The position numbers and the translations under genes were made by a program. Under the pieces are notes generated by a model. It did not search any database, was not told the DNA's origin, and saw nothing but the letters and a program-made list of their open reading frames with translations. Shown here piece after piece: positions 1 through 41,892 of a stretch of 41,892 bases of DNA. Source of the DNA: a candidate division WOR-3 bacterium (GTDB taxonomy: Bacteria > Hydrothermota > Hydrothermia > LBFQ01 > DSFT01); assembly GCA_965649115.1 (NCBI GenBank), contig CBFGJN010000011.1, forward strand, positions 1 to 41,892, read 5' to 3'. The stretch's first letter is position 1, and each line of letters opens with the position of its first letter.

Positions 1-98
1 TAGCCGAAAAGTGGGAATTTTGAAGGCGAAGCCTTGGATATAGGGTGGGTGGGGAAAATATAGAAATGATTATATTTCCAGAATTATTGGACAATGCA
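1..98 (-). mobile_element. MITE copy, truncated by window start
   Basis: AAGGCGAAGCCTT hairpin, GGGTGGGTGGG tract and terminal AATTATTGGACAATGCA match the family end. Confidence 0.8.
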
Positions 99-115
99 AT
101 GCCTTATTAAATTTA

Positions 116-130
116 TCCTTTAAAATTTTA
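116..130 (+). promoter_or_regulatory. -10-like motif (CCTTTAAAATTTT), representative of leaderless-type promoters
   Basis: TAAAAT at 121-126, 6 nt before ATG 133, no SD; same motif at the other operon heads. Confidence 0.65.
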
Positions 131-132
131 AA

Positions 133-681
133 ATGCGAATTACAAGAGTTTATACAAAACAGGGAGATGATGGAAAAACACAATTGGTAGATGGAAGTAG
201 AGTTTATAAGGATAATTCAAGAGTTTGTGCTTATGGTGATGTTGATGAATTAAATAGTTTTATTGGTTATTTAAGAAGTTTAATAAATAATGATGAAATA
301 AGTGAAAAATTAAGAATTATCCAAAATGATTTATTTATAATTGGAGCAGATTTGGCAACACCTATGAATTTTGAAAAAGCCTTGAGATTAAGTGAAGAAA
401 AAATTAAACAAATTGAAAATTGGATTGATGAATATAACAAAAATCTTGAACCATTAAAAGATTTTATTTTGCCTTATGGAAGTAAGGAAATTTCAATTTG
501 TCATATATGTAGAACAATTTGTAGAAGAGCTGAAAGAAGTGTTGTAAAATTAATGAAAGAAGAAGAAATAAACAAAAATGTTTTAATTTATTTAAATAGA
601 CTTTCTGATTTCTTTTTTGTTTTAGCAAGGTACATAGCAAAAATTAATAATATAAAAGAAGAGTTTGTCAGTTGGAAATGA
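133..681 (+). CDS. pduO: ATP:cob(I)alamin adenosyltransferase, PduO type
   Basis: YTKQGDDGKT, YGDVDELNS, RTICRRAER, YLNRLSD motifs. Confidence 0.93.
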   Translation: MRITRVYTKQGDDGKTQLVDGSRVYKDNSRVCAYGDVDELNSFIGYLRSLINNDEISEKLRIIQNDLFIIGADLATPMNFEKALRLSEEKIKQIENWIDEYNKNLEPLKDFILPYGSKEISICHICRTICRRAERSVVKLMKEEEINKNVLIYLNRLSDFFFVLARYIAKINNIKEEFVSWK

Positions 682-1175
682 GAATAGTTGTTATTTCTGA
701 TACTCATATTCCATTTAGAGCCAAATCATTACCAAAAATTATTTATGATGAAATTGAAAAATCAGATTTAATAATTCATGCAGGGGATTTCGTTAGCTTT
801 GAATTTTATAGTGAACTTAAAAGCTTAAAAAATATAATAGCAGTTTTTGGAAATATGGATGAAATGAAACTATTAGATTATTTAAAGGAAGTTGAAATTT
901 TTGAAATTGAAGGATTTAGATTTGGTTTATTTCATGGACTTGGACCACCAGTAGGACTTAAACAAAGAGTATTAAAGAAACTTGAAAATTATGGAAAATT
1001 TGATGTTATTATATTTGGTCATAGTCATATTGCTTATTATAATTACGAAAATGGAATTCATATCTTTAATCCTGGAAGTCCAACAGATAGATTTTTTGGT
1101 CATAAAAGAACTTATGGAATTATTGAAATTAAAAATAAAAGCATAAATTTTGAAATAAGAGAAGTTGTAGAATGA
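678..1175 (+). CDS. metallophosphoesterase, YfcE/MJ0936 family
   Basis: SDTH, HAGD, GNMD, FGHSH, NPGS motifs; ATG 678 overlaps pduO stop (ATGA). Confidence 0.9.
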   Translation: MRIVVISDTHIPFRAKSLPKIIYDEIEKSDLIIHAGDFVSFEFYSELKSLKNIIAVFGNMDEMKLLDYLKEVEIFEIEGFRFGLFHGLGPPVGLKQRVLKKLENYGKFDVIIFGHSHIAYYNYENGIHIFNPGSPTDRFFGHKRTYGIIEIKNKSINFEIREVVE

Positions 1176-2005
1176 TAAAGGGTTTAAAAAGTCTAAAAAA
1201 TGTTGAAATTTCAGATATAATAAAAGTTTTTATTTTAAGAATGTTTCCTAAATTAAAGCTTTATGTAAAATTTAAGAATAAAAAGCCAGTGAAAGTAAAT
1301 TTAAGTGAATTTAGGAGTATTTGTGGTGTTATAGAAAATGGTTTCAATATATTGGATGTTGTTGATGATGGTGTAGTTTTTGAATTTTATGGATATAAAT
1401 TATTTGTTCCATTTTCAAAACTAAAATGGATGCCAGGAGTTCTTCATAAAGGTTCACCCTATTGGAAGTTAGATAATTTAGAAGGAAAGGTTATTCTTGA
1501 TGTTGGTGGATTTATAGGTGAAACTGCAATTTTCTTTCTAAGTAAAGGGGCAAAAAACGTTATTGTCGTTGAATCAGTGAAGGAAAATATAGATATTTTA
1601 TTAAAAAATCTTCAAATGAATGGATTTTTAAATAATGTACTTGTTCTTGATGAAGGTTTAGCTAACTACGATGGTTATTTGGAAGTTAGTTATAATAACT
1701 TCGGTACTGATTTCGGAAGAGAACTTGGCTTAAATAAAATTAAAATTAAAGTTAGAAATATAGACTATTTTTTATCATTTAAACCTGATATTGCTAAATT
1801 TAATTGTGAAGGTTGTGAAAAAAGTATTCTATATGCTAATCCTGATTATATAAAAGCAATAAATGAGTGGTTTATTCAAACGCACGAGGAAGGATTGGAA
1901 AAGGAAATAAAGAATTTGATGCTTAATCTCGGTTTCACTTTGATTGAAGAATATAGACATCAAACGAAATCATCTATTTGGACGCTTCATTTTAAATGGA
2001 TTTAA
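1172..2005 (+). CDS. FkbM family SAM-dependent methyltransferase
   Basis: ILDVGGFIGETA SAM motif; DIAKFNCEGCE (KxDxEGxE-like). Confidence 0.8.
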   Translation: MIKGLKSLKNVEISDIIKVFILRMFPKLKLYVKFKNKKPVKVNLSEFRSICGVIENGFNILDVVDDGVVFEFYGYKLFVPFSKLKWMPGVLHKGSPYWKLDNLEGKVILDVGGFIGETAIFFLSKGAKNVIVVESVKENIDILLKNLQMNGFLNNVLVLDEGLANYDGYLEVSYNNFGTDFGRELGLNKIKIKVRNIDYFLSFKPDIAKFNCEGCEKSILYANPDYIKAINEWFIQTHEEGLEKEIKNLMLNLGFTLIEEYRHQTKSSIWTLHFKWI

Positions 2006-3069
2006 ATTTCCTTGTTTTTAGTCCTTGGGAAGATGATTGGAATGAAAATGTAATTGGACCTCCTCATAATTATTATCTTTTGAATGAATTTAAAAAAAGA
2101 AATGTTAATGTTGATTGGGTTTATATTGGAGAGAAAAAATATAAAAATTTTGAAAACATTCATTTTATAAATTTTAAAGAATTTAAAATCAAGAAACGTT
2201 ATAATTTAATTGTTGGTTTTTCTTATCAACTTCACAATTTGGCACTTGAAATTTCAAGGTTTCAAAAAATTCCATATATAAATAAGCATTTTGGTGTTGG
2301 TATAAATCCGTTAATTTGGGACATTAAAAATCCTATAATAGCATTTAGGTATAGAAAATTATTAAATTGTTTTAAAAAGAAAGCTAACTATTATATAATT
2401 GAAGAAGATGGAACTAATGGGAAAATTATTACTACAATGTTTAAAATTCCTTCATATAAAGTAAGGATAAATGAGCAACCTAAACCTGATGTTATAAAGT
2501 TTGAACCAATTTATAGGAAAGAAAATTTTATAAATGTTGGATATTGCGGAGCAATTTCTAAGTATAAGGGTGAAAGAATAATTTTAAGGATTTTTCAAGA
2601 AATTTTAAAAAATAATAAAATCCATTTGATTGTTTTAATGAAGGGTGAAAATAAAGTTTTACAAGAGCTTTCAAAAAACTATAAAAACTTAACAATTATT
2701 AAAAATGTTCCTTATTTTGAGAATTATAAATTCTACTCTTCAATAGACTTTCTAATAAATCCTGTTCATTATGGGAATATGACATTACCTACAATTGAAG
2801 CATTCACTTATTCAAAACCTGTTATAGCATTTGATATTTCAATTTTTACAAAAATAGAACATCTAAAAAATGGTATTTTAGTTAAACCATATGATATTAA
2901 AGAATTTTCAAATTGGGTTTTTGAACTTTCAAATAATAAATTATTATTAAATGAACTTTCAAAAAATGCTTATGAAACATCTAAAACCATAAAAAGTTTT
3001 AGTGAGTACATTAAAGATGAGTTTGAATTTTTAAAATCCATAGCGGAGCTTAAATTCAAGGTAGAATAA
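1996..3069 (+). CDS. glycosyltransferase, GT-B/GT4-like
   Basis: GAISKYKG, C-terminal LPTIEAFTYSKPVIAFD and NGILVKPYD. Confidence 0.8.
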   Translation: MDLNFLVFSPWEDDWNENVIGPPHNYYLLNEFKKRNVNVDWVYIGEKKYKNFENIHFINFKEFKIKKRYNLIVGFSYQLHNLALEISRFQKIPYINKHFGVGINPLIWDIKNPIIAFRYRKLLNCFKKKANYYIIEEDGTNGKIITTMFKIPSYKVRINEQPKPDVIKFEPIYRKENFINVGYCGAISKYKGERIILRIFQEILKNNKIHLIVLMKGENKVLQELSKNYKNLTIIKNVPYFENYKFYSSIDFLINPVHYGNMTLPTIEAFTYSKPVIAFDISIFTKIEHLKNGILVKPYDIKEFSNWVFELSNNKLLLNELSKNAYETSKTIKSFSEYIKDEFEFLKSIAELKFKVE

Positions 3070-3120
3070 AGTTCTTTTAAAGCTTTCCACACAACCATAT
3101 TTTAATCCTTGAATTTTAAA

Positions 3121-3224
3121 CTGCTATTTGCCGAATACCAAGTTCTCTATTTTATTGGAGGTTCTTAAAGGGACAACAGCCCCCTAACCGAAAATAGGGT
3201 GGGAAAATAATTTTCATAAAAGCA
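3121..3224 (-). repeat. degenerate MITE remnant
   Basis: CCGAAAATAGGGTGGGAAAATA matches the family core. Confidence 0.5.
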
Positions 3225-3227
3225 AGT

Positions 3228-4619
3228 CTATTTGTTTATAATATGAATAGCTTTTTTCTTTACATTTTCTGCTGCTTCCATCAAAATTTCACTAATTGAA
3301 GGGTGAGGATGGGTTGTTAAAGCAATATCTTCTGATGTTAAATAGCTTTCCATTGCAAGTGTTCCTTCGGATATTAATGAACTTGCTTCTGGTGAAACTA
3401 TATGAATTCCAAGAATTTCATCATTTTCTTCATTAGTTATTATTTTAGCTAATCCATCAGTTATATTCATAGATAATGCTTTTCCATTTGCACTTATTGG
3501 GAATTTACCAATTTTTATTTTATAACCTTTTCTTTTAGCTTCTTCTTCACTCAATCCCACACTTGCTAATTCTGGATTTGTATAAACTACACTTGGAATA
3601 TATTTAACATCGTACTCACTTTCAATACCTGCTATAATTTCAACTGCTACTATTCCTTCTTTTGAAGCTTTATGAGCAAGTAATGGTTGTCCAATTACAT
3701 CGCCAATAGCATATATATTCTCAACATTAGTTTGTAATTTTTTATTAACTTTAATAAATCCTTTTTCATTTAAGGATATTCCTATTTTTTCTAAATTTAG
3801 ATTTTCCACATTTGGTTTTCTACCAACAGCTAACAAAACTTTATCAAATTCAAAACTTTTAACATTTCCCTCTACTTCAATTTCAAAAACATTTCCCTTA
3901 TATCCTATAACTTTTGAATTAGTAAAAATTTTTATATTTTGCTTCTCTAATGCTCTTTTTAAAACAGTTGCACATTCACTATCAACACCTGGTAAAATTT
4001 GATTTGCTATTTCAATTACAATTACTTCACTTCCAAGCCTGCTATATATACTTGCAAATTCTAATCCTACTGCTCCTGCTCCAATAATTAGTAATTTTTT
4101 AGGAATCTCTTTTAGAGCTACTGCATCATCAGAGTTCCATATAAAATTACCATCTCTTTTTATGTTTGGTAATTCAGATGGTCTTGAACCTGTTGCAATG
4201 ATTATATATTTACTAACTATCTTTAAATCACCATTTTTTGTTTTTACTAATAATGTTTTTTCATCAATGAATTTTGCTTCACCAAAAATAACCTCAACGT
4301 TGTAATTTTTAAGTAAAAAGTTAATTCCTGAAACAAGTTTATCAATAACACTATTTTTCCAACTATTTAACTTTTTAATGTCAATTCTGAAATCATTAAT
4401 TTCTATTCCCATTTTGCCTGAATTTTTAATACTAAGTAAAATCTCAGATGCATGTAAAAGAGCTTTTGTAGGAATACATCCTACATTTAAACAAACACCT
4501 CCAAGATAATTTTTCTCAATTATTATTGTTTTGATACCTAATTGTCCAGCTCTTATTCCCGCAACATAACCACCAGGACCAGCACCAATTATAGCAAGTT
4601 CAGTTTTTATTTCATTCAT
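3228..4619 (-). CDS. lpdA: dihydrolipoyl dehydrogenase
   Basis: GAGPGG, GGVCLNVGCIPTK redox disulfide, LAHKA, HPHPSISE. Confidence 0.95.
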   Translation of the reverse strand: MNEIKTELAIIGAGPGGYVAGIRAGQLGIKTIIIEKNYLGGVCLNVGCIPTKALLHASEILLSIKNSGKMGIEINDFRIDIKKLNSWKNSVIDKLVSGINFLLKNYNVEVIFGEAKFIDEKTLLVKTKNGDLKIVSKYIIIATGSRPSELPNIKRDGNFIWNSDDAVALKEIPKKLLIIGAGAVGLEFASIYSRLGSEVIVIEIANQILPGVDSECATVLKRALEKQNIKIFTNSKVIGYKGNVFEIEVEGNVKSFEFDKVLLAVGRKPNVENLNLEKIGISLNEKGFIKVNKKLQTNVENIYAIGDVIGQPLLAHKASKEGIVAVEIIAGIESEYDVKYIPSVVYTNPELASVGLSEEEAKRKGYKIKIGKFPISANGKALSMNITDGLAKIITNEENDEILGIHIVSPEASSLISEGTLAMESYLTSEDIALTTHPHPSISEILMEAAENVKKKAIHIINK

Positions 4620-4652
4620 ACGAAAATTTTAAAGGATTTTTTATAATAATTC

Positions 4653-4740
4653 TGCTGTGTCTGATATTAAGCCTTCGACTTGAAAATAACTATCCTATAA
4701 TTCCCAAAAAATAAATGATTTTATTTATGATTTGAAAACG
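4653..4740 (+). repeat. degenerate MITE remnant (left end)
   Basis: TGCTGTGTCT start followed by AAGCCTTCGACTT hairpin. Confidence 0.55.
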
Positions 4741-4793
4741 AGCTTTTGCCTTGAAAGAGGTAAATTGCTCTACCATTAAAATTTAATCGTTTT

Positions 4794-6170
4794 ATGATAA
4801 TCCTTTTTATATCAAGTTTAAATGTTTTATTTAAAGAACCAAATATATATGAGCTTTTATTTCCTTTAAAAAATCCTTATTTATTTAAAAGTTTTTATTT
4901 TATTATCTCTTTGAATTCAGATGTTTCTCAAAGTTCAGCAGTTAAATTAAATTATTCTCCGAATGGAATTTTAAGTGATAGCACTTTTATATATCAAAAA
5001 TTTATTTTTGGACAAAAAGGTGGATTTGATAATTTTTCTATTGGTTTTAAGAAAAATGAATTTCAAATAGATTTAAAAGCTCAATTTAATGAAGTTCTAT
5101 ATATTGAGACAAGTGAAGAAAATCAAATTCAAAATTTGGATATGATATTTGGTAAAATTAGAGATACAATATATCCAACAGATATTAGTGGTCTTGATAG
5201 AAGTCTTATTGTTGAATATAATTTTGACTCACTATATAGAAGAATTGATTTATCTTCCATGGGTAAATTTTCAATTTCTTCAAATCCAATTATTTTTGAA
5301 ATTGGCTATAAAAATTTTTTAGTTTCATCTGAATTTAGATTTATAACTCAAAGTGGAGATTTTATTGAATATGAAGCTAAGAACTTTTATCTTTCTTCAA
5401 GCCCAAAGGTGAAGTTTTTAAATTGCTCAAATTGTAAGTGGTTTGCTTATCTTTTTTCAAGTCCAAAAATTCCCTCACCTTTCAAAATAAAAAGAATTTT
5501 TAATGTAAGTGATAAAAGTCATTTTAGTTTTTATTTAACTTACTTTGATAATAAAACAATTTTAAGATTTGGTTATAGTCCTAAATTAATTATTGAAGGT
5601 GAAATAAATGATGAAATTTCCTATATTTCTCAAATAACAAATGTTGTTGATTCAATAGCTTATGATAAAAGTTCAAATTATCTTTATGCTACAAAAAATG
5701 GTGATACAATTGAAATTTCAAATTATGCTTTGATTTATCTATTTTTCAACTATAAAGATACTACTTATTCAAAAAAACTTAACTTTTTTTATGAAATTCC
5801 TCAAAATTTTATATTTGAATTTTATAGAAATTTTAGGTTTAAAAATGTTGATTTTTCGTTATTTTTTGGACAAAGAAGTTTATCCAATTTATATTTTGGG
5901 GCTTCAATAATTCACAAATTTTATAAAAAAACACTAATTAATTATGGTTATTTATACAATAGGAATTTTAGTTTTGGTTATCATAATGTTTTTATTAATT
6001 TTCTTGTACCAACTGGTAGATTTTTATTCAGTTTTGGTTCTCATATAACGATAAATAAGGAAGGTGAAGAAAAAATTATAAATTCACTGCTAAAAAATTA
6101 TCTTATTGATTATAAACCTTCAAATTATTTGTCATTTGGCATAAATCTTCAAATAAGTTATTTAAGGTAA
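4794..6170 (+). CDS. hypothetical protein, possible outer-membrane beta-barrel
   Basis: 458-aa ORF with aromatic-rich alternating strands and C-terminal LSFGINLQISYLR; short hydrophobic N-terminus. Confidence 0.55.
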   Translation: MIILFISSLNVLFKEPNIYELLFPLKNPYLFKSFYFIISLNSDVSQSSAVKLNYSPNGILSDSTFIYQKFIFGQKGGFDNFSIGFKKNEFQIDLKAQFNEVLYIETSEENQIQNLDMIFGKIRDTIYPTDISGLDRSLIVEYNFDSLYRRIDLSSMGKFSISSNPIIFEIGYKNFLVSSEFRFITQSGDFIEYEAKNFYLSSSPKVKFLNCSNCKWFAYLFSSPKIPSPFKIKRIFNVSDKSHFSFYLTYFDNKTILRFGYSPKLIIEGEINDEISYISQITNVVDSIAYDKSSNYLYATKNGDTIEISNYALIYLFFNYKDTTYSKKLNFFYEIPQNFIFEFYRNFRFKNVDFSLFFGQRSLSNLYFGASIIHKFYKKTLINYGYLYNRNFSFGYHNVFINFLVPTGRFLFSFGSHITINKEGEEKIINSLLKNYLIDYKPSNYLSFGINLQISYLR

Positions 6171-6209
6171 TTTAATTTTGCCTTCTATAAAAACGATAGT
6201 TTATGTAAT

Positions 6210-7499
6210 TCAATCAAAAAATCGTTTATATATTTCGTCTATATTCTTAAAGTAATTCCAATTTAAGCATTCTTCAATTTCCTCCTTACTTAAATACTTT
6301 TTAATTTCATTATCATTCCTTATAGCATTTTCAAAATTTTCTCTTTCAAATTGCGATATTTTTTTTAACCATTCATAGGCCAGTTTTCTTGAAATACCTT
6401 TTTGAACAAGTTTAAGTAAAAATGGTTGAGTTAAATAAAATTTACCAAATTTTTCCATATTTTCTTTAATTCTTTTCTCATCAATAATTAAATTTTCAAT
6501 AATGTTTTTTGAAAGTTTTATAATGTAATAGATGGCTGATGTTATATCTGGTAAGATAATTCTTTCAACTGATGAATGGCTAATATCTCTCTCGTGCCAA
6601 AGGGCAACATTTTCATTTATAGGTATTAAGTATCCTCTAATAAGTCTAACAAGACCATTTATCCTTTCGCTTCTGATTGGATTTTTCTTATGTGGCATAG
6701 CGGATGAGCCTCTTTGTTTTTCATAGAATGGTTCTAAAAATTCTCCAACTTCCGTTCTCATTAAAAGTCTTATTTCTAATGCTAATCTCTCTATATTTTC
6801 GGATAATAAAACAAGATTATTTACAACAAAAGCATATCTATCTCTTGGGATAATTTGTGTAGAAACACTTTCAGGTTTTAAATTTAGTTTTTTCATAACT
6901 AATTCTTCAATTTTGGGACTTAAAAATGCAAAATTACCAACTGCTCCTGAAATTTTTCCATAACTTATTTCTTCAATACTATCATTTAATCTTTTTAAGT
7001 TTCTCAAAGCCTCTGAATAGTAGTTTAAAAATTTAAGACCTATTGTTGTAGGTTCAGCATAAACGCCATGCGTTCTACCCATAATTGGACTATATTTATA
7101 TTTAATAGCTTTTTCTTTTAAAACTTCTATAAATTCTTCATAAGCTTTTCTTATTAGAATTAATGCTTCTCTAAATATAAGAGCATTTGCAGTATCAATA
7201 ATATCAGAAGATGTAAGTCCATAATGTAAGTACTTAGCATATTCTGAAATTTCTTCAAGTGCAATTAAAAAAGCAATTACATCATGTTCAACTTCCCTTT
7301 CAATTTCAATTTGTCTTTTCAAAAGCCAATTATAATCAATATCTTTTATATCTTCTTTTATTTTAAGAGCTTCCTTTGGAATTATTCCTAATTCAACTTG
7401 AACCTCAAGAACAGCTAATTCAACTTCTAACCATTTTTTAAGTTTGTTTTCTTCTGACCAAATTTTTTCAATTTCAGGGAGAAGATATCTTTTAATCAT
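6210..7499 (-). CDS. purB: adenylosuccinate lyase
   Basis: GRTHG and GSSAMPHKKNP signature; start moved to ATG 7499 (MIKRY), 7 nt after the -10 motif. Confidence 0.95.
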   Translation of the reverse strand: MIKRYLLPEIEKIWSEENKLKKWLEVELAVLEVQVELGIIPKEALKIKEDIKDIDYNWLLKRQIEIEREVEHDVIAFLIALEEISEYAKYLHYGLTSSDIIDTANALIFREALILIRKAYEEFIEVLKEKAIKYKYSPIMGRTHGVYAEPTTIGLKFLNYYSEALRNLKRLNDSIEEISYGKISGAVGNFAFLSPKIEELVMKKLNLKPESVSTQIIPRDRYAFVVNNLVLLSENIERLALEIRLLMRTEVGEFLEPFYEKQRGSSAMPHKKNPIRSERINGLVRLIRGYLIPINENVALWHERDISHSSVERIILPDITSAIYYIIKLSKNIIENLIIDEKRIKENMEKFGKFYLTQPFLLKLVQKGISRKLAYEWLKKISQFERENFENAIRNDNEIKKYLSKEEIEECLNWNYFKNIDEIYKRFFD

Positions 7500-7534
7500 T
7501 GTGAAAATTTTAAATCTCATAATTTAATTATTTA

Positions 7535-7730
7535 TGCTTTGTCCAATAATTCGGAAAGTATAGTTATTTCTATATTTTGCTCAACCACACTAAAATTAAG
7601 GCAGAGCCTTTAAAATACCCATATTTCGGCTTTGCCTCCCATTAAAACCCCCTATAAAATCAAGAATTTCAGAAAACTTTTCATAAATCATTGATTATCA
7701 ATTACTTAACACTATTTATTGGACAAAGCA
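7535..7730 (+). mobile_element. MITE, full copy (196 bp)
   Basis: TGCTTTGTCCAATAATT...TTTATTGGACAAAGCA; flanks aattattta / cattattta (8 of 9 match). Confidence 0.88.
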
Positions 7731-7739
7731 CATTATTTA

Positions 7740-7941
7740 TGCTGTGTCTAGTAATTCTGAAAATATAATCATTTCTTATTTTGCCCACCCACCCTATATT
7801 TAAGCCTTCGGCTTTAAAATACCCGTTTTTCGGCCGTGGGGGGCAGAGCCCCCAAAAACCCCCCTAAAAATCAATAATTTTCTTGAAAATTTTATAAATT
7901 ATTGATTATCAATCGCTTAACAATAATTATTGGACAAAGCA
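7740..7941 (+). mobile_element. MITE, full copy (202 bp), 9 bp after the previous copy
   Basis: TGCTGTGTCTAGTAATT...AATTATTGGACAAAGCA. Confidence 0.88.
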
Positions 7942-7944
7942 CTT

Positions 7945-8049
7945 ATTATTCCCACCCACCCTATATTTAAGCCTTCGGCTTATAAATACCCATATTTCGG
8001 CAATAGGTGGGCAAAGCCCCCCTTGATTCCCCATAAAATCAATAGTTTT
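7945..8049 (+). repeat. MITE internal fragment without ends
   Basis: CCCACCCACCC, AAGCCTTCGGCTT, GGGCAAAGCCC. Confidence 0.75.
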
Positions 8050-9471
8050 TTATTTTAAAATTTTAAGAACATAAGTTTTTGGTTCGTCAGTTTGATAAAC
8101 AATTTGAAATTTGTCTTTATATTTCAAAATTACAGGTAATAAGTACCTTTGAGTTGTTCCCGTCCAAAAGAAGTTATCAAGAATAACATAATCACAATCT
8201 TTTATACTTAAAAATACACTATCAACATTATAAGAAAATTTATAGACTTTACCCTTATTTCCTGCTATTAAATATACAAATTCAGGCTTTCTTGAAACGA
8301 TAATTTTATCCTTGGGAATATTATTTTTAATATAATTAATAGCTTCAAAAAATTTCTGCCAATCAGGAGAATATAAACTATATGGATTTTCCTTATATAA
8401 CATCCAATCATTTAAATTTTGAGGAATCCTTTGAATAATCAAGGAAAAGTTGAAAGCGAAGATAAAAGAGCAAATTAACTTAAAGATAGTTTTATTAAGA
8501 TAATTTAGTGAATTTAATGAGAAATAAAGAATGAATGGTAAAATAGGCAAAATAAATCTATCAGATGTCCAAACTTCTGGCCAAGAAAATGCAACTATTA
8601 AATAAAAAATTGAATAAATTTTCATAATTCCCAAATTTTTCTCTTTTAAAAATCCAATAAAAAATCCAATTAAAATTAAAATTCCAATTATATTTAGTAA
8701 AAATTCACTTTCTAAATTTATTATTGATTTTGGGATGATAAACAAGAAATAGCTCAAAAAATTGTTTAAAATTCTAAATATAAAGTCAGAAATTGAAATA
8801 TATCCAAGTTGAGGATTATAAACATTTTTATAGAAAAATTCTTGAATGTACGTTGTTTCATTTGGATTTTTGTGGAAAATTGTCCAAAGTTGCCAAGATA
8901 ATACAAAGATAGATGAAATAATTAAGCTTAAAACAGATAATTTAAATTTTCTTTTTAAAATTAAATCTAAGACTATTGAAAAAATTATTGAAATTCCAGC
9001 ATTTCTTATAAGAAAGGCAAAACCAGCAAATATAGATGAAAGAAGGAATTTTTGATTTGTGTAAAAAAATATAGATAATAAAGAAAACAATAAATAAGAT
9101 GGTTCTGAAAGTAATTTTGAACTATAATCAATTAATAAAGGGGATACTGACAGAGCTAAAAGAAAGTAGAAGTTCCTAAAAATTGTTGTTAATAGAAAAA
9201 ATGAAAAAATTGAAGAAATTAAGGGAACAATTTTTAAATAGGTTTCATTAGGTCCAAAAAACTTATAAAATATAGCTAAAATTAATGGAAAACCGGGTGG
9301 AAAATGTGTATGATATGGACTATTGAATAGATACAAGCTTAAATAATTGTGGTATTCAACTATTGATTTTGAAAGTATAATGTAAATTACATTATCTCCT
9401 CCTGTTCCCATTTTAATATCAAAAAGTAAAATACAAAAAATTGTGAAAATTATTAGAGGTAGATATATCAT
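8050..9471 (-). CDS. GT-C membrane glycosyltransferase (ArnT/PMT-like)
   Basis: GGDNVIY loop, HFPPGFP, LSEPSY, RFILP and many TM segments. Confidence 0.75.
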   Translation of the reverse strand: MIYLPLIIFTIFCILLFDIKMGTGGDNVIYIILSKSIVEYHNYLSLYLFNSPYHTHFPPGFPLILAIFYKFFGPNETYLKIVPLISSIFSFFLLTTIFRNFYFLLALSVSPLLIDYSSKLLSEPSYLLFSLLSIFFYTNQKFLLSSIFAGFAFLIRNAGISIIFSIVLDLILKRKFKLSVLSLIISSIFVLSWQLWTIFHKNPNETTYIQEFFYKNVYNPQLGYISISDFIFRILNNFLSYFLFIIPKSIINLESEFLLNIIGILILIGFFIGFLKEKNLGIMKIYSIFYLIVAFSWPEVWTSDRFILPILPFILYFSLNSLNYLNKTIFKLICSFIFAFNFSLIIQRIPQNLNDWMLYKENPYSLYSPDWQKFFEAINYIKNNIPKDKIIVSRKPEFVYLIAGNKGKVYKFSYNVDSVFLSIKDCDYVILDNFFWTGTTQRYLLPVILKYKDKFQIVYQTDEPKTYVLKILK

Positions 9472-9475
9472 AAAT

Positions 9476-9506
9476 TTAAATTTTAAAGTTTTGCCTTAAA
9501 ATTTTC
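9476..9506. promoter_or_regulatory. back-to-back divergent -10 motifs
   Basis: TAAAAT on minus at 9480-9485 (8 nt before ATG 9471) and on plus at 9497-9502 (6 nt before ATG 9509). Confidence 0.6.
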
Positions 9507-9508
9507 GT

Positions 9509-12004
9509 ATGTTAGCTGAAAACTATAAAGCTAAAATTGTTCAATACATAAAAGAATTAGATTATAATGAAAGGTTAAATGTAGCGAGGAAATATCATTA
9601 TAACATTCATAAAGTTCCTTCTGAATTTTTTATTTTAGACTTATATAATTGTCCTAATGCTTTAAGCGAAGAGCAATATAGTGCATTGTTAAGAGGTGAT
9701 GAAGCTTATGCGGGAAGTGAAAATTTTATAAATATACTAAATAGTGTAAAAGAAATTTTTAAAAAGAATTTTGTAATTCCTGTTCATAATTTAAGGGGGG
9801 CTGAACATTTGATTTTAAAAGTTTTTGAAGGTGATTTTATATCAAATAATCCAACTGATACATTTAAGGTTTTATGTTCTTATTTCAATAGAAAAATTTT
9901 AAATAGAGGAAATGGAATTTATTACCTTACAATAGAAAGTGAATTTGAAAAGTTTTTAGAACTTTTAAAAATAAAAGAATTTAAAATTTTAAATGCAAGT
10001 AATATATTCTCTCAAATTGTTTTTTGGAAAATTGAAGGAAAGTTAAATAGTAATTTAAAGGATTTGGTTTATCAAATGACAAAAGATTTTGATATAATTG
10101 TTTTATCAGCAGATGCTGATTTAATGGGTCATGTCGGAGCTTTAATTATATTGAATGATGAAAATTATTATAGACAAATTAGTGAATGGCTTGTTTCATT
10201 TGAAGGTCTTCATACTTATGGAGGACTTGCTGGTAGAGATATGGAATTAATAGCGGTTAGTTTAAATCAAGTTTTGGATGAAAGTTATTGGCATTATAGA
10301 TATTATGAAATAAAGAATTTATATGAGAGGGTAAAAAATTTGGGTTATAATGTTAGGGATTTTAGTAGTGAAGGATTTTATATTGATATTGAAAATGGTA
10401 TTGGTTTTAATTTAGCTTTATTTCTATCAGGGCAGATTAGAGTTAAAGCTTATGACAATAAAGTATTTTTAAGAATTCCCAAAAGAGTATATTTTAGAGA
10501 GCATTACGATTATCTTTTAAAAGTTTTAAGTTATTTGAAAGATAAAAATTATCCTAATTTAAAAAAGTTGTTTGAAACAAAATTTTATGAAATTGAGATT
10601 ATGGACTATGAGCTATTAGAACCATTAGAAAAGTACGAAGTTGTTGATTATGATGGATTTAATTATAGATTAAAAGGAATAGAAATTATTTTTAATAAGT
10701 CAAAAGATAAAAGATTACAAGCAATAGAAGAAGCAGGTTATAATACATTTTTACTTAAAAGTGAAGATGTTTATATTGATTTATTAACAGATTCAGGAAC
10801 ATCCTCACAAAGTGATGAACAAATTTTTGAAGGATTAAAATACGATGGTAAAAATGCTTTTGATGTGTTAAAAGAAAGTATTTATGATATTTTTGGATTT
10901 GACAAATTTATAATTACACATCAAGGAAGACAGGCTGAGCACTTTATATCACAACACTTAATAAGAAAAGGACAATATGTCTTAAATAATATGTACTTTA
11001 CAACAACAAGATTTCATCAAGAATATGCAGGTGGTATTTTTGTTGATTTAATAGTTAAAGAAGCACATATTCCAGATAATCCTTATCCATTTAAAGGTGA
11101 TTTTGATATTGATGCTGTTGAAAATTTTATTAAAGAAAAAGGTTCTCAAAACATTGCTTACATTTGTATTGAAACGAATGTTAATATGGCAGGAGGACAA
11201 CCAATATCACTGAGAAATATAAAAAAATTAAGAGAAATTGCTGACTACTATAAAATTCCTATTGTTTTTGATGCAACAAGAATTGCTGAAAATGCATATT
11301 TCATAAAAGAAAGAGAAGAAGGATATAGAAACAAGACAATAAGAGAAATTGTTAGAGAAATTTTAAGTTATGGTGATTTTGCTACAATTTCTGCTAAAAA
11401 AGATCCTCTAACTAATATAAGTGGTTTATTGTTAATTAGGGATGATAAAATTTATCGTAAAATTTATGAGTTTGCTACTGCATTTGATGGTGCTCCTTAT
11501 AATGGTGGATTAGCAGATAGGGATTTAATAATGCTTGCTATTGGTCTTAAAGAAATGGTTGATTATGATTATTTAAGAAGTAGAATAAAACAAGTTGAGT
11601 ATCTTGGAAATAAATTAATAGAAAATAAAATACCATTAGTTCTTCCAACTGGTGGTCATGCTATATATCTTGATGCAAAAAAATTTTTAGAGCACTTAGA
11701 CCAAGATTACTATCCCGCACAAGCTCTTGCTGCTGAAATTTTTATTGAAGGTGGGGTTAGGACTATGGAAAGAGGGACTGTTTCAGCAGGTAGAGATCCT
11801 ATTACAGGTAAAAATAGAAAACCAAGTTTAGAACTTGTTAGAATTACAATTCCAAGGAGAGTATATTCAAATAGTCAAATGGACCACGTTGTTGAAACAA
11901 TTGTTAATGTTTATAATAGAAGATTTGAAATAAAAGGACTTGAATTTGTTTATGAGCCACCATTTTTAAGGTTCTTTACAGCAAGGTTTAAAAAGAGAAA
12001 TTAA
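9509..12004 (+). CDS. tpl: tandem two-domain tyrosine phenol-lyase-like beta-eliminating lyase (degenerate N-half, PLP-binding C-half)
   Basis: C-half has IDLLTDSG, HQGR, NMYFTTTR, FDATR, SAKKD, MERG, LRFFTARF; N-half has GDEAYAGSENF and YGGLAGRDME but SADAD in place of SAKKD. Confidence 0.85.
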   Translation: MLAENYKAKIVQYIKELDYNERLNVARKYHYNIHKVPSEFFILDLYNCPNALSEEQYSALLRGDEAYAGSENFINILNSVKEIFKKNFVIPVHNLRGAEHLILKVFEGDFISNNPTDTFKVLCSYFNRKILNRGNGIYYLTIESEFEKFLELLKIKEFKILNASNIFSQIVFWKIEGKLNSNLKDLVYQMTKDFDIIVLSADADLMGHVGALIILNDENYYRQISEWLVSFEGLHTYGGLAGRDMELIAVSLNQVLDESYWHYRYYEIKNLYERVKNLGYNVRDFSSEGFYIDIENGIGFNLALFLSGQIRVKAYDNKVFLRIPKRVYFREHYDYLLKVLSYLKDKNYPNLKKLFETKFYEIEIMDYELLEPLEKYEVVDYDGFNYRLKGIEIIFNKSKDKRLQAIEEAGYNTFLLKSEDVYIDLLTDSGTSSQSDEQIFEGLKYDGKNAFDVLKESIYDIFGFDKFIITHQGRQAEHFISQHLIRKGQYVLNNMYFTTTRFHQEYAGGIFVDLIVKEAHIPDNPYPFKGDFDIDAVENFIKEKGSQNIAYICIETNVNMAGGQPISLRNIKKLREIADYYKIPIVFDATRIAENAYFIKEREEGYRNKTIREIVREILSYGDFATISAKKDPLTNISGLLLIRDDKIYRKIYEFATAFDGAPYNGGLADRDLIMLAIGLKEMVDYDYLRSRIKQVEYLGNKLIENKIPLVLPTGGHAIYLDAKKFLEHLDQDYYPAQALAAEIFIEGGVRTMERGTVSAGRDPITGKNRKPSLELVRITIPRRVYSNSQMDHVVETIVNVYNRRFEIKGLEFVYEPPFLRFFTARFKKRN

Positions 12005-12006
12005 GG

Positions 12007-12120
12007 CCAGTAATTCTGAAATTTTTTCCCGCCCATTCACCCTATTTTGAGGAGGGGGCTAAAAATAAGCTTTTCCACTTTAAAATACTCCAACTTTTGC
12101 TTTTGGGGAGCAAAGTTTTT
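12007..12120 (+). repeat. degenerate MITE remnant between convergent genes
   Basis: CCAGTAATTCTGAAA, CCCGCCC, CTTTAAAATAC..TTTTGCTTTTGGGG. Confidence 0.55.
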
Positions 12121-12127
12121 TTATAAA

Positions 12128-13438
12128 TTATTGACTATCAACAACTTTAAAACCCATTTTTCTCATTTCATTAGCAATAATTGAACTTAATTGACCTCTC
12201 CTACACTTTAACAAATAAACTTTACTTTTATCAAGTTTATCTAAATTTTTCAAAAATTCTTCTAAATTTATCTTATCTAAATCTATTAAAATGTCATAAT
12301 TTTTAGCTTTATTTTCATTAACTTGTAAATTTTCAATAACTTTAAATGAATCAATGGCATTTTTAACCACTTCATTTGGAACTTTACTTAGAAAATATAA
12401 CAATTTTTCCTTATTAGCACTTACAACAGCACTATGTCTTGAAATTGCACAGTACTCCTTTCCCTTATAACACAAATCAAAAATTTCTAATTCCATTGCT
12501 TTTGATATAATTTCTTCTTTTGTAAAAGCAATTAATGGTCTTATTATAAAAATTTCAGAAAATTCGTTCAAAATTGACAAATTATCAAGCGTTTGTGTAG
12601 AAACTTGACCAATACTTTCACCCGTAATTATTGCTTTTATATTTAACTTTTTAGCAATTTCATTAGCAATTTTATAAAAGATAACCTTCAAAACAACATT
12701 CCTATAATTATCTTTTACATTTCTTATAATTTCAAATATGATGGGCTTAAAATCAACATAATAAAAATTTCCATATGTTAAGAACTTGTTTGTAAGAAAC
12801 TTATAAACATTAAAAGCATAATTTATTGTTTCACCACCAAGATCATAAAATAAAAAATCACATCTTATACCCATTTTGTAAGCATAGAAAACACTTACAG
12901 CAGAATCAATACCTCCTGATAATAAAACTAATGCTTCTCCTTGACTTGAAATTGGAAATCCTCCATAACATTTAATTTTCTCATCAAATAAGTAAGCATT
13001 ATTGCTGTCTATTTCAATATATGCTATATATTTTGGTTCTTTTATATTAACTTTCGCCAAATTTGATAATTTTTCTCCAAGAGATTTTTCAACATCATAG
13101 GAGTGAAAATTGTGATTTCCTTTTCTTTTACATTTAACTTTAAAGTTATCCTTTATTCTATATTTGAAGAAATCGTAGGCTTTTTCAATTAGTTCATCAA
13201 AATCCTTAAATTGAATTATATAAACTTTTGAAAATGAACTAATCCCAAAAACATTTTTTAGTTTATCACTTATATCTTCATCAGTTTGAATAATTCCTTT
13301 ATCTCTTTTAAGAATAATTTTAGCATTTTTAAATGAGTTTTTTAAATTGCTTTTTAAAATACTGATAAACCATTTCCTTGTACTTTCAGATTTTGTGAAA
13401 ACCTCACTTGAATACTTAATTAAAAATGTAAATTTCAA
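12128..13438 (-). CDS. thiI: tRNA 4-thiouridine synthase with short C-terminal rhodanese-like domain
   Basis: THUMP region, LLSGGIDS PP-loop, TGESIGQVSTQT, EYCA, C-terminal CRRGQLS; TTG start. Confidence 0.92.
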   Translation of the reverse strand: MKFTFLIKYSSEVFTKSESTRKWFISILKSNLKNSFKNAKIILKRDKGIIQTDEDISDKLKNVFGISSFSKVYIIQFKDFDELIEKAYDFFKYRIKDNFKVKCKRKGNHNFHSYDVEKSLGEKLSNLAKVNIKEPKYIAYIEIDSNNAYLFDEKIKCYGGFPISSQGEALVLLSGGIDSAVSVFYAYKMGIRCDFLFYDLGGETINYAFNVYKFLTNKFLTYGNFYYVDFKPIIFEIIRNVKDNYRNVVLKVIFYKIANEIAKKLNIKAIITGESIGQVSTQTLDNLSILNEFSEIFIIRPLIAFTKEEIISKAMELEIFDLCYKGKEYCAISRHSAVVSANKEKLLYFLSKVPNEVVKNAIDSFKVIENLQVNENKAKNYDILIDLDKINLEEFLKNLDKLDKSKVYLLKCRRGQLSSIIANEMRKMGFKVVDSQ

Positions 13439-13457
13439 AATGGGGGACCACCCCCCA
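13437..13457 (-). terminator. GC hairpin plus T4, possible weak terminator or attenuator at the thiI start
   Basis: minus strand TGGGGG-GTGGT-CCCCCA-TTTT; the T run overlaps the thiI TTG. Confidence 0.4.
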
Positions 13458-13459
13458 CA

Positions 13460-14011
13460 TTAAATAGATTCTTCTTGGCTTTCAGATGGATATTCTGAGC
13501 CTTCTGAATACCTAAATGGCATTAGTACCCCTTCCATTTCATCCATATTATTATATTCATCGCATGCTCTAATGAGTTCTATGCCAACTGCTCCCTTTCT
13601 TGTTCCAATTACTCTAACCTTTTTTCCTTTCCTTGAAAGATAATCAACAATTGGGACAAAATCGCTATCTCCTGTAACAAGAATAACCTCATCAACATAT
13701 TCTGCAACTGAAAGAATCTCTAATGCCATATCCATATCCATACTAACTTTAACTGAACCATCTGCTAATTTTTTTACAGGTTTAGCAACAACCCTATAAC
13801 CCATAAATGATAGAGCATTAATTAATCTTTCTCTTCTTTCGTCACCTTGGAATAGTGGAACAAAGGCAATAGCCTTTATAAGCTCCTTTCCTCTTCTTTT
13901 GTACTGTTCCTCTACAACCTTCAAAAGCACATCATATCTAACTTCCTGCCCTATCCTTTCAAAGGTTATATGGACATTCTGAACATCTATGAACATTGCA
14001 ACCTTGTTCAT
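13460..14011 (-). CDS. NYN domain (LabA/DUF88) protein
   Basis: MFIDVQN, DMDMALE, LVTGDSDFVP; strong SD AAGGAGG. Confidence 0.9.
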   Translation of the reverse strand: MNKVAMFIDVQNVHITFERIGQEVRYDVLLKVVEEQYKRRGKELIKAIAFVPLFQGDERRERLINALSFMGYRVVAKPVKKLADGSVKVSMDMDMALEILSVAEYVDEVILVTGDSDFVPIVDYLSRKGKKVRVIGTRKGAVGIELIRACDEYNNMDEMEGVLMPFRYSEGSEYPSESQEESI

Positions 14012-14025
14012 GCTCGGACCTCCTT

Positions 14026-14388
14026 TTAAGTTTTAAATATCATTCTAATTGCCAAAAAAATTAAGAGAACTCCAAAGAGACGAGAAAGCCATAGTGAAGG
14101 TAATTTATTTGCTATATATGCACCAAAGAATGAACCAATTGCAAGACCAATTATCATAATAAGAGAAACTTTTAAATCCAAATTACCATTTCTAAGATAT
14201 TCCAAAAAACCAGGAAGAATTCCAATAGGAATAATTAATGCGCCAAGGGATGTGCCTTGTGCTTTTTGTTGAGAAAAACCTATAAGTGTTAAACCCAAAA
14301 CCATAATTACACCACCTCCAATACCAAACAAACCACTAAATACTCCTGCTAAAATCCCTATCATTAAAAAAACTAAAATTTCATTCAT
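14026..14388 (-). CDS. half-size TauE/SafE (TSUP) transporter
   Basis: SGLFGIGGGVI and AQGTSL motifs; ~120 aa; SD AAGGAG before ATG 14388. Confidence 0.85.
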   Translation of the reverse strand: MNEILVFLMIGILAGVFSGLFGIGGGVIMVLGLTLIGFSQQKAQGTSLGALIIPIGILPGFLEYLRNGNLDLKVSLIMIIGLAIGSFFGAYIANKLPSLWLSRLFGVLLIFLAIRMIFKT

Positions 14389-16699
14389 TTTCAAGCTCCT
14401 TTAATTTTTTATTAAATGATTTGAGTTTTTCAAGAACTTTTTCATGAAAATCACTTGCCTTCATTCCAGTTGCAATCTCAATAACATCATCAAAATTATC
14501 AACAACCCATATATTAAACTCATTTTTTTCAATTGAATTTAAAACTTCTTCATTTAAAATAACATTATCTAAATTCCTTCTTGGAATAATAACACCACAC
14601 TTTCCATCCAAAAGTCCCATAATTTTAAGGCTATAATAAAATCCTTCAATTTTTTCTGGGATTCCTCCAACAGGTTGAACTTCACCCTTTTGATTTAAAG
14701 AACCCGTTATTGCTATATTTTGCTTAATTGGAATTTCAGAGATAGCGGATAATATTGCTAATAACTCAGCACAAGATGCACTATCTCCTTCTACACCTGA
14801 ATAATTTTGCTCAAATGTTAATCTAATTTGAAGGCTAATTGGAACATCTTTGCCATACTTTTCTAATATATATCCTCCAATTATTAATACAGCTTTTGTG
14901 TGAATTTTCCCACCAAGTCCAGTTTCCTTTTCAATATCAATAATTCCCGATCTGCCAAGTCCTACACTTGCAGTTATTCTACTTGGAATACCAAAACTAT
15001 ATTCAGGCATTAAAATAACTGAAAGTCCATTTACAACACCAATTTTTTCACCTTCAAAATCAAAAATAAGAATTCCTCTTTTTATCATTTCTCTTAATTT
15101 TTCTTCAACTTTTGAATAGCGATAATATCTACTTTTAATCGTTTGCTTAATAATTTTTTCATCAATTATACTTAAATTTTCTTTTTTTGCTAAGTAGTTT
15201 GCTTCAATTAAAATTTCCTTTAAAATTTTTACATTTAATGGCACTTTTTGTTTATCTTCGGAAATTCTAAATAAAAACTTAATAATTTCTAAAATTCCTA
15301 ATTCTGAAACTTTTAAAAGGTTATTTTCACTTATAATTTCTTCAATTTTATTAACAATGAATTTAATTCCATCTTTTTGTTCTGCTTCTGTTTCAAAATC
15401 AACAAAAACTCTAAAAATTTCACTAAAATCAATATCATAAATTTGAAGAAGATAATATAGAAAACTATCACCTATAAGTATCACTTTTGCATTAAATGGG
15501 ATTGGTTGAGGTCTTAATGTTTTTGTAGAAAATAAACTAAATCTTTCTCCAATATCTTCTATTATAATCTCTCTGTTTTTAATAACTCTCTTTAAGGCTT
15601 CATAAGAAAACGCTTCTTTTAGTAAGTCATAGGCATTTATTATAATGTAACCGCCATTAGCAAGATGTAATGAGCCTGCTGTGATATTTAGCACATCAGT
15701 TATAAATGCTCCCATAAATGCTTCCTTTTCAATTCTTCCAATAAGATTATAATAAGTAGGATTTTTTTCATATATTACAGGAGCACCTTTTAACTTTTTA
15801 TTATCAACAATTCTATTAACCTTATATTTTCTAAGGGGATTTAATGGTCCTGGTGGTAATTGGTTTTCTGGTGTTAAAAAAATCTGAAAATTATTTATAA
15901 TGTCTTCTTCCATATTTCTAAAATAATCTATAACTTTTTCATAATTTTGATATTTAAATTCAAGCTCATTGAAATAATTTCTTATAGTGTTTCTTACAGC
16001 ATTTTTGTCAATTTCTTCAAGTTTTTCTCTTAATTCTTTATCAAGTTTATTTATTTCCCTTAATGTCTGAGCAATAAATTCTTCAAGTTGCCTTCTTTTT
16101 GAATCAATATATGCTTTCATATCTTCACTTAAAGAATTATATTTTTGAGGTGTTAAAGGTTCTCCTCCAAAAATAGGTACGATATTAAAAACATGTGGTG
16201 GTTGAACAGGTTGAATAATGAAACCAAGTTCACTAGCTTTTTTATTTAAATTATTGATAAGTTCTTCCCTTTTTCTATTATATTCGCTTGCAATTTCTTC
16301 TTTTTGTTTATTTAAGCTTTCACTTTCAAATAAATCTTTTAAAGCACTTTTTATACTTTTTAATAATTTTTCAGTATCCTCTAAAAATTCATCACCTTTA
16401 TCACTTTCAAGACTTATAGCAATAGGATTTGAAGGATTTTTAAAGTTATAAACATAAAACCAATCGCAAGGTGCTTCCTCTTTTTGTGCAAATTCACTAA
16501 CTAATTTAATGATTTCGTTTTCCAATTCAAGATGTGTAGGAAGTGATATATATATATTGTAGTTTGAATGTTTTATACTTAAACCAAGATTTAGTGCTTC
16601 ATAAGCTCTATTTTGTAGTTGGGAATAATCAACTTTATTGTTTATATATTCAGGCTTTATATTTAGTTCTATATCTGAAACTGTTAATTTTTTAATCAT
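14381..16699 (-). CDS. Lon-like protease, LonC type (AAA-like, coiled coil, Lon_C)
   Basis: AGSLHLANGG, FEQNYSGVEGDSAS catalytic Ser, PVGGIPEK Lys; no recognisable Walker A. Confidence 0.88.
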   Translation of the reverse strand: MIKKLTVSDIELNIKPEYINNKVDYSQLQNRAYEALNLGLSIKHSNYNIYISLPTHLELENEIIKLVSEFAQKEEAPCDWFYVYNFKNPSNPIAISLESDKGDEFLEDTEKLLKSIKSALKDLFESESLNKQKEEIASEYNRKREELINNLNKKASELGFIIQPVQPPHVFNIVPIFGGEPLTPQKYNSLSEDMKAYIDSKRRQLEEFIAQTLREINKLDKELREKLEEIDKNAVRNTIRNYFNELEFKYQNYEKVIDYFRNMEEDIINNFQIFLTPENQLPPGPLNPLRKYKVNRIVDNKKLKGAPVIYEKNPTYYNLIGRIEKEAFMGAFITDVLNITAGSLHLANGGYIIINAYDLLKEAFSYEALKRVIKNREIIIEDIGERFSLFSTKTLRPQPIPFNAKVILIGDSFLYYLLQIYDIDFSEIFRVFVDFETEAEQKDGIKFIVNKIEEIISENNLLKVSELGILEIIKFLFRISEDKQKVPLNVKILKEILIEANYLAKKENLSIIDEKIIKQTIKSRYYRYSKVEEKLREMIKRGILIFDFEGEKIGVVNGLSVILMPEYSFGIPSRITASVGLGRSGIIDIEKETGLGGKIHTKAVLIIGGYILEKYGKDVPISLQIRLTFEQNYSGVEGDSASCAELLAILSAISEIPIKQNIAITGSLNQKGEVQPVGGIPEKIEGFYYSLKIMGLLDGKCGVIIPRRNLDNVILNEEVLNSIEKNEFNIWVVDNFDDVIEIATGMKASDFHEKVLEKLKSFNKKLKELENE

Positions 16700-17250
16700 A
16701 TCTTTTGTGCTATATATACTGCATCTTCACCATCAACTTCTTTTACTTTTACTTTGACAACTTCATCATAAGTAGTAGTAATTTTTTTACCAACTATATC
16801 TGCATAAATAGGTAATTCTCTCCATCCTCTGTCAATTAAAACAACTAATTTTATTGCTTTTGGTCTTCCAAAGTCAAAAATTGAATCAATAGCAGCTCTT
16901 ACTGTTCTTCCTGTATATAGGACATCATCAACCAGAAATATAACTTTATTGTCAATTTCAGTATTTAATTTTGTTCCTTTAATAATTGGTGCTTCACTAA
17001 GAAGTGTTAGATCATCTCTATAAAAAGCAATATCAACTTCACCAACGATAACATTTGTTTTTATTTCCTTTTCAATTTCGTTTTTTAAATAATTAGCTAA
17101 ATATACACCCCTTGTTCTTATACCTGCTAAAATAAAATAATCTAAACTATTTGCATTTTCAATAATTTCCAGAGCCATTCTCCTAATTGTCCTAAAAAAT
17201 GAAATTTCATCCATCAACTTGTATTTATCAACTAATTTATGTTCTGACAT
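16696..17250 (-). CDS. pyrR: bifunctional pyr regulator / uracil phosphoribosyltransferase
   Basis: GIRTRG, FYRDD, VDDVLYTGRTVRAA, DRGWRELPI. Confidence 0.95.
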   Translation of the reverse strand: MSEHKLVDKYKLMDEISFFRTIRRMALEIIENANSLDYFILAGIRTRGVYLANYLKNEIEKEIKTNVIVGEVDIAFYRDDLTLLSEAPIIKGTKLNTEIDNKVIFLVDDVLYTGRTVRAAIDSIFDFGRPKAIKLVVLIDRGWRELPIYADIVGKKITTTYDEVVKVKVKEVDGEDAVYIAQKI

Positions 17251-17289
17251 AAAGTTTGTAAATTTTAAAGGATAAAAGAATTAAGCAAA

Positions 17290-17493
17290 TGCCTTGTCCA
17301 ATAATTCTGGAATTATTTATTTTTCTTTATTTTCCCACCCACCCTAAATAAAAGCCTTCGCCTTTAAAATACCCATTTTTTGCTTTGGGGGGCGAAGCCC
17401 CCCTAATAATCCCCCCATAAAATCAACAATTTCCTTAAAAATTTTATAAATTATTGATTATCAATCGCTTAACAATAATTATTGGACAAAGCA
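17290..17493 (+). mobile_element. MITE, reference full copy (204 bp)
   Basis: TGCCTTGTCCAATAATT...AATTATTGGACAAAGCA (16 of 17 IR match); hairpin 17387-17403; IHF-like boxes 17447-17471. Confidence 0.9.
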
Positions 17494-17502
17494 TCAACAA
17501 GT

Positions 17503-17667
17503 TGCCTTGTCTAGTAATTCGGAAAATATCTATTTTACCATATTTTCCCTACCCACCCTAATAATAAGCCTTCGGCTTAAAAATACCCGTTTTTCCGCTA
17601 TGGGAGGCGAAGCCCCCCATTAAATCCCCCGTGAAATCTATAATTTCAGTATTTACTAGACAAGGCA
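17503..17667 (+). mobile_element. MITE, internally deleted copy, 9 bp after the previous copy
   Basis: TGCCTTGTCTAGTAATT...TTTACTAGACAAGGCA. Confidence 0.85.
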
Positions 17668-17668
17668 T

Positions 17669-17786
17669 ATAATTCCAAAACTAACCTGAAAATAAGGCGG
17701 AGCCTTATAAATACCCCTATTTCGGCATTGGTTGGGCTTAAATCAATAATTTGAGCAACTTAACATTATTTAGTATTGTGGAGCAT
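17669..17786 (+). repeat. older degenerate MITE remnant
   Basis: AAGGCGGAGCCTT hairpin, AAATACCCCTATTTCGGC, AAATCAATAATTT. Confidence 0.6.
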
Positions 17787-17810
17787 TTTCTTAACTTTAA
17801 AATTTTCATT

Positions 17811-18515
17811 ATGCTAATTATATTTAATTTTATTTCCCCTTTATTACCTTCTCCATTTTCACTTTCATCAAATTCTTTATCAACATTTTCAAGGTCGGAG
17901 GCAGTTCTTTATAGTCCTCAACTTCTTGGTAAAAATTTAAATATAGAGTTTTCTTATAGTTCTGATTTTTCTAACATTTTAAATAGGTACTTTTTTGGAT
18001 TTCAATTTTATTATTTTGGTTTTGGATGGTACTCAATTAAAGCTGATGAATTTTTTGAAAACTTAATTGCTGTTGGTTTAAGCTATAAAAATTTAGGAAT
18101 AGGAATAAATCTAGAACCTCAAAATGTTCTAAATAATTTAGGAAATATGGAAACAAAATTTTATTTGCGAAGTGTTTTAGGTTTTCATAAATACATACAA
18201 CCATTTTGGTTTTCAGGAAGTATATTATATGAAGGTAATGAAGGAAGAAATGCAGGCATATTTGCTTTTAGGTATAGTACAAAAAATTATGATATTTTCA
18301 TTGATGCATTATTGGAGGAGAATTATCCACTATCATATTCAATTAGCACTTTAATAAAAGCTCATAAGAATATAAATATGATTCTTGGTTATAATACATC
18401 AAATATGGTTTTTAGTGCTGGTATTATCGTTTTGAGTCAAAAGTTGAAGTTGGCTTATCAGTTTAAAACACATCCTTTCTTAGGAAATTCAAATAGTTTA
18501 GGAATAAGCTATTGA
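17811..18515 (+). CDS. putative outer-membrane beta-barrel (PorV/PorP-like)
   Basis: alternating strands and C-terminal HPFLGNSNSLGISY; start set at ATG 17811, 7 nt after TAAAAT, because the TTG extension lies in a MITE remnant. Confidence 0.55.
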   Translation: MLIIFNFISPLLPSPFSLSSNSLSTFSRSEAVLYSPQLLGKNLNIEFSYSSDFSNILNRYFFGFQFYYFGFGWYSIKADEFFENLIAVGLSYKNLGIGINLEPQNVLNNLGNMETKFYLRSVLGFHKYIQPFWFSGSILYEGNEGRNAGIFAFRYSTKNYDIFIDALLEENYPLSYSISTLIKAHKNINMILGYNTSNMVFSAGIIVLSQKLKLAYQFKTHPFLGNSNSLGISY

Positions 18516-19133
18516 ATTAGAACTTTTTTACCATTTATAATAAATAATCCTTTTTTAGGTTTATTTACTTTTCTTCCAAGAATATCATAATATCCACTTT
18601 TGAATTTTAAATTTGATTTTTCTGTTAAATGTGATGAACTCAAAATTTTCCCACTTAATAATAGCGAATCTTCAAAAATTTTAATTAATCCAAAATATGG
18701 TTTATATGAATAGGTTAGAATTTCAGTTTGATTTATTGAATCTAATTGGATTTAAATTTTCAACTTTTGCTAATGATGGTCTAAAAATTATTGTATCTAG
18801 GACACTATCTCCATCTATATCGGCAAAAGGAATTTTTATATTTAAGCGAATAAAACAAGTATCCCAAGCTTGCCAAATATCATTTAGGTTAGGATTAAAT
18901 TTTCCAAAAATCACTCTTTGATTATGATAGTAATTATTTCCTGTCCATATAAAAATTGAATCATTATTTGAGCGAATTTTAACAAGTTTCCCATTTATAT
19001 TAAGACAAAATCCATAAATCGGCATATTAATAATTGAAATTACACTATCATTTTGTGTTGATGTCTTAATGTTAAAATTATAAATATCATAAATCCAATA
19101 ATTTCCAACTATTAAACCAAGATAGTTTAACAT
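18509..19133 (-). pseudogene. frameshifted secreted protein with T9SS-type C-terminal sorting domain
   Basis: first frame stops at 18723; a shifted frame from ~18745 reads LDSINQTEILTYSYKPYFGLIK...YYDILGRKVNKPKKGLFIINGKKVLIQ* to 18509. Confidence 0.7.
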
Positions 19134-19177
19134 CGTTTTAAGGTCTCAAAATTATAAAGTATAATTTTTTGAATGTA

Positions 19178-19380
19178 TGTTTTGTCTAGTAATTCTGAAA
19201 TATAGATTATTTCTTATTTTGCCCGCCCACCCTGTAACTAAGCCTTCGGCTTACAAATTCCCATATTTAGGCTATGGGGGGCAAAGCCCCCCTTAATCCC
19301 CCCATTATTTCAAGTATTTCAATGAATTTTTTATAAGTGATTGATTATCAATCACTTAACAATAATTACTAGACAAAGCA
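19178..19380 (+). mobile_element. MITE, full copy (203 bp) with perfect 8-bp TSD
   Basis: TGTTTTGTCTAGTAATT...AATTACTAGACAAAGCA; TGAATGTA at 19170-19177 and 19381-19388. Confidence 0.92.
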
Positions 19381-19388
19381 TGAATGTA

Positions 19389-19529
19389 TATTTTTCTTTA
19401 TCTTGTCTACTTACCCTATAAATAAGCTTTCGGCTTAAACTTCGCCCCCCTTAAATCCCCCATAAAATTAATAGTTTATCAAGAATTTAACATGATTTAG
19501 CGGAAACCCCGTATTTACTGAATAAAGCA
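19389..19529 (+). repeat. older degenerate MITE remnant
   Basis: AAGCTTTCGGCTT, CGCCCCCCTTAAATCCCCC, end-like TTTACTGAATAAAGCA. Confidence 0.6.
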
Positions 19530-19567
19530 AAATCTCTCCAATAAAATCAATAACTCGCCTTATGAAT

Positions 19568-20314
19568 TTAAAATCCTCCTCTTAATATCAATTCAGTTGA
19601 ATAATTATTACTTATACCATCTCCATTATAGAAAATACTTTTATGAAGGTTTAAGTCTAAAAATAAACCAAACAAGCTAAATCCAATACTTAAACCAGCC
19701 GAAATTTCATTAGAATTTAAAGCTTTTTGATATAAATAATTTAAAATTGGTCCTAATTGTAATTTATTGAATGCATAAGAAAAGCCCAAAACAATTCTTG
19801 ATTTATCTGATTGAATGTGATTATCTTTTAAAGCTTTTGAATAAATTGCTTCACCAAAACCTAAAACTTTATCATAAACAAACGAATAACCTCCTCCAAA
19901 ACTTACATAATCAACAATTTCATAGCTCTTATCATTTAGATTATAAAATCCAATTGGAAGCTTATATGAAGCTAATAATGAAACAACATTTCTAAATTTT
20001 GAAAATTTTCCATAAATAGGAAAAAGTCTAAAACCTAAGTCAATTCCATATAGACTGAAAATTTTATCTTCTGTTTCCATTTTTGAATTAGAATAAACTA
20101 TTGGTGATGATAAGAATAATGAAAATTTCTTAAAGTTTCTTGAAACAAAAAAATTAAAAGAATTACCACTTAACTGACCATGCTCATCTTTCCCATAAGA
20201 GTAGGTCCAAGTTATAAAAACTTCATAATTTTTAAATAATGTTGAACTTAAACCTGTTGGAACATTTAAAGCACCTACACAAGCAGGACAATGTCCAATT
20301 AAATTAAAAAGCAT
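19568..20314 (-). CDS. putative outer-membrane barrel/transporter with N-terminal HCxxC
   Basis: HCPACVG near the N-terminus, amphipathic strands, terminal Phe; SD AGGAGG. Confidence 0.55.
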   Translation of the reverse strand: MLFNLIGHCPACVGALNVPTGLSSTLFKNYEVFITWTYSYGKDEHGQLSGNSFNFFVSRNFKKFSLFLSSPIVYSNSKMETEDKIFSLYGIDLGFRLFPIYGKFSKFRNVVSLLASYKLPIGFYNLNDKSYEIVDYVSFGGGYSFVYDKVLGFGEAIYSKALKDNHIQSDKSRIVLGFSYAFNKLQLGPILNYLYQKALNSNEISAGLSIGFSLFGLFLDLNLHKSIFYNGDGISNNYSTELILRGGF

Positions 20315-21314
20315 AATCTATACCTCCTTTTATGTTATAATTTCTGTTTATATATTCACCTTCAAATTCAACAAAAATTTTAGCATTCGTTCTTATATAG
20401 TAAGAAAAGTTAAAAGCAGTTGTAAATAATCTTTGATTAAAATAAATTGAGCTGTCTGGCGCACTTATGTAGTTAATTAAAATTGAAAAAACTTTTGGAA
20501 ATAGAATATAATCTAATCCAATAAATCCTCCATAAAATTCATCATAATCTTTGCCATACAATAATTGTCCAAAGAGATGAGCATTAAGATAACTATATTT
20601 AAAGTCAAGTCCAACTCTTCTAATGTTAGTATAATTATTTAAACTGTCAAAATCTTCTCCATAAAGTCCAAAAATGCCAAATTTAAATAATTCTAATCTT
20701 GAAAAATATAATTTTTGATTGTTGTTATCCTCAAAATTTAATCCATTACCATTAACAATTCCAAAACTAATAAATGGAAATTCAAATAATGCTCCTCTAT
20801 GATAAGTTAATTGCCAATTTGAGAATTTATAAATATAATAATCTGAAATTGTTAGTCTTAATTCTCTCATAAACATCAAATCACTAATTTGAAATTGACC
20901 AATTGTAAAGGCTAATTTTTCATTATGTAAATTTATCCAGGCATCTTCAAACTTAGGAGCTTCACCCTCTTCTATTATTAAGTAAGTATAAAAATTCAAA
21001 TTTTTACTAATTGGACCACCTGAAAAAATTTTAACAAAATTGGGTGTTAAAAATTGATAATGCTGACTATCAGTTTTTATATTGGCTTCAAATAATTGAT
21101 TAAATCTAAAAGCAATTGGAAATTTCTCAAATAAATTTAATTTTTCATCTCCTACATTTTTATAAATTTTTTCATCATTTCCTTCAAGATAATAACCTTT
21201 TTCTATAAAATGCTCTCCAAATGGATTTAATTTTGGATAAGAATAGTGACATGTTTGACAACTGAATCCGTACATTCTTGCAAAAGCTGGAATAGATATA
21301 ATTAAAATCAACAT
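20304..21314 (-). CDS. putative porin-like barrel with N-terminal c-type heme motif
   Basis: IPAFARMYGFSCQTCH..YPKLNPFG, then beta-strand pattern ending GIDYAF. Confidence 0.7.
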   Translation of the reverse strand: MLILIISIPAFARMYGFSCQTCHYSYPKLNPFGEHFIEKGYYLEGNDEKIYKNVGDEKLNLFEKFPIAFRFNQLFEANIKTDSQHYQFLTPNFVKIFSGGPISKNLNFYTYLIIEEGEAPKFEDAWINLHNEKLAFTIGQFQISDLMFMRELRLTISDYYIYKFSNWQLTYHRGALFEFPFISFGIVNGNGLNFEDNNNQKLYFSRLELFKFGIFGLYGEDFDSLNNYTNIRRVGLDFKYSYLNAHLFGQLLYGKDYDEFYGGFIGLDYILFPKVFSILINYISAPDSSIYFNQRLFTTAFNFSYYIRTNAKIFVEFEGEYINRNYNIKGGIDYAF

Positions 21315-21316
21315 TG

Positions 21317-21751
21317 TTATTCAACAAAAATTCTGCTCATCATGTTTTGATGGCCTAAGCCACAATACTCGTGGCAATAGACCCTATACTCGCCAGGTTT
21401 TTCAAACTTAACTCTATAATAGGTTATAGCGCCAGGTATTGCCATTAAATTTACATTTGTTCCTTCAATATGAAAACCATGAATAACATCAGGGCTTGTA
21501 AGATAAATATCAACGATTGAACCTTTTGGAATTTTAACTTCCATAGGAAAGAAACTAAATTGTCTTGCTATATAATGAATTTCATATTTATTTTCAGAAA
21601 CTTTTATAATTGTATCTTTTTCAAAAGGCTTTACATTTACAATACAGGTTGGAAGCTCTATGTTTTTAACATAAGCACCATATAATATAAGTGAAAAGAA
21701 AATTAAAAGCAGTATAGATGCTAAGCTCAAAGCAAATTTTTCAGCTTTCAT
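21317..21751 (-). CDS. cbaB: ba3-type cytochrome c oxidase subunit II (CuA)
   Basis: single TM; DVIHGF and CHEYCGLGHQNM CuA ligands. Confidence 0.92.
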   Translation of the reverse strand: MKAEKFALSLASILLLIFFSLILYGAYVKNIELPTCIVNVKPFEKDTIIKVSENKYEIHYIARQFSFFPMEVKIPKGSIVDIYLTSPDVIHGFHIEGTNVNLMAIPGAITYYRVKFEKPGEYRVYCHEYCGLGHQNMMSRIFVE

Positions 21752-22173
21752 GTTTTTACCTCCTTTTTTCTAATTTCATCGTGCTTTATTTGACCTCCAT
21801 AAAATCCCGTTATTGAAGAAGATATGATTGTCAAAAGAAGAATAATGAAAACGAAAATCCTAAATTTTTTCGTAATAAGTGAAACAATTGAGCTTAATAA
21901 TAAAACTATACTCAAAATAAATGTCCATAAGGCAAATTCTTCGTGAATTTCAATATATTCTTTATTTAATTGATTTTCTAACAATTCCTCGGCTTTATGA
22001 CCAGAAAAATAAACAATAATTGTAATGATTGAAAGAATAATTAAAAACCACAGACTAATAAATTTAATTTCTTCATTTTTACGATAAATGCCATATAAAA
22101 ATATAAAGAAAATAATTAAAAAACCCACAATAGAAAAATGATTTAATAATAAATGAATATGAACAGCAGACAT
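21748..22173 (-). CDS. 4-TM membrane protein, DUF2231-like, possibly heme-binding
   Basis: HIHLLLNHF, SGHKAEE, HEEFA, TGFYGGQIKH. Confidence 0.6.
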   Translation of the reverse strand: MSAVHIHLLLNHFSIVGFLIIFFIFLYGIYRKNEEIKFISLWFLIILSIITIIVYFSGHKAEELLENQLNKEYIEIHEEFALWTFILSIVLLLSSIVSLITKKFRIFVFIILLLTIISSSITGFYGGQIKHDEIRKKEVKT

Positions 22174-22182
22174 GATAACCTC

Positions 22183-22986
22183 CTAAAATAATAGAACTGG
22201 CATTAAAGCCCCTCTTAGAACTCTCTGTGTTGTAGAACTATAAAATAGTCTTTCAAGGATATTTAAGCTTTTTCTTCTTGACATTATAATTAAATCAATT
22301 TCATTATTATTAGCGTATTCTAAAATACCTTTACTTGCTTCTTCTGAAACAATAATTTTTAGATGCCAATCAATATCTTTAAAATTGTAATTTTTTAGAT
22401 TTTCATTTAATTTACCTTCTTGAAGTTGAATTTCTTCAATTGGCACACTATGAGGACTTTCAATAACATTTAGAAGATGGAGTTTAGCATCAGTTAATTT
22501 TGCTAGTTCAATTGTAAAAATTAACGGTTCAAAAGAATAACTTTTTTCATTTATAGTAAGTAAGATATTTCTAAATGATGTTTTAGGTTTTCTTGTGCCA
22601 AAAAGAATAGGAATTTCAGATATATTCTTCAAAGATAAAGCGTTAGAACCAATAAAGTTAGCATCTTCAACATCATAACTTGAGCGTCCAATAGAAATTA
22701 AAGAACTATTTAATTGTTTAGCTATTTCAATAATTTCATAAGGGATATGGTTTGAAGAGATTTTAATATGAACTTTCGCATCTACTTTATTCTCATTTAG
22801 AAAATTCATTAATTTCTTTTCTTTTTCTTTCTTTTCAACTTCTGGTGTTGAAAGTCCATAAACTTTTGGAGATACAAAATAAACAACATTTAGCTCCCAA
22901 TTGAAAATTCTTGAAATTGTCCAAGATGTTATAAGAGCATTTTCGCTTTGCTTTGAAAAATCAAAAGCACATAAAATAGTCTTCAT
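22183..22986 (-). CDS. universal stress protein, tandem USP domains
   Basis: TILCAFDFSKQS; DLIIMSRR..SSTTQRVLRGALMPVL. Confidence 0.88.
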   Translation of the reverse strand: MKTILCAFDFSKQSENALITSWTISRIFNWELNVVYFVSPKVYGLSTPEVEKKEKEKKLMNFLNENKVDAKVHIKISSNHIPYEIIEIAKQLNSSLISIGRSSYDVEDANFIGSNALSLKNISEIPILFGTRKPKTSFRNILLTINEKSYSFEPLIFTIELAKLTDAKLHLLNVIESPHSVPIEEIQLQEGKLNENLKNYNFKDIDWHLKIIVSEEASKGILEYANNNEIDLIIMSRRKSLNILERLFYSSTTQRVLRGALMPVLLF

Positions 22987-22989
22987 GTT

Positions 22990-23535
22990 TTAACCTCCTT
23001 TTTTTAAGAACATTTCTAAATGTAGCCAATAGGCTAAAAAGCCTATAAAAATCCAAATAAAGGCACTTAAAATGAGTAATAAAACACCCAAGAAATTCAT
23101 TTTTTTATTTTGAAATTTTAAAGTAAATGGAGAAATAATACCACATATTCCTGTTAGAACATAACCAATACCTGCTAAAATTGGCATATAAGTTAATTTC
23201 AAATTTATTATTCTAACTCCAAGTTCCACTGATAACAATCCAAATATAAAACCTAAAATTGAGAGATAAAATAAATCAATTTCTAAAATTAAACTTAATC
23301 CAGCAAAGAACATTAACATTCCAAGTAATATCGCAGGTTCTCCAAATAAGATATTATAACTTTTTTCTTCAAGTGGCCAATTAAAAATAAGATGAAACGA
23401 AGGAATAATAAGAATTATAGATGTCAGAATAAATGGGAAGGAAAATTTCTTCTTTTCCTTACTAATTAAGAAAAGAGCTAACATAATTAAACTTGAAGAA
23501 AGTCCAATAAGCATTAAAGATATATAATTTGGCAT
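22990..23535 (-). CDS. DUF981-like membrane protein
   Basis: WPL...SYNILFGEP motif; 6 hydrophobic segments. Confidence 0.7.
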   Translation of the reverse strand: MPNYISLMLIGLSSSLIMLALFLISKEKKKFSFPFILTSIILIIPSFHLIFNWPLEEKSYNILFGEPAILLGMLMFFAGLSLILEIDLFYLSILGFIFGLLSVELGVRIINLKLTYMPILAGIGYVLTGICGIISPFTLKFQNKKMNFLGVLLLILSAFIWIFIGFLAYWLHLEMFLKKGG

Positions 23536-23538
23536 ATT

Positions 23539-23649
23539 TTATCCCCTTTTCAACATAACCATATAAACTAAAAGCCATATAAATGCATATAAAATTATCA
23601 TTAGAACAAAAAAGAAAATTGAACCTTTTGGAAAGAATTTCTCACTCAT
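23539..23649 (-). CDS. cbaD: ba3-type oxidase subunit IIa (36 aa, absent from the ORF track)
   Basis: MSEKFFPKGSIFFFVLMIILYAFIWLLVYMVMLKRG*: PKG...W...Y...RG pattern, single TM, SD GGAGG, directly after subunit I. Confidence 0.88.
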   Translation of the reverse strand: MSEKFFPKGSIFFFVLMIILYAFIWLLVYMVMLKRG

Positions 23650-23652
23650 AGT

Positions 23653-25272
23653 TTAACCTCCTGTTGCCCTAAAAACATCATAATAAACAAAAGTATAAGC
23701 AAGGATAATAAGAAGAATAGCCAAAAATAACCATAACTTAAATTCATTTAGAATTTTATTATATCCATTTTCATAAGGTTCTGAACTTTCAATTTCTAAA
23801 ATCTCTTCTTTAACTTTCTTTGAAAAAATTGTTGAAAAGAATACAATGAAATAAATAACCATAGCCAAAAACATTAAAATTCCACCAATTAATGAAATAT
23901 AATTCCAAATTTGCCAGTGTGGATTAAATAATGGACTATCGGGATTTGAATAAGTTAAGCCCATATTTGTTCTTCTTGGGATTCCAAAAATTCCTCCAAT
24001 CATCATTCCAAAACCAAAAATTAAAGAACCGACTAACCAAAGGTATGGAACTAATAAATTCAAAAATTTTAGTTTAACTTCTTTACCTGTAATTCTTTCA
24101 ATTAAATATAAACTTATTCCAAGAATTCCAAGAAAAACAATTCCTCCAAGTGTTAAATGAAAATGTCCTGGAACATAAGAAGTATTATGAACAATAAGAT
24201 TTACATTATATGAAGCATTTACAATCCCTGTTATTCCACCAAAAATAAAAATTATTAAACCACTAATAAAATAAGCAAATAACCATTTCTCCTTATCAAA
24301 GTATGGAAGTTTAAATAACCAAGATAATAAACCATTAGAACCATTTTTCCTTCCTGCATATTCAAGTGTTGCACTAATTGTAAATGCTGTTATAAATGAA
24401 GGAATTGCTACCATAAATGTTAAAAATCCTTGAATTAACTTCCAATTTGTTCCAATTCCAGGGTCAGCAAATTGATGATGAACACCAACAGGAATTGAAA
24501 ATATAATAAATAGAGCAAATGTTAAGCGAGCGAATGTTTCAGAATACAATTTTGAATTTATAATTTTTGGAAGGATAACATAAAGTCCAACATAAATAGG
24601 AAGAAGCCAAAAATAAACAAGTGCATGTCCAAACATCCAAAATAGTGTTCTTGCTAATAAATTATTTATTTCACTAACAATTTTTAATGATTTTGGAAGA
24701 AGCATGAATAAAATTTCAATAGCAACTGGAATTGTACATAAAAACCATATTATAAATGCTGAAAATATTCCATATACAGCAAGAGGTGTTTCTTTATTTT
24801 CTTTCTTATAATTTAAATAAGTTGGAATCCAATTAAAAAATGCTATCCAAGAACCTATAACAAGCAAAACTGCACCTATATAAAATGTCGGAGGTGCAAT
24901 AAGTGGAGGATAAAATGTATATAAAACATCTGTTTTTTGTATTAAAATTGAATAGGCAGTTATAAGTGTTCCTATAAACATTAACCAAAATGAAAACCAG
25001 GCAATTTTTAAGTTTATTTCTCTTTTTAAAAAGTAGGTTATAATAGCATTACCAAAAGCAACAGCAAAAAATGTTGTAAGAACAATGGCATTAACAACGC
25101 CATGAAGTGTTAAACCTTGATAATATGTAATACCTAAGAAATCAACTGATTTTATAATTCCAGCTCTATAAAGAACTTGCATAAGTCCATGGTAAATTCC
25201 AAGGATTAAAAGGATTATTGGAAAGGTAATTTCCCAAAATATAAGATTTTTTAAGCTTTTAGATATTTTCAT
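23653..25272 (-). CDS. cbaA: B-family (ba3) heme-copper oxygen reductase subunit I
   Basis: YYQGLTLHG, GHALVYFWLLPIY (His-Tyr), HHQFAD, PSFITAF, GHFH, PRR. Confidence 0.93.
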   Translation of the reverse strand: MKISKSLKNLIFWEITFPIILLILGIYHGLMQVLYRAGIIKSVDFLGITYYQGLTLHGVVNAIVLTTFFAVAFGNAIITYFLKREINLKIAWFSFWLMFIGTLITAYSILIQKTDVLYTFYPPLIAPPTFYIGAVLLVIGSWIAFFNWIPTYLNYKKENKETPLAVYGIFSAFIIWFLCTIPVAIEILFMLLPKSLKIVSEINNLLARTLFWMFGHALVYFWLLPIYVGLYVILPKIINSKLYSETFARLTFALFIIFSIPVGVHHQFADPGIGTNWKLIQGFLTFMVAIPSFITAFTISATLEYAGRKNGSNGLLSWLFKLPYFDKEKWLFAYFISGLIIFIFGGITGIVNASYNVNLIVHNTSYVPGHFHLTLGGIVFLGILGISLYLIERITGKEVKLKFLNLLVPYLWLVGSLIFGFGMMIGGIFGIPRRTNMGLTYSNPDSPLFNPHWQIWNYISLIGGILMFLAMVIYFIVFFSTIFSKKVKEEILEIESSEPYENGYNKILNEFKLWLFLAILLIILAYTFVYYDVFRATGG

Positions 25273-25374
25273 TTTTCAACCTCCTTTTTAGGTTAAATTT
25301 ATCAAGAATAAAATTTTAAAGTAGTAAAAAATTACTGACTTTTTTAGTAAGAATTTATCCTTTTATAGTTTTTA

Positions 25375-25471
25375 TCAGGGGTTTTAAAGAGGATGAAGTC
25401 CCCATGCCGAAATAGGGGTATTTATAAGCCAAAGGCTTATTTTGGTGTGGGCAAAATTACTGGGCAATACA
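25375..25471 (-). repeat. degenerate MITE remnant
   Basis: GCCGAAATAGGGGTATTTATAAGCCAAAGGCTT; end-like ATTACTGGGCAATACA at 25471. Confidence 0.65.
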
Positions 25472-25480
25472 AAAAGCATC

Positions 25481-25673
25481 TGCTTTGTCTAGTAAGTAGT
25501 GTTAAGTCCTTGATTATCAATAACTTACAAAAATTTTAAGGAAATTAAAAATTTTATGGGGGACAAAGCCCCCCTAGACCGAAAAATGGGCATTTATAAG
25601 CCGAAGGCTTATTATTAGGGTGGGTGGGAAAAATATAGAAAAATATATGTTTCCAGAATTACTAGACACACCA
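25481..25673 (-). mobile_element. MITE copy with perfect 9-bp TSD
   Basis: TGCTTTGTCTAGTAA...AATTACTAGACACACCA; AAAAGCATC at 25472-25480 and 25674-25682. Confidence 0.9.
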
Positions 25674-25708
25674 AAAAGCATCAATATTCGTCCTTTAAAA
25701 TTTTAGAA

Positions 25709-26254
25709 ATGTTAGAATTAAAAGAAAAAAAATTAACAATTAAAGATTATGAGAAATTACCAGAGGGTAGTCCTTATCAACTTATAAAAGGAGCGTTAAT
25801 TATGAGTCCAGCACCATCAGCAGAACATCAAAGAAGTTCAAAAAAAATTTTCTTAAAGCTTTATGAATTTATTGAAAAATCAAATTTGGGAGAAGTCTTA
25901 TATTCACCTATTGATGTTTATTTAGATGATGAAAATGTTTATCAACCTGATATTGTAGTTGTTTTAAAGGATTCAAAAGCAAAAATTGTTGAAAAAGGGA
26001 TTGAGGGAGCACCTGATATTGTCATTGAGATAATTTCACCATCAACAGCTTATTATGACTTAATTGAGAAGAAAGAAGTTTATGAAAAATATGGCGTCAA
26101 AGAGTATTGGATAATAGACCCGAAATCAAAAACATTTGAAATTTACTTAAATTCTGAAAGTGGTTTTGAGATTATTTCAAGAGCAAAGATAAAAGGATTT
26201 GTAAAATCACGAATTTTAAATTTAGACTTAAATGTTGAGGAAATTTTTGAATAA
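25709..26254 (+). CDS. Uma2 (DUF820) family endonuclease-like protein
   Basis: MSPAPSAEHQ, QPDI, GAPDIVIEIISPST, GVKEYWIIDP. Confidence 0.92.
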   Translation: MLELKEKKLTIKDYEKLPEGSPYQLIKGALIMSPAPSAEHQRSSKKIFLKLYEFIEKSNLGEVLYSPIDVYLDDENVYQPDIVVVLKDSKAKIVEKGIEGAPDIVIEIISPSTAYYDLIEKKEVYEKYGVKEYWIIDPKSKTFEIYLNSESGFEIISRAKIKGFVKSRILNLDLNVEEIFE

Positions 26255-26263
26255 TTAATCATT

Positions 26264-26584
26264 ATTAGAGGCAAGGCCCCTATGCCGAAAAATGGGCATT
26301 TCAAAGGCTTTGCCCTATTCATAGGGTAAAATAAAATTCTTTGTTTTATCGGGGCGTTCTTAAAGGGGGCATTAGCCCCCCTCATCAAAATAGGGTGGGT
26401 GGAGTATTCGGCAGATAGCAGTGTGGATGGAAAGCTTTTTTAAATCAGTGGGGTTTTACCCTCTATAAAGTTATTGATTTAATGGGGGGATTAAGGGAGG
26501 CGTAGTTTAAGCCGAAGGCTTAAATATAGGGTGGGTGGGCAAAATATAATAGAATAAATAGTTTTAGAATTACTGGACACAGCA
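26264..26584 (-). repeat. cluster of partial MITE copies ending in an intact terminus
   Basis: several family cores; end AATTACTGGACACAGCA at 26584. Confidence 0.75.
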
Positions 26585-26593
26585 CAAGCTATA

Positions 26594-26750
26594 TGCTTTT
26601 TTTAAGGAAATTGTTGATTTATTGGGGGGATTATTAGGGGGGCTCTGCCCCCCAAAGCAAAAAATGGGTACTTTAAAGCCGAAGGCTTTTATTTAGGGCG
26701 GGTGGGAAAATAAAGAAAAATAAATAATTCCAGAATTATTGGACAAGGCA
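26594..26750 (-). mobile_element. MITE copy with one end deleted to TGCTTT and a perfect 9-bp TSD
   Basis: CAAGCTATA at 26585-26593 and 26751-26759; near-identical to 41597-41777 and to the reverse complement of 17290-17493. Confidence 0.9.
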
Positions 26751-26787
26751 CAAGCTATAATTTTATCTACTTTAAAATTTTCAAACT

Positions 26788-27102
26788 ATGAGATATGCTA
26801 TTTTACAAATTTCTGGAACACAAATGAAAGTAGAAGAAGGAAAGGAGATTACAATAAATAGAATAGAAGCTAATGAAGGAGATATTATAGAATTAAAAGA
26901 TGTTCTCTTTATAAAAGATGGAGAAAACTTTATCTTTGGAAAGCCTTTTGTTGATAATGCTAAGGTTTTAGCAAAAGTCATTAAACATTTTAAAGGTCCT
27001 AAAATACTTGTTTTTAAATATAAAAGAAAAAATAATTATAGAAGGAGAAGGGGTCATAGACAGTATCTAACAAAACTTCTTGTTGAAAAAATTGAGTTTT
27101 AA
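26788..27102 (+). CDS. rplU: 50S ribosomal protein bL21
   Basis: [18 protein letters not shown]...[12 protein letters not shown]. Confidence 0.96.
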
Positions 27103-28166
27103 TGGATTTTGATAAAGTTTTAGAAAAATACAATGAACTTGAAGAAAAATTATATAAATTAAGTAGTGAAAATAAAATTGATGAATTAAAAGAGGTTGCC
27201 AAAGAATATGAAGATTTGAAAGAAATAGTTAAGAAAATTAAAGCTTATAAGGATTTGCAAAATTATCTAAAAGAATTGTTTGAATTAAAGGAGATTGAAA
27301 AAGACCCAAAATTAAAATCTGAAATTTCAGAAGAGATTGAAAGTACAAAGATTAAAATTGAAAAATTGGAACTTGAGATAAAAGAATTATTAAAGCCAAA
27401 AGACCCGAATGACGAACTGAATGCTATAATTGAAATAAGAGCAGGTGCAGGCGGTGATGAAGCAGGTATATTTGCAGGTGATTTGTTCAGAATGTATAGT
27501 AAATATGCTGAAAAGAAAGGTTGGAAAATTTCAGTTATTGATGCTCATGAAAATGATTATGGAGGATATAAAGAAATTGTCTTTATTGTTGAGGGAAAGG
27601 GAGCGTACGGTAGATTGAAATATGAAGGTGGAGTTCATCGTGTTCAAAGAGTTCCAATAACAGAAGCAGGTGGAAGAATACATACTTCAACGGTTAGTGT
27701 TGTTGTTCTTCCTGAATATAAGGATGTTTCTGATATTGAAATTAAAGAAGAGGATTTAAAAATTGAGACATTTAGAGCAAGTGGAGCAGGTGGTCAACAT
27801 GTTAATAAAACTGAAAGTGCAGTTAGAATTACACATATTCCTACAGGAATTGTTGTAAGTGTTCAAGATGAAAGGAGCCAGCATCAAAATAAAGCGAAAG
27901 CACTAAGAATTTTGAAATCAAAACTTAAAGAAATAAAAGAAAGGGAAAAACTTCAAGAAATAGGTGAAAAAAGAAAAAGTATGATAGGAAGTATGGAAAG
28001 GGCAGAAAAAATTAGAACTTATAATTGGCCACAAAATAGAGTAACAGATCATAGATTAGAAGGTGAAAATAAAAATTACCCATTGGATAGAATTATAGAA
28101 GGAGAACTTGATGAGTTAATTGATAGTTTAATTTTGAAATTTTCAAATATAGAGTCTTCTATATAA
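27102..28166 (+). CDS. prfA: peptide chain release factor 1
   Basis: HRVQRVPIT (PxT motif), [13 protein letters not shown]. Confidence 0.96.
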
Positions 28167-29343
28167 TTTTAAATGAAGAAATGTCTTGATTTTTCTCAAT
28201 AAGTTCTATTAAAAATTCTATATTTCTAATAAGCTCCCTTATATTGAAAATTGTTTTTTCGTCTTGATATTCTAATAAATAATTTTTTGCATTATTAAAA
28301 ATTTTAATAGCGCCATCTTTATTCTTTTGAACAAGGTACTTATAATAGCCTGCTGAGATTTGAATTAATGCTTTAATAAAATTGCGATATTTATTTTCTT
28401 TTGGAATTTCTCTCCAAAGTTCCTCCAATACTTCATGTGCCTCAAAAAATTTCCCCTCTTGAAATAATTTTATTCCTTCTATAAATCTCTTATCGTTAAA
28501 GATTTTTTCCTTTAAAACAAGATAAATAGCACTTATATCTAAATTTCCATATCCTAAATTTATTGCTCTTTTTAATGTTTTATTTATTGGTTCTAATATG
28601 TGAGAATAAATATGGAATTGATTTATTAGTTCAAAGAAATAATTTAAATCCTTATGAAGCAATTCTATGGAAAATTGAGGTTGAAAGTCTTCATTTAATA
28701 TCTTATCTTTTTTAATTTCTAAAAAATAACTTCTACCTGCTCCATTTAAAAGAATATCTAAAATTATTTCCTTTTCAATTGAAAGTTTTTGAGCTATTGT
28801 AATTGTTTCAATTATAGAATGAGATATTCCTGCAAGTGCAAAATTATTTAATAACTTAATTTTTGTTGGCTTTCCTAATTCATCAAAATAATAAACTTTT
28901 CTTGTAAAAGTTTTGATTATTTCTTCAATTTCTTTAAATTTATCACTATCTCCATAAATTAACATTACCAAATTTCCACTTTGTGCTGCGGGAATAGAGC
29001 CGAGTAAAGGAGCTTCAAAATAATAACCATTTAAATTTTTTATTTTGTTATAAGCGTATATTACAAATTGATAACTATTTGTTGTCATATCAATAATAAT
29101 TTTATCTTTTAGGTTTTGTTTTTCAATTTTACTAAATAAAAATTCTTCAACTGCTTTTGAATCTCTTATGATAATAAAAATTACATCACAATTTTTGAAA
29201 AGGTCATTTGGATTTTCATAATAATTGTAATTTTTTGCCTTTTCAATAGTTCTATTATGTACATATAATTCCAAACCTTGACTTATCATTCTATCAACAA
29301 TAGCTTTACCAAGATTTCCAAGACCTACAAAACCTATCTTCAT
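28159..29343 (-). CDS. beta-hydroxyacid dehydrogenase-family oxidoreductase fused to a DUF309 domain
   Basis: [22 protein letters not shown]-terminal [12 protein letters not shown]. Confidence 0.82.
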
Positions 29344-29810
29344 TTTTTTACCCCCCTTTTAACATAATCTATCCAATAAAAGATAACTCCAAAAGCAACT
29401 GAAACATTTAAACTTTGAACTTTTCCATATTGAGGAATTTTAATTAAATAATCTGATATCTCTAAAATTTCTTTATCTATGCCATTGCTTTCATTACCAA
29501 AAATAATGATTGTTTTTTGATTATAGTCATATAATCTATAATCAATTGATTTATTATCCAAACTCGTAGAAATTATTTTGAAATTTTGCTTTTTCATATT
29601 TTCTATAAATTCAAATGGATTTTTAATAATTTCAATTTCTATCCATTGATGAGAACCTTTTGAAATTTTCTCATTTATTACAAATGGTTTATCTTCCGTT
29701 ATATAAATTTTCTCAATACCTACTGCATCTGCTGTTCTTATAATAGCAGAACAATTTTGAGGATTTTCAAGTTTATAAAGATAAGGAAAAATATCTTTTA
29801 GTCTATTCAT
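29340..29810 (-). CDS. trmH: SpoU/TrmH RNA 2'-O-methyltransferase
   Basis: NPQNCSAIIRTADAVG, FGNESNG, SLNVSVA. Confidence 0.8.
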   Translation of the reverse strand: MNRLKDIFPYLYKLENPQNCSAIIRTADAVGIEKIYITEDKPFVINEKISKGSHQWIEIEIIKNPFEFIENMKKQNFKIISTSLDNKSIDYRLYDYNQKTIIIFGNESNGIDKEILEISDYLIKIPQYGKVQSLNVSVAFGVIFYWIDYVKRGVKK

Positions 29811-30529
29811 TTATTTTGAAAGTTTAAAGTCTTAGTTGGAATAACCATTCCTAAACCAAGACTATTTTTACTACCTAAGCCACAATTTAAAATGATATTT
29901 TTCATTTCATTTGAACAGGAAATTTTTAAATTTCCACTATAACCAACTATGTAATTTCCCTTGTATTCTAATACTTCTTTCTTATACTCTATAAATTCAA
30001 AGTTAAATTCACCTTCATAATCAGAACCATAAACAAGCTTGAATTTTTTCTTTAAATTTTCAAAAATAAAATTACTAAATTCTTTATCCTTAGGGCTAAA
30101 ATAAACGAATTTCTTATTTATTGTTCTATAAATTGTTATGGGAGATAATGTCTTAAAGAATTCTTTATTTAAATCAAATTTTAGAATTTTATAACCTTTA
30201 AATTTTATTTTTCTTTTGAAAACACTAATAAATCCCTTATTTAAGATGTTTGATATTAAAGATATTACAACCTCATCAATAATTGAAGCAAAGTAAAAGT
30301 GAATGGGACTCTCAAAAACAATTTTTTTATCATATATAGAAAATTTTGAAAAAATTCTTGAAAATGTAAAAAGTTTAAATTTTCTCTTACCATACTCAAA
30401 ACCAACATTATGTAAAAAATCTGAAAAATTTTTGTCCAAATTCTTATAAATAGCAGATTGTAAATAGTAGTTATAATTAATTGGAATTTCTAATTGATTC
30501 TTAAAGGAAAATTCAAATCTAACTATCAT
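29807..30529 (-). CDS. cas6: CRISPR-associated endoribonuclease Cas6 (orphan)
   Basis: YNYYLQSAIY, LHNVG..FKLFTFS, TLSPI, G-loop GLGSKNSLGLGMV; ATG 30529 overlaps folD stop (ATGA). Confidence 0.93.
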   Translation of the reverse strand: MIVRFEFSFKNQLEIPINYNYYLQSAIYKNLDKNFSDFLHNVGFEYGKRKFKLFTFSRIFSKFSIYDKKIVFESPIHFYFASIIDEVVISLISNILNKGFISVFKRKIKFKGYKILKFDLNKEFFKTLSPITIYRTINKKFVYFSPKDKEFSNFIFENLKKKFKLVYGSDYEGEFNFEFIEYKKEVLEYKGNYIVGYSGNLKISCSNEMKNIILNCGLGSKNSLGLGMVIPTKTLNFQNK

Positions 30530-31323
30530 AATTTGAAGCAATTTTCAATTGTAATTGCAGTTGTAATAGGTCCAATTCCACCAGGAACAGGTGTTATCGC
30601 GCTGACTAAATCTTTAACATCTTCAAAATAAACATCTCCAAACAACTTACCATTTAAATAATTTGTCCCAATATCAATAATAATTGAATTTTCTTTTACA
30701 AAACTTCTATCTATGTAATTTGCTTTACCAATTGCACATATTAAAATTTCCGCATTTTTTGTAATTTCTTTTAAATTTTTTGTTTTTGAATGGCATATTG
30801 TAATTGTTGCATTTCTATTTAATAATAGTAAGGATAATGGCTTACCTACAATAATGCTTCTTCCAATTACTACAACATTTTTACCTTCTAATGGAATTTC
30901 ATAATAATCTAATAATTCAATGACCGCTTTTGCTGTACTTGGAACAATAAACTCATTGCCATATAAAATTTTCCCAAGGTTTAATGGATTTAAACCTTCA
31001 ATATCTTTATTTGGATCAATTTTAGAAAGGACATTTAATGGATTTATTTGTTTCGGAAGTGGCATTTCAACAAAAATACCCTTAATATCATTCCTTTCAT
31101 TAATTTCACAAATTATATCTATTAGTTCAGTTTCGGTTGTATTTTTGTTAAGTTTTACAATTTCTGCTTCAATTTGAAATTCAGAAAATTTTTTTATTTT
31201 ACTATTTAAATATGAAATTGTTGATAAATCATTTGTCAAAACAATTATGGCTATTTTTATAGGTTTTGGCTTTATTCGCTGATATATTCTTTGTGCAACA
31301 GGCTTGCCTAATAATAACTTCAA
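30526..31323 (-). CDS. folD: methylenetetrahydrofolate dehydrogenase/cyclohydrolase
   Basis: KDIEG, GRSIIVGKP, ITPVPGGIGPIT; TTG start 7 nt after TAAAAT. Confidence 0.95.
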   Translation of the reverse strand: MKLLLGKPVAQRIYQRIKPKPIKIAIIVLTNDLSTISYLNSKIKKFSEFQIEAEIVKLNKNTTETELIDIICEINERNDIKGIFVEMPLPKQINPLNVLSKIDPNKDIEGLNPLNLGKILYGNEFIVPSTAKAVIELLDYYEIPLEGKNVVVIGRSIIVGKPLSLLLLNRNATITICHSKTKNLKEITKNAEILICAIGKANYIDRSFVKENSIIIDIGTNYLNGKLFGDVYFEDVKDLVSAITPVPGGIGPITTAITIENCFKL

Positions 31324-31507
31324 GTTTGAAATTTTAAAGGAAGTACATTTATATCTTTTGTTTTGTCTAGTAATTCGGAAATATAGATTATTTTTTATTT
31401 TTTCCCACCCGTCCTAAAAATAAGCCTTCGGCTTTAATTTCGCCCCCCTTTGGTGAGAAGTTTAATCCAATTATTTATGATAAGGATAGCTTTTTAAGGC
31501 TTTTGAG

Positions 31508-31705
31508 TTAGTCTTCATCTAAATTCTCAAATTCTTCGTCGTCATCTTCTTCTATAAGTATTCTGGGATTTTTTATAAATTTCCTCATAAAGTATTCTAT
31601 TATTCTTGAAGGAATATAACCCATTTTATCGCATTTAATCTGAAAATCATACCAAACATCTTGGTCAATAAATAATGTTATACCCTTTCTTTTAGTTTCG
31701 TTCAT
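31508..31705 (-). CDS. small RHH/CopG-like DNA-binding protein with acidic tail
   Basis: KRKGITLFID strand, helix, G-turn, SRIIEYFMRKFI helix; ATGA-coupled to the upstream gene. Confidence 0.6.
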   Translation of the reverse strand: MNETKRKGITLFIDQDVWYDFQIKCDKMGYIPSRIIEYFMRKFIKNPRILIEEDDDEEFENLDED

Positions 31706-32430
31706 TTTTTATATTCAAGTATTTTAATTTTTTTGTTGATAATGTCAAAATAGCAAAGTTCAATTGAATGGAAAACTTTATATATTTCGTCTTCTTTTTC
31801 TGAAATAACTTCTTTTATTTTTTTGTCATCCATCGCTAAAAATCTTGATAAAATTACTCCAACTTTTGGAACTAAACAATTTACTTCATTTCCTCTTTTT
31901 ATTAGTTGCTCTATGGCATTTTTTAATGTGTTTTCATTTAAAACATTTTTGATTTCAATTATGAAATAATTCCTCCTGCTTTCTAATTCTAATATAAAGT
32001 CAGCACCACCTTCTGGAATGTGAGTAATTCTATATTTTTTAAATGATTTTTCTGAAATGTATAATTTTAATAAATCCCATTCGTTTCCTTCACTTCTTAT
32101 TTTCTTTATGCCTTCTATTATTTGTCCTAAATAGGATTTTTCTTGACCATCCTCCTGGTAATATAAGCCTTCATAAATTCTTTTTAAATAAGGAATTTTT
32201 TGCCCATCTTTTTGATAATATAAGGCTTCATCTATTTTTTTAGATAGAGAATTAAAACCATTATCTATTTTTTCAGATAAAGAATTAAAACCAGTATCAA
32301 TTTTTTCGGATAGAGATTTAAAACCTTCTTTAAGCGTTTTTAGAATTTCTATTAGAATATCTTTTGGGGTTTCAGGAATTATTTCCTCTGGTTTTCCTCC
32401 CATTTGTTCTTTTATTTCTTTCTCTTCCAT
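31702..32430 (-). CDS. coiled-coil repeat protein with C-terminal PD-(D/E)xK nuclease-like domain
   Basis: 11-aa and 19-aa repeats, then GADFILE..FIIEIK..AIEQL. Confidence 0.6.
   Translation of the reverse strand: MEEKEIKEQMGGKPEEIIPETPKDILIEILKTLKEGFKSLSEKIDTGFNSLSEKIDNGFNSLSKKIDEALYYQKDGQKIPYLKRIYEGLYYQEDGQEKSYLGQIIEGIKKIRSEGNEWDLLKLYISEKSFKKYRITHIPEGGADFILELESRRNYFIIEIKNVLNENTLKNAIEQLIKRGNEVNCLVPKVGVILSRFLAMDDKKIKEVISEKEDEIYKVFHSIELCYFDIINKKIKILEYKK
32110..32331 (-). repeat. intragenic tandem repeats (3 x 33 nt; 2 x 57 nt)
   Basis: GF(K/N)SLS(E/K)KID three times; LYYQ(K/E)DGQ...YL..I.EG twice. Confidence 0.85.
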
Positions 32431-32466
32431 AACTTTGAAATTTTAAAGCATTTTTTTATAATTATT

Positions 32467-32784
32467 TGCTGTGTCTAGTAATTCTGGAACTATTTATTTT
32501 ATTATATTTCTCCCGCCCGCCCTATAATTGAGCCTTCGGCTCTACTTACCCATATTTCGGCTATGGGGGGCTCCGCCCTCCATTAGATCCCCCGTAAAAT
32601 AAATGATTTTCTTAAAATTTCATAAGTTATTGATTATCAATTATTTAACACCATATAAATACTCAACTTTTCGCCAGGGGGCTACCGCCCCCTTTAATAA
32701 ACCCCCTATAAAAACGATAATTTCAGAAAATTTTTTACAAGTTATTGATTATCAATCACTTAACATCATTTATTGGACAAAGCA
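32467..32784 (+). mobile_element. MITE copy with duplicated right half (318 bp)
   Basis: TGCTGTGTCTAGTAATT start; GC hairpin plus TTGATTATCAA module occurs twice. Confidence 0.85.
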
Positions 32785-32793
32785 TATATCTTT

Positions 32794-32850
32794 TGCTTTC
32801 CTAATAATAAGTCTTCGGCTTATAAATGCCCATTCTTATGCCTCGGGATG
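32794..32850 (+). repeat. MITE remnant 9 bp after the previous end
   Basis: TGCTTT then CCTAATAATAAGTCTTCGGCTTATAAATGCCCAT. Confidence 0.65.
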
Positions 32851-32858
32851 CAAAGATT

Positions 32859-33206
32859 TTATTGATTATCGCTATATTCAATACCAAAATTTTCTGTTTC
32901 CCAAAGAATAACCTTTTCTAAATTTGGATATTTTTCTTTAATTTTTTTATAGAAAAATTTTGCTAGATTTTCGCAAGTAGGATTGAAGTCATAAAATTCA
33001 TTTAAAAATTTTCTATCAGGAACTAAACTTTTTAGAAAATTTTCAACTTCAAGAAAATCATAAGTTATCTCTTCATCATTTAATCTATCAGAGTTAATAT
33101 GAACTTCAAGTAAGTAATTGTGACCATGAATTTCCTCAGGCTTACCCTTATAACTTCTTAAAAAATGAGCAGCAGAAAATTTAATTTTTACAATTGTTTT
33201 AAACAT
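32859..33206 (-). CDS. queD: 6-carboxytetrahydropterin synthase
   Basis: FSAAH, HGHNY, NPTCENLA, LWET. Confidence 0.88.
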   Translation of the reverse strand: MFKTIVKIKFSAAHFLRSYKGKPEEIHGHNYLLEVHINSDRLNDEEITYDFLEVENFLKSLVPDRKFLNEFYDFNPTCENLAKFFYKKIKEKYPNLEKVILWETENFGIEYSDNQ

Positions 33207-33451
33207 TAGTCAAATATATCAAAAAGGTCAAACCACTTTTTCTTTTTCTTCTTATAATAATCATCGTCGTAATGTCCAAATTTCTTATAATCCTCCTCCC
33301 AATCATATTCAATTTCTTTAATTCTATTTATAATTTTTTCAAGTTCTCCTTTATCAAGCCAAATTCCTCCACATTGAGGACAAACGTCAATCAAAATTCC
33401 AACCTTTATAACTTCATTCATAAACACACTACAATTTGGACATTTTTTCAT
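33206..33451 (-). CDS. zf-TFIIB-type zinc-ribbon protein
   Basis: CPNC..IDVCPQCGGIWLDKGELEKI; C-terminal KKKK-WFDLFDIFD. Confidence 0.85.
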   Translation of the reverse strand: MKKCPNCSVFMNEVIKVGILIDVCPQCGGIWLDKGELEKIINRIKEIEYDWEEDYKKFGHYDDDYYKKKKKKWFDLFDIFD

Positions 33452-33475
33452 AATTGAAATTTTAAAGGATAGAAA

Positions 33476-33629
33476 ATTTTTTTCTGTTTATTATATTTTC
33501 CCGCCCACCCTACGAATTAAGCCTTTGGCTTTTAAATACCCATTTTTATGCCTTGGGGGGCTTACTTTATTGGACAAACTAGTAATTCCACTTTAAAATA
33601 CCTCAACTTTTGCTTTTGGGGGCAAAGCA
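33476..33629 (+). repeat. degenerate MITE fragments
   Basis: CCCGCCCACCC, AAGCCTTTGGCTT, TTATTGGACAAA. Confidence 0.7.
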
Positions 33630-33678
33630 TTTCTGTGATTGAGCCTTTTTTTTTATGCTTTAAAATTTAAAAAGTTTT

Positions 33679-34728
33679 ATGAATACAAAATGGAAATATC
33701 TAAGAAGGTTGCTTAAAGAAAAGCCTAATGTATCCCTAGATAAAACTACAAAAATTCCAAGATTATCATTACCAAGACCATTATATATATGGGAGTTTGA
33801 TTTAGGGATAACAACGGGTAGTGGTCCAGGCAGTGAAGATGAAGGTGCTGTTGGAAGAGATGAAATTGTAAAGTACTTTTTATCAGAATTTCAAATTCCG
33901 ATAATTATTGAAGAAACAAGTTATGAATTTGATGTTAGAAAAGAAGGCAAGAGTAAAGTTGGAAGAATTAGTCAATTAGACTTAGAAAGAACACTTAGAC
34001 AAAAAATGAGAAGACTTGCTATTGAAGGTAATTTAGACCCTTCTTCATTATTTGATACTCCATTTTCAGATGAAGACCTTGTATTTAATCGTTTTAGTAT
34101 AAAAGAAACATTAAGTAAAAAATGCTTAGTTGTTCTTGGTATAGATGTATCTGGCTCAATTAGTGATATTGAAAGAGTTATAGCAAAATCATTATTAATA
34201 GGACTTATACAATTCTTTGGAACAAACTTTGAAATGATTGATTTTTATGGAGTTTCTCATGAAGTTTCTGCAAAAATTTTTGGTCCATTAAAAATTCAAA
34301 AGTCAGAAAATCCTTTAACAATTCTTGATAGTGAATCAGCTAATCCAATTAGAGAATTTGCTAAAATTCAAGGAGGTGGAGGAACTTCACTTTACGATTT
34401 TTCAGTAAAAGTTAGAAACATAGCAAATAAGTATAAAAATTATAGCAGATATCTATTCTATGCAGGAGATTTTTCAGTTTTCTCAAATGATTTAGAAATT
34501 TTTGAAAAAACAATTTTCAGAGGAGACCCATTCCACTTCTATGGAATTATCGTTTATGATAGTGAAAATGCTTTTAGTACATTTAGTTATATTCCTTCAA
34601 ATAGTTCAATTCTTTTTATGGGTAGAGAAATTGCTGTTTCAAGTAATGTTGATACTGTGAGTGTTTTAAATTGGATATTTAAGCATCTTGGAAAAATAGG
34701 AAAATTTAGCTATGCCCAAAATAGATAA
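33679..34728 (+). CDS. yeaH: YeaH/YhbH (DUF444)-like VWA protein, divergent
   Basis: Gly-rich linker, LERTLRQ, MIDAS DVSGS, GGGTS; adjacent to spoVR. Confidence 0.7.
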   Translation: MNTKWKYLRRLLKEKPNVSLDKTTKIPRLSLPRPLYIWEFDLGITTGSGPGSEDEGAVGRDEIVKYFLSEFQIPIIIEETSYEFDVRKEGKSKVGRISQLDLERTLRQKMRRLAIEGNLDPSSLFDTPFSDEDLVFNRFSIKETLSKKCLVVLGIDVSGSISDIERVIAKSLLIGLIQFFGTNFEMIDFYGVSHEVSAKIFGPLKIQKSENPLTILDSESANPIREFAKIQGGGGTSLYDFSVKVRNIANKYKNYSRYLFYAGDFSVFSNDLEIFEKTIFRGDPFHFYGIIVYDSENAFSTFSYIPSNSSILFMGREIAVSSNVDTVSVLNWIFKHLGKIGKFSYAQNR

Positions 34729-36142
34729 AAAAGTTATAGAAGATTTAGAAGCACTTGTTAAAGCTCATCATTTAGACCCGCTTCCTGTTGAATGGATAAT
34801 AATTGATAATGAAGAAATATCAGATGCTCTTATGGGTAGAATCCCTTCTGATATTGAATTTTGGGAAGATGGTTATATTTATTGGCAGCAAAGTTTATTA
34901 GAAAGAGATTGGACAAAGAATTATGTAATAGGTGTTCTTGAAGTAATATACGATATGGGAGATTATGCAATTGGTTTTATTAGAAGTGATATGCCAATTG
35001 CCTATCAAATAGCCGTTGTTCTACATGCTTATGCACATGCAGATTTATTCAAAAATCACACATTAAAAAATAAATTTTACAATTCAATTATTTCCTATAC
35101 TTCTTCGGTTAATAAGTATAGAAAAATTTTAAAAAATTATGAAGAAAAATATGGAATTGATTTTGTTGAAAGTGTAGAAGATATTTCAGAAATTTTAGGT
35201 GAAATATCATCTTCATTTAGGACTGATGAAATACAACCTTCTTCTATATTATATAAACCAAGGGAAAAATTTGATATTGAAAAGAAAACATTCATTATTG
35301 AAGAACCTGAATATCCAACTGAGAATGAAGGTGATATTTTATATGCTTTAATGTCAATACCTTGGATTGCACAACCCATCAGAGACATCATTTCAATTTT
35401 TAGACATAGAGCAATGTACTCTTATCCAATTACAATTACAAAGTACATTCATGAAGGTTGGTCAACATTTTGGGAAAAAACACTTTACATTGAAGCAGTT
35501 AAATATATAAATGTTAAGGAATTTATAACATCAAATATAATACCAAGATTTCCATATATTCCAAAAGAGCAATTGGAAGAGTATGAAGATGGAAATTTAA
35601 TTTATTTAGCAGAGTTATTAGATTTATTATACAAAACACTATCTGACCCTTATACACTTGGTTATCTATTTTTCCTTTATAAGTCAAGAAAAGGTGAAGA
35701 TATTTTCAAACTTTCAAGAAATATGTTTGATTACGATATATTTGAAATGTTCAATTTTGAAATGTTCTTAACCTTGCTTGAAGAAAGTCTTCCATTTAAG
35801 TTTTATGAACATATTAAGGAAAATGAAAATATAAAAACACTAATTAAATTTGCTAATATATTTTGGCTTCAAAGAATTTATAAAGGATTTGTTCCAAAAG
35901 GTGGAATAAATAAAGATTTATTTTTAGTTAAACTTTTTGAAAGACCTGATTATGAAATTGAATTTGAAAGAGAAAGCACACCTATAAAAATTGGTGATAA
36001 AATATATCTTTACATTCACGATTTATATATAAATTCAAATTCAACATATGGTTTAAAAGATACAGAAAAATTCATAAGTCAAAGGATAAGAAACCTTTTA
36101 GGAATTAAAAAATTTAAATTTGATTTTGAGCATTATGAATAA
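34712..36142 (+). CDS. spoVR: SpoVR/YcgB family protein, divergent
   Basis: HAYAHADLFKN, TKYIHEGWSTFW, DPYTLG. Confidence 0.8.
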   Translation: MPKIDKKVIEDLEALVKAHHLDPLPVEWIIIDNEEISDALMGRIPSDIEFWEDGYIYWQQSLLERDWTKNYVIGVLEVIYDMGDYAIGFIRSDMPIAYQIAVVLHAYAHADLFKNHTLKNKFYNSIISYTSSVNKYRKILKNYEEKYGIDFVESVEDISEILGEISSSFRTDEIQPSSILYKPREKFDIEKKTFIIEEPEYPTENEGDILYALMSIPWIAQPIRDIISIFRHRAMYSYPITITKYIHEGWSTFWEKTLYIEAVKYINVKEFITSNIIPRFPYIPKEQLEEYEDGNLIYLAELLDLLYKTLSDPYTLGYLFFLYKSRKGEDIFKLSRNMFDYDIFEMFNFEMFLTLLEESLPFKFYEHIKENENIKTLIKFANIFWLQRIYKGFVPKGGINKDLFLVKLFERPDYEIEFERESTPIKIGDKIYLYIHDLYINSNSTYGLKDTEKFISQRIRNLLGIKKFKFDFEHYE

Positions 36143-37868
36143 TAACCAAATTATAGCGAAAATTTTTAATGAAATAGCTGATGCGTTGGAATTCCTTGGA
36201 GATAATCCATTTAAAATAAGAGCTTATAGGACAGCAGCAAATGTTCTTGAAGGACTTCCAGAAGATATTAGTTTATATATTCAAAGGAATGAAAAAATTT
36301 ATGGTATTGGTGAAGATTTGAGAGAAAAAATTATAGAATTTTTAAAAACGGGAAAAATTAAAAAGCACGAGGAACTTCTAAGTAAAATTCCAAAAGGTAT
36401 ATTTGAAATAATGAATATCCCATATGTTGGACCAAAAACAGCAAAATTATTATATGAACATTTTGGTGTTGATAGTATTGAAAAATTAAAAAATGTTTTA
36501 GAAACAGGAGCTTTACTTAAAATTAAAGGATTTGGATTAAAGAAAATTGAAAATATAAAAAAAGGGTTAGAATTGTATCAAAAATTATCTCAAAGATTTC
36601 CAATTGGTGAAGTTTATAATGACATAATGAATTTTAAAAACTATTTAATTTCAATTGAAGGTATTGAAAAGGTTGAAATAGCAGGCTCATTTAGAAGATT
36701 TAAAGAAACTATTGGAGATGTAGATATTCTAATTCTCTCAAAAAGAGATATTTCAGATGATATATTAAAACATCCAAGAATTAAAGAAATTTTAGCAAAA
36801 GGAGAAACAAAAATTTCATTTTTATATGAACTTTCAAACAATAAATTAATTCAAGTTGATATTAGAATAATTGATGAAAAAAGTTGGGGTTCAGCATTAA
36901 TGTACTTTACAGGTTCAAAAGAGCATAACATTCAAATGCGTGATTTAGCTATTGAAAAAGGTTATAAGTTAAATGAATATGGATTATTTAAAGATGAAAT
37001 TTATATTGCAGGTAGAAGTGAAGAAGAAGTTTTTGAGAAACTTTCAATTCAATATATTCCTCCTGAAATTAGAGAAGCAAGAGGAGAAATTGAGCTTGCG
37101 AAGTTATTTAAAATTCCAAAGCTTATAGATTTTAATGATATTAAAGGTGATTTACAAGTTCATAGTAGATATTCAGATGGAGTTATGGATTTTTGGGAAA
37201 TTGAAGCAGAAGCTTTAAAATATAATTATGAATATGTTGCTATTACTGATCATTCAAGAAGTTTAAAAGTTGCAGGAGGAATGGAAATTGAAGACTTATT
37301 AAAAAGAAATGAAGAAATAAAAAAATTTAATAGAAATTCAAAAGTTAAGTTATTAATTTCAGCAGAAGTTGAGATTTTAAATGATGGTAGTTTGGATTAT
37401 CCTGATGAAATTTTAAAAAATTTAGATATTGTTCTTGCTTCAATACATAATGTTAAAAAAGATGAAGATATAACTGAAAGATATTTAAAAGCTATGGATA
37501 ATCCTTATGTTGATATTATTGCACATCCAACAGGTAGGCTCGTTCTTTCAAGAGAACCATATAAATTAAATTTAGATGAATTATTTAAGAAAGCCTCTGA
37601 AAGAAAAATTATCCTTGAAATTAATGCTCATTATAATAGACTTGATTTAAATGATTTAAATATATTAAAAGCAAAGCAATATGGTGTTAAATTTTCAATA
37701 GGAACTGACGCTCATAATAGAAATGGATTTTATATGATGATTTTTGGTGTTAAAATGGCAAGAAAAGGATTACTAACAAAAGATGATGTTGTAAATAGTT
37801 TAAGTTTAAATGAACTTTTAGAGTATATTAAGTTTTGTAGGGAGTATAGAGTTAAACATTTTAGTTAA
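36135..37868 (+). CDS. polX: DNA polymerase/3'-5' exonuclease PolX with PHP domain
   Basis: AGSFRR..GDVD, YFTGSKEHN, DLQVHSRYSDG, GTDAH; ATG 36135. Confidence 0.95.
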   Translation: MNNNQIIAKIFNEIADALEFLGDNPFKIRAYRTAANVLEGLPEDISLYIQRNEKIYGIGEDLREKIIEFLKTGKIKKHEELLSKIPKGIFEIMNIPYVGPKTAKLLYEHFGVDSIEKLKNVLETGALLKIKGFGLKKIENIKKGLELYQKLSQRFPIGEVYNDIMNFKNYLISIEGIEKVEIAGSFRRFKETIGDVDILILSKRDISDDILKHPRIKEILAKGETKISFLYELSNNKLIQVDIRIIDEKSWGSALMYFTGSKEHNIQMRDLAIEKGYKLNEYGLFKDEIYIAGRSEEEVFEKLSIQYIPPEIREARGEIELAKLFKIPKLIDFNDIKGDLQVHSRYSDGVMDFWEIEAEALKYNYEYVAITDHSRSLKVAGGMEIEDLLKRNEEIKKFNRNSKVKLLISAEVEILNDGSLDYPDEILKNLDIVLASIHNVKKDEDITERYLKAMDNPYVDIIAHPTGRLVLSREPYKLNLDELFKKASERKIILEINAHYNRLDLNDLNILKAKQYGVKFSIGTDAHNRNGFYMMIFGVKMARKGLLTKDDVVNSLSLNELLEYIKFCREYRVKHFS

Positions 37869-37892
37869 GTTGGCAAATTAATACTTTTTATA

Positions 37893-38097
37893 TGCTTTGT
37901 CCAGTAATTATTGCTAAATGCTTGATAATCAATAATTTATAAAAGCTTTAAGGAAGTTATTGATTTAAGGGGGGTTTTAATGGGGGGCGAAGCCCCCCAA
38001 AGCATAAAAATGGGCATTTTAAAGCCGAAGGCTTAAATATAGGGTGGGTGGGAAAAATATAGTAAAATAAATAGTTTTGGAATTACTGGACAAAGCA
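37893..38097 (-). mobile_element. MITE, full copy (205 bp)
   Basis: TGCTTTGTCCAGTAATT...AATTACTGGACAAAGCA, perfect 17-bp IR. Confidence 0.92.
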
Positions 38098-38106
38098 ATT
38101 TCAATA

Positions 38107-38220
38107 TGGTGTGTCTATCAATTTTTCGGCAAGAGGGCTTTCGCCTCCTATCAAAAAACCCCAATTAAATCAATAGTTAGTGTGGTTGGGGAAAATATAG
38201 AAAAAATTATATTTAAAGCA
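38107..38220. repeat. MITE remnant 9 bp after the previous end
   Basis: TGGTGTGTCTA start, TTTTCGGC, AAATCAATAG. Confidence 0.6.
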
Positions 38221-38253
38221 AGATTTTGGAATCAGCGTAATTATTGAACATAA

Positions 38254-39552
38254 CTAATAAAATTTACTTTTAGTTATTTTAAATTTTGAAAGGAACTTTC
38301 TAATCAAAATTGTTGAAGTATATGTTGCCATAATTCCAATTTTTTTATAATCAGAATTTAAAGCAGTTTCTATACAATTTTTGTAATTTTCAAAAATTTT
38401 AAAATTATTATAATTAGCATATTTAAGCCTAATTGCCATATCATAAGTTCTATTTCCTGTTATGAAAATCTCTTTTGAATTTATTAAATTCTCAAAATCA
38501 ACATCCCATAACCAAGAAACATCATGACCATCAGCTGTCCAATCATTTATTGAAATAATTATTAAATCAAAGTTTTCTTCATACGCTATTCTTAAAGTCT
38601 CATTAAATCCAACGGGATTTTTCACAAGCATTAAAATAATTTCCTTGTCTTTATATTTTAAAATTTCTCCTCTTGAAAAGGGGACTTTAAAATTTTTAGA
38701 AATTTCAAAAAATTCATTAATGGAAAAACCTATTAGATTACATATAGCAAGAGCACACAAAACGTTATAAGCATTATAGAATCCACTAACATTTAAAAAG
38801 TAATATCTTCCATTTATTTTCAATTCAATTCCTCTAAAACCATATGTTTTAACATCTTCAAATTCCAAATAGTTTTTAGGATTTTTAAATCCACAAATTG
38901 AACATTCATAATTACCAAGATGCGAATAATAAATTTTATTATATTTTAGTGGAACTTTACAATTTGGACAATAATGACTATCACTTGCATTTTCTATTTC
39001 ATTTAATCTTGAATAATTTAAATTTAATCCATAAAATAATGTGTTAAAATTCTTGAAATGATAAGCAAGAGATGGGTCATCAGAATTCACTATAAATTTT
39101 GTCCCTTTTAAATGCTTAAAATTTTCAATCCATAATGTTCTAATTTTATTAACTTCGGTATATCTATCAAGTTGGTCTCTAAAAACATTAGTAATTGCTA
39201 TTATTTCAGGTTCTCTTATTTTAATAATTTTATTTATGTGAAATTCATCAATCTCAAAGACACCTATTTTTCCAATTTTTTTAAAAAAGCTTGTAGCAAT
39301 TCCATAAATTAAATTTGAACCTTCTTTATTATTTGTAATCTCATATTTATTTGATAGGACAAAAGATGTTAAATTGCTAGTTGTAGTTTTGCCATTAGTT
39401 CCCGTTATTAAAATATAAAAATCAAGTTTATATAGCATTTTTTTTAAAAAATTTTTATCAAAATTCAAAATAAATCTTCCCGCAAATGTTGAACCATCGC
39501 CAAGTTTTAATGCTCTAATTGTTTTTATAAGAAATTTACCAATTTCAATCAT
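38254..39552 (-). CDS. murT: MurT-type ligase (lipid II isoglutaminyl synthase subunit, DUF1727)
   Basis: TGTNGKTTT, FRDQLDRY, CPNC..CSIC zinc ribbon, LVKNPVG, DGHDVSWLWDVDFE. Confidence 0.9.
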   Translation of the reverse strand: MIEIGKFLIKTIRALKLGDGSTFAGRFILNFDKNFLKKMLYKLDFYILITGTNGKTTTSNLTSFVLSNKYEITNNKEGSNLIYGIATSFFKKIGKIGVFEIDEFHINKIIKIREPEIIAITNVFRDQLDRYTEVNKIRTLWIENFKHLKGTKFIVNSDDPSLAYHFKNFNTLFYGLNLNYSRLNEIENASDSHYCPNCKVPLKYNKIYYSHLGNYECSICGFKNPKNYLEFEDVKTYGFRGIELKINGRYYFLNVSGFYNAYNVLCALAICNLIGFSINEFFEISKNFKVPFSRGEILKYKDKEIILMLVKNPVGFNETLRIAYEENFDLIIISINDWTADGHDVSWLWDVDFENLINSKEIFITGNRTYDMAIRLKYANYNNFKIFENYKNCIETALNSDYKKIGIMATYTSTILIRKFLSKFKITKSKFY

Positions 39553-39887
39553 TTCCTTTTAGAAAAGAAATATATTAAAATTCCTAAAAATGATATAATG
39601 AGAATAAAATATGGCATAATCCATAGAAAATTATAAATACCCTTTTTAGGTGGTTCAGCTAAAATTTTTTCTCCATAAATTGATACGAAATAATCTAAAA
39701 TTTCTTTTTCAGTTTTTCCTTCCTTTAACATTTGTTTTATTTTGTTTCTCATATCAACAGCTAAATCACTTTGGGAGTAAGCAACACTTTCACCAAGACA
39801 AACTAAACAATTTAATTTTTTTGCAATTTCAAAAACCTTATTATCTAAATTCGTTGTGTCTATTAATGTCGCAATAAGAAAAACCAT
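39549..39887 (-). CDS. ccmH: cytochrome c biogenesis protein CcmH/NrfF
   Basis: LNCLVC, SQSDLAVDMR, YGEKILAEPP, C-terminal TM. Confidence 0.88.
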   Translation of the reverse strand: MVFLIATLIDTTNLDNKVFEIAKKLNCLVCLGESVAYSQSDLAVDMRNKIKQMLKEGKTEKEILDYFVSIYGEKILAEPPKKGIYNFLWIMPYFILIISFLGILIYFFSKRK

Positions 39888-40918
39888 ATTAAAATTCCTA
39901 TTAAAGTTAATGTTAAAGAAATTATAAGAATTGGAATGGAATTAACATTTCGTTTTTCTTCTATAAATTCAAATTCGGTTTCACTATCATCACTTATTGG
40001 GACAAATTGAGTTTTTTTCCCACTTTCTGTTTCTTCTTCTTGAACAATTCCTCCTCTAACTACTTCATTTTTAATATCAGTTTTTCTAAATTCAATATAG
40101 TAATTTTCAATAATGTTAGCATCTAATATAGCTTGTGCAAATTCATAAGCACTTTGAAATCTTTCAGAAGGGATTTTATTTAAAGCTTTTAAAACAATTT
40201 CATCTAGAACTTTTGGAACATTAGGATTATAGTAGGAAGGAGGTTTTGGATTTTCTGAAAATATCTTTCTTTGAAGTTCCCATATATCATTTCCAACAAA
40301 TGGTAAATTCCCTGTTAAACTTTCGTATAAAACAACACCAAGAGAATATAAATCACTCCTTTTATCAATTTTTCCTTTAAATTGCTCCGGTGCCATGTAT
40401 TCGGGTGTCCCTGGGACCTTTCCTTTTTCTTTGTCTTCTGTCATAAGTGCAGCTATTCCAAAGTCAAGCAAATAAACCCTTTTTTCAGGTGTTATCATAA
40501 TATTACCAGGTTTAATGTCTCTGTGAATGATATTTTTTTGATGAGCATAATCAAGAGCCTTAAGGACTTCAAGAATAATATAACATGCATCCTTAATATC
40601 TAACCTTCCTTCTCTTCTTATTATTCTCTCAAGTGTTTCACCATTTACATAGTACATCACAAGGTAAAGATTATTATCAATAATCCCAAAATCATAAACT
40701 TTAACAATGTTTGGATGTTCTAATTCTTGTGCTACTAATCTTGCTTCCCTAAAAAATAGTTCTTTTGCTCTTTCGTCCTTTGAATACTCTGGATATAAAA
40801 TTTTTATAGCAACCCTTCTTCTAACAATGGGTTGAATGGCTTCATAGACTTCTGCCATTCCACCAGATGCTATTTTTCTTATTATCTTATATTTATCAGC
40901 TATAACTGAACCTATCAT
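39863..40918 (-). CDS. Hanks-type Ser/Thr protein kinase with C-terminal TM anchor
   Basis: GGMAEVY, VAIK, HRDIKPGN, DFG, GTPEYMAPE. Confidence 0.93.
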   Translation of the reverse strand: MIGSVIADKYKIIRKIASGGMAEVYEAIQPIVRRRVAIKILYPEYSKDERAKELFFREARLVAQELEHPNIVKVYDFGIIDNNLYLVMYYVNGETLERIIRREGRLDIKDACYIILEVLKALDYAHQKNIIHRDIKPGNIMITPEKRVYLLDFGIAALMTEDKEKGKVPGTPEYMAPEQFKGKIDKRSDLYSLGVVLYESLTGNLPFVGNDIWELQRKIFSENPKPPSYYNPNVPKVLDEIVLKALNKIPSERFQSAYEFAQAILDANIIENYYIEFRKTDIKNEVVRGGIVQEEETESGKKTQFVPISDDSETEFEFIEEKRNVNSIPILIISLTLTLIGILIWFFLLRH

Positions 40919-40957
40919 TTATATTGATAATTTTAAAGTAAAAAATTTAATTTCGGT

Positions 40958-41080
40958 TGCCTTATTCTGCCCACCCGCCCTACGAAATAAGGCAGAGCCT
41001 TATAAATGCCCCATTTTTTGCCTTTGGGGGGCGAAGCCTCATTAAACCCCCCGTAAAATCTTTGATTTCTAGTAATTTTT
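40958..41080 (+). repeat. partial MITE copy
   Basis: TGCCTT..CCCACCCGCCC, AAGGCAGAGCCTT, GGGGGGCGAAGCC. Confidence 0.75.
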
Positions 41081-41126
41081 TCACAAGCTTAGGCTTCAAT
41101 TTCAGAGTATTATACCCCCCCAAAAT

Positions 41127-41381
41127 TTATCTTGGACCTATCGTATAGCAATTTTCAATTTCGTAGCTATGCTCTTTATTACTATATAATTCCAATTCTA
41201 TATTTCCGTCCTTTTCTCTTTGAACAACCTCATTGCTTGGAATATAAACTTTTATGTTATCTTTTACACACACTTTCTTGTTTCTCATATCGTTTATATT
41301 TATTTTGAATTCATAGGGTTCTTTTAGATCAATTTTTTGAGTTTTTGCATCATCAATAGCAAATAACATTATCACACTCAT
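41127..41381 (-). CDS. hypothetical protein (84 aa)
   Basis: SD AAGGAGG before ATG 41381 and -10 motif at 41422-41427; the longer ORF-track start lies in a MITE. Confidence 0.65.
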   Translation of the reverse strand: MSVIMLFAIDDAKTQKIDLKEPYEFKININDMRNKKVCVKDNIKVYIPSNEVVQREKDGNIELELYSNKEHSYEIENCYTIGPR

Positions 41382-41449
41382 ACTCTTTAACCTCCTTTTG
41401 GTTAAATAAAAAAGGTTGAAAATTTTAAAGCATAAAATTTTGCCTCGGG

Positions 41450-41587
41450 TGCTGTGTTCGGTAATTCTAAAACTATTTATTTTATTATATTTTGCCCACC
41501 TACCCCAAAACAAGGCCTCGCCTTTAAACTTCGCCCTCTTTAAAAACTATAATTTTAAAAAATTTTTTATAATTATTAGATAAGGCA
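41450..41587 (+). mobile_element. degenerate short MITE copy
   Basis: TGCTGTGTTCGGTAATT...AATTATTAGATAAGGCA. Confidence 0.75.
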
Positions 41588-41596
41588 CTTAGTAGA

Positions 41597-41777
41597 TGTT
41601 TTGTCCAATAATTATTGTTAAGCGATTGATAATCAATAATTTATAAGATTTTTAAGGAAATTGTTGATTTATTGGGGGGATTATTAGGGGGGCTCTGCCC
41701 CCCCAAAGCAAAAAATGGGTACTTTAAAGCCGAAGGCTTTTGAAAAATAAATAATTCCAGAATTTTTGGACACAGCA
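41597..41777 (-). mobile_element. MITE copy with perfect 9-bp TSD
   Basis: CTTAGTAGA at 41588-41596 and 41778-41786. Confidence 0.92.
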
Positions 41778-41793
41778 CTTAGTAGAAGAAATT

Positions 41794-41892
41794 TGCTTTG
41801 TCCAATAATTATTGTTAAGCGATTGATAATCAATAATTTATAAAATTTTTAAGGAAATTGTTGATTTATTGGGGGGATTATTAGGGGGGCTC
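41794..41892 (-). mobile_element. MITE copy, truncated by window end
   Basis: TGCTTTGTCCAATAATTATTGTTAAGCG, near-identical to the 41597 copy. Confidence 0.88.

Follow-up and report, generated by a model that had tools for sequence, protein, structure and literature searches.

To our knowledge, tyrosine phenol-lyase (TPL) and tryptophanase, both textbook PLP enzymes, have always been described as homotetramers in which each active site is shared by two identical subunits. The locus studied here lies in a 41,892-nucleotide stretch of a candidate division WOR-3 genome (GCA_965649115.1 CBFGJN010000011.1:1-41892; below, the window) and encodes two TPL-like domains in one chain. It raises the question of whether the two domains have divided the residues of a single active site between them.

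Gene and protein organisation

Positions 9509 to 12004 on the plus strand form a single unbroken ORF encoding 831 amino acids, which consist of two TPL-like halves, an N-half (aa 1-383) and a C-half (aa 384-831). The first-pass annotation had placed the boundary of two TPL-like domains near aa 383, which is right; the 14 motifs that it had named all lie where it had put them. Pfam model PF01212 (Beta_elim_lyase) matches both halves, the C-half with 207.2 bits and the N-half with 40.6 bits (cut-off 27), and the halves are 23.5% identical to each other over 361 aligned columns. The features are as follows, with equivalent residues in TPL numbering.

9509..12004, + strand: whole gene, 831-aa tandem TPL-like protein (stop codon TAA at 12002-12004)
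9509..10657, + strand: N-half (aa 1-383), trimmed TPL-like pseudo-subunit without PLP lysine
9695..9727, + strand: GDEAYAGSENF (aa 63-73; Y67 codon 9707-9709), equivalent to Glu69 and Tyr71, putative trans contribution to the active site of the C-half
9785..9796, + strand: HNLR (aa 93-96), in place of the phosphate-binding HQGR
9992..10003, + strand: NASN (aa 162-165), in place of DATR; Asp214 and Arg217 lost
10106..10120, + strand: SADAD (aa 200-204), in place of SxKKD; Schiff-base lysine absent
10202..10246, + strand: EGLHTYGGLAGRDME (aa 232-246), second proposed trans element; L234 is equivalent to Met288 and Y237 to Tyr291
10616..10663, + strand: linker (about aa 370-385) from the last N-half strand to the first C-half strand in the AlphaFold2 secondary structure, pLDDT blocks 95-96
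10658..12001, + strand: C-half (aa 384-831), complete TPL-type catalytic domain
10775..10798, + strand: IDLLTDSG (aa 423-430), Thr49, Asp50, Ser51 and Gly52
10832..10861, + strand: GLKYDGKNAF (aa 442-451), degenerate GDEAY remnant, 4 residues shorter, modelled as facing the dead N-half pocket
10919..10930, + strand: HQGR (aa 471-474), Gln98, Gly99 and Arg100
10988..11011, + strand: NMYFTTTR (aa 494-501), Phe123 and the TPL-specific Thr124 (PMC5805759)
11267..11281, + strand: FDATR (aa 587-591), Asp214, Thr216 and Arg217
11390..11404, + strand: SAKKD (aa 628-632; K631 codon 11399-11401), PLP lysine Lys257 (PMC10170061)
11498..11530, + strand: YNGGLADRDLI (aa 664-674), degenerate relic of the 288-298 loop with Asn in place of Tyr291
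11765..11776, + strand: MERG (aa 753-756), the TPL-specific Met379 and Arg381 (PMC5805759)
11966..11989, + strand: LRFFTARF (aa 820-827), Phe448 and Phe449

The C-half is a TPL-type catalytic domain

Residues 3-444 of the C-half align with residues 8-453 of TPL at E = 1.1e-154 (PDB sequence 1c7g) and 1.8e-153 (2ez1), the sole gap being four residues at TPL 61-64. When the C-half of the AlphaFold2 model was compared with solved structures, TPL chains occupied ranks 1-15, with target-normalised TM-scores of 0.94-0.97, rmsd of 1.2-2.2 A and about 50% identity. Among NCBIfam models, the TPL equivalog TIGR02618 scores best; its curated cut-off of 720.7 bits is reached neither by the C-half alone (589) nor by the whole protein (712.6); the subfamily model NF009709 (cut-off 285) is passed by both, with 541.9 and 692.4 bits respectively.

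In TPL, PLP is bound by Lys257, Tyr71 serves as general acid and Arg381 as general base (PMC10170061), and the residues Thr124, Met288, Met379, Arg381 and Phe448 set TPL apart from tryptophanase in specificity (PMC5805759). The PLP-site residues Lys257, Asp214, Arg100 and Ser254 correspond to K631, D588, R474 and S628 of the C-half, and the specificity residues Thr124, Met379, Arg381 and Phe448 to T498, M753, R755 and F822. A Tyr71 equivalent, which in TPL belongs to every subunit, occurs here in the N-half only (Y67); the GDEAY region of the C-half has been altered by the four-residue deletion and by substitutions.

The N-half is a trimmed copy without the PLP lysine

The N-half matches PDB chains of tryptophanase and TPL at E values from 1e-34 to 1e-32, in two to three pieces (3-115, 164-283 and 320-354), and has no equivalents of TPL residues 142-173, 182-194, 354-365 and 382-399 (87 positions in total). 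Of 21 same-subunit PLP and substrate residues listed beforehand, it retains 2. Its EGLHTYGG loop is identical in 77 of 82 stand-alone TPL-type proteins, a sample that is biased because it was retrieved with words of the N-half itself; within the same sample Leu234, at the position of Met288, is likewise shared by 77 of 82.

Reciprocal conservation across tandem homologs

The sample comprised 119 tandem homologs of 821-955 aa from many phyla (120 listed matches, from which two records of 467 aa were dropped and to which the protein of the window was added), so that at least 119 such sequences exist. Each homolog was split into its halves, the halves were aligned, and the 21 same-subunit residues were scored. 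All 21 are kept in 119/119 C-halves, including the PLP-site and specificity residues named above, and the equivalent of Phe449 is kept likewise. N-halves retain between 1 and 9 of the 21. Column 257 is without Lys in 115 of the 119 N-halves, the four that have Lys there being P0010, P0012, P0013 and P0014. Within subclades the lysine-less pocket of the N-half is conserved as xxRED or DxxQD. In this pocket, Asp214 is kept in 84/119 and Arg100 in 69/119.

The two tyrosines show the opposite distribution. In the family alignment the Tyr71 column holds Tyr in none of the 119 C-halves vs 118 of the N-halves; GDEAYAG is present in every N-half with a complete N-terminus, the one exception (P0051) being cut there. 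The Tyr291 column holds Tyr in all 119 N-halves, within the EGLHTYGG region, where L-x-T-Y-G-G is invariant (119/119). Among the C-halves, in which the 288-291 loop is variable, a count of the four commonest residues in this column gives at least 111/119 with S, D, N or T. Positions conserved at 95% or more number 28 in the N-halves vs 136 in the C-halves, and 16 of these 28 fall within TPL 67-77 and 283-299. At one end of the range, P0049 and P0042 have an N-half that retains 9 of the 21 but has Glu in place of the lysine, and a C-half that has lost the Tyr only.

The first-pass annotation had described the N-half as a mirror image of the C-half, with GDEAY kept and the PLP lysine, DATR and HQGR lost, and motif positions and family counts alike bear this out. 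Its question whether reciprocal motif loss recurs in homologs of about 830-900 aa receives a clean positive answer across the 119.

Structure models

AlphaFold2 predicts the whole chain with a pLDDT of 94.6 and a pTM of 0.92. Confidence stays high through the linker, with pLDDT of 95-96 in the 10-residue blocks that span aa 361-390, and an N-terminal strand is retained in both halves (E6-13 and E386-393). The halves were also modelled as two chains with PLP using ESMFold2, which gave 0.92, 0.91 and 0.92 in three runs, with 0.00 for the best control; of 157 solved complexes 116 attain the pass mark, as do 2 of 215 mismatched pairs, and the pass may reflect a memorised likeness to solved TPL homodimers. 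The runs share at least 92% of contacts, with a partner pLDDT of at least 92.

The modelled interface comprises residues 64-71, 229-235 and 239-244 on the N-half side and 413-419, 426-427, 429-432, 471-475, 636-637 and 823-824 on the C-half side. In the two-chain model, 64-71 and 229-244 of the N-half rest on active-site residues of the C-half. An insertion of Y67 next to K631-PLP, which the first-pass annotation had proposed to look for in a model, is supported at the level of interface contact lists only.

Integrity, selection and phylogeny

Of 12 related genomes with a near-full-length match to the N-half (E 1e-105 or better), 11 have an open frame of 834-872 aa, and in the remaining one (G136) the frame measures 539 aa. 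Logan contigs from two runs, which may include the source sample, span the junction without a single difference (X4 record 13, 9963-10889; X1 record 4, 10580-11888); gaps in the X1 or X5 coverage of the gene carry no meaning. Compared with the closest genome (dS about 0.5), the N-half has a dN/dS of 0.13 and the C-half one of 0.058. Purifying selection acts on both halves, and the value for the N-half indicates that it is maintained and not decaying.

In the tree, the N-halves form one clade (support 100) and the C-halves another (support 98), in a FastTree topology with many long N-half branches. The same 28 proteins make up the subclade of this protein in the N-half and in the C-half alike. 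The source is a hot-spring bacterium, and the tandem proteins are those of thermophiles and other uncultured bacteria.

The gene's neighbours, encoded on the opposite strand, have unrelated housekeeping functions and thus give no hint of its role. A separate gene in the same genome encodes a tryptophanase-type protein of 452 aa. Promoter-like sites number 28 vs 19.3 +/- 4.2 expected and terminators 0, in a scan that is uninformative in DNA of 26% GC. A 194-nt contig from an RNA library (X20, 9947-10140, 0 differences) lies within the N-half, which is too little for a claim of transcription because DNA can occur in RNA libraries.

A probable single-chain pseudo-heterodimer

We consider it likely, from the sequence comparisons and the models, that the gene encodes a natural single-chain TPL pseudo-heterodimer with one composite active site per chain. 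The C-half would be a complete TPL-type PLP domain that binds PLP at K631 and carries all the same-subunit residues (Thr124, Asp214, Arg217, Met379, Arg381, Arg404, Phe448 and Phe449). The N-half would be a PLP-less copy packed on it like the second subunit of the TPL catalytic dimer, giving in trans Tyr67 (Tyr71, the general acid) with Glu65, and the loop Leu234-His235-Thr236-Tyr237 (Met288 to Tyr291). Each chain would thereby have a single site at its N/C interface, and the mirror-image site, where the lysine-less pocket of the N-half lies opposite the degenerate motifs of the C-half, would be dead. Since the interface is pseudo-symmetric and both tyrosines are kept on one side only, the constraint lies on one active site and not on the interface itself. 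PLP stoichiometry, tyrosine phenol-lyase activity and the trans action of Tyr67 and Tyr237 are what we infer from these comparisons and models; the oligomer is probably a dimer of chains that mimics the TPL tetramer. The fused dimer with a dead second site, as first conceived from the sequence, is thus supported on both counts.

That Tyr71 is donated by the partner subunit in TPL itself is presumed here from homology to tryptophanase. In the latter, its sister enzyme, the premise is borne out: Tyr74 and Tyr307 of the E. coli enzyme form bonds to the phosphate of the neighbour's PLP (PMC2770544), and Tyr-72* of the Proteus enzyme is supplied by the other chain of the catalytic dimer (PMC11301627).

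Other explanations have to be weighed against this one. The composite site might form between chains, the N-half of one completing the C-half of another in a domain-swapped dimer. The conservation data demand pairing of an N-half with a C-half only, not within one chain; moreover, the N-terminal arms interlock in the tetramers of TPL and tryptophanase (PMC10170061, PMC2770544), and the N-terminal strand is kept in both halves. The confident single-chain prediction and linker (pTM 0.92, pLDDT 95-96) and the fact that the halves were never met as separate genes in the searches described below fit an intrachain unit, although neither is decisive, and we regard a domain swap as quite unlikely. A different explanation is that the C-half is active alone, or as dimers of C-halves, with Y445 as its general acid and the N-half as a scaffold or solubility domain. 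HMMER does place Y445 (of KYDG) opposite TPL Tyr71 and finds a Tyr there in 23 of the 28 C-halves of this subclade, and the public records P0017 and P0020 begin at the internal Met365, so that a product of the C-half only is conceivable. The family alignment, however, puts a gap over E-A-Y-A instead; beyond the subclade no Tyr falls in the Tyr71 column, any Tyr within seven motif columns is found in only 31/119 C-halves, and the Tyr291 equivalent has been replaced in at least 111/119. Both tyrosines are invariant in the N-halves, which would be needless for a mere scaffold, and purifying selection on the N-half extends outside its motifs (dN/dS 0.127). Activity of the C-half by itself therefore seems very improbable.

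The architecture may also be as we propose and the physiological reaction another one, such as the reverse one, in which phenol, pyruvate and ammonia yield tyrosine, or a reaction of another phenolic amino acid; this possibility is compatible with the pseudo-heterodimer. The score below the TPL equivalog cut-off, the trans loop Leu-His-Thr where Citrobacter TPL has Met-Pro-Ser, the reversibility of the TPL reaction (PMC10170061) and the uninformative neighbours leave room for it. Against it stand Thr124, Met379, Arg381, Phe448 and Phe449, invariant among the C-halves, and the fact that Leu-His-Thr-Tyr is usual in stand-alone TPL-type proteins (in the biased sample described above), so that we hold it to be unlikely. 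Nothing was found in favour of an artefact of assembly or annotation, or of a duplicate in decay; this explanation is rejected, its probability being negligible, in view of the 119 full-length homologs, the open frames in relatives, the contigs that bridge the junction and the dN/dS values of both halves. Beyond the single-chain pseudo-heterodimer itself, the tandem TPLs might constitute an undescribed multi-phylum class of asymmetric single-chain PLP lyases, derived from one ancient fusion and recording a stepwise subfunctionalisation, in which the lysine-less pocket of the N-half would be a ligand-binding regulatory site exerting allosteric control via the shared interface. This wider proposal is speculative, and in our view rather doubtful. 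A series within such a class would run from P0049 and P0042 (9 of 21 residues) at one end to trimmed forms like the present one (2 of 21) at the other.

Searches for split forms and earlier descriptions

No stand-alone N-half gene, as expected of a two-gene heterodimer, was found by word-index and phmmer searches with the queries used. Among proteins of 210-671 aa, the word-index search returned only P0122 and P0123 above the canonical background; both were ruled out, being cut-off tandem proteins. With phmmer, 1.84 billion representatives were searched exhaustively, and 17 matched at E <= 1e-30. These are tandem forms, shorter records (105-706 aa) and one ordinary tryptophanase-type protein of 457 aa (P0248); among the shorter records P0122 and P0246 are cut-off tandem forms, and P0251 and P0252 are single domains with an N-terminal extension. 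Tandem forms that carry Lys in both halves (P0245, P0249 and P0250) also exist. Thirteen loci with matches of about 2.7 kb in genome contigs were examined as suspected split or fused forms, and only L005 holds a fused form. Nine (L008, L029, L031, L050, L065, L073, L077, L079 and L081) are adjacent complete tryptophanase-type and TPL-type genes, L021 and L064 are pairs of the same kind in which the contig ends within the first gene, and at L063 the first frame is not lyase-like.

No tandem or fused TPL or tryptophanase was found described in the mostly open-access literature searched, and the tandem TPL design is apparently undescribed. In public databases the homologs are annotated as "tryptophanase", and two records start at an internal Met; hence the architecture is easily overlooked.

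Fusion with reciprocal loss amounts to a clean natural experiment on residues that act in cis and in trans. As an example of reciprocal loss in a duplicated and fused gene it is rare and well sampled, at least 119 sequences representing different stages. Where the subunits of an oligomer are identical, each mutation hits both roles of a residue together; in this chain, the equivalents of Tyr71, Tyr291, Met288 and Glu69 can be mutated without touching the PLP-bearing domain. As TPL is used in industrial L-DOPA production (PMC10170061), a single-chain and probably heat-stable form may be of practical use.

Comparison with known systems

Parallels exist outside the family. Mammalian membrane adenylyl cyclase (C1/C2) derives from a homodimeric enzyme by duplication and fusion and has one active and one degenerate site at a pseudo-symmetric interface; the degenerate site binds a regulator. 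The likeness is one of concept only, fold and chemistry being unrelated. Serine palmitoyltransferase (SPT; LCB1/LCB2) is, like TPL, a fold-type I PLP enzyme. Its LCB1 subunit has no PLP lysine, and the enzyme has a single site, at the subunit interface; a single-chain SPT of coccolithoviruses was reportedly described by Han et al. in 2006. In most Emiliania huxleyi viruses both SPT subunits are fused in one gene (PMC5371807). However, SPT belongs to an unrelated subfamily, the alpha-oxoamine synthases, with a different chemistry, whereas the trees indicate that the tandem TPL goes back to the duplication, within bacteria, of a single TPL-type gene.

Tryptophanase (EC 4.1.99.1; PDB 1ax4, 2c44) belongs to the same family and follows the same dimer logic (PMC2770544, PMC11301627), but has Asp, Val, Ile and His where the C-half has Thr124, Met379, Arg381 and Phe448 (PMC5805759). 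The closest relative is TPL of Citrobacter freundii and Erwinia herbicola (EC 4.1.99.2; PDB 2ez1, 1tpl, 1c7g). The C-half has the same fold and retains the PLP lysine together with every same-subunit residue for catalysis and specificity, and the predicted N/C interface is built from the same segments as the catalytic dimer. TPL has identical subunits of 456 aa, and a homotetramer of such subunits is impossible for this sequence, which has two unlike halves in one chain. There is one potential active site per domain pair in place of two, and the general-acid Tyr and the 288-291 loop are found only in the lysine-less half, which is shorter by the 87 positions listed above. According to family counts and models, one half carries the cofactor lysine and the other the residues expected to act in trans, which is the hallmark of a single-chain pseudo-heterodimer.

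Architecture of the tandem gene

The tandem tyrosine phenol-lyase (TPL) gene encodes a single chain made up of an N-half (aa 1-383) and a C-half (aa 384-831), in a window with a GC content of about 26%. Its surroundings in the window, and the paralog found elsewhere in the same genome, are as follows.

Open reading frames discussed in the text
9509..12004, + strand: tandem TPL gene, uninterrupted ORF, 831 aa
8050..9471, - strand: ORF, 473 aa, multi-pass membrane protein by appearance; divergent, 37 bases upstream of the TPL gene
4794..6170, + strand: ORF, 458 aa, in the window
1372..2730, - strand (contig C6, locus L001): tryptophanase-type gene, 452 aa, complete, all motifs intact

PF01212 (beta-eliminating lyase, Pfam) matches the 831-aa chain twice, strongly at aa 424-796 and weakly at aa 50-105; scanned singly, the C-half scores 207.2 bits and the N-half 40.6 bits (cut-off 27). 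The C-half aligns end to end with solved TPLs (E 1.1e-154 for 1c7g, 1.8e-153 for 2ez1), its residues 3-444 corresponding to TPL residues 8-453 with a sole gap of 4 residues (TPL 61-64); tryptophanases rank behind TPLs, at about 1e-108. The N-half matches the same solved chains at 1e-34 to 1e-32, in the pieces 3-115, 164-283 and 320-354, and in the family alignment it is without equivalents of TPL 142-173, 182-194, 354-365 and 382-399. Identity between the two halves is 23.5% over 361 columns. The N/C junction is bridged with 0 differences by contigs from two hot-spring runs, which are not necessarily independent of the source sample.

The neighbours of the gene give no hint on its physiology; the ORFs at 8050..9471 (-) and 4794..6170 (+) match nothing in Pfam at E <= 1e-5. 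In a sediment metatranscriptome (X20), a 194-nt contig is identical (0 differences) to window positions 9947..10140, in the N-half, which is too little for a claim of transcription.

Reciprocal motif loss across the family

The first-pass annotation had described the two halves as having lost complementary catalytic motifs, and all 14 motifs that it listed are present at the residues it assigned. It also proposed looking for this reciprocal loss in other homologs. A search with the whole protein yielded 118 tandem proteins of 821-955 aa among the 120 matches listed, with Hydrothermia/WOR-3, Calescibacterium, Nitrospirota, Deltaproteobacteria, Aminicenantes, Eisenbacteria, KSB1 and bacterium HR21 as named sources. 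The remaining two, the 467-aa records P0017 and P0020 (both named 'tryptophanase' in public records), are 94% and 83% identical to the window's C-half, and their first residue is precisely Met365, an internal Met of the tandem protein (MDYELLEPL...). The N-half, and hence the architecture, may be cut off and hidden in some public gene calls.

The 119 tandem proteins, including that of the window, were split at the start of the C-half, and all halves were aligned with the tryptophanase paralog. Reciprocal loss is kept across this set. Every one of the 119 C-halves retains all 21 same-subunit residues (Phe36, Thr49, Asp50, Ser51, Gln98, Gly99, Arg100, Phe123, Thr124, Asn185, Asp214, Thr216, Arg217, Ser254, Lys256, Lys257, Met379, Arg381, Arg404, Phe448 and Phe449; TPL numbering), while the N-halves retain between 1 and 9, that of the window 2. 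At column 257, where the PLP lysine lies, 4 of the 119 N-halves have Lys (P0010, P0012, P0013 and P0014, all in the window's subclade, within DATKD, DASKD or DASKG), and the other 115 have chiefly Glu (51) or Gln (39). Lys in these four is probably incidental, because most other PLP-binding residues are absent from the same sequences.

The mirror pattern is seen in two other motifs, those facing the partner subunit. All N-halves but one have GDEAYAG (118 of 119; the exception, P0051, is cut at its N-terminus). Leu288, Thr290, Tyr291, Gly292 and Gly293 occur in all 119, and His289 in 118. Tyr is absent from the Tyr71 column of all C-halves (0/119), which show a gap there in 28 cases and otherwise Glu, Pro, Ala, Leu or other residues. 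At column 291, at least 111 of the 119 C-halves have one of the four residues commonest there (Ser, Asp, Asn, Thr; only these counted), and only 31 have any Tyr within the seven motif columns. Positions conserved at 95% or more number 28 in the N-halves versus 136 in the C-halves, and 16 of those 28 fall within TPL 67-77 or 283-299.

A predicted composite active site

In TPL itself, by homology with tryptophanase, Tyr71 is given by the partner subunit. In excerpts of published work on TPL, Tyr71 serves as general acid and Arg381 as general base, and Lys257, the PLP lysine, sits where its subunit meets the neighbouring subunit's large domain (PMC10170061). From similar excerpts, the hydroxyls of Tyr74 and Tyr307 in E. 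coli tryptophanase bond the PLP phosphate of the neighbouring subunit of the catalytic dimer (PMC2770544), and in the Proteus enzyme Tyr-72* from the other chain is the proton donor to the leaving group (PMC11301627). The TPL counterparts of Tyr74 and Tyr307 are Tyr71 and Tyr291, since Phe304 equates with Met288 (excerpt of PMC5805759). This trans-acting pair is thus exactly the one that does not vary among the N-halves and has disappeared from the C-halves.

The one-sided pattern fits constraint from a single active site, which would combine the PLP pocket of the C-half with the trans residues of the N-half in a single-chain pseudo-heterodimer. Were the motifs kept merely for the interface, which is pseudo-symmetric, they would be expected in both halves. 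Y445, the Tyr of the C-half KYDG that HMMER aligns with Tyr71, occurs in 23 of the 28 proteins of the window's subclade; in the predicted arrangement it would face the dead N-half pocket.

AlphaFold2, given the whole chain and a 119-row alignment (A1), returned a model with a mean pLDDT of 94.6, a pTM of 0.92 and no segment below 50. Superposed by Foldseek on TPL chains (ranks 1-15), this model gives target-normalised TM-scores of 0.94-0.97 and an rmsd of 1.2-2.2 A. In a two-chain ESMFold2 prediction, in which the C-half carried PLP and the N-half was its partner, the N/C pair scored 0.92, 0.91 and 0.92 in three runs (best control 0.00), at least 92% of contacts agreed and partner pLDDT was at least 92. 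Of 157 solved complexes 116 reach the ESMFold2 mark, as do 2 of 215 mismatched pairs; this calibration is only rough here because our own alignment and a ligand were used. Since TPL and tryptophanase homodimers are solved, a pass indicates likeness to known dimers and is not independent proof.

The predicted interface involves N-half residues 64-71 (including Y67, the Tyr of GDEAY), 229-235 and 239-244. On the C-half side it would comprise 413-419 (F414 = Phe36), 426-427 (T427 = Thr49), 429-432 (Ser51, Gly52), 471-475 (Gln98, Arg100), 636-637 (Asn262) and 823-824 (Phe449). The pairing of C-half 636 with N-half 65 would match the Asn262-Glu69 cation site of TPL. On the mirror side of the model, C-half 446-452 and 657-672 are placed against N-half 35-49, 93-100 and 208-209.

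Enzyme type

Five residues discriminate TPL from tryptophanase, namely Thr124/Asp137, Met288/Phe304, Met379/Val394, Arg381/Ile396 and Phe448/His463 (excerpt of PMC5805759). The C-half carries Thr498, Met753, Arg755 and Phe822 at TPL-type specificity positions, and the 452-aa paralog has Asp, Val, Val and His at the Thr124, Met379, Arg381 and Phe448 positions. As this tryptophanase-type gene is separate and complete, the organism has an ordinary tryptophanase as well as the tandem TPL. The top NCBIfam model for the C-half is the TPL equivalog TIGR02618, whose curated cut-off of 720.7 bits is missed by both the C-half (589) and the whole protein (712.6). The only NCBIfam model passed is the 'tryptophanase' subfamily model NF009709, which explains the public 'tryptophanase' names of tandem proteins.

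Evolution and distribution

A FastTree phylogeny was built from 356 rows (119 N-halves, 119 C-halves, 2 fragments, 115 stand-alone proteins and the paralog). The N-halves group together in a clade of their own (support 100), as do the C-halves and the two fragments (support 98), and both clades branch on the TPL side with respect to the tryptophanase-type proteins; deeper order is untrustworthy because many N-half branches are long and the method is quick. The window's subclade consists of the same 28 proteins in both clades, and is marked by a 4-residue deletion in the C-half motif and by the shortest N-halves (372-441 aa, versus mostly 422-504 elsewhere). At the other extreme are P0049 and P0042, whose N-halves retain Asp50, Gly99, Arg100, Asp214, Arg217, Ser254 and Lys256, with Glu at 257, and whose C-halves have lost Tyr alone (ADESAAGS and GDESPAGS, respectively). 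The N-half loop EGLHTYGG is also the loop in 77 of 82 sampled stand-alone TPL-type proteins, a sample biased by retrieval with N-half words. Relative to the closest genome, dN/dS (own Nei-Gojobori script; dS about 0.5) is 0.058 for the C-half and 0.13 for the N-half, or 0.127 once the two motifs are left out of the latter.

Matches at E <= 1e-20 occur in 21 of 201 sampled genomes of the phylum, the window's genome (G000) included. By family, matches are found in 6/6 genomes of its own, 7/11 of a second and 5/5 of a third. Of 13 matches besides G000's own, 12 have E from 1e-105 to 1e-228 and one, a contig-end fragment in genome G132, has 5.5e-40. Open frames of 834-872 aa are present at 11 of the 12 nearly full-length matches (that of genome G136 is 539 aa), and third-family matches lie within frames of 706-975 aa. 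Some of the other matches are single-domain genes of the ordinary kind (450-460 aa), so that the genome counts do not count tandem genes.

Split and related lyase forms

No stand-alone protein of the N-half type was found among database proteins, the two above-background matches being cut-off tandem proteins. Across 1.84 billion representatives, searched exhaustively, no full-length protein with a single domain exceeded the canonical level. Split tandem forms were sought at 13 loci with double-length matches, of which L005 alone is fused. Nine (L008, L029, L031, L050, L065, L073, L077, L079 and L081) are adjacent complete tryptophanase-type and TPL-type genes in MAGs, by record titles mostly Bacteroidota or Gammaproteobacteria, and are not split tandem proteins. 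Two others hold pairs of this kind truncated by the end of the contig, and at L063 the first frame is not lyase-like.

Three further proteins, P0245 (902 aa), P0249 (909 aa) and P0250 (870 aa), are tandem beta-eliminating lyases with the SxKK lysine in both halves. Their N-halves have GDEAYAGS and EGMP[F/S/T]YGG. The loop has degenerated in their C-halves, and positions 381 and 448 lack TPL-type residues. The three proteins may belong to another lineage or represent the same asymmetry at an earlier stage. P0251 (625 aa), P0252 (706 aa), P0273 (677 aa) and P0303 (623 aa) are complete single lyase domains, mostly tryptophanase-type, with N-terminal extensions of 170-250 aa; that of P0252 resembles a lyase small-domain remnant without GDEAY or the loop.

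Relation to known systems

A full-text literature search, with most subscription journals outside its coverage, found no tandem or fused TPL or tryptophanase. Both the enzyme family and the evolutionary principle are known; their combination seems to be undescribed. Mammalian adenylyl cyclase exemplifies the principle elsewhere, as a fused pseudo-heterodimer with one degenerate site. Another example is serine palmitoyltransferase, an LCB1/LCB2 pair that is fused in one gene in most coccolithoviruses (excerpt of PMC5371807).

Follow-up and report, generated by a model that had tools for sequence, protein, structure and literature searches.

The window (the whole 41,892-nt stretch of DNA analysed) contains a 1,426-bp unit at 31359–32784, set between folD and queD and enclosing two genes, ORF242 and ORF65, between outer ends that both belong to a 205-bp MITE family. 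From left to right, the locus comprises:

30526–31323, minus strand: folD, bifunctional methylene-THF dehydrogenase/cyclohydrolase (PF02882 2.9e-61, PF00763 4.8e-22)
31325–31339, minus strand: promoter-like box of folD, at 19 nt from the left end of the MITE; it reads TTTGAAATTTTAAAG on the plus strand and contains TAAAAT on the gene strand
31350–31358, no strand: left 9-bp direct repeat TATATCTTT, target-site duplication (sequence, flank comparison)
31359–31453, plus strand: truncated MITE, consensus 1–95, left TIR intact, without a right end (nhmmer 2–95, 52 bits; pairwise alignment)
31454–31507, no strand: spacer from the truncated MITE to the ORF65 stop codon
31508–31705, minus strand: ORF65, small protein, second gene of the pair, with a 4-nt overlap with ORF242 (ORF; weak RelB/RHH-like similarity)
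31702–32430, minus strand: ORF242 (ORF; no Pfam family above cut-off)
32434–32448, minus strand: promoter-like box of ORF242, with the inner left end of the MITE at 18 nt
32458–32466, no strand: 9-mer ATAATTATT flanking the inner MITE left end (32467), without a right partner (sequence)
32467–32653, plus strand: MITE piece B, consensus 1 to ~190, left TIR present, right end missing (nhmmer 1–190, 151 bits)
32654–32784, plus strand: MITE piece A, consensus ~76–205, right TIR at 32768–32784 (nhmmer 76–205)
32785–32793, no strand: right 9-bp direct repeat TATATCTTT (sequence, flank comparison)
32794–32858, plus strand: older MITE remnant, TGCTTT then consensus ~50–110 (nhmmer 55–109 at 32800–32854; alignment; repeat family D3)
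32859–33206, minus strand: queD, 6-carboxy-tetrahydropterin synthase family, the right-hand neighbour (PF01242 9.9e-27)

The left MITE TIR, TGTTTTGTCTAGTAATT (31359–31375), directly follows the left TATATCTTT, and the right MITE TIR, ATTTATTGGACAAAGCA (32768–32784), directly precedes the right one; the two are inverted to each other, and each has at most three mismatches from a 17-nt pattern. The identical 9-mers that the original prediction placed beside ends 31359 and 32784 are thus there to be seen, and its statement that the inner MITE is without matching flanks holds as well, ATAATTATT agreeing with the right flank at 4 of 9 positions. The family-length duplication brackets the whole unit and not the inner end.

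Parts of that description need revision. The 'lone MITE left end' at 31359 is real, but it belongs to a truncated MITE that retains consensus 1–95, with weak gapped similarity to the consensus going on toward 31530; the nearest sibling that the genome offers, on C5, shares 91% identity with it, and copy C49 is not in its top six matches. What had been taken for one inner MITE (32467–32784) is a fusion of two different copies, in which piece B (best sibling 88% identical, C18) breaks off at about consensus 190 and is joined out of register, at 32654, to position 76 of piece A, itself 98.5% identical over 131 nt to C49:4125–4255. Pieces A and B would have the expected look of an array at the box of ORF242 after one internal deletion. 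Judged by their alignments, the two outer MITE pieces are evidently not halves of one copy. A single MITE split by insertion, in its simple form, was rejected: the right piece is nearest C49 and the left piece another copy, and the two overlap on the consensus instead of abutting.

Contigs from other datasets cover much of this structure. Contigs from another sample, X4, match with 0 differences and connect folD with the left end (30975–31391) and ORF242 with the inner left end (32084–32501); X7 record 28 (32634–32841) runs from piece A through the 9-mer into the remnant. X4 contigs give no cover at 31467–31547, which says nothing either way, and no independent contig among those listed bridges the link between truncated MITE and cargo (~31391–31470). 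One X6 contig, from a related strain (~91–96%), resembles 31451–31627, with 292 further letters that diverge left of 31451.

Duplication, homing and stacking in the MITE family

The family accounts for 5.2% of bases in the 99-contig metagenome assembly, and 9-bp duplication is a property of the family as a whole: 91 of 203 adjacent left–right end pairs (simple MITE copies with both flanks present) have perfectly matching flanks, against 0.72 after partner shuffling. A genome-wide scan of distant TIR pairs against shuffled expectation, the check proposed with the original prediction, singles out the unit. There are 916 pairs in which a left end precedes a right end on the same contig at a distance above 600 bp, and the 31359/32784 pair is the only perfect match among them, where 0.03 would be expected with random genomic 9-mers (3.4e-5 per pair) and 0.33 by the empirical rate between different contigs (108/302,876 = 3.6e-4), which is ten times the random rate. 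For the 117 pairs 600–3000 bp apart the expectation is 0.004–0.04, the higher figure being the empirical one. TATATCTTT has 150 occurrences on both strands of the 1.85-Mb genome and flanks 2 of 800 MITE ends, namely 31359 and 32784; it is not the common MITE flank that would have made the match expected by chance.

The family homes to a promoter-like box with its left end facing the gene. The 15-nt box, of which the genome has 806 occurrences when up to 2 mismatches are allowed, lies 17–20 nt from 95 and 9–13 nt from 35 of the 363 consensus-left ends, giving a canonical distance for 130/363 left ends versus 4/271 consensus-right ends. The '-10 motif' that had been assigned to the operon (32440–32445) is present but forms part of one such box, at 32434–32448.

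Insertion also occurs repeatedly into the same 9 bp beside the box, building head-to-tail arrays. A 9-bp spacer is found at 77 of 107 head-to-tail MITE junctions, and 15 sets of tandem arrays share their outer 9-mers (as non-adjacent perfect pairs). Of the 57 junctions where this could be tested, 26 have a spacer identical to the left flank of the proximal element, the pattern of one later insertion. Of 25 arrays of two full copies, 18 have the higher family-model score in the copy nearer the promoter. The unit occupies the canonical target of folD, the 9 bp beginning 10 nt upstream of the box, and fits the rules of the family in that its left end lies 19 nt from the box and an older copy follows after exactly 9 bp. 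That older remnant directly adjoins the second 9-mer and extends as far as the stop codon of queD; given the stacking rule, it is probably an earlier occupant of the same target. We considered whether TATATCTTT might instead be interior sequence of a third remnant, as a local alignment permits, and dropped this reading because the DNA left of 31350 lacks MITE positions 1–36.

These rules cut both ways. A perfect 9-bp duplication around a 1.4-kb two-gene piece suggests that the piece probably moved as one, and since the right 9-mer is the target of folD itself, everything between the two copies would have entered at the folD site. In a family that stacks in a single 9-bp target, an array with a replaced interior would yield the same outer flanks, and the duplication is weaker evidence for composite transposition than the original prediction assumed.

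The cargo pair and the transposase source

The predicted two-gene operon is confirmed: ORF242 and ORF65 form a conserved pair with a promoter-like box of its own, and in 6 of the 12 loci searched an ORF242 homologue is followed immediately downstream by one of ORF65. The N-terminal region of ORF242 consists of repeats, GFxSLSxKID and YYQxDGQ; its C-terminal domain shows a D...ExK signature, and D144, E159 and K161 do not vary among 5 homologues. Its structural model reaches pLDDT 75–92 across residues 120–242; Foldseek returns weak matches (TM ~0.3) in which the PD-(D/E)xK nucleases SfsA, NucC, XisH and NucS are mixed with unrelated proteins. No Pfam or NCBIfam family passes its cut-off, and the Atlas lead, PDDEXK_3 at 0.90, is a lead only. 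We regard ORF242 as a conserved protein with a predicted nuclease-like C-terminal fold. ORF65 falls below cut-off against RelB/RHH family models (PF04221, 15.3 bits for a cut-off of 22.4, E=0.019; TIGR02384, 13.6 bits for 45.65, E=0.059), and PADLOC defence models matched 0 families in either cargo protein.

Homologues of the pair sit in an integrase-bearing element, with a tyrosine integrase in loci L018, L023, L027 and L029 and a P-loop ATPase in L018 and L024–L027, and not beside folD; the module therefore has another means of moving. This genome has distant matches only (31–33% identity) to that integrase and none to the ATPase, and the unit holds no integrase, ATPase or att-like repeat. 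A search of contigs from species genomes found no relative of the cargo, and viral contigs gave no match for the ORF242 alignment or the L018 integrase. Identity to L023, a MITE-free metagenome contig, is 100% over ~200 nt and ends exactly at the inner MITE left end. The G+C content of the cargo (25.5%) compares with 26.3% for folD and 24.1% for queD.

As originally claimed, the unit encodes no transposase, and ORF and family searches agree on this: its only ORFs of at least 60 aa with conserved homologues are ORF242 and ORF65, neither of which matches a transposase family. A parent IS is present nonetheless, its arms, with the TIR of the MITE, lying at 16 + 10 = 26 of the 198 contig ends. The 56 N-terminal residues that it encodes, which match no family in Pfam, are 92% identical to a 300-aa transposase with PF01609 and PF13737 that scores 245 bits (cut-off 140) against NCBIfam NF033579 (IS5 family). 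A search for PF01609 gave 0 matches in this genome, in which the complete transposase gene is not assembled, and in the 4 same-genus genomes; the matches in the 8 relatives searched come from two genomes, both outside the genus. One of these matches (L030, in G005) was rejected as the parent, lacking a matching TIR. On its non-coding 205 bp, the TIR common to the IS arms and the 9-bp duplication, the MITE is most simply assigned an IS5-family origin; more specifically, it may belong to the IS903 group.

Origin of the unit

We put the chances that 31359–32784 is a non-autonomous MITE-bounded composite transposon, moved in trans, at about even. Its left boundary would be the left TIR of a truncated MITE and its right boundary the right TIR of another copy, and between them would lie the ORF242/ORF65 module, elsewhere part of a small integrase-bearing element, with the remains of MITEs that had homed to its own promoter box. 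The multi-copy parent IS would have provided, in trans, an IS5-family transposase that recognised both outer TIRs and inserted the whole 1,426 bp at the canonical target of folD, left end facing the gene and beside the older MITE, duplicating TATATCTTT. A single event mobilising both outer ends, the loss of the inner MITE ends through simple deletions and the position of the donor site are our inferences. The broader proposition, that a promoter-homing IS5-family transposase can carry whole genes as well as its MITEs, and here took up a module of an integrase-bearing element that lay between MITEs homed to adjacent promoter boxes and delivered it, in a set orientation, exactly 19 nt upstream of the box of a housekeeping gene, folD, is tentative and somewhat short of even. 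If it is true, any gene between two MITE-occupied boxes is a latent composite, with about half of the boxes carrying a MITE, and genes have a general route for being shuffled among promoter-proximal sites.

The claim that the family mobilises passenger genes stands in part: the TIRs, the 9-bp duplication, the lack of a transposase and the parent IS all agree with it, but no sign of movement of the whole unit, as a second copy or an empty site, appeared in this genome, in the joints listed from four other runs or in the 4 same-genus genomes. Searches of the 1.85-Mb assembly (tblastn, blastn) for a second copy or donor, which might have shown the cargo elsewhere with different 9-bp flanks, returned only a truncated paralogue, an 82-aa stub on C26. 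No empty-site or excision joint (~31358 to ~32785) was among the joints listed from the four runs. An X6 joint, 31341-to-32465, was rejected as an empty site, as 15 other letters separate its sides, one side is of 20 letters and it lies in the box common to many loci; we read it as another locus. Among relatives, DNA searches did not find the cargo in the 4 same-genus genomes (G001–G004, among 30 relatives searched). In G001 and G004 folD and queD are not neighbours, each lying mid-contig on different contigs without the pair; in G003 they are on different contigs; and in G002, the closest relative, the folD contig ends in a MITE, and its sequence downstream of queD gave no convincing match in the genome studied here. 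With the surroundings of folD non-syntenic or at a contig end in all four, these relatives are not close enough to display an empty site upstream of folD. Nor was the pair present at this locus, free of MITE ends, in any relative searched, the arrangement that would have told against the original prediction.

It is possible, if rather unlikely, that a MITE array or split MITE stood at the 9-bp target of folD and that the two-gene module arrived later by a TIR-independent route (illegitimate recombination, repair of a break on an ectopic template, or insertion of the small integrase-bearing element, which then decayed), bringing a MITE already at its own box, with the arrival event removing the inner MITE ends. 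Stacking is common (the 77 of 107 junctions with a 9-bp spacer and the 15 tandem sets with common outer 9-mers), and the element that houses the cargo homologues has its own tyrosine integrase and P-loop ATPase. The cargo boundaries also fall inside MITEs at non-TIR positions (~95–118 on the left, the 190-to-76 join on the right), which are not transposition joints, and the left piece has a TTTCGCC variant in common with the subfamily of the right piece. Such a history nevertheless needs two illegitimate joints, both within MITEs, and a loss of ~170 bp, where a composite needs simple deletions only, and the unit retains none of the integrase, ATPase or att-like repeat. The outer pieces, moreover, are nearest to different copies, and the proximal piece is here the more decayed, whereas the proximal copy is usually the better-scoring (the 18 of 25 arrays above). 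Were this history true, the locus would be a worked example of how a perfect duplication is weak evidence for a composite when a family re-uses one target.

An artefact or coincidence, through a chimeric contig in a repeat-rich stretch or a chance match of 9-mers, we consider improbable. In its favour, the metagenome assembly has 99 contigs and a high MITE content, and 31391–31470 is unbridged by the independent contigs listed; yet X4 (0 differences) and X7 contigs support both 9-mers independently, and even with an internal mis-join the right 9-mer would be contiguous with the cargo. Chance gains something from the 0.33 matches expected over 916 distant pairs at 3.6e-4 and loses it to the uniqueness of TATATCTTT among MITE ends and the expectation of 0.004–0.04 for the 117 pairs within 3 kb. 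Less credible still is a resident origin, in which ORF242 and ORF65 had long stood on the chromosome between queD and folD and MITEs gathered at the boxes on either side. Left ends at canonical distances from both boxes (19 nt for folD, 18 nt for ORF242) and a cargo G+C content like that of the neighbours are what resident genes would show. The right flank of piece A should then be ATAATTATT, the target of ORF242, yet it is TATATCTTT, that of folD, and the older remnant bears the 9-mer of folD 1.4 kb from the folD box. The order queD–ORF242–ORF65–folD without MITEs is also absent from the 4 same-genus genomes, the mid-contig folD and queD of G001 and G004 are without the pair, and its homologues occupy an integrase-bearing element, not the vicinity of folD.

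Comparison with known composites

MITE-bounded composites are an established kind of element, represented by TIME-COMPs and MITE-flanked integrons, which the unit, read as a composite, would join. TIME-COMP1 and TIME-COMP2 of Pseudomonas, bounded by two MITE-like, Tn3-derived TIMEs, were captured on a trap plasmid as they transposed, with 5-bp repeats (PMC4133298). Like the unit, they have two miniature non-autonomous elements, in direct or inverted orientation, that bracket passenger genes with no internal transposase, and a family-typical target duplication around the whole element, with movement in trans (proposed for the unit). They differ in being Tn3-family elements with 5-bp duplications and two intact TIMEs, seen transposing, where the unit is IS5-family, has a 9-bp duplication and is known from its sequence alone; one bounding MITE of the unit is truncated and the other chimeric, and a promoter box is the site of insertion. 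MITE-flanked integron modules, named in the original prediction, are an apt comparison. Class 1 integrons lie between two copies of a 439-bp MITE in Acinetobacter (PMC3934969) and MITE-297 flanks a 76-kb mer region (PMC6382973), and in both, as here, two MITE copies surround cargo and mobilisation was inferred from outer direct repeats. Their cargo consists of resistance integrons on plasmids from clinical or sewage isolates; the unit, by contrast, has a nuclease-like/RHH-like pair on the chromosome of an uncultured hot-spring bacterium, between bounding copies that differ. Tn6645 was rejected as a precedent, the paper on it giving ISAba3 as the bounding element instead.

Most documented cases of passenger mobilisation by MITE pairs to date concern Tn3-derived TIMEs and the resistance integrons of clinical bacteria. 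If the unit moved as one piece, it would add an IS5-family case from an uncultured thermophile, with promoter-homing MITEs that fill 5% of the genome, and would show a fragment of an integrase-bearing element re-housed in a chromosome. At 1.4 kb, it is a small, concrete substrate for the target rule of this transposase.

Pack-MULEs, to which the unit had also been likened, are single non-autonomous plant DNA transposons with host-derived gene fragments between their TIRs. Both have host-derived sequence between TIRs, but the likeness is not apt because Pack-MULEs carry captured fragments inside a single element; in the unit, ends of separate MITE copies surround intact genes. Tn903 is a composite of two complete, transposase-encoding copies of IS903 (IS5 family, 9-bp duplications) whose outer ends act together. 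The unit resembles it in transposase family and duplication length and differs in that its flanks are non-coding and its transposase would come from elsewhere in the genome.

The folD–queD interval

The genome assembly under study (1.85 Mb, 99 contigs, 27.6% G+C; the window is its contig C11) carries two genes, ORF242 and ORF65, between the outer MITE ends of a 1,426-bp unit (31359–32784) that separates folD from queD. Runs containing this stretch are mostly labelled hot-spring metagenomes.

Features of the folD–queD interval
30526–31323, minus: folD, its start codon bordering the box
31325–31339: box TTTGAAATTTTAAAG, a 15-nt promoter-like sequence next to the folD start; 10 nt follow before the 9-mer
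31350–31358: left 9-mer TATATCTTT
31359–31375: TIR of a truncated MITE (left end), whose family similarity ends at consensus position 95 (31453)
54 nt: spacer from the truncated MITE to ORF65
31508–31705, minus: ORF65
31702–32430, minus: ORF242, overlapping ORF65 by 4 nt
32434–32448: second box, the same as that of folD, then 18 nt whose end is ATAATTATT
32467–32654: piece B, a second MITE left end, reaching consensus position 190
32654–32784: piece A, consensus positions 76–205 of another MITE copy, fused out of register to piece B; right TIR at 32768–32784
32785–32793: right 9-mer TATATCTTT
32794–32858: third MITE, degenerate, abutting the queD stop codon
32859–33206, minus: queD (Pfam match)

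Contigs from other sequencing runs match the join of folD to the left end (run X4 record 1, 30975–31391, 0 differences), that of ORF242 to the inner left end (X4 record 3 and X7 record 25) and that of piece A through the 9-mer to the remnant (X7 record 28); none of the other-sample contigs listed bridges 31391–31470. A related-strain contig from run X6 matches 31451–31627 and has a further 292 letters outside this match. The folD of this strain differs at 43 of 477 positions and the C-terminal part of ORF242 at 6 of 499. Cover of the window-type ORF242 N terminus in X6 is low (depth 11 in 32358–32438), and P0003, a paralogue with a different N terminus, has the C-terminal part of ORF242; the X6 match therefore cannot place the pair at the folD site.

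A promoter-homing MITE family and its parent element

MITE ends were located with a 17-nt TIR pattern (≤3 mismatches), giving 800 in the genome, and 51 full copies whose duplications are perfect yielded a 205-bp consensus. The family amounts to 730 nhmmer profile matches (220 full length) and 5.2% of the genome. Adjacent left–right pairs with both flanks carry identical 9-mers in 91 of 203 cases against a partner-shuffled expectation of 0.72, and the duplication length of the family is therefore 9 bp. The perfect 9-bp repeat that the original prediction placed at the outer ends of the unit is confirmed, with TATATCTTT on both sides and at no other of the 800 ends. Identical flanks occur in 16 of 964 non-adjacent left-before-right pairs, namely 15 tandem sets (327–528 bp) and the unit, the sole such pair among the 916 lying >600 bp apart. 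Chance would yield 0.03 such pairs over these 916 under random genomic 9-mers (3.4e-5 per pair) or 0.33 at the empirical different-contig rate (108/302,876); restricted to the 117 pairs no more than 3 kb apart, the expectations fall to 0.004 and 0.04. A third null, drawing flanks randomly from all ends, gave 1.6 expected and was discarded as inflated because its pool contains every true partner.

With ≤2 mismatches allowed, the 1.85-Mb genome contains 806 copies of the box (TAAAAT on the gene strand), frequently with a start codon within a few bases after them; this suggests that leaders are very short or absent. It lies 17–20 nt outside 95 of 363 consensus-left ends and 9–13 nt outside a further 35, and only 4 of 271 consensus-right ends have it at the canonical distances. 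The element therefore homes in on the box, inserting at a fixed distance from it and in one orientation, left end on the gene side. Where MITEs stand head to tail, the spacer is exactly 9 bp in 77 of 107 junctions (in the window, for example, 25472–25480, 26585–26593 and 41588–41596), and it equals the outer flank of the promoter-proximal copy in 26 of 57 testable junctions and that of the distal copy in 9 of 33. In 18 of 25 full–full pairs the proximal copy is also the better match to the family profile. Newer MITEs therefore enter the same 9 bp by the box, displacing older ones. Copies in the window differ in their internal hairpin, which is either AAGCC-TTCG-GGCTT or AAGGC-NNNG-GCCTT (for example 7594–7641 and 17690–17737 versus 17562–17609), so the stem has been preserved through two-sided changes. 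One copy elsewhere in the genome (C49:4125–4330) is 98.5% identical to piece A; its degenerate left TIR abuts a box-like TTTTAAAGG, after which come TATTTGATT and another MITE.

No assembled DDE_Tnp_1 gene was found in the genome, and PF01609 had no match in the other four genomes of this genus. Of the 198 contig ends, 16 carry one and 10 carry another of two sequences that open with the MITE TIR and then diverge from the MITE (for example C93:1–236, C50:14008–14223 and C71:1–127); such arms are the mark of a multi-copy insertion sequence (IS) that breaks the assembly, and the IS interior is unassembled. One arm opens a reading frame that, over its N-terminal 56 residues, shares 92% identity with a public 300-aa protein, which carries PF01609 and PF13737 and matches the IS5 family transposase model of NCBIfam (NF033579, 245 bits versus a cut-off of 140). 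This parent IS may belong to the IS903 group, going by the ends and 9-bp duplication of IS903.

The cargo genes and an integrase-bearing element

ORF242 has just three relatives among 5.8 billion proteins (52–87% identity). Short repeats make up its N-terminal half; D144, E159 and K161 are invariant in the C-terminal half, and the predicted model reaches pLDDT 75–92 at residues 120–242 (64.7 overall). Foldseek returned weak matches (TM about 0.3), with the nucleases SfsA, NucC, XisH and NucS amid unrelated proteins; a nuclease fold is therefore likely rather than established. ORF65 resembles RelB/RHH proteins at scores below the thresholds of those families, and defence-system models matched neither protein.

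An ORF65 homologue lies directly 3′ of the ORF242 homologue in 6 of 12 loci (L018, L024, L025, L026, L027 and L029), so the pair is real. A tyrosine integrase of 168–170 aa lies upstream (L018, L023, L027 and L029) and a convergent P-loop ATPase of 169 aa, 91–97% identical between loci, lies downstream (L018 and L024–L027), the layout at L018 (contig C27 of the same-genus genome G004) and L024–L029 being integrase, a ~95-aa ORF, ORF242-like, ORF65-like and convergent ATPase. The MITE has no match in these loci, the integrase–ATPase element was not found in IMG/VR, and the genome under study has no ATPase match and integrase matches only 31–33% identical. The cargo is thus a fragment, two genes long, of a small element that carries an integrase.

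The metagenome contig L023 matches the window at 100% identity from about ORF242 codon 55 through the box to the 9-mer ATAATTATT, and identity breaks exactly at the inner MITE left end; we therefore infer that the inner MITE homed to the box of ORF242 itself after the lineages shared that DNA. The identical ~200 nt (L023 4900–5165; window 32466 down to about 32270) are the only DNA that the contig has in common with the genome under study. L023 further carries its tyrosine integrase, an IS110-family transposase and a weak Fusellovirus-VP2-like ORF and, just upstream of the identical stretch, the 9-mer AATAATTA(T/C) in tandem about every 10 nt. The genome under study also holds an 82-aa ORF242 paralogue stub (C26:10619–10867; L012 829–1077; 93% identical over 161 nt). 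The stub shares the box, has a MITE left end at 36 nt before its start codon, and is fused with the ribosome-binding site of a gene resembling 3-hydroxyacyl-CoA dehydrogenase; P0003 (209 aa), from another genome, resembles an intact version of the stub. A contig of run X5, another sample, has 9 extra letters behind 32236, in the ORF242 repeat region, an in-frame length variant at a low depth of 4.09.

Origin of the unit

Applied to this locus, the stacking rule makes the remnant at 32794, which has TATATCTTT to its left, a former occupant of the folD target, so that everything between both 9-mers would have entered later at that target. Incoming DNA has its left TIR first and its right TIR last, and within the unit there is neither a right end ahead of 32768 nor another TATATCTTT. 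In the simplest history, MITEs (pieces B and A) would have stacked at the pair's own box in a donor locus, where the truncated left MITE occupied the box belonging to the next downstream gene; simple deletions would at some time have removed the inner MITE ends, and the parent IS transposase would have joined the outer ends and put the 1,426 bp at the folD box. We give an even chance to the unit being a MITE-bounded composite transposon moved in this way. The same outer repeats could arise if two ordinary MITEs came successively to the folD box and the array interior was later replaced by the two-gene module: reuse of a single target leaves TATATCTTT on the outer sides of both, mimicking a composite, the module has another route of travel in the integrase-bearing element, and both its boundaries are non-TIR joints within MITE sequence. 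Such a replacement requires two illegitimate joints, however, leaves no integrase or att repeat trace at the locus, and sits poorly with a proximal MITE piece that is more decayed here, opposite to the 18/25 trend; we regard it as possible but rather unlikely.

The composite transposon that the original prediction proposed is partly supported: the 9-bp repeat and outer TIRs hold, and a search of the genome, its relatives and the contigs of other runs found no direct evidence of movement. Composites of the same kind have been demonstrated experimentally for TIME-COMPs (PMC4133298) and inferred for MITE-flanked integrons (PMC3934969; PMC6382973). The unit differs from these in having a promoter-homing IS5-family MITE for its ends and a piece of a different mobile element as its passenger. 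The kind is already known, and the unit, if truly a composite, would be a further example with promoter-homing ends.

Among four same-genus genomes (G001–G004), none has a readable empty site. In G001 and G004, folD and queD lie mid-contig on separate contigs and have different neighbours; G003 likewise has them on separate contigs; and in G002, which at 88% identity is the closest relative, the folD contig breaks off within an oppositely oriented MITE and another gene follows queD. The 3′ end of queD, with its final codons and stop, falls within or abuts the MITE remnant (window 32794–32880), and QueD ends in GIEYSDNQ here versus GIEYSE in G002. A zinc-ribbon gene (PF13453, 33206–33451), with a MITE fragment nearby at 33486–33563, stands between queD and a divergent 349-aa gene; in G002 queD directly faces the divergent gene, and in G001 and G004 the zinc-ribbon gene is on other contigs.
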